Program-made: the position numbers and the translations under genes | Shown: piece by piece, positions 1 through 36,843 of the stretch | Layout: each line of letters opens with the position of its first letter | How positions within the stretch are numbered: the stretch's first letter is position 1 | The notes under the pieces: generated by a model | The model's input: only the letters and a program-made list of their open reading frames with translations | What the model was told of the DNA's origin: nothing | Database searches by the model: none | Assembly (NCBI GenBank): GCA_049999805.1 | Contig: JBNGIO010001638.1 | Location: 1 to 36,843, forward strand | Direction: 5' to 3' | From: Folioceros fuciformis | Taxonomy: Eukaryota | DNA length: 36,843 nt

Positions 1-380
1 CTTCCATACCCTCCATCTCCATACCCCCCGCCTCCATACCCACCATCGTTGTCGCCATCCAAGCTTTCGGTTTCGGCGTCACGTCTGCCATGGAGTCCCT
101 TCAATCCTTCATTCCCTTTGTGGTAACCATCACCGTAGCCTCCTCTCTTCCCCTTCCCCCACTGACGACCATAACCTTCATCCCACTTCTTGTTGTGCTC
201 ACCACTATAGCCGTCTCTGTTCCCCTTCTTGTCCTCTCCATCACGGTGGCCGACGTCGCGTTCCGCGTCCTCAGAGTGCACTCGCGCGCCGTCGACCTCC
301 TGGGAACACATCAATGGCAGCAGCAGCAGCAGGGCGAAGAGCAGCGCGCCCACAGCGGGCGTTATCTTTTGGACCGTCAT
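1..380 (-). CDS. Secreted glycine-rich protein, truncated at the window edge
   Basis: The frame is open from ATG 380 to the edge: MTVQKITPAVGALLFALLLLLPLMCSQEVDG (signal peptide), then a charged segment, then GGYGDGY...GGYGGGGYGDGGYG. It is absent from the ORF track because no stop lies in the window. A TATATA element lies at about 536-542. Confidence 0.8.
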   Translation of the reverse strand, partial: MTVQKITPAVGALLFALLLLLPLMCSQEVDGARVHSEDAERDVGHRDGEDKKGNRDGYSGEHNKKWDEGYGRQWGKGKRGGYGDGYHKGNEGLKGLHGRRDAETESLDGDNDGGYGGGGYGDGGYG

Positions 381-1290
381 TGCTAGCAGCGCTGATCGCT
401 TGAACAAAGCAAGATAGATATCTGCAACAACAATGCGCGCCCTGTAACTTGCAGGCAAATGACTCACACACACCAACTGCTACCTGGCCGACCTGGGTGC
501 ATTGTCATGATCTGTGTTCACAAGATCGGCCGGCATATATAATGTCCGGCCGCCGACGTCGAGAGGCGGACGCGCGCGCCCACTGACACGACTGCTGGTT
601 GCTCCAGTGAGCTCCAGTTACAGGTCGATGTGCTCACGTCGATCCCTTCAAGCCTGGCCGTTGGATACATGCAAGACGTGAGCACGATTTCCACGTACTG
701 ATTATTTCGTCAGCGGGGAGGAATGGAAGGATGTGAGGCCCTTCGCCTCCACCTTCCTGGCTCCCGGGCAGCTGCAGTTCGCTTTTGTGCGTCAGTCTGT
801 CTGCTCCCTTTTCCCCAAACATCGGCCGCACCTTATCTTGAGAAAGATGTACGTACAGTACGCGGCCGCAATAGTATCGCTTCTACTTCGCAGAGCTCAG
901 TGACATGTATTCCGGCATTGCATTGCAAGAACAGTAGCAGACATTGCATTGCATGACATTAGAATGGAGCAAAGTCGATGAATGTGAAAAACATTCGATA
1001 GGCGGATGTAACAACTTGGTACCGCAGATCGTTTGCGACCAAGTTCGTCCAGACAGGAAGATTGGGTTAACTGGTTGATGGGTGCACAGAGCTGGCTGAT
1101 GTGACGTGACTCGAGGCGGTGGTGGACTGAGGATCGAGGAAACTAAAGCAACGAGATCAGGTCTGACCTGCAAAGGAGACGACTGTGCACACACCCAGTG
1201 CCATTGCCAGTCCAGTCCAGTCCCAGTCCCAGCTCGAGTCCAAGGCCAAGTCCGGATCCCAGCTGGAGCCATGCGCATGCACACCTCCTG

Positions 1291-2732
1291 ATGCAGCCTG
1301 TGACGGAAGCCACAGATGGCATCCCATGGCCAGCTCCTCCTGAGCCACCGCCCCCTACCCCGGAGGCTCCCACGAGGGCTCCGGAGGTGAACCCACCGCC
1401 GCCGGCCCCCTGCACGCTTCCGCCGGCCTGCGAGAAATGCAAACCTGGTGAAGGCGGCGGGGGTGGAGGAGGAAAAGGCTGCGGCGGCGGCAGCAACTCT
1501 CGAGGAGGAGGTGGAGGCGGCGGGGGTGGTGATGGTAGCAGCCACAAGGAGGGTAGCTACTCGCCAAGCCATTGGATCGCCGTGCTTGATCTATATGCAC
1601 TCACATCGATGAAGGTGCTGGTACAGATCACATATCGCCTTTGCCTGGATGCGGTCGCAAACTACGCACGACGACAGAAGGCTAGGTTTGGCTTGGCACT
1701 GCCGGGGGAGCCGACTAATTCATACTCTTGCTTTCTCTTCTCGTGGTCAGAAACGGAGCTTCCATATCTTTGGCGATGGCGTGCTGTGGCTTCTCTCCAG
1801 TCTCGTCCCCTGTACAGACAAGTTCTCACTTTGCTTTATACATCCACTCGTTTGCTTTTTTGTCTTCTTCATTATCTGTGCTCACGTTTGTTCCTACTCG
1901 GATCGCTTGCTGATTTTGCACTGGGTCATTTCCTCTCTAGCACTTATTTTCAAGCTTTCTGCCATCTCGATCAACTCCAATTAAGCTGATTGCATGAGTC
2001 ACGTTGTTGAGGCTTAGCTTTCCTGATGGGTCGAACCTGGTTTGTTTACATATCGCAGAGTTGCGTGCAGCTACCCTCACTCTGTAGTTGGGAGCTGAGG
2101 AAGAATGCGGACTTGACGACATTCTGGGGAACCGAGGTACACAGGCACGGAACATCGACAACCAGAGAATGGCTGCCAGCTCGAAACAGAGGGGCTCTCC
2201 AGCTGGTGGTGTACTTCTGTGTCAACAACCATTATTCCTCCTTCCTTCCTTCCTCCCTTCTCCTCACGACAAGGATCGTGCTTTGCTTCCTAGGGTTGTA
2301 ACTTCGTCGTCCATGAGATCACATTGAGAACCTCTGCAGAACACTGGGGTTTCCGTGGAATTAGGGCTGGTGTTCGGATTGAATCTGAGCTCCATACCTC
2401 CAGGCTTGACGCGAAGGAGGAGCGAAGGAATTGGCAAGCAGCTTAAGACGGATGGAACTTGCCGACCCTCCGTCATGTCAAGAGAAGCTATGTGGAAAAC
2501 GAAGTTTAGGACGTTGGACGGATTCCACAGCCTGCCGGTGAGCGACGAAAAGTGCTTCCGAAGGTAGGTTGCGATTCAGTCTGCCGCTCAATCTTGTGTT
2601 TCGCTGTCGCTGGCCACGGCCAGCTTGGTTGACGAGCCCGGCAGCGCCGATTCTCAACCACTTGTGTTGTGACCTCCGCGCAGAGATTCCAATTCTGCTA
2701 AGCGCAGGAGACGCCGGGGCGGGCGTGTGTGA
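1291..2732 (+). CDS. Probable 4-exon orphan protein (~218 aa), Pro-rich then Gly-rich, with a basic C-terminus
   Basis: Exons 1291-1620, 2088-2205, 2404-2563 and 2684-2732 join with consistent phases (0, 1, 2) across GT-AG introns. Intron 1 is pyrimidine-rich on the + strand. The product ends in KRRRRRGGRV*. No family recognised. Confidence 0.45.
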
Positions 2733-3088
2733 AGGATCAGAGCAAACAGAATGATCGAATGGCCTTGCATCCTCCTCACAGTGATGCAGCGATCTGAGGG
2801 TTTCCTCGTGAGGGTTTGGCAGGAAGGTCGGGAAGTCGGAGCTAATGTTGTCCAGTTGAGAGATGAAGGATAGGGCACGGCAGGATGTAGGGATGACTTG
2901 TACTGTGTGGAACGAGAAATACAGTACCATGCGGTTTAAAATAATAAAAGCGTTGGAATATTGTTGTGAAAACGGTCAGAAGATATCGAGGCAAGACGCA
3001 GCCAGCCGGCCCCGGGGGGGATCTGGCCTCCACTTCCCGAGGAGGACCCCAGGCGCTACACAGTCTGAGTGTGAGTGGCCAGCGGTGA

Positions 3089-3242
3089 GTACGGCAGGTG
3101 CGGACACGGGCAGGTGAGGTACGGACGTACCGCCACGTCCTTTCGAGTACGCCTGTACCCGGAGCTAGTTAGGGATGTAGCCTAGGCAGGTAGCATCAAC
3201 TTGCCGGGGGAGGTACAACTGGGCCGTACCTTTCGTCTGTAC
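3089..3242. promoter_or_regulatory. Cluster of 8 GTAC motifs upstream of the F-box gene
   Basis: GTAC occurs at 3089, 3119, 3127, 3147, 3155, 3213, 3226 and 3239. GTAC is the core bound by SBP/SPL proteins. Confidence 0.4.
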
Positions 3243-3625
3243 GACCTTGAACACAAATCCCCCCGGGATGAGTGCCCCTTTTCCTGTTTCCGGTTGCCGC
3301 CTTCCCGGAACAGCTCCTTGTGCGCTCCCTCCCTCCCGGCCTTCCTCGCAAGACGTCTCCACGAGGAAACGCATTGTCCCGCGTGGCCTCCACGCTCCCG
3401 CCTTCCAAGCCTTTTAGGCGGCTTCGCATCCCTACGCTCCTGCCATGACCTGCTCTGCTCTGCTCTTCTCGCTTCTCCTGCTGCCGTGCCGCTCTCCTCG
3501 TGCTGCTCGCGCTCCGTTAGGTGAGCGGGAATCGGAGGCGGCTGGGGGATTGTGATGGGGATGGAAGGCGGGGTAGAGGAGGAGCGGAAGGGAGGCTCGC
3601 ATTTGGAGCTTCTCGAGGGCGGGGT

Positions 3626-3673
3626 TTGGAGTGAAGTGAGTGGAGGTGAAGTGAAGTGAGCAGAGTGGAGTGA
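3626..3673 (+). repeat. Degenerate GAGTG/GAAGT pentamer repeat just before the F-box start codon
   Basis: The tract reads ggagtgaagtgagtggaggtgaagtgaagtgagcagagtggagtga. A similar GGAGT run lies at 4350-4381 in intron 1. Confidence 0.6.
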
Positions 3674-3676
3674 GCC

Positions 3677-6232
3677 ATGGCGGCGAAGCGGGGGAGGCGG
3701 GAGGCCAAGGCACCGGAATTGGACCATAGTCTGTGGCTGTCTGTGCTGGAGAAGTTGCCGGATCGGGGGGACCGGCAGGCGTGGAGTCTGGTGTGTAGGT
3801 GGTTTCGGGATCTGGAGGCCAGCGTGCGGAGGAGAGTGCAGCTGCTGCGGGTGGACAGGCTCGCCGGTGTGCTTGTAAGGTACCCCTTTTTGGAGGAGCT
3901 GGATCTGTCCTACTGCCGCCAGGTGACGGACGGGAGTCTCGGAGTGGTGGCTAAGTACGCTGGCCCGAGGTTGCGCAGCTTGAAGCTGGTGAAGGTGGGA
4001 GGGTTTACGGCGGCGGGATTGGAGGCCGTTGCCACGGGATGCCGGGGCCTGCAGGCTGTGGATCTCAGCAAGTGTGCGCAGCTCACGGATGCTGGTGTCA
4101 CTTCCTTGGCCGCGCTGCCCAGGCTGCTGTCTCTTACCTTGCTTAACTGCCGGCTCGTCACGGATGCTGCGCTTTGCGCCTTGGCGGCCCGGTGTGAGGG
4201 CATCAGAGTGCTGGTCCTCAAGTGGTGCATCGGGATTTCGGATGCCGGAGTTGTGGTGCTGGCGTCCGCTTGCCGGAAGTTGCATACTTTGGATCTTTCT
4301 TGCACCGAGGTGCGCCTTCTGCCACGGCTTGTGGTGTTTTTACTCGCGTGGAGTGGAGCGGAATGGAGTGGAGTGGAGTGACGTGAGTTGCAGGGGCTCC
4401 TCGCCACTGACTTCATGTAGTTCGTTTGGTGCAGATAACTAATGTGTCTCTGCGCCAAATATCGACTTTGAGGGAGCTTGTGATCTTGAATCTCGTGAGG
4501 TGTGACAACGTGGACGATGTCGGCTTGGCCCTCTTGAGAGACGGATGCAAGTCCTTGAAGGTATGCGACCTTCCTTCACTTGTTCTGTGTTGAACCGGGG
4601 TGATATTCCCTCACTCATCCTTTGCTCCTTACTCGTCGGTGCAGAAGCTTGACATCTCCAGATGCCCTCTCCTGACCAAGTGGGGCGTCATATCCTTCGC
4701 GGATGGCACCAAGTCTCTGCAACAGCTCACTCTCTCCTATTTTATGCAGGTAGGTGTCGGCTTCTCGCTTCCAGCATGCGGAGGAAGGTGATGTTCTTCT
4801 CTCACTTTCTGACAATGTCCACCGGTGGATGTTCAGGCTTCTCCGGAACTTCTGGCCAGCTTTCAGAAACTCTCAACCCTTCAAGTCATAAACCTTGAGG
4901 GCTGTCACGTCACACAAGGAGGGCTAGCATCTATCGGACGAGGGTGTAAAGGACTCAAGGAACTCATCTTAAGCAAGTGCACCGGCGTCACAGACGCTGG
5001 CATCCATGCACTTGTTTCCAGTTGTCCTGGTCTCGAGAGGCTTGATCTGACATGTTGCGGGGAGATCACGGACCTGGCTCTCTCCTCTATCTCTGCATCT
5101 TGTAAGCGCCTGCTCAGCCTCAAAATCGAGTATTGCAGCCTCGTCACCGATAAGGGCATATCCTTGCTGGGCCAAGGTTGCCCCTTGCTGGAAGAATTGG
5201 ACTTGACGGATACCAGAATACACGATGAAGGTTTGCTTTCATCCAACGTTTCTTTTTCCTCTTGTGTCCGAAGCTCCTGTGAAATGTTCAAAATCCCTAT
5301 CTTTTGCCAGCGTCCTCCCAAAAGTAACATCACTGTATTCCTCAGGTATCATGTCTGTGGCGGAATGCAAGTCGCTACGCCTTCTAAAAGTAGGCATTTG
5401 CATGAACATCACCGATGTGGGGATCAGTCACCTGGGCTCAAGATGTTGGTCCACAATCAGAGAAATTGACCTGTACAGGTAAGACTAGTCACATGGTTGT
5501 TGGTAAAGTCATCCGCAAAGATTTGAGCTTAAGAATGTTAGCCTGATCAAAGTCTGTGGTATGTCCACAGGTCTACCGGAGTTGGAGATGTTGGTGTGGA
5601 GGCGATGGCCAACCGCTGTCCGAGGTTGAGAGTTGCCAATCTCTCCTACTGTACTCGGATAACGGATGTTGCAATGCAGTCCCTTTCTAAGCTCGCAGAT
5701 CTCCAACAACTAGAGATGCGGGGCTGTGAGCTGGTCTCGTCTGCTGGACTGGCCTTCCTGGCAGCCGGATGTCAACAAATGGTGGAGTTAGACATCAAGC
5801 ACTGTAAAGGCATTGGTGATGAAGGCATCTTCGCTCTCGTCAAAGGGTGTACACAATTGAGACAGGTCATCTTCTTTACAACATCCATTCCCACCCGTCC
5901 GTATGTCACTTGGTTCTTGACAGTCCAACGGGGTCTGACACGTCGTCAACTTCCTTGTGCTTTTGCAGATCAACATCTCATATTGTTCAAGTATAAAAAA
6001 CCTGGGGCTTTTGGCCTTGGCTAATCTTAACTGCGTCCTAGACGTCAAGATGGTCCACCTGAGAAGCGTCACAGAGGACTGTTATGAGAAGGTACTACTT
6101 GCCTTTCGCACCGTTAAGAAGGTGAAGCTGCTTGTAGGTCTGCAACGAGTGATTCCACCAGACGTGATTGCATTTGCTGAAGGTCGAGGCTGCCGATTTC
6201 GGTGGATGGACAAACCACCGCCGCTCTCGTGA
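3677..6232 (+). CDS. F-box/LRR-repeat protein (FBL3-like)
   Basis: N-terminal F-box-like segment (DRQAWSLVCRWF), then many Cys-containing LRRs (LDLSYCRQVTDGSL, LDLTCCGEITD). Exons are about 3677-4309, 4435-4560, 4645-4749, 4837-5230, 5346-5478, 5571-5865 and 5969-6232, all GT-AG and in phase. Confidence 0.93.
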
Positions 6233-6808
6233 ACCTGTCTTTTAACCTGAAATCCTGATACCAGAAAAGTCTGGGATCCTGGATTTCCGTGACCAGTGTA
6301 GGATGAACGTTAAGTTGTACATACTATTTTCTGTTCCGTAGGCCTATCATGAACACGCATCTGACGCTGGATGACAACCCGAGGCCGGTAACTCACAGTG
6401 CGTTGTCCTCTCAGCGAGTGTAGTATGACACGTAACGTCACTTTCCGTCCAAGCAGTACGAGGTTTCAAGAGTTGGGTGGATTCCAGAGCTGGATAGACT
6501 CCCGAGGGCTCCGACACTTCTGGTGTTCGCAGAATTCCAGCCACGGCAAATGAGGCTGCCGTGTCAGCTACTCCATAAATAGGGATTGTGCTTGTCAACT
6601 GACATCGGCAACGGCCCTGCCACCGAAATGCTTAATTTCCCAAAACTCCGCCCAAGATGCGGAATCCTCGTCCACTTGGGCTCGTAATTTAATGAAGGAG
6701 GTACAACTTGAATTAATAAGTTTTTATTACAACGAGCAACTGTACAAAGCGAGCAATGCGAAGGAAGGATACTTGAAGGATCCTCACCTAAAATCAAGGA
6801 TGTTACCC

Positions 6809-8505
6809 TTACTTCTTACCAACAGCCTCCCTCCAGGCATTCAAAACATGGAATATGATGTCCGCCACTCCAACTCCATGTTTCACCTGTTACGGAAGGC
6901 ACGTCTAACAAACTCAACAGACCGCAAAACAAGACGAGAGCGGACAACTGTACAACAAACCAACCTGCTACAGAGGCAGATGGGAAACGCACCTGGGCAA
7001 ACACAAAGGGTCCTTCATCACGCATGCGCAAAGCATCCCGCTCCATCACCTTCAAATCTGCTCCAACAGCTTCAGCCAGATCTGTCTTGTTGATGACCTG
7101 TGTACGTGCAAGAAGGAACGGAACTGTTTGAAATATGCTACAGATAAAGCACCCAAATCCACAGTCCATCCATCATGCAGCTAAGAGATGCGCAAAACCT
7201 CACATGTCACACAACTTACCAGAAGATCTGCTTGCGTGATGCCTGGCCCGCCCTTACGAGGTATCTTGTCGCCTCCCGCCACGTCAATGATGTATATGAT
7301 GTAGTCAGCAAGCTCCCTGCTAAAATTCGCTGCAAGGTTGTCTGTGAAGCAAGGAATGTCATTCTCCCAGTGGTGGCTCCTTATCCTTCGGCTTGGAAGC
7401 AAGAGGACATGAGCAGGAACGAAGACCTCATTCGATCCACTTACCACCACCGGACTCACAAAGGAGAATGTCTGCAGCAAAACTATGGGTCAAGTCTTCT
7501 AGTGGCCCTAAATTTATGCTGATATCCTCCCTGATAGCAGCATGAGGGCACCCCCCTGTCTCTACAGCTCTGATCCGTTCAGGAGGGAGGGCACCATGTT
7601 TCACAAGAAACTCTGCATCTTCCTGAGTGAAAATATCGTTGGTGACCTGTAACCACACATCACGTGATCAGCATAGTACCTCAGTTTGCTCCAATCCTCA
7701 TGTCTTCTACTACGTGGTCTCAAATGCTTTGCAGCCATAACTCATCGACGTGTCGAAGTATCTACTCACAGCAGCTATGCTGTATTTATCCCGAAGTTGT
7801 ACGCACAGTGCATGCATAAGAGCTGTCTTCCTGCATCGCCACCAACAACGGGGCCACTCAAACTCCATGCCGGAATTACGAAACCACAGGCACGAAAGCA
7901 CACAAGACCATAGCAGGGAGTGAAAGAAAAGCCAACCCTGTGCCCACGGGGCCACCGATTCCAACGGTGAAAGCTCGATCCGCAAAGTCCCGTGCCAGAG
8001 GCTTTGCACGTCGAAGGAAGAAGCCTGGAGAGTAAATTGGATCATGGGTGTGAGGAGCCAGCCCATCATGGGAGTGGTAAAGTTTCCCATCGTTCGTAAA
8101 ACTGCATTGCAGACATGAGGGAAATTTGAGGAGCTCATAGATTCCCCTGGAACAGCTACAAAGGGGATCAAGGAAAGGAAGCCAAGGTAACACTAGTATT
8201 CAATTTCAGTGGAGACCTCCCAAAAAGCTGCTCTTTACACAAAAGGTCAGTTCCCGCAGGCAAGATACACAGCATGTCAGAGGATTTGAAAGAGACAGGG
8301 GCGTCAGAGTCGATGAAACCCAAGAGACTCACCTCACGTCTGAGTGCGTATGCCCATCCGGGTGATGATGGCCATGTGAGTGGTGGTCATCGTGCGAGTG
8401 CTCACCGTGGTCATGAGCATGGGAGTGGTGAGCATCCTGATGCGGATCCTGTGGGGCATCCCCTTGCTCAGCCGGGTTCTCCTCCAAGTGCGCACTGGCG
8501 TCCAT
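6809..8505 (-). CDS. ureG: Urease accessory protein G (Ni-chaperone GTPase)
   Basis: His-rich N-terminus, [10 protein letters not shown]-loop [50 protein letters not shown] and NKTD. Exons: 8505-8333, 8101-7937, 7830-7770, 7646-7445, 7341-7220, 7097-6993 and 6886-6809. Confidence 0.97.
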
Positions 8506-8857
8506 GATTATCCGCCAAGAAGTTTTCAAGCAGCGACTCAGCAGAATGGAAGCACATGCGGACCAGACGCCCTACTTGCAGCACGGGTTCCTCGGAGCTC
8601 AAGCCTTGCAAAATTAGAAACCCAACTTCTGTTTGCCCCATCTGCTGCCTCGTAGTAAGCGCTTTCCACGGGCCTGTTTTGAAGCTTAACGTCACAGCCT
8701 CGGACCTTCCGATTCCCACAACTGCTCAGGGCCGACTAAATGGTGCTTTCAGCTCATGAGAGAAGGCCTCAGGCGATTCGGCTGAAGAAGAGGATGTACG
8801 GCTGATGGGCGAGTCTCACTGATCAGCATTCTAAGTTTTGCTATCTTGTCAGGCTCT

Positions 8858-10070
8858 ATGGGGTGGGCTATAGCCCTGCATGGTGGCGCGGGTGATATTG
8901 AGAGAACAGAGAGAGTGGAGCAAGCAGAAAAGGCCTTGCAAGAGTTCTTACAACTAGGGGTCTCCCTCCTGAAGGACGATACAGGGAAGTCCGCTCTGGA
9001 CGTCGTGGAGATTGTGGTACGTACCAGGCACCTATTGCTCGATCCTGGGCATGTGCACTGTCGAATGCAACCATGCATTGACAGGCAACGTTGAAATGGC
9101 ATGCGTTGGCTCGTCCGGCAGGTTCGAGAGCTGGAGAATTGCCCGCTTTTCAATGCAGGGAAGGGTTCAGTCCTGACCAACAAGGGTACAGTGGAGATGG
9201 AGGCCTCCATCATGGACGGAGCCACTGGTAACTGTGGGGCAGTGTCAGGGCTGATCACCGTGGTAAACCCCATCTCCCTTGCCCGACTGGTGATGGAAAG
9301 GACTCCCCACATCTACCTGGCCTTTGCTGGAGCTGAGGAATTCGCTCAAAAGCAGGTGAGGCATACACTTTCGGTGTCCATGTCAAGGTTGGTAGGGCAG
9401 TGATTCATAAAAAAACCCTCGGTCTGAAGCCTTCACATCTTGTTCACTCAGGGAGTGGAAACCCGAGCCCCAAGCTACTTCATAACAGAGCGCAACATAG
9501 AGAGGTTGAAAAACGCCCAAACTGCGCATGCTGTACAGGTTTTCCATACTTCTACCTTTGTGCTCATGCAGCTGCTGTGAAGCACATTTGCCTCACTGTG
9601 CTCTGCCTGTGCAGCTGGACTACTCTGCCCGTCCCTCCTCCGACGTTCTGGCCGAGGGCTCTCAGAGCCAGTTGGAGACTGTCGGGTGTGTTGCTGTCGA
9701 TAAGCTTGGGAACTGCGCTGCCGCAACCTCCACAGGAGGCCTTGTGAACAAAATGGTGGGAAGGATCGGGGATACTCCTCTTCCGGGTTGCGGAAACTAT
9801 GCGGATTCCAAGTGTGCTATTTCTGCAACAGGACAAGGAGAGGCTATCATCAGATGCACTGTTGGTCGGACTGTTGCAGCTCTCGTCGAATACAAAGGCT
9901 TGTCCCTCCAGGAGGCAGCAGATCAGGTTGTTGGCAAGCTCGGCGAGGGGAATGGAGGACTGATCGCCGTCACCAATCAGGGAGACCTCGCCCTTGCTTT
10001 CAACTCCAGGGGGATGTTCAGAGCCTATGCCAGCAGTAAGGATCCCAAACTCAGGGTTGCTACGTGGTAA
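8858..10070 (+). CDS. Plant-type L-asparaginase / isoaspartyl peptidase (Ntn hydrolase)
   Basis: [31 protein letters not shown], catalytic [14 protein letters not shown] and GRIGDTP. Exons: 8858-9016, 9122-9355, 9452-9538 and 9615-10070. Confidence 0.97.
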
Positions 10071-10584
10071 TCGAAGCTTGGGAACCGGACTCATTACACT
10101 CATGGCAACAACGTATGGACGATTGTTTTCACATCCGAGAAGATAGAACGAGGTCTTCTTGAGAGGAGACGAAGTGACGCCCCTATGGAGACAAACAGAA
10201 CACGGTTACCAACAGAATACGTCTTCGTTGTTTGACGGCATACAAAACATAACGGCATGCCTGCTGACCAGCAAGCAGCTACACATGAAGAACAAGTGAT
10301 TCCTCGATTCTGCAATCTGCACGCGATCTGATGTACAATTGATGAGCAAGCTAGGAAATGGCTCCGCTACATAAGCACCAAGCTATCAAGGACAAGAACG
10401 TAACAGACTGTGACTGGAACGAGTTACTTCCAAGTTCCTTCCCAGATTGCATCTCATGGACTCAGTTGCCATTGTCCATCCGTAGCGAGGTGCAGATAGA
10501 GATTCTCATTACACTCACGGCACTCATGGCCGTTGTTAAGCATATCGGAACATCTGTCTCTGTAGAAACGCACTGACCAAATTG

Positions 10585-10995
10585 TTATTCCGTTCCCAAT
10601 GCTGTTGCCCGCAAACTGTGGACTCTTGACCTGCACAATCGTCCGCGAATTCGGCAAGTTAGCAGCTCGCTTCTCGTTCGCTGCAGGTCGCCTCGCAACT
10701 GCACCACGTTGAGCTGCAAAGCCTCCAGCTCCTCCTTCAGCTCAGCGTACTCGACCATAGCTTGATGATCCAGTGCAGCTGTAGCCAAATTGCTCCTGCT
10801 TTCCCCGCCCTGAAGCTGGAGTCTAGATTCGAGATGCCGGTGCTCGGCACAAGTCTTTTCGAGCTCCTTGACAAGGGAGAGGCAGCGGAGAGCCAGCACA
10901 TTGGTTCCCAACGCCAAGAAAATGATGAGAACCTTCACAATGCTCCATGCCCGCTCGTTCTGGTTCTCGTCTCCTTCATCAAGTTTCGACTCCAT
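10585..10995 (-). CDS. Hypothetical 136-aa protein with a single TM segment and a coiled coil
   Basis: Intronless ORF from ATG 10995. Acidic head, hydrophobic WSIVKVLIIFLALGTNVLAL, then heptad-like YAELKEELEALQLNVVQLRGDLQRTRSEL. Confidence 0.55.
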   Translation of the reverse strand: MESKLDEGDENQNERAWSIVKVLIIFLALGTNVLALRCLSLVKELEKTCAEHRHLESRLQLQGGESRSNLATAALDHQAMVEYAELKEELEALQLNVVQLRGDLQRTRSELLTCRIRGRLCRSRVHSLRATALGTE

Positions 10996-11362
10996 CACTC
11001 GCTGGGCACCGCAGTGTGCAATCGCGCGCAGGCAACATGTGACGTCTGACGGAGCCACGAAGGAGCTACTCCTTCGAGACTAGAAACGAATTCCGCAAGC
11101 AGTCCAAAGTCATACACGAGAGAGGAAACCACGAATCAACTCAACGTCAGCGAATAATGAAGCTGCTTCCAGACAAAAACACTCGTTGGGCCATGTCAAG
11201 AACGCCGGTATGCAAAGCCCAATGAATGTACGACGGGCAAACTGTTGAGCGTAGATAAGTATACGAAAATAAACGTCAAAAATGTCCCTCATTGTAAGCC
11301 TTGAGGGTTTGCCGTTTCTTGGCCTTGAGAATCTGTCCTTGGCAGCAAGGAGAGCACACTTC

Positions 11363-13562
11363 CTACGCAGTAGCTTGCATCATCTGAGGTACTTCATGTG
11401 GCGCTCTCGACGTCTCTACAACTCTCAACACATTGCTCACGTTCTCCTGCACAATATTCCACCAAGGAGAATCAGTCCAACATGAGTTCCTCAAAGGAAC
11501 AAAATTGCCGCAAGGAATCAGGAGGACCGTCCCACCTTCCACACTTGTAGCTGAGCTCGTAAGTCTTTCCACTGAGCCGGCCCAAATACTCTATCCGTGC
11601 ATCGGCTGCAGAAACAGACGGTTCAGACGACTCGTGGGAAGAAGCGCCAAATGCAGAGCAACATATTCATGCTCAAAAGTCCTTGCCTGATTATGACAAC
11701 TTGACGCAACTGGTCCATCTTAGCCTCAAGCAACTTCGAGCCAATAGCCCTCACCACCCAGTACTCAACTTCGTCCTCAGACAGCTGCATACAAAATTCA
11801 GCTTCTCTTAAGAGGACCCCACTCCCATAAGGACTCATCTGGGACACCTTTTACAGAGGACTACTTTGGAAGGAATCCGACAATTACCTTCAAAGTGTCC
11901 TTGATCACAGGATAAGGGATCTCTCCGGAGCCCGTGGATGCAAGACCAGCAAGGGACATGAGCCGCATTTTTGTTACGCAGCTTTCATGAACTAGGCCTA
12001 CAATCCAGAGAATGAATGAACAACCGCAGATAACAAAATCAGTCAGTTGCAAAGCAGTCACGGTTTCCAGGTCTAGTCAGATACACCACAGACCAACCTA
12101 CTTACCAAAATTCTTGAGCGTCTCGACGTTTTTTGCCTGAAAGCTGAGATAGGCATCAAGTTTAGAGTTCAAGAAAATATCAAGCAGATAATATACGGCA
12201 GAATACTTGGGGTCCTTCTCCAGTTGCTGAACTGGTGGCATCTCCAGTAGGTCACACTGACGGTAAAAGAACAATATTAGGGTTACTGGTAAGTTCCTGG
12301 GCACAAAAGTTTTGTTTAAGCATCACATCACAATTCACCTGATTCGCTTCAAGAATCCAATACCACCTGACATCTGAATTATCGCACTAAGAACACAACA
12401 GGTGGATGGAGGTTAGGAGCACTCTGCTACCTGAAACATGTCTGGAGCCTTAACAAACTCAAGCACTGCCCGGACAGCCTCTTCCTTGGCTTCGCTCAAG
12501 GTGGCCGCATCTTCACCAGCAAAAGTTGCAAGATACTTCACAAGGTATGAAAATGAATCTTTGGAGCACCTGCCACCATGAAGCCAAGTAAAAAGTGAGA
12601 TATCTGCAGAGAAACTAAACAGGAAAATGAAGCATGAATAGAGCGATTGAAAAGATTGCGAGAAACTACTCGACGAAGATTCACACACCCCTTGACGTCC
12701 TTCAACACATTTGTTGCAGTGAGATAAAGATCCCTCTTGTCCGTAATGCCAACATTCCATTCTTTCAGGAACACCTCTAGTCGTTTTAATGAAGGAACGA
12801 TCAGCTCCAAAACTTTGCCAGCAACAGCAAGCTTTACAGCCCTCTTGAAGATCAAGTACCGACCATAGGGATTTTCAAGCACGTTGTAGAGGTGAAACAA
12901 GCTGCCAGCACCACCCACACATCTTCAGGACCTGGAAAATAAAATAAAAGCAAAACGGGAACGCACATGGAGATTCAACGTCTCCTGGACATTTGTCTGA
13001 CACCCACATCTTCAGCCGGAGAGCAGGTTTATCTACTGGCTGCGCCGTCAACTTCGTTGCAATTTGATCAGCCATCGCCAGTGCTTCATCTGGACTTTGA
13101 GCTTTCGATACAAGGTTGCAGATGACGGTAAAAATACATTCCAGGTCTGTGCTTTGATCAAATCCGATGAATGCACGGAATGTCAGGGTCGCAGGAAACA
13201 TGCCAGCGTGATGAGAGGAAAGAATAAACTGACAGAAGAAAATAGCAACAGTCCGGGTACCTTTTTCCGCAGCATTGGCAAGCACTACTTCAGCAGACGT
13301 TAGCAGCTGATAGGCAAGCTGAGAAATTCGACCTACTATCAGATGATTCTCGGCCTCCTCACAAAAGCGTGCTACTTGAGGCTCCGCTATCTGCCATTTT
13401 CAAAGTGCGTGAAGTCACACCTCAGCACCAAGGACCAACATCCACAAACAAGCGATTTTGAAACAGCACCTCTGCTCCGCCCTCCGACCATGAGACTTCA
13501 GCAATGAAGCGCGCGACGGCGAGGGTTGGATCTTCATCAGACGTTTCCACGAGAGCCGCCAT
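11363..13562 (-). CDS. eIF3m: Eukaryotic translation initiation factor 3 subunit M (PCI domain)
   Basis: MAALVETSDEDP, DLECIFTVICNLV, FVKAPDMFQCDLL, KMRLMSL and KLLEAKMDQ. About 10 exons, including one GC-AG intron at 11686-11606. Confidence 0.93.
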
Positions 13563-13819
13563 GATTTCGAGCTCAACTCGGACAAACGACAGTGGATATA
13601 TCTTCTCGCAGCCCTAGTCAGGTGGGTCCTCAGATTTCTGTACTGGTAGTCCTGTCTTGTGCTCGAAACCCTGGGATCGGGTTACTGCAAAGCTCAATGC
13701 GCTCGAAGGGGTCTATTGCATATTTCACTCCACTTCTATGTACAGTACTTCATGTAGGTCGGTCTAACCACGAGCCCTAAAAAACTGCCAAAGTACGGGC
13801 GTGGTCTGGGATTGAATAG

Positions 13820-14690
<871 letters not shown>

Positions 14691-16010
14691 ATCATTCATT
14701 ATAACTCCAGTTTTGAATTGAGTCTTCATTCAGGAATGTCGCCGTGTCCCCATTCTGTATTACCACCGAGTGTCTTTTTTGCACGACCTGGAGGACGTTT
14801 CAATACTACCCAGGAAAATTGGACAACTTTTTCTTCCCTGTATTTTCACTGAAACTGTGAAAGGAGACATCTGACTTGAATGTCAGGATCCCCAAGTAGC
14901 TGAAGGACATTCCTCTGACCCCCCGACGTGCATATGCATATTGTCGGATTGTCGTGCGAGGCGTACGAATTCCTCGAGGCAGCGGATACTTCAAACTTCG
15001 GGAGTGAAATTCCTTCCTTGAGCAGTGCTCGTGTGGGACAGTGCTGGGGGGACAAATTGTTGCTGGTTTTTCCGCAGTCTAGGGTTGGTTGATCTGTAGA
15101 CCCCCGTGGTCTGCCAGTGGGGCTGCAGTTGTTGCGATCATCTTTATCTTGAATTGTCCCTTTTTGACAGAGAAAGATCTTACTGGTCTGACCAAGGAAA
15201 GGTGTCCCTCCATTATTAAGAGGGACGATCGGGTTTGGATATTCATATGTATACAGAATGAGTGATCCCGTGCCATCCGGGAGAGTGCGCTGCCCCCGTG
15301 ACAAATATGCAGATGCGTTGATGCTTGGAATACTTATGCACTATTAGTAGACGTGCTGGTGTTTAAGAGGCTTTTGAGAAAACAGAGTGGAGACAGTCTC
15401 CTGTGTAAGAAAACTGAGCGGAAGGGGACGTCAAGTGATAAAAGGCGCGGTATGTATGTACATAGTACCAAGGAGTAGGTAGTTTAGTCTAACAAATGAG
15501 GTGAGAGGACGGGGTACCTGGGTAGCCTAATAAAGCAGAGAGTGTAGGCGTAAATGACGCTTGACGCACTGTGGCGCCACGACCTGTGATGCCACTTCCC
15601 CCGCTTTTCCTCGCACGCCCGCGTCCGCACTGGCCTGGCGCCCGATCGCCCACGGGCATCGCGTCGCCTCGCCCCGCGATCCCGAGCGCCGCGCTCCCAT
15701 TCCTCGCACCGCGCAAGCCGGTTGGCTGGCTGCCGCCGCGGCAATCCTCTTCCTCGGGCCCGGCCACCCTCGGCCTGCTGCCCGCTGTTGCGTGCTTGCC
15801 TGCTTGCCTACCTGTCTGCCTGCCTGCGGCTCTCACATCTTGCTCAGGGTTTTGGCTGGCCTTGCCACCACCGCAAAGCCCTTGCTCCTGTTTGCCTGCT
15901 TGCTGCATTCTGCACGGAACGATGCGTTCGCCACCGGAATGCGGCCAATGCCCGAGACAAGCATCCCTGCTGCACGCCCCAGCTCTGCCAGAGTGCCGGG
16001 CCCCGGGACG

Positions 16011-16050
16011 TGATGTGATGTGATGTAGTGTAGTGTAATGTAATGTAATG
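16011..16050 (+). repeat. Compound pentamer microsatellite (TGATG)3(TAGTG)2(TAATG)3
   Basis: Read directly from the sequence. A (GGAT)n tract also lies at about 16455-16482. Confidence 0.85.
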
Positions 16051-16614
16051 CAATACTTTGGTTTCTGCACGCTCAGAATGTGATGTGGAGTCCTCCCCTC
16101 CTGCCCCTGTTAGCCTGATCTGTGTTCGTATGTTTGCGTGCCTGCTGTTTCTGTGCTTTCCATCTTGTGGTTGGAAAAGCGTACCATTCGGATATGGCCT
16201 CCCGGCTCTCCTCGGGCAGTCGTAAAGCGTGGTAATGGACAAAAAAAGCTGCAAGTTTCCGACATGGGATTTGAGAGAGAATTGTATCTTCGTGGCCCAG
16301 CACTGGCCGGATTGCGTGAGTAGGATGGAAACGGTCTTGCAGCAGTTCTGGAAGACCACAAAAGCAAGGCTTTTGACAGGTGTTTTTTTCTCTTGTGCAA
16401 TTTGCAACACGCCTGTCGTCAGGCCTTCGTAATAGTTACTGGGACTTAGATCTAGATGGATGGATGGATGGATGCGTGGATGGAGCATGCGCTCATGTCT
16501 GCTTGATGCTTTAGCTGAGGCCTTTGGCAGGTCTCGTTAGAATTCAAATCCCTGTTTTCAGGTGTGTCGGCAGCACCTAGCACCTTTGGACATTGCACTT
16601 GTATTTCCAGGAAG

Positions 16615-19527
16615 ATGGCAGTAGCTGCATTTAGGTCTACCACCAAGAGAAATTGCAGCATAGGGGGGAATGACAACAATAGTTCAAATCCTCGTGCCAA
16701 GCATACCACTCCTCAGAAACGAGGTCACAGAAGGTCTAAGAGCTTGTCCGACACTACTCCTAGATATGCCTCTGATACTGGTTCAGGGGGAGATGGTCGA
16801 TTTGGCCCAACAGATACTGGCTTTCACGTAAGGCAGTCTTGGTCCGTACAGCCTTCAAGTGATTCAGAGGTGAGTCCATCTACATTTTTTCATTTTTCCC
16901 CCCTGATTTTCACTATCAGCCTTTAACACTGCCGACTCCCGAAAGTGTACTCCTTCTGATACCCACCCCGACCCTTTTATGGCAGTAATCACATGTTATT
17001 GTCCTTGTTGTCTAGCAGAGTGAAGCTGAAGGATTTGCTCAGCGTCGCCGCTATCAACGCACCAGCCTGGACTTCGGCTCGTTGAGGAGGGATCTAGCTC
17101 GGGGTGAAAAGTGTAGGCAATGCACTGGACTCAGAAGATCCTCAAGTCAGCTTGATTTGTCGACCTCTCAAGCTGACGTAGTTTGTGTATGAACTCCACC
17201 TCTGGTTGCATCCACTACTATGAGTCGTTCTGAGCGTAATTGGCTGCTGAAAGTATGGATGTCTTTCAGGTTGATGCTGAACAACTGTGCCATTTTGCAG
17301 AGACATGGCCGAATCGTGGCCGGTACCCAGCAGTCAAAAGACTGTTTGGAGGCGCCGGTTGAAGAGAAGACAATCCGAACTATACATTCTCAGATGAAGG
17401 TGTGACTTAAAGTCAGACTAACAGTCAGTCCATGAAGTTAGGTCACCGTAGAATTTTGCTAGACCTCTTTTCCGGACTCCAAGTGGGGAGGCCTTGGTTT
17501 TCAAAAGTTTCTCTGGTTGTCATCGTTCTTCTGGGGGCAAGTGTCATTCCCCAATGTCTTCGACTGAAAGATTTTTGGTTGATGCATCGCAGCAGCCACT
17601 GGAGAGCGACCCTCCGTCTGTGGAACAAGATCCTATCAGCCTCTACAATGCCATGCGGGCAGAAGTCAGACGAGCGGTTGCTGACCTTAGGGTGGAGCTG
17701 GAGCAGGTACAAGTCCAAGTCCGTGCGGACTACACAGCCAACTTATTCTGGGAACCTCTCTAGTAGTGGACCAGTTGTTCTCTTGACCTAAACCTCCTGT
17801 AGCGCACTCTAACATCTTGTCTTTTATACTTCTGCGTAGTCAATTGGCAAGGAGCCGATGTCGCCCAGCACTGCGTCATCAGGGGAGTTCTGTCCAACCA
17901 GTCAAGCTACAGTTCAAACCGAAGTTTTCCAGGCGGTTGCTGAAGTGAGGCGAGAATTTGCAGCCAAGCTTGAGCAGGTTTCTTCTGACTGATCCTCTGT
18001 TGGATCTTACCTTCAGCCTCAATGTGTGCAGATGTGGTGCTGGTTCTAATCCGTCAGTTGTGCTGATCCTGTCATGTGGCTTGTTAGTCTGAGAAGAGAG
18101 CTCAGGAGCTGTGGACACAGCTAGCTGTTGAAGAAAGGCGGTGCTTGGACCTTGTAAAGTTTGTGAAAGAGATTCTGCCAACCTGTGGCCTACAGTCTCG
18201 CCAAAGTCTTCATCAGGTCATCCGGGTATGGACATGGACTAAGTGAATTTTCAAGGTTGGTGGGGTTTGATCCAGGTGTTTGTGTTTTTCAGCTTCACGG
18301 TGCTTACCCGAGCAAGGCTTTGTCGGTATTTTTGCTGCAGGGACCGCTGGAAAAACAGATTCTAAGGATGGGTGGAGATAAACAGTGGGTTTCCAAAACT
18401 TTAGATGAAGACGCCAGAAGATATTTTGAGGAGTGTGTTTCAATCTCCACCCTAGATTCTGAAGGCAAGGATGTTGCGTCTCCTGGGAGACAAGATCTGC
18501 GGGTTAGAAGTCCAGGGAGAGTCCTTAGAAGCTCTCCTGGCTCGCCATTGGCTGGGAAGTTACTGGCCGAGTCATCACGGAAAGCAAATGACATGGGTAC
18601 GGAACCTGTGTCCTTGGTGAGATCACCGTCAGACTTGTCATTATCTGATACTCAAGATGGTCTCGTGCTCCCGTGGCTTGACTGGGAGACCGAGGTGGAA
18701 AATGGGCCCAAGAAAGGCTCAAGAAATGACAATGTTCATCAGGTACATCCAACCCCACATTATGTAACCCTTGTGCATGAGTGGTTATCGATGCTCTTCG
18801 ATTGACTGGAGTATTGTGCTGCAGTGGAGTTGGATGAGTTTTGCGATTGTTATGGCTTTAATGTTGTGGTCACCTTGATCAACGCTGGTCATCTCAATTG
18901 CCTTTTCGATGACATAAGGACAAGACCTGGTTGACTTTAATGATCAGCAGCCGAAGTTCATTTGTAGCTCTGCGTGACTGGAAAGTTTTGTGTGATTTCT
19001 GAATCGGATGATAGCCTCCTCCATCGTATTCTAATCCAGGAATCCCACCCTATTCAGAATTGACAAGCAGGTGTTCCATTGATTCACTCTGGTTGCTTGG
19101 TGTGATGAAGGTAGTTAGCAATGTTGTCGCTGTGACCAAAGGCGGGCTGTTCTCTGTTATGCTGATGTTGAATGACAATGTATGATCTTAGGAACCGGGC
19201 CGTGCAGCGTGTTCTTACAACTTGGACAACTTTCAAGTAGAGACTGCCAGTGAATGTGCCTTCCCTGAATTCAGAGAGTTTGGAGCAGGCATCGAAGCTG
19301 GATTCTCAGCTTTGTCATTAGGTGACAAGACTTCTAGAGGAGTAGCAGGTGATGCTGGAAGGTTTCTGCACAGTAATCTGCCGAAAGCACTGGATGGAAG
19401 CTTTCAGCGCAGATGGCATAGATGGAAACATGGAATCAAGGCAGAGGAGTATGTAGTACAGAGGATAAGGTTTAGGAACAGAATTTCTAGTGGAAGGATT
19501 CATATATGTGGAGGCAAGCGGCCATGA
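16615..19527 (+). CDS. Conserved land-plant protein of unknown function (multi-exon, coiled-coil)
   Basis: Motif blocks AFRSTTKR, RRSKSLS, LRRSSSQLDL, EEKTIR, LYNAMRAEVRRAVADLRVELEQ, FAAKLEQSEERA, LDEDARRYFEE, DGLVLPWLDWET and RNRISSGRIHIC lie on GT-AG-bounded exons. They resemble an uncharacterised plant family as I remember it. Internal exons are not fully resolved. Confidence 0.78.
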
Positions 19528-20404
19528 GTGACTCGAGGACAGAGGAGCCGAAGACAAATGACCAACGGAGCAGCCGACCGCTGTGTAATCTAAAGTGAAC
19601 TTTGGGAGCGTGGCCGTGGTCTTCCAACACGAGACCTTCAACACTTCGATGCTTCGTCGATCACGCCAATCTGTATCACGTTTACGACAAGCTAGAAGGG
19701 GGTGAGCAGAAGTAAGTATTTCCGGTATCAGTGTCGACGTGTCGCCTTCAGGAGCTTCTGTGTGACATACAGGTTGACTATGGTAAACTATTGGGTGAAC
19801 TGCCGAGGCTGCCATTCCGACGAAGATGGCCAGATAACGGGTGGTGGCTCCCAAACATGTCGCATCACGGGGTGTCTACCCTTGAACAGCAGATCAGGCT
19901 GGAACACCAGAACTCATGCAGAGCACAGTCCGAGACGTATCGAGAGCCAGCAGCAGCGGATTTATTTTGCGCCGGTGCAGTCATAGCTCCCCGGAGTCTG
20001 TATCATTGCAGACGGAGAGGGTCTCAAAACGGGTGATCGCCCTTTGTTCGAAAATATTACCCTGTGATTGGAATAGACTTCTGCGTACAAAACGGGCATC
20101 AAATGTGGCAAAAAGTATCTGCTTTCCTCCCTCCCTGCGACTGCCGGCAACGTTGCGCGTGCCTTGAACAAAATCCTGATCCCAACATGCCCCACTGAAT
20201 GCTTGCAAAGGGTATCACACAGCAGCAGTCTGTGGAGGTGGGTAAATAAGCGTGCCCGAATCCACTCCAGTGACAGTCGAGGTCGAGCCTGATCCACTGT
20301 ACGGTGTCTTGAAGAAACCATTCTCCACCGTTCAAAACCGTCTGCAACAAAGGTTTTCCACTTATCCGGGTTTTAGAGCCAGGTGAGGAGGAGGGTATGT
20401 GAGT

Positions 20405-20440
20405 CCCGGAGTCCTCCATCCCACCATGGAGGACTCCGGG
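20405..20440. repeat. Perfect 15-bp inverted repeat (hairpin) with a 6-nt loop
   Basis: CCCGGAGTCCTCCAT-cccacc-ATGGAGGACTCCGGG. Confidence 0.95.
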
Positions 20441-20902
20441 TTGTGATGTTGTAGCACAACTCTTTCCCTCATTGCAGCTAGCTGTGCCCTCTACAAACTA
20501 TAAGGAAATTACTCCCTATAAGAACCTTGAATCTTGATGTGGTACCTGTTCTCCATTTGGAGATCTTTTTCTTATGATCGTAAGGATGTCTCAAGGTTCA
20601 TCCACAACAAAGTCTTTTTTTTCCATTTATCATTCGCTTGTAACATTCATACTTTTATACAAATGATATACACTGACTTATTGTAGTTCAATTGCCATTA
20701 CTTGTCAATTGCTGCAGAATTACATGCTACATCCAATAGCAGCACATGATCTAACGCTTTTCATCCCACCTCTTCTTCTTCCTCCAGCTGCTAGGTCTGT
20801 TTAGCTGTTAGGCACATATTGTATTGGAACAAAATCAAAATCTCATTGCATAGAAAAAGCTTAGGCACTTGACATAGTCAGTTACCATCTTTGTTTCTTC
20901 AA

Positions 20903-21490
20903 CTAATGTCTCCTGGACATGCCAACTTCTTTGAGTGAGGTATCAAGATTGGTTGTACAATTACAGGCATGTACCCTCAAGTAAGTTGCAAACTCCCGAA
21001 AATTCGACATGGCTACCACCTCCGGTCTGCTCATGTACTCTAGATACTCCAATGGAGAAAATTTGAGTTTAAGCTGCGGCCTCTTCTTGCTTTTGGGGTT
21101 AACCAATGGTGCATACCCTCCCAAATACATCTTGATCAACATCTTGTTTGCAACTTGTGCAACCTTGAGGGCAGTATCATAACCTCCAAGATAATGTTGA
21201 TATCCAATTCGCATGTGTGACCTCTTGTTGTATGGAAGAGGCTCCTTTTTGCTTGTTGCAGGATGGGTTGAGATGTTGTAGTACAACTCTTTCCTCTTTT
21301 TGTATCTCTCAAACTGTTTACCAACAACGAGGAAATCACTCTTCAGGAGTGCTTGGATCTTGGTAGCTATATCATCTTCCACTACATCTTGCTCTTGGTA
21401 GGCCTTTCACTCTTCTCTTGCTCTTTTACTTCCAAAGTTATGTCGTCATTCTCCAAAACAGATGTTAATGGCTGCAATGCTTCAAATTCC
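20903..21490 (-). pseudogene. Degenerate AP2-domain-like ORF
   Basis: HYLGGYDTALKVAQVANKMLIK...LKFSPLEY...MSNFREFATYLR resembles VYLGGxDTA..AARAYD.AAIK..NF..DY...M.N...EFV..LRR. A frameshift or stop near 21385 separates it from an upstream acidic segment. Confidence 0.5.
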
Positions 21491-21733
21491 TACACATTCA
21501 AATTGATGTTCCAATTGGTTAATAAGCTTAACTTTGCACAAGACATCACAAGCTAGTAGACAATGTATTGACAGCACAAATGGATCAATAACAACAATAA
21601 AACACTCTTCAAAAGTACCTCTAAACTAGGAAAATGAATATAGTTGTCTTGCATGTCATCCAAGGAGAAGTACTCTTCAATAACCAAAAGTGAAGCAATT
21701 GAAGAAGCTTGAGTCCATGAAGAAACTCTGCAG

Positions 21734-21785
21734 TGGAAAGATCATCTACAAGACTATTATGGAAAGATCATCTACAAGACTATTA
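21734..21785 (+). repeat. Exact 26-bp tandem duplication
   Basis: tggaaagatcatctacaagactatta occurs twice in tandem. Confidence 0.95.
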
Positions 21786-22599
21786 TCTCAGATACCTACA
21801 TTAATAGCCAACAAAAAATGCATGTTGTGTGGGCGCTTGATAACACAAACATGGAGATTGGATGTGTAGGGCATGTAGAAGGCAATGCCCTCAAGGAGAA
21901 CGGTGATTTTTATGAAGAAGATGTGAAGATTTTTAGAAATGTAGCTTTTGTTTTGTACTTTGTTTCTCAACATGTGTATGGTGCCTTATAAAGGCTCCCA
22001 TAGTACTAGAAATGCCAAAAAAATGGATGATGTGCAGCAGCCAAGTATTGCATGGAACCTATAACCTTGAAGATGTTCCATAGCTTATGAACCAATTATC
22101 TTAAGTATGTTAGCATATAAAATTAAAGAAGAGAACTATAATCCATTCTATACTTGTTGAAGTCAAAAGAAAATCCTTTAAACCACATGATGCCTTTTCA
22201 TCCACTCCATGGGCATGGTTGTGGCTTCCTTTTAAATTATAGTCCCTCGTATTTGCAGCCTTCTTCCAGCAATCCGTTTTACCATATGATTAGGTTTCCA
22301 TAAACTTTGCAAACAATGTTCAATGAGGGGGTTTCTTTCACTTTTCTTCTCCTTGACACTAATCAATAGATCTAGTCCTCCCATTATGATTGCTTTTAGA
22401 TGATGTTGATGCTTGACTACAATTAGCTTTTCCTTTTCCTCTTGAGTAGAAAGTAGAACCTCTTTGCTCTCGTTACATAATTGACTAATCAACTCGATAC
22501 AATTAATTACTATTATCTTATTCTACCCATGCATTTAAGGCAATAAACAAGTCTTCTATCATATGGGTAAGGTCCTCGTGATTACCATTATTATGGATA

Positions 22600-23600
22600 C
22601 ATGGTTGTGGAGGCCATGGATGTGCTCATGTGGGTGGGTAAACCAGATGCCTTCACGTGGTTTTCCATTATATCATATGACAAGCAAGGGGAAACCAATG
22701 CGGCCATACAACTCTATTGTGACATGAATATGTGAGGAGTTAAGGCGGATGCTCACGTCTTTGTAGCTGCCCTTGCTGCCAACTTGGAATGTCATAAAAG
22801 TGCACTAAGAAGTGGTGCAGAGTGGCATTCTAGCTACTAGCTTGTTTGTTGGCAACTGCTTGGTGGACATGTATGCAAACTGTGGGCAACTGAAAGATGC
22901 ACGCCAGGCTTTTGACAACATGGCCACAGCGAAGTGGTGACATGGATTGCCCTGAAATCCGGGTATGTAAAATGTGGTGAACTGGAAGACGCACGCAAGG
23001 TTCTTGACAGATGAGCAGGAAGAATGTGACATGGACTGCCCTGATATCTGGGTATGCACAGCAAGGACGCAGCCACGAGGTGCTTTTTCTGTATGGACAA
23101 ATGGAGCAAGGGGGCCTGATTGTGGCTGACCTTATTACTTTTTCTTGCCTTCTCAAGGCCTGTGCAACCACTGATGCCTTACACAAGAGCAGGCAGCTGC
23201 ACTCACTAATTGGCGGAAGAGGACTGCTCCAGGAAGTGGTGTTAGGCAAAATGAATGCCTGGTGAACATGAAAGCAAAATGTGGTGAACTGGAGGAGACG
23301 CACCAGGTTATTGACAGCATGAACAAAAAAGGATGTGGTGACATGGACTACATTGCTATCTAGGTATGTACGGGAAGAGATGGGCCAGGAGGCTCTTGTT
23401 GTGTATGGACAAATTGAGGATTCTTACGTCGGGTACCAATGTTACTTTTGCGTGCCATGGGAAGGCCTGTGGAATCTCTGGTGCCTCACAGAAGGGCAGA
23501 GATTGTCAACAGGGTACTGCTGGATAATGTAGTGCTGGGCAACTGCGTAGTGTGAATGTCTGCAAAGAACTGGAAGATGCACGCCAGGTTTTCGATGCCA
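22600..23600 (+). pseudogene. PLS-class pentatricopeptide repeat pseudogene
   Basis: FVGNCLVDMYANCGQLKDARQAFDNM, NVTWTALISGYAQQG, ITFSCLLKAC and VTWTTLLSRY, interrupted by several stops and frameshifts. Confidence 0.9.
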
Positions 23601-23724
23601 GCATCGACCGAACTTAGTAGCTGGCGAATACCAGGCCCCGTGAAGGGAGGATGTACAGAGCAGGAAACAGCAGCAAGGGGGTTGAGTAGTGCAAGCCCGT
23701 AGGAGGGGCACAAGGCAGGCACCA

Positions 23725-24441
23725 GAAGTTCAGCTTGAATTCTTTCATGTCTCTGCACATCTCCACCGATCCCACTACTGCTTGAAGTTGCTGAAGCCAT
23801 CAGGCCCTGCCTGCAGCGAATATCGCACAAATTTGACTCACCTGCGCGGATTGGATCAAGCAGCAGAGAAGATGACCTTGGGTTGCCCGCTCGTAATCTC
23901 CGCATAGCATAACCGCTACTGGACCTGTCAGCACCTTGGACAAGAAAACTAATTGATCCCACTAGCTGTGATATCAGACTGGTTAAAGAGGGCCGTGACG
24001 AAGTCCCATTGGAAGCGTGAGGTTGCCACATGTGACCTGAACTCCTTAAACGGCCGTGGCATCCAGTCATCTCTCTAGATTAACCCTGGATCTAGACTTC
24101 TAAGTGCTGGACTACAGAATCCTTGCACCTGTGAAGCCCAGATGTGGCAGACACTTGTAGCTGGGAGGCAGTATCCTAGAGTTGTAAATGAAGTCGGTTA
24201 CCCTTTGAAAACATTTCCAAGGGACCTGACATCTGAAAGGCAGTGTACACAAGTTTCAAGTTCGTGTCTGAATGGAATACAGGTCAGTCCTTCCATTGAT
24301 GAGCCCATGCCTCCGAATTGATACTCGCAGTCTGCGTTGTTTCAGAGAAAGTCTAAATTTCCAACCGTTTGCTTGCACATCCGATCCCCTGCCTTTTCCA
24401 GCGACTTTAGCAATGACGCCGGCAGCCTTAGATGTTGCCAT
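23725..24441 (-). pseudogene. GH3 pseudogene, the 5' half of a paralogue of the gene at 26245-28429
   Basis: RRHGLINGRTDL matches RRHGLNGRTDL. SKVLTGPVAVMLCGDYERATQGHLLCCLIQSAQV matches SKVVTSPLAAILCDDYEQATYCHLVCGLIRSGQV. Multiple frameshifts and stops are present. Confidence 0.85.
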
Positions 24442-24560
24442 GCATCAGAGTTGAGCACTAATCCCTTCACAAATAATTGGTCTTGGGCAGCAGTATGCTG
24501 AATAGAGTGCAACAAAACAATTTATATATAGGTATTACTTCTTATGAGTATGTTGTGAAA

Positions 24561-24565
24561 GGGGG

Positions 24566-24611
<46 letters not shown>

Positions 24612-24633
24612 GGATCGAAACCCGGCGTCTCCA
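24561..24633 (+). tRNA. tRNA-Ala(TGC)
   Basis: 73-nt cloverleaf with anticodon TGC at 24594-24596, the G3:U70 alanine determinant and A73. A TTTT terminator follows, and TATATATA lies at about -38 to -31. Confidence 0.93.
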
Positions 24634-25187
24634 TTTTGAATTCCTTGTATACCGGACGAGGAGTTTTGTGTCCTGAACGCCAACACTTAAGCATTGTGAG
24701 CCTTACACATGGTGGCATACAAGGTGGCTTAGAGGACCTCCACAGCATGTATTACAATTTTTTTTCCATATAGAGGAATAGTGATAAGAGTCAAAAGATG
24801 CTCAATAATTTCTACATGTTTTCCCCACTATTCAAGTGTAGAAAAGTACAAGTGCTATAGAACATATCAAAGATAATGGAAAAAGATTAGTAGTTTTGGT
24901 AAGATTTACTCTTTAAGAGTGTTTAGAATAAGATATGAAGTCGATGGTAGAGGAAATGAAGAACCCATAAACCATCAACCCATGAACCCATAAACTTTGA
25001 CATTAACAAAGGAATTGAAGAAGTAGAATTAAAGCTAAGAAGAATGCTTCAAAAAATGGCCAAGAAGTCTTTTAGGCTTGATATTACAAGTTTGGAGCAT
25101 GCTATGTTGTTCAAAGTAAGTGAACTTAATGGGAGCAGTATGATGTGGTGGACTACGGTAGAGTGGTGTGCCCTAGGGTGTCACAAT

Positions 25188-25954
25188 AGTGACACACCCA
25201 GCTAGATCAAGAGCTAGGGCACCCGGACAAGGTACTGGGTTCGAAATGCCATCTGTTCATCCGTCATTCGCCTTTGAGTCATTTGATTTCGTAATTGTTA
25301 ATCCACTATTATCCGATTATCTGTTAATTTCTAGTTATTAGGTTATTCGTTATTTACTGATATTTAGAATAATGGCTATTCAAATTGTTAGACTAGCAAT
25401 TGTGGAACTACCCACTAGGTAGGCAATGACGTAGGATCCCGTAACTGGAAATAGTTTAGGCAGATGAGTAGTTGGGTGCAACCTTCTTGGTCACCACTAG
25501 GTCAAGGAAGGAATCTTTGTACGCTCAAGTAGCCCAACTTGCTGTACCCCAACCTGTTGTACCTGCAATTTCGAGGTTGTGGCATATGTTAGATGGTATG
25601 TTAGAAGAGCAATATAAAAAGAGTACGGGGTTGATGGTATGTTAGAAGAGAAATATAAAAAGAGGACGGGTGGTGTAGAATTACTTGTCGGAATGGTACA
25701 GTGGATGTGGATGAAATATCGACATATGTGGTATGGTATACGGACATAGTGGACCTTGTGCAATTAAGGTTTTAGTGGTATGGCAAAGCAGAATGAGTTT
25801 AAGGTTTAGTAAAATGACATAATAGAATACGATTAGGGTTTACTGGCATGGCAGCTTATGATAGCACTATTTATGATAAAAAACTATTTATGGTAGGAAA
25901 TGCATAACACACGGTTAGTTGTGAAGTTTCAATGGTACCACGAGGTGTGTCACA
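25188..25954. mobile_element. Candidate degenerate solo LTR or TIR element
   Basis: 10-bp inverted ends GTGACACACC (25189) and GGTGTGTCAC (25944), with the right end finishing in CA. The interior is AT-rich and holds a 41-bp tandem repeat carrying TATAAAAAG. No exact TSD. Confidence 0.4.
25592..25670 (+). repeat. 41-bp period tandem duplication
   Basis: gatggtatgttagaagag(c/a)aatataaaaagag(t/g)acggg occurs twice. Confidence 0.9.
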
Positions 25955-26244
25955 ACATGGAGCAAATTCAAAGTTGAATTTCACAATTCTTATAAGTATA
26001 ATATAAATTATTATGATTTTTATTATATTTGTTTTTTTAATAATTACGTCGTCGAAAGAGGTGCGATGCGTTCAAGCTCTTTGTTTGCTAATTCTCGATA
26101 CATAACTTCTTCTGACAATACGATCTGAACAGGTAGCCGTAACCTGCAGGCACCTGCGAGACTGGATGACGACTTCAGTCATCCAAAGATATTCAACTCA
26201 AGGACTTATGTATCTCCGGACTCCCAGTCAGTAGTTGTCGTGAA

Positions 26245-28429
26245 TCAACCCGTAAGCGCAGGATTGAGAATAGGGTGACAAGGATTTTGCTGGCTGCATG
26301 CTGTTTGCACTACGGCCGCCTCCAGGAATTGCAACGCGGGAGTACCTGCTTTCACGCATCTTGGAGTTTTGTATTGCCACGTTAATGATCCCGGCTTGGC
26401 CCCTGTCCGCTGGGCCAGCTTACGGAAGCTTCCAGTCTCCACAATGCGCAGTTCCAAAGGAGCGATTGTCCCGATATTCCGTCCTCTCCTGTACGGCTCA
26501 CTCAGTCCGGTTTCGATTGCTAGGCAGCATTTCTCCAGTTGAGCGATGCTCACAGCCTGCCCGTCTGGCCGGACGAGTTCCCAAAAAATAACGTAATGGC
26601 CAGGGATGGAGGCCACGGTTACCGCACTGCTGTAGTCAACCAGCTGGACATCTGGTGGGAGTTCCTGCTTGGCGGCAGCCATCAGCACGCGCATGAGCTC
26701 CAATTCCTCTGTTTTGTCCGTGCTGATGCTCAGAATCACGTTCTTCCTACCCAAGAACCTGACCACGGGGGTTGTGTGGTGATAACCGACGCATTGCACG
26801 ATGTCCCCAATCCGGTATCTCCACAAACCTGCGCCACAGGTCAAAGCAAACCCTTTGGTCACACTCTTCTCCAGCGGGGAAGAGATGACAAGATCGTTAG
26901 TCCAGCGGGGAAGAGATGACTAGGTAGTTAGCCGCACCATCTACTCACCAGCGAAATTGGTAACCACCAATTCGTACCGTCGTCCCTCCTTCACAGCTGC
27001 GAGATCAATCGGTTCGAGGAGGCTCGTCTCGGACTGCTCCTCATCCAGCTCAAGGAACTCAAAGTAAACAACGTCCGGGATTAACGCGTAGGTAACCTCC
27101 CTTGGAGGCACATTGAGATGGACATTGAGCCCCAGGTAGGCTTCTGATGCACCGTAAACTTGCGACCAAATTTGGATGCGACCACCAGTGAGGAACTCTA
27201 CGTGGTCGACATACTGCTCCATGGAGCCAGTGGTAATGCAAGTCACCACCTGCACATTTGGCCAGAGTCGAGGTAAAATGCCCTTCCAGGAATCCTTACC
27301 GCATTCCTTTCTGATAGAGGTAGCCACATCCTTGTCAACGCTGACCAGCAGCTTAGACACGGATTCACGGAGGGCAGCATCTGTGATACGGCTGCTCAGC
27401 TTGCCTTGTTCTATGTCACTGCATATCTCCTCCCACCACTCCTTGAGGTTGCCGAAGACGTTGGCCAGACCAGAAGCAAATGCCACAGTTATTTCAGTCA
27501 CCTGCCCAGAGCGGATTAAGCCGCAGACAAGATGGCAGTAGGTTGCCTGTTCGTAGTCGTCGCACAGGATAGCCGCTAGTGGACTTGTCACGACCTTGGA
27601 CAAGTCTGCATCCGTTGGTAATTTGCTAAATCTCTTCTTGAGAAGGGAAGTTATCACTGTCCCCACTGTCAGCCCACCTGGACTCGTTGATACGGTGCCT
27701 AGGGAAAATAACACCAGAGTCCAGCCCGACTCCTTGGCTTCGAGTTCTCGACCTGCTTGTCTGAGCCACATTTGAAATAGGATGTGAGGTAAGCTCACGG
27801 GATCCTTCATTCCTCTTCTTACAAATTGATGCTCGCAACCAAGATGCAAACACTTAACGTAGCCAGCTAACCCTGCGCCGGGGTCGCAATTGCTAGCTAG
27901 CCAGCCCTAGAATGCGTAGCCATGACCGAGATATGACCAGGAACAAGATTGCAAGGTTCAGTGTCACAGCTTACTGCTCAACAACTTCTTGGTAGGAAAA
28001 GAATCGCGCGATGGCCTCGAGCTGCGACGCTGTAACCGGGAAGACCTTGCGCTTGCCTGCGGATGTTCCCGAGCTGCTCACCAGGAAAAGAGTATCGTTA
28101 CTTCAGGCACGGATGGAAAGAAAACCACGGACAACTTGAAAAATTGATGTTCGTCACCTGACGAAAAATTCAGTCGTATCCTCAGAACACAGAATGCGAG
28201 CAGTGTGATCTTCCATCAGCCGGTCAATGTCCTCAGACACCGCATCGTAATCGATCACCGGAATGCAGGAGCGGAAGGACTCCAAGTCGGTTCTGCCATT
28301 GAGCCCGTGCCTTCGGAGGTATTCGCAGTCCGCGTTCTTGCGGAGCAAATTCTCCAGGAGCTTACTTTGCACTTCCCTGGCGTTCTCCACCGAAAGCTGC
28401 AACGATGCGGCAACAGCAGAAGGCGCCAT
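26245..28429 (-). CDS. GH3: GH3-family acyl acid amido synthetase
   Basis: Nucleotide-binding motifs SSGTSAGKRK, YGASE and YRIGD, plus IPGHYVIFWE and QYKTPR. Exons 28429-28158, 28073-27975, 27760-26949 and 26828-26245 are in phase. Confidence 0.95.
26870..26920 (+). repeat. 20-bp direct repeat in GH3 intron 3
   Basis: tccagcggggaagagatgac occurs at 26870 and 26901. Confidence 0.9.
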
Positions 28430-29112
28430 GTTCCACAGCTCTCAGCTCCGTTAGAGGCTGGATGCTTACGACGCTGCACAGCCTCAGCCTCAGCCCCCCC
28501 TCAGCCTTACCCACATTCCACCTTCCCCACGTACTCCAGGTTCCTGCCTTTGCAACAGAATGCCAGAGCTGGACAGCGTGATTGAGAGCATGCAAGTTCT
28601 TCCAGTCGGCGAGAATACTTGACCACAATGTTCCTTACGATTAAAAAAGTCTTATATATCTGCTCCACGATACCTCGGATCGTTCCGAATTATGAAAGCG
28701 GAACCTTGTGGTCCGCGCCACTGCCATATGCGCCGGACCAGAACAGTCTGACGACATCTGTTAGGCACTTCGTACACGTTTGTCGGACGTATCGTCCTCA
28801 TGTCTTCCTCCGAAGCCACGGCATTCTTACCTTTACAGAATCGACGTCACCCAAAGCGAAGCGCGCTTCAAGAACAAAAAGCAGGCACCTCGGTCCACAT
28901 GTTCCAGAGACTGGAGGGCAAACGGCTGCAATTTCTACCTGTTGCCATTGCCGAATTCAATCCCGAGTCCCGAGTCCCCTGTCCTCTTGTCGCAAAAGTT
29001 CTGGATTAGCTGAGCGAATGGCAGCAGCCTGGAGGGCAGCTGAGCTGAGCTGCGCAGCTTCCTGGTCATAACCGTGGTGCGAATCCAGACGGTAAGCAGC
29101 CACTTCAGAAGA

Positions 29113-30591
29113 ATGACGATGACCCTACCTGCTTGGCTGCTTGCAATCCTAGCATCCCTGGCGTTGCTGGGCGCACCTGGGGAAGGCTACGTCGCCTCCA
29201 ACTGCTCGGCCTCATTCACAGCCGCTACGTGCCCGAAACCCCCGACAGTGCGGGGCTTCGATCTCTCTGCTTACGTCGGGAAATGGTACGACATCGGCAG
29301 CACAGCCAGGTTCAAGCTGCGCACCGAGTCCGGCTTGGTCTGCATCTTCGCCAACTACACCCTGGCCGAGGCCCCGACGCCCACCCAGGGCGCCAATGTC
29401 ACCGTCGTCAATTCCGGCTTTCAGGTGGAGCATTTTCGATTTCCAAGCGTCTCATAGGTGAAATTGCAACGAGCCGGCAAACGGGCTTCTGTCTTTCGGC
29501 TTCAGTGGCCAGCATGCCGATTGACGACATGAAGTGGGTGATCTCGTGCAGGTGTTAGGCCCGATAGCTTCTCGGGGAGTGGCGTTGATCCAGGCCAGCC
29601 TGCAGGACATCTGTTCTGCAGCCCGCGCTTTGTGCTCCGCGGTTGGCCCGGTCGGGCCCATCTCCAGCGCCGTTGCACAGGTGCAAAAGTTGAGTGCAGA
29701 CCTTGCCGGGCCGGGCGCCCAGACTCTTGCTTCCGCGGTTGCTCACATTTCCGAGGCGCTGGGGTCTTTGCTAGACCTGGTGAGTCCCCTGTCGGAGAAG
29801 GTGAAGGCAGCGACCATCCAGGCCGTGGCGCTGAGCCAAGCAAATGGGAGCAAGTCCGGGAGCTTGAAAGACTTCTCAGCCATTGCTAAGGGGTTGGAAA
29901 CTGGAGTGTTCCGCTCTCTGAAGACTGTGGGGAAGATCTCACATGCCCGAGGGCAGATTATCTCGGTACGCCGCGGCTCCTCTTCTCGAACTGCGTTGGA
30001 GAAGTTGTGAGTGGTCTTGTCACATGTCATTCAATTTGACTTGGGGTGGTGCGGCAGGTCGCCAACAAGCTGCTGGCTGGCTCTCCGAGCAACGCGCAAG
30101 CAGCCTTCTTGCTAACCCTCGCCGGGACCCAGATCTGGGCTGAGGAAGAGGCCATCAGTTTGCAGAACGTGGAGATTGCGTTGGGGAGCCAGAAGCTCCT
30201 GGAAGTTGCCGAGGACCTGGTGGCACCGGACAATTCCAGCCCATCGCAGCGCTCCTCCCTCACTGGATTTGCAGAGCAGAGCGCCTCGGATCCCGCCAAG
30301 CTCGACGTCTCCTTTCCCATCCCTGGACTGCCGCTGAAGTCAGGACCGTACTGGGTTGTGGCTATCACCGGTGAGGCAAGCCAGGGTTACGAGGCTGCCG
30401 TCGTCTTTTCGTGCTCCCAGTTGTCCCAAGGGGAGGTAGACACCGACCTCTTCATCTTGTCCAGAACCCCGACATTGTCCCCAGATGTAACCAACTCCCT
30501 GTTAGCAAAGGCAGAGGAATTTGGATTCAGCTTCAGCTGCGACAATCCTTTTCTTCTCACCGTACAGGATCATCCAAATTGCCAAAACTGA
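29113..30591 (+). CDS. Secreted ApoD-like lipocalin with a ~200-aa internal helical insertion (~419 aa)
   Basis: Signal peptide, SCR1 CPKPPTVRGFDLSAYVGKWYDI, CIFANY and VTVVN. After the insert come AKLDVSF, PYWVV, YEAAVVFSC, SCR3 FILSRTPTL and TVQDHPNC. Exons 29113-29424, 29552-29965 and 30058-30591 have phase-0 introns. Confidence 0.85.
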
Positions 30592-30869
30592 CTCCAGTTG
30601 AAGGAGGGCACCTATGCACCGATCTCATGCGTCACAGCCACGCTGTCCTATCTTCGGACAACCAGGTTTCTATCAACACACCCCTCGGGTCTTGAGCATC
30701 GACTTGGTTTTCCTGGATTAAGTAAATTTGCTCTTCCACGACTTTTGGCAGACCTCTCCTCCACTGCTAACGAAGAGTGGACTCACCTTGAACACCAGGT
30801 GATGACAGCAGCAGTCTGAGGAGTAGTAACAGCCTGAGGCCGGTACCTCGCATTTCTCGAGGCACATCC

Positions 30870-31420
30870 CCGAGAGAGAGCTCGGGATTCCATGCAACAC
30901 TCTGTTAGAATACTGAAAGCTGCTGCCACACTTGTCATATATGCTTACCAAACTCCTGCAGATAAACATTCGAGCTTCAGGGTCTCTGAAAATCAGCTGG
31001 TTCTCCTCGTTAATTTCAAGGCTGGGGATCCTACATTTTACTTCCACATGCACGCTGTAGGGACTGTCACAACACTCGGCCCTTGCGTTCTCCTTGTAGA
31101 GATGAAAGCGCTCCGTGGCCTCTTGCCCAGAAAGGAGTACAGAGATATCATGATTTATTCCACACTCCTCCTATCGTGGAGACAATTCAGCCTCATCGCC
31201 TCCTTCGGTTGGGTTGGCCAATGGCATACGCCTTTGGCACGGACACAAATGTGACAGGCTCGGGTACACACCAAGGACTTCTTGGGAAGTACCCTGGAAT
31301 CGTAGCATTCCACGTCACCCCATCCTTTTTGTGAAAGACCGTCAGAGGACCCTCTCGGCTTGCTTCTTCTTCAAAGTTGCCACGCTTTGCATACATGGCA
31401 CGGGCTCGATGCCTACGACT
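30870..31420 (-). pseudogene. Highly decayed PPR relic
   Basis: The fragments MYAKRGNFEE, VFHKKDGVTWNATIPGY and FICRSLVSIYDKCGS lie in different frames. Confidence 0.7.
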
Positions 31421-31576
31421 CTTACTGGTTCTTTAAACACCTCTAGGCTCGATCCTCATCTCGGTGCCGAATACAAGGGACAATCAAGCCAGCATCTCTC
31501 CAGGACCTACAACGCATTGCCAAGAGGATTCAACTGACTAGCATTCCTCCTACAGAATGGGGGATGCAACTAATTG

Positions 31577-31672
31577 GCATTCCTTGCACAAGGAGATTCG
31601 AGCTAGCATTGCTTGCACAAGGAGATTCGAGCTAGCATTGCTTGCACACGGGGATTCCAGCTAGCATTCCTC
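31577..31672 (+). repeat. 29-bp minisatellite (about 3.3 copies, with degenerate copies upstream)
   Basis: The unit gcattgcttgcacaaggagattcgagcta starts at 31577, 31606 and 31635, with a partial copy at 31664. Confidence 0.9.
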
Positions 31673-31713
31673 GTAGTAGCTAACGAGGAGGCTAGCGCAG
31701 CGACCGCAGCCAG

Positions 31714-31763
31714 CCTGCACCCAGTAATGAGTTGTCCTCCTGCACCCAATAATGAGTTGTCCT
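31714..31763 (+). repeat. 25-bp tandem duplication
   Basis: cctgcaccca(g/a)taatgagttgtcct occurs twice. Confidence 0.9.
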
Positions 31764-31857
31764 AAAAACTACAAGCATGCTAAGCTCAGAGTTGATGCAG
31801 TGAGTTCCACGACATCACTGACGAGAACCAGTTGGAGGCAGCCGGTCGCAGATGCAT

Positions 31858-32462
31858 TCAGCATCCACAGCCACCGTAATAGACGAAATTAGTGAAGTTG
31901 AAGACGGCTGTGAAGTTTACAATCTTGACGACGGAGAATTGAGCCCAGCCTCGAGCGAGCCGGAAGTCCCCGCTGCCTCCCACGATGGGGATCTCCCGTA
32001 CCTCGGAATGAGTGTAGTCGTGGCCGCGGTACGATTGCGTACTGTCGGAAGTGAATCCGCTCTGGCTGTTGAAAACGACAGTGAAGACTAACTCCAAAGT
32101 TTAGACTAACCTAACTCCAAAGTGAAGACTAACACCAGGCCATCCCACACGTAGAGCCCTTTGGCCCTGCCAATGGTGGTTGAACTCGGGTCGTCTGACG
32201 TTGTCAATGAGTCGTCCATCACCACTAAGCCGCCCAGAAGAGGTTAGCCTTCTGCCGGAAATTCCTCGGGGATGCCTTGCAAAGGAGGCACCACGAAAAA
32301 GGCCGTAGCTGAAGCATCCGGCGCCAGAAGACCATCGTGCATGAAGTAGCTGAATACTACGGATTTCTCTTGTTCCACATCGTGGTTTGCCGACTGCACC
32401 CCGGATCCGCTCAGTGACACGAGGACTTGAAGGGAAAAAAGGGACGGAATGAAAGCTGCCAT
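31858..32462 (-). pseudogene. Dirigent protein gene, disrupted
   Basis: Signal peptide, FSYFMHD, GGLVVMDDSLT, IGRAKGLY and REIPIVGGSGDFRLARGWA. An in-frame TAA lies at 32246-32244, and a frameshifting micro-duplication lies at about 32080-32133. Confidence 0.88.
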
Positions 32463-34220
32463 CGCCCTCTTCCCCACCACACGTAATACAGCCAGCAGCT
32501 AGCGTCTGAAGGAAGTGCGAACAACATTGCATCCTCAAGCGGCCATCGGCTGTAAGTAGACCCGCTGCAGTTGCGGGAGGTGCCTGTTACGGGAGGAAAA
32601 ATCCGACATGCTCCACGAGAAACAACAGGTCAGAGTGGAGGGAACTGAAGTGCCACACTCCAAACCGGGAGTCCTTTCTCCATGTCCTAGATCGTATGTA
32701 GACTTCCTCTTCCCATGCACGTGCTTGTCTTGCATTTCCGTTGTTCTGTGTTGTTGCATTTCCTACGGTATCTTACCGCTCTCGAACTTCCCCCTGTTTC
32801 TCTGACGTTGCATGTTGTTGTGCTCTACTTCTGTTCATCGTTGTCTGCAGTGTTTTGTGGCTTTTGTTTAAAACAGGTTGGGCCATGGTGGAAGCTCGTT
32901 GACGGCTGCAGCTGCTCCCGTCCAAGTCCCACCCCGACATCTTCAAGAAAAGTGGGCACGGGGTGCTCACCGTCCAACCCGGCTGGTGCCTTGTACATTA
33001 GAAGATGGATCGTATATGTTCGGGAAATCTTCGGACTGGACACAAACAGTGTCCGCGAGGTCAAGTTTGCTCCGTCTGTGACTGCCACCTATTCGCGCTC
33101 TGCGAATTCGTCCAACTTGCTACTGTACGTAGCACGTCCTTCAGGGGCACCTGACCTTATCGCTCACTGAACCATGAGCATGGGTGGAAGGAGGTTGGTG
33201 CAGCTGCCAATGCGACAGCCCGCTGCAGTCCAGCTTTGCTGTCTAGGCATGCTGAGTGAGAGAAGCTACCCTGGAACACCTCTTATGGTTTCGCAGAATC
33301 TACGCATGCAACTGACTTCCACAGTTCCACGGAAGGTTTCAACCAAGAGCCATTAACATTACATCATGTCGAATCTTGCACAAAGAGGCATTGCGGTGCA
33401 GCTTGCAATAAATTGCATCTGCTCCATCTTGACAATGATTGAGGACTGCAAGATCCATCCCGAAACTTCTCCCTCTCATCCCAGAAGGGAGGCCGCCATT
33501 TGTCTCCAGACCCGCGCACGAAAGAGCAAGCTAGGTTTTGTGATTCATGTGCCGTTAACAGATACCGAGTGCACGCCTAGGCGTTTCCTCACATTTCCTC
33601 CACCCAAATCGAGACGTCATAACGTAAAAGTTGTCCCGTGAGCTTCGCACCTCAGAGGTCTTCTCTGAATCCGTGCCATGCCCCATATCCAGAAGGACTT
33701 GTTAGTTGAAGCTGGCTGGCCCACACCAGCAGCGTGTACCTGCATGACAGGGTCCAGCTACCTGCGTGATGCATTGCAGCATCCCTGCCGTACCGATTTT
33801 GGCGACCGTGTTTCATGAGGCGAGCAGCAGGGCCACAGGAGCGCTGCAGCTGATGAGCGCAGAGCTTGGTGTAGATGCCGTTTGAAGGCGAGGGTGGGGC
33901 CTTCTCTTGGGACACGGCAAACGAGACCAACGAAAGAAGAACGAAATTGTCGTTACCAGGAGCAGCAGCGTTGGACGGGAGGCCGGGTAGGGCACACTTG
34001 CCGGGGCCACGATACGCCATCCCACGTCAGCCCAGGCCACGCCGTGTCCGAGCTTAGCACACTGGGCAATGCGTGCAACACAGCTTCACTGCACTTACTC
34101 ACTGCACGCATGAACTTCCACATTCACGGCCCAAAATCCCCCCTTCCAATAATCGAGCGGGGCCTGTCCCGCACCCCACTTTGACGACCCGCCACACGAG
34201 ACACCCGTCACTGCTCCCCC

Positions 34221-36843
34221 ATGGCCTCCCAGGTGAGTGAGACTCTACGCATCCGCAAGAGCCCGCATAGTTGAGAGGCTTTGAGTTCTACTACCGAGCC
34301 ACTTGCCGGGAACAGTAGCGCATTGTTGTCGTCGCGCCCGCAGCTGTAGTTCTCAAGTGCACTAGATGCTACGTATTTTTTCTTTTTCCGCCTTTTCGGA
34401 AATCCGGGTGGTCCAAGTGTAGCGTTTGCTTTGCTCCAGCTTGCTGCCAAGCGCACGGTCTCATGGTTGTTGTATCTGGGCGCAATTGCAGTCCAAGGAG
34501 ATGGTTGCGGAGAATGGAGCTTCTTGCAATCACACTGGTCAGCTGTGTTTTGCAGGGAATTTTTGAGTTTTGTACGAGAGCTCTTACTCAGGGGATTGAC
34601 ATCGTGTTCTTGCAAGAATGTAGGAGGAGAACAAAGGGTCCGGGGATCAGAGGTTTTTGTTGGGGGACTCCAGCGTAATGTGACAGAGGAGGTCATCGCT
34701 GAGGTGATTGAAATCTTTGGGCAAACTTCCAGCCGTTCACTGGTCAGCCGAGAGGGTGTGCGTACGACTGGTTGGAGCGTCGTTGTGCTGACTGTTGCGT
34801 AAGTTGTTCTGTAGCTTTTTTCCATGTGTGGAGAGGTGGCTGAGATTCGGATAATGAAAGATCATTCTGGATCTCCCAAGGTGAGGGAATACTGCTTCTG
34901 CTTCCCATACAATACAAGTTGCTGGAAAGAGTCGACGCAGACAATTTATTCTGGATGTCGTTTAGTAGGGGTACTGTTTTGTGCGGTTTACAACAAAGGA
35001 GGCCGCCCTGAAGGCTCAGAAAGAGAAAAATGGTACCACGGTATGTAGTTGGCATTTCTGCTGCCCTGTCTCTCCAACTTGGACAGAAACGTTTTCTGAT
35101 ATCTGTCTCGCTTGTCAACTGAATCACGGAAAGGCTGCTCACATGTCTTTCCTTTCTGACGAAGTTTTGCTTGGCTCTGATGAAGCTGCAAGGGAAGAAG
35201 ATTGGAGTCACTCCGTCCACCGATCAAGATACCCTTTTTCTTGGAAATCTACGAAAAGGTATGTTCATGCTGGTACTGGGACGTTTCCCATCCAGCCAGT
35301 CCGTTTGTCGTGGATCGGCTATAGGCGTGCATGGCGGTTAGCCATGATGTCATTTGCTGCTGGGCATGCAGAGTGGGGGACTGTGGAGGTTGACCAGATG
35401 GTGAGACAGGTGAGTGTTTGTCTGGATTGTGTCTTCCTTTATTTTCTCTCAACAGTTTCACACTTTGAATGTTTACAACTCAAGTTTCACTATATCTTGG
35501 TTGATCTTGCACATGGTACAGGCATTCCAAGATGTGCAGTCAGTCGAATTGGCTATGCCACCAAGGACAGGGGAGTCACCCACTAACAAGAAACGACAAA
35601 ATCGAGGCTTTGCGTTCGTGCATTTCGCTAGCCATGCTGTGGGTGACATACCAACCTCCTTTCGCTAATATGCCCTGGTTAGTTTTTGTGGCAACGTGCA
35701 TAGATGCCTGATGTGGAATTCTTGTATCTGCAATTTCCTGACTGATTTGTGTACCCAGGCAGCAGCCTAGTCGTTAGCTGTTCTGGCAGAGGTTGGAGTG
35801 CACTAAGATTGGCTTGTCTTGCAAATTTCTGTACTGATTGGGTCACCCATTTGGCGTTGGCATTGGGCAGTGCATGGCAACACACTGCATGGCTATGCTC
35901 CACATAGCTTTCAAGGCTGCAGCAATCCCTATGCATGGTCAATGTTCGGTCCATTCAATTCATGGTCGTCATCAATTCCACCAAAATCAATTCCCTCAAA
36001 TGCAGTCTCTTAATGGAGCTCTTACGCCTCACTAATTTACAGATTTCCCTCATTCTTCGGTAACAAATATCCTTGGTGGTGTCGTGGTCCAGTCATGGTG
36101 ATTGGTAGGTCCTAAAGTTGACATGGTAAAATGTACACTGAGATGTATCCAGTTTACATAGTACAGGACCATAAACCTCTAATTCATCCCGGATTCCTGT
36201 CTTCCTTACTCCCTGAGACCCATTGAAGCAGGGATGATGGGGTTTTCAGAGTGATGGAATTTGTGACTTGTATTCTTTTCTCCAACGATAAAACAAGCCA
36301 GCACCCTCACCTACATTAAATATCATGTCACGCCACCGGCCATCCTCATTCAAGTTTAGGGCCTGGAAAACGTGAAGGTCAGTTTGAAAGACGCATTGTT
36401 GCTGGTCTGGACCTCTTAAATGGTATGCTCTTAACGCTAATCTTTTTAGCTGATCGGTCATGTGTATCTTCGCTCATGTCCTCCACTGTATGATCTGGTA
36501 TTTCCATTCAAGTTGGATCAAGTCACCATCGGGAATATCGGGCTTGATCAAAGTCGAAATCTGGCATCCTTCCCTTTTGATCTGGTCACTATGGGAAATT
36601 CCATCACAGGCTGCAGCACGTGCGTATCGAGTAGCCAGTAGGCCTGATTTCATGCTTGGAGGAAAATGGCGACCTGCAATCGACTGGGCTGAGAATGAGC
36701 CTGAACCGGATCCTGATGAAATGGCTAAGGTATTGGAATGCTAAATATTCATTTGCGGGGGGGGGGGGGGGGGGGAAAGATTATCTTGGGCGGGCGAAAT
36801 CACTGTGGAGAACTTGTGCAGGTGAAAACGGCGTGGGGGGGCA
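34221..36843 (+). CDS. Multi-RRM protein, hnRNP Q/R-like, truncated at the window edge
   Basis: GSEVFVGGL (RNP2), KGYCFVRF (RNP1), LFLGNL, NRGFAFVHF and IDWAE lie on many short GT-AG exons. The first exon, MASQ at 34221-34232, is inferred. Confidence 0.9.

Follow-up and report, generated by a model that had tools for sequence, protein, structure and literature searches.

An expressed Folioceros fuciformis gene for a probable secreted lipocalin whose barrel is interrupted by a predicted helical bundle of about 200 residues

The window considered here is the whole stretch of 36,843 nucleotides analyzed from Folioceros fuciformis (contig JBNGIO010001638.1 of assembly GCA_049999805.1), and its plus strand carries a gene of three exons for a protein of 419 amino acids. 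As read from the sequence, the coding region of 1260 nt has a single terminal stop, and all of the exon junctions are in phase 0. The transcript begins with a 5' untranslated region of at least 28982-29112, and the start codon at 29113 is the first in-frame ATG after the upstream stop. Exon 1 (29113-29424, 104 aa) encodes a signal-peptide-like N-terminus, a segment with Cys31 and Cys40, and the lipocalin strands A to C, and it is followed by a 127-nt intron (29425-29551). Exon 2 (29552-29965, 138 aa) has no stop and consists of insert throughout; tblastn places the inserts of homologues onto 29546-29974. A second intron of 92 nt (29966-30057) leads to exon 3 (30058-30591, 177 aa plus the stop). 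The first part of this exon (30058-30249, aa 243-306) encodes the end of the fourth insert helix, the fifth helix, and the linker to strand D. The remainder (30250-30591, aa 307-419 and the stop) supplies strands D to H, then the C-terminal helix, strand I, and the tail of the protein; Cys361, Cys403, and Cys417 lie within this barrel part and tail. The 3' untranslated region covers at least 30592-30800, as the contig that defines it extends further.

The exon boundaries, read from the sequence, are borne out by X1, a public run stored as contigs and labeled as RNA only by guess. Two of its contig records match the window with 0 differences, record 1 at 28982-29374 and record 7 at 30084-30800, and these set the limits of the untranslated regions. 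Record 4, a contig of 499 nt, crosses both introns. Its 127-nt gap (29421 to 29549) is equivalent, when moved by three nucleotides, to a cut at 29424|29552, and its 92-nt gap (29964 to 30057), moved by one, to a cut at 29965|30058; each intron is of the GT..AG type and in phase 0, and the insert is kept. The splicing is thus the one that had been proposed in the first-pass annotation of this DNA. A joint that skips exon 2, one of the findings that the annotation had named as telling against it, is not listed among the X1 contigs, with the proviso that contigs drop rare variants. The loose end of record 5 represents a second, related transcript in which an exon-2-like sequence abuts exon 3. The runs X2 and X3 share almost no sequence words with the locus, and tblastn with seven family proteins finds no further copies in the window. 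The locus is a real, expressed plant gene.

The N-terminus of the product has the look of a signal peptide. Residues 1-25 (29113-29187) consist of a hydrophobic run followed by small residues, and no 19-residue segment of the protein is more hydrophobic than the one that begins at residue 3 (hydropathy 1.98). There are five N-x-S/T sequons. The homologues have similar N-termini, and in the Selaginella homologue about 95 residues rich in Pro and Ser follow the signal peptide. The Physcomitrium patens members (Pp3c11_15530, Pp3c1_13830) of a group named seedless-plant-specific lipocalins (SLLs) are predicted to be secreted by both SignalP and DeepLoc, according to a preprint (bioRxiv 10.1101/2025.03.13.638958). 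From these features we infer that the protein works outside the cell. Two other destinations were considered and set aside: plastid or thylakoid targeting of the kind seen in CHL, because the N-terminus reads as a signal peptide and not as a transit peptide, and a GPI anchor, because the homologue sequences, judged by eye, have no hydrophobic C-terminus.

The conserved regions of lipocalins include the G-x-W of strand A, known as SCR1, and the Arg that ends strand H, known as SCR3. Both are found in the product. The G-x-W is at aa 56-58, within GKWYDI (aa 56-61), and G56 is conserved in 18/18 and W58 in 16/18 of the aligned rows; R378 stands at the end of strand H and is conserved in 17/18. 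Cys77 lies in strand B, and strand C (..VTVVNSGFQ) runs to aa 104, where exon 1 also ends. The Pfam family PF08212 (Lipocalin_2) is matched in two pieces, with profile positions 1-35 in exon 1 (aa 49-86; E 0.02 and 15.3 bits, which taken alone is under the cut-off) and positions 51-137 in exon 3 (aa 64-158 of the exon product; 32.2 bits compared to a cut-off of 24). This split match bears out the original observation that the first strands stop where exon 1 stops and that the barrel picks up again near aa 307, within exon 3. Among the members of the family alignment, 20 of the 25 match PF08212 at E <= 0.1. On the models described below, the product is predicted to form the eight-stranded antiparallel barrel, closed between strands A and H and followed by a C-terminal helix, that defines a lipocalin. 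The G-x-W and strand-H Arg regions are also drawn in the Fig. 1 legend of the same preprint (bioRxiv 10.1101/2025.03.13.638958).

Between the two barrel parts lies the insert, aa 105-306. Its 202 residues are 17% Ala, 13% Ser, and 13% Leu, with K+R at 7% and D+E at 7.5%, so the early description of some 200 Ala/Leu/Ser-rich residues, read without a stop from exon 2 and the start of exon 3, holds. By mapping to a model of the homologue P0015, five helices can be placed in it: H1 at aa 108-134 (with Cys125 and Cys132), H2 at 140-152, H3 at 157-199, H4 mostly in exon 2 and ending in exon 3, and H5 at 252-296. Helices H1 to H4 are amphipathic, with hydrophobic moments of 0.26-0.40 and few charges, and no segment of the insert reaches transmembrane strength (the highest Kyte-Doolittle mean over 19 residues is 1.37). 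Sequence conservation in the insert is low, with a mean pairwise identity of 0.19 compared to 0.41 and 0.35 for the two barrel parts. Only seven of its columns are conserved in two-thirds or more of 18 rows, and its one conserved motif is an L-x-Q at the turn between H3 and H4. In 20 of 22 rows, spanning charophytes to ferns, its length keeps within 191-231 aa, and the other two rows have shortened inserts (131 aa in Ginkgo and 145 aa in Closterium P0014).

Searches with the insert return little. The exon 2 product matches no Pfam family; alone against PDB sequences it finds only cavin-1 coiled coils (E 0.024 and 0.3), and in the ESM Atlas its best score is 0.88, which is under the lead level of 0.9. 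The P0015 insert alone has no usable match in the ESM Atlas, and a homologue search with region 95-297 of P0015 scored 7993 candidates and recovered nothing but the query.

The fold was approached with AlphaFold2 (AF2) models of P0015, whose identity to the three exon products of the window is 43%, 22%, and 34%; both the full-length model and that of the insert represent this homologue and not the window protein, and the alignments behind them are shallow, at 23-25 rows. The full-length model (pLDDT 89.0, pTM 0.86) runs in the order strands A-C, five helices, strands D-H, helix, strand I. In Foldseek, it aligns across the insert with apolipoprotein D (ApoD; 2hzq, TM 0.83, rmsd 2.2, E 5.1e-6) and with Sandercyanin (TM 0.82-0.84). 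Modeled alone, the insert has a pLDDT of 93.3 and a pTM of 0.87, so that the same five helices come from two separate AF2 runs at pLDDT 89-93, and DSSP assigns the insert helices only, with no beta hairpin. The models suggest an elongated up-down bundle in four layers, each about 43 residues long, the first of them split into two helices. Compared by Foldseek on its own, the insert has no match at E <= 0.001, and the best are ClyA and designed four-helix bundles (6z0c at TM 0.64-0.65 and 8d9o at 0.62-0.64).

The barrel halves of the window protein itself were also folded together. They pair with an ipSAE of 0.73 compared to 0.01 for the best control, a mark that is reached by 51/78 solved complexes and by 2/108 mismatched pairs. 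Three runs agree in at least 90% of contacts, with a partner pLDDT of 76, and the contacts join strand H to strand A and strand D to strand C. Part of this success may be due to the likeness of the halves to solved lipocalins. Together with the P0015 model and its match to ApoD, the co-fold supports the idea that a helical bundle sits in a loop of a barrel whose two halves form one unit.

The cysteines offer a clue as to how the two parts are held together. Four core Cys are common to the inserted and uninserted forms, at positions that we take to be those of the two ApoD-type disulfides. The inserted forms have four extra Cys, and all eight are present in 10/18 inserted rows. One of the extra Cys, which follows the C-terminal helix, is found in just 1/23 uninserted rows. 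It is present in 12/12 of the rows that have the first insert Cys and absent in 4/4 of those with another residue at that position; the short-insert rows, Ginkgo and Closterium P0014, retain the C-terminal Cys although no partner for it is aligned. Two family-specific disulfides, Cys125-Cys403 and Cys132-Cys31 in the window protein, probably tie the bundle to the N- and C-terminal segments of the barrel, where both the pairing and the placement of the bundle with respect to the mouth of the barrel are read from the topology and the co-occurrence of Cys rather than from coordinates. The predicted staple of the first helix to the barrel termini, and the lack of any transmembrane-strength segment, argue against an arm that inserts freely.

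The gene is far from alone. A HMMER scan with exon 3 gave 78 cluster representatives at E <= 1e-3, and 17 of these are proteins of 370-534 aa with the exon 3 match at the C-terminus, the same layout as in the window. A word-index search for longer relatives of exon 3, which is insensitive compared to the HMMER scan, gave none at E <= 0.001 among 1896 candidates. For 13 of the 17 long homologues, a single alignment covers the spliced product from one end to the other with its insert (E 4.7e-57 to 5.4e-22 against a set of 81 proteins), and for the remaining four it breaks into two pieces; because of the end-to-end alignments the split architecture is more than a chance arrangement. The 17 include proteins from Selaginella, Diphasiastrum, Marchantia paleacea, Calypogeia, Riccia, Ceratopteris, Ginkgo, Closterium, Mesotaenium, Chara, and a Leptophrys transcriptome, with no angiosperm among them, and six are from JGI, Logan, or MGnify records. 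All are named in databases as hypothetical or lipocalin-domain proteins. A family profile search, capped at 8000 candidates, gave at least 10 proteins, with further paralogues from ferns and liverworts among them, and tandem paralogues are seen in ferns, liverworts, Chara, and Closterium. As judged from these sequences, the inserted lipocalins are a conserved streptophyte family, one that appears to be missing from angiosperms.

Relatives without the insert also exist. These are proteins of about 200 aa that align as two pieces abutting at the insert site. For example, the moss protein P0075 matches residues 7-104 and 307-417 of the query with five residues between, and the window's barrel has a direct uninserted relative in the moss Ceratodon (KAG0579753, 211 aa). 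In a tree built from the barrel only, the insert label needs three changes, and the uninserted protein of Chara is sister to an inserted one from the same alga, so a single origin of the insert is not supported. The deep branches of this tree are unsupported as well, and the window branch falls in an unsupported polytomy.

The reading that fits best, and that we hold to be somewhat better than an even bet, is that of an expressed three-exon streptophyte gene for a secreted lipocalin of the ApoD/Blc/TIL type, in which a bundle of about 200 residues in the C-D hairpin is a rigid appendage to a ligand-carrying barrel. The architecture is secure, while the function is something we only infer. By analogy with its nearest structural relatives, the barrel would still carry a small hydrophobic ligand, such as a lipid, sterol, tetrapyrrole, or carotenoid. 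The bundle would be an appendage of fixed shape, probably held to the barrel termini by the two disulfides. Judged by topology, the L-x-Q at the H3/H4 turn would lie at the barrel-proximal end, adjoining the ligand entrance, where it might lengthen the pocket, control access to it, or serve as a docking surface.

An unlikely alternative is that the bundle, closed in solution, opens on a lipid, cuticle, or membrane surface like an exchangeable apolipoprotein and passes lipid to or from the ApoD-like barrel, so that the protein would act as an extracellular lipid shuttle. In insects, apolipophorin III folds as a bundle of five helices and opens in contact with lipid, and the insert is likewise modeled with five helices, the first four amphipathic and poor in charges. 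The best matches of the barrel are apolipoprotein D and the lipid-binding Blc, and two apolipoprotein families appear in Pfam searches of the 25 members, ApoLp-III (PF07464) in 1/25 at E 0.0075 and Apolipoprotein A1/A4/E (PF01442) in 1/25 at E 0.072. However, both are single matches below the curated cut-offs and of a kind that is common for coiled coils, and the bundle has no structural match to an apolipoprotein among the matches listed. Also, the two insert Cys probably lock helix 1 to the barrel, which would limit any opening.

More ambitious, and rather improbable, is the notion of a two-module device for extracellular lipid handling that dates from the charophyte algae, before the move to land, with the barrel holding a hydrophobic molecule and a surface-active bundle engaging membranes, cuticle, or wall polymers. 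In its extreme version, the bundle would insert into foreign membranes as ClyA does. If the notion were true, it would point to delivery or scavenging of hydrophobic precursors of the wall, cuticle, or spore coat from Chara to Ginkgo, a function then lost in flowering plants.

The insert could instead be a functionless spacer that is tolerated and evolves fast, or AF2 could be over-confident about a bundle in an Ala/Leu-rich sequence. The low identity and the few conserved columns of the insert would suit this, as would alignments of 23-25 rows, but it is a very unlikely account of a region that keeps its length in 20/22 rows, retains its two Cys and the L-x-Q, and gives the same five helices in both AF2 runs. 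Still less can be said for a ClyA-like alpha-pore-forming or membrane-inserting module, with the barrel as a lipid-recognition head and the whole as a secreted defense toxin. In ClyA-type toxins, a hydrophobic beta-tongue or head inserts into membranes. ClyA structures are the best non-lipocalin Foldseek matches of the whole model (4phq_B at E 4.1e-3; 4pho_B at E 7.7e-3, TMt 0.50) and the top matches of the insert alone (4pho_A at E 5.7e-3; 4phq_B at TMq 0.54; 1qoy at E 2.4e-2). Yet the insert fits them at TM 0.35-0.54 and an rmsd of 6.5-8.7 A, never at E <= 0.001, and designed bundles fit better. Besides lacking a hairpin or any strongly hydrophobic segment (maximum 1.37), the bundle is probably stapled by its Cys; no haemolysin E family is among the 22 Pfam families listed for the 25 members, and no ClyA is among the 60 listed of the 286 matched PDB sequences. 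Finally, a gene-model artefact, in which two genes have been merged or an isoform without exon 2 is the real product, is barely credible: exon 2, at 414 nt, is a multiple of three and would keep the frame if skipped, and contigs drop rare variants, but a single contig spans exons 1-2-3, the related transcript also joins exon-2-like sequence to exon 3, and the layout recurs in homologues annotated by independent genome projects.

Lipocalins are seen as compact single-domain barrels, and the anticalin literature treats the four loops at the open end as the elements that tune ligand binding. Against this background, the family described here is a natural example of a domain inserted into a lipocalin scaffold, and it may interest protein engineers. 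Since it is probably secreted, has tandem paralogues, and is apparently missing from angiosperms, it is also a tractable candidate for functions specific to early-diverging plants. Marchantia and Ceratopteris are both transformable.

Among known systems, human ApoD (2hzq/2hzr) is the best structural and profile match of the barrel, and the family profile reaches it among PDB sequences at E 2e-19; Sandercyanin (5ez2, 5f1e) follows at E 4.9e-16. Both of these proteins are secreted. Each is a single domain of about 170 aa whose C-D turn is short, whereas the window protein has about 200 residues more at that point; they are without the four extra Cys, and identity in the structural alignments is 12-14%. 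Bacterial Blc and the plant temperature-induced lipocalins, or TILs (1qwd, 3mbt, 8wb2), share the Pfam family PF08212 (family profile E 2.4e-13 for Blc and 2.2e-9 for TIL-1), and neither has the insert. No angiosperm TIL is among the 30 identified clusters of the 78 exon 3 matches. TILs have no signal peptide and are placed at the plasma membrane or in the chloroplast (bioRxiv 10.1101/2025.03.13.638958).

Two other plant proteins with the lipocalin fold, the chloroplastic lipocalin CHL/LCNP and violaxanthin de-epoxidase (VDE), are also longer than a bare barrel, and the lipocalin domain of VDE (3cqn) is a partial Foldseek match. Their extra length is at the termini, in the transit peptide and flanks, and not within the barrel, and they are plastid targeted rather than secreted; the terminal position is described for PpCHL in the same preprint (bioRxiv 10.1101/2025.03.13.638958). 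As for ClyA/HlyE (1qoy, 4pho, 4phq), it is an elongated bundle of long antiparallel helices and the top Foldseek match of the insert. The match is weak (E >= 5.7e-3, TM <= 0.54) and comes without the beta-tongue, the hydrophobic head, or any sequence similarity, and the insert resembles designed four-helix bundles as well as or better than it does ClyA.

A further comparison is with the SLLs, described as a third group of plant lipocalins with a signal peptide and a predicted extracellular location, ranging over charophytes and seedless plants (Wang et al., bioRxiv 10.1101/2025.03.13.638958). The main text of that preprint makes no mention of an insert in these proteins, the word occurring only in its cloning methods, and the literature search found no published description of a stable domain of about 200 residues in a lipocalin loop. 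The first-pass remark that the architecture was not a recognized one stands to that extent; at the same time, a conserved family with this layout was already in the databases under uninformative names. Ceratodon KAG0579753 probably belongs to the SLLs, and the inserted family is probably part of the SLL clade or adjacent to it. The inserted form is found in lycophytes and ferns, but also in Ginkgo, a seed plant.

The lipocalin gene occupies 29113-30591 of the forward strand, with exon 1 at 29113-29424 (104 aa), exon 2 at 29552-29965 (138 aa), and exon 3 at 30058-30591 (177 aa plus the stop), separated by introns of 127 and 92 nt that are both phase 0 and both bounded by GT..AG. Scripted splicing gives 1260 nt, or 419 codons with a single stop at the end. 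The Lipocalin_2 profile (PF08212, 146 positions) is matched in two parts. Its positions 1-35 fall on exon 1 aa 49-86 (E 0.02, 15.3 bits, alone below the cut-off) and its positions 51-137 on exon 3 aa 64-158 (E 1.2e-7, 32.2 bits, cut-off 24); the exon 2 product has no meaningful Pfam match. The insert (aa 105-306, 202 residues) contains 17% Ala, 13% Ser, 13% Leu, 8% Val, and 8% Gly, with 7% Lys plus Arg and 7.5% Asp plus Glu. The three-exon reading, the split match, and this composition bear out the first-pass annotation's description of a lipocalin divided by about 200 Ala/Leu/Ser-rich residues, and the end of exon 1 does coincide with the end of strand C.

The proposed splicing also agrees with a public sequencing run, X1, which contains 82% of the sampled words of 29000-30700, is stored as contigs, and is labeled RNA only as a guess. 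When its contigs were aligned over 28900-30800, a 499-nt contig (record 4) ran from 29373 in exon 1 over a 127-nt skip, the whole of exon 2, a 92-nt skip, and 34 nt of exon 3. Its joints, with equivalent cuts of +3 and +1, are 29424|29552 and 29965|30058 with GT..AG ends, matching both predicted joints exactly and keeping the insert. Contigs over 28982-29374 and 30084-30800 show no differences to the window, which sets minimum untranslated regions. No exon-2-skipping joint appears among the contig joints listed, although contigs may miss rare isoforms. A related second transcript in the same run, about 91-93% identical to the window and at higher contig depth (56-242 versus 7-14), is seen in record 2 (14 differences over 29221-29374) and record 5 (5 differences over 30057-30124). 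Record 5 is preceded by 93 unaligned letters that look like the last part of exon 2, with 4 differences across a 30-letter consensus. Since this exon-2-like sequence joins exon-3-like sequence directly, the second transcript is probably the insert-bearing product of a paralogue, homeologue, or allele.

The insert-bearing protein belongs to a conserved family. A HMMER scan of the exon 3 product against 1.84 billion cluster representatives matched 78 proteins at E <= 1e-3, 17 of which are single-unit proteins of 370-534 aa with the match at their C-terminal end. In a phmmer comparison of the spliced product with a set of 81 proteins, 13 of these 17 aligned in one end-to-end stretch (for example, P0009 over query 9-419 at E 4.7e-57, and P0006 over query 13-413), and the other four (P0013, P0014, P0051, and P0039) aligned in two pieces. 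Members come from lycophytes (Selaginella moellendorffii, XP_024532267; Diphasiastrum complanatum), liverworts (Marchantia paleacea, Calypogeia fissa, Riccia fluitans), a fern (Ceratopteris richardii), a seed plant (Ginkgo biloba), charophyte algae (Closterium, Mesotaenium, Chara braunii), and six JGI, Logan, or MGnify records; no angiosperm is among the 17. One of the 17 is from the transcriptome of Leptophrys vorax, an amoeba that eats green algae, so this sequence may be prey RNA. Adiantum, two more Ceratopteris genes that share a scaffold, and a further Calypogeia gene came from a subsequent profile search.

The insert is weakly conserved in sequence: over 18 non-redundant rows its mean pairwise identity is 0.19, while the barrel parts before and after it reach 0.41 and 0.35, respectively. 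Counted from strand C to strand D columns, its length is 199 aa in the window and falls between 191 and 231 aa in 20 of 22 rows, with only Ginkgo (131) and one Closterium protein (145) being shorter. The Ginkgo protein (P0013, Gb_35276, 374 aa), besides its shortened insert, lacks both insert cysteines and has Phe in place of the strand-G Cys; it may be a gene model lacking an exon or a decaying copy. Separately, a 1321-aa protein of Closterium sp. NIES-65 (P0025, CAI5971409) holds three consecutive full inserted units (query 8-412, 7-393, and 38-367), which may be a real tandem fusion or the result of annotation joining three genes that lie in tandem.

Relatives without the bundle are also found. 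Some two dozen proteins, each of ~200 aa and from mosses, Chara, or marine protists, match the query in two pieces that directly adjoin. In the Ceratodon-type P0075, for instance, these pieces cover query 7-104 and 307-417 and lie five residues apart. By their alignment, such proteins are the same barrel without an insert. A tree restricted to barrel columns requires 3 changes of the insert label; shuffled labels require 13.4, and none of 500 shuffles went as low. In this tree, the inserted Chara braunii P0051 (GBG75481, 475 aa) is sister to the uninserted P0042 (GBG75484, 291 aa) with support 100, and the two genes are on the same scaffold, a few gene numbers apart. P0042 could have lost its insert secondarily, or its gene model may count the insert exons as intron. 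Given this pair and the unsupported deep branches, a single origin of the insert is a possibility compatible with the data.

Lipocalin repeats occur in other settings as well. Giant insect proteins, all annotated as uncharacterized, carry tandem lipocalins without the insert (P0005, Leptosia nina, 3464 aa; P0012, Battus philenor, 2906 aa; P0032, Schistocerca, 1360 aa), with 9, 7, and 5 exon 3 stretches, respectively, by HMMER and up to 19 partial stretches by phmmer. In Blattamonas nauphoetae, P0017 (KAK2954089, 3811 aa, named kinase-domain-containing in UniRef) has five matches, every 422 residues, only to query aa 301-362 (strands D-F), which in sequence is a repeated partial lipocalin-like segment.

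The folding of the two separated parts into one barrel was examined with AlphaFold2 on P0015, a 406-aa inserted homologue 43%, 22%, and 34% identical to the products of exons 1, 2, and 3, using the 25-row alignment A1. The model (mean pLDDT 89.0, pTM 0.86) has strands A (53-61), B (72-82), and C (85-94), then five helices (98-124, 130-142, 147-189, 195-236, and 242-286), then strands D to H, a helix at 369-381, and a short last strand. Foldseek gave 17 PDB matches at E <= 0.001, all lipocalins among the matches listed, including apolipoprotein ApoD 2hzq (E 5.1e-6, TM 0.83, rmsd 2.2, 373 columns spanning the insert), Sandercyanin (TM 0.82-0.84), and the Blc-derived Dib1; Blc, BBP, and TIL rank just above E 0.001. 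The family profile against PDB sequences likewise found ApoD (2e-19), Sandercyanin (4.9e-16), Blc (2.4e-13), and TIL-1 (2.2e-9). The two barrel halves of the window protein itself (exon 3 aa 58-177; exon 1 aa 26-104) were given as separate chains to complex prediction. They reached an ipSAE of 0.73 versus 0.01 for the best control; 51 of 78 solved complexes attain this mark, as do 2 of 108 mismatched pairs. Contact agreement between runs was at least 90%, with partner pLDDT 76. The lowest-error contacts join strand H (exon 3 residues 133-137) to strand A (exon 1 residues 57-62), and strand D (exon 3 residues 70-72) touches strand C (exon 1 residues 96-97), which in the model is the pairing expected for a closed lipocalin barrel. 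Since many lipocalins have been solved, this co-folding may partly be memory of the fold. Together, the predictions favor a single barrel with a helical bundle in its C-D loop, supporting the first-pass annotation's proposal of a bundle grafted into a barrel loop, and this architecture is very likely correct.

The bundle appears to be stapled to the barrel. Eight Cys columns are conserved in the family alignment, all eight being filled in 10 of 18 inserted rows. Four (window Cys40, 77, 361, and 417) are common to inserted and uninserted proteins and are presumably the two lipocalin disulfides, by analogy with ApoD; the extra four are Cys31, Cys125, Cys132, and Cys403. The Cys403 column is occupied by Cys in only 1 of 23 uninserted rows; wherever the 125 column has Cys (12 rows), so does the 403 column. 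It has none in the four rows with another residue there (P0019, P0046, P0051, and P0074), and it is retained in two rows gapped there, which have shortened inserts. This co-occurrence suggests that Cys125 is bonded to Cys403, which by elimination would leave Cys132 to pair with Cys31; the two bonds would tie insert helix 1 to the barrel's C-terminal and N-terminal segments. The lipocalin C-D loop is at the open end of the calyx and the insert cysteines are 18-25 residues into helix 1, so the bundle probably runs alongside the barrel rather than straight away from it. This geometry would bring the turn between helices H3 and H4 back to the barrel mouth. Apart from the cysteines, the insert has a single conserved motif, L198 and Q200 (15 of 18 rows for each), and it lies in this turn.

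The N-terminus of the window protein is signal-peptide-like (hydropathy 1.98 from aa 3), as are those of homologues, and the protein has five N-x-S/T sequons. In the Selaginella homologue, the signal peptide is followed by ~95 aa rich in Pro and Ser, such as occur in wall glycoproteins. The leading reading, still a tentative one, is that the protein is secreted and carries a small hydrophobic molecule, with a rigid, disulfide-stapled bundle as an extension of its barrel. The neighboring open frames make up an ordinary plant gene setting and suggest no obvious functional tie to the lipocalin. They match GH3 N-terminal, middle, and C-terminal domains at 26245-27906 on the reverse strand (E 2.1e-49) and, on the forward strand, F-box plus LRR repeats (3674-5469), Asparaginase_2 (9510-10070, E 1e-48), and RRM (34969-35586). 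Just downstream of the lipocalin gene, a 150-aa Cys-rich frame at 30718-31170 on the reverse strand runs into the region of the gene's 3' UTR; this frame matches no Pfam family at E <= 0.001 and may be due to chance.

The first-pass annotation did not recognize this architecture. It is not unique, being that of a conserved family, but the database names of the 17 long homologues are uninformative ("hypothetical," "uncharacterized," "lipocalin," or [quoted passage not shown]), and no paper describing the insert was found. Searches on charophyte lipocalins with a helical insertion and on six family-member gene identifiers returned nothing, and one on lipocalin, helical bundle, and domain insertion returned an unrelated review only. 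[quoted passage not shown] The inserted family is probably within or beside this clade.

The P0015 insert modeled alone (residues 95-297, alignment A2) gave the same five helices (pLDDT 93.3, pTM 0.87). Judged by length, they would form an up-down bundle with four layers of ~43 residues each, in which helices of 27 and 13 residues make up the broken first layer. A Foldseek search gave the insert alone no PDB match at E <= 0.001. Its best matches are ClyA chains (E 5.7e-3 to 2.4e-2, TM 0.35-0.54, rmsd 6.5-8.7 A), and designed four-helix bundles have somewhat better TM scores (6z0c, 0.64-0.65; 8d9o, 0.62-0.64). The insert has no Pfam family, only scattered sub-threshold coiled-coil matches, and in the family profile it draws only generic coiled coils (E >= 4.5e-5 among the best 60 of 286 matches). 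The insert also has no transmembrane-strength hydrophobic segment (maximum 1.37) and, in the predicted structure, no beta hairpin. For these reasons, the ClyA likeness is treated as generic for long bundles, a lead rather than membership. The inserted lipocalin is neither unique nor categorically new; it is a conserved, unstudied variant of the lipocalin fold with an inserted helical-bundle domain.
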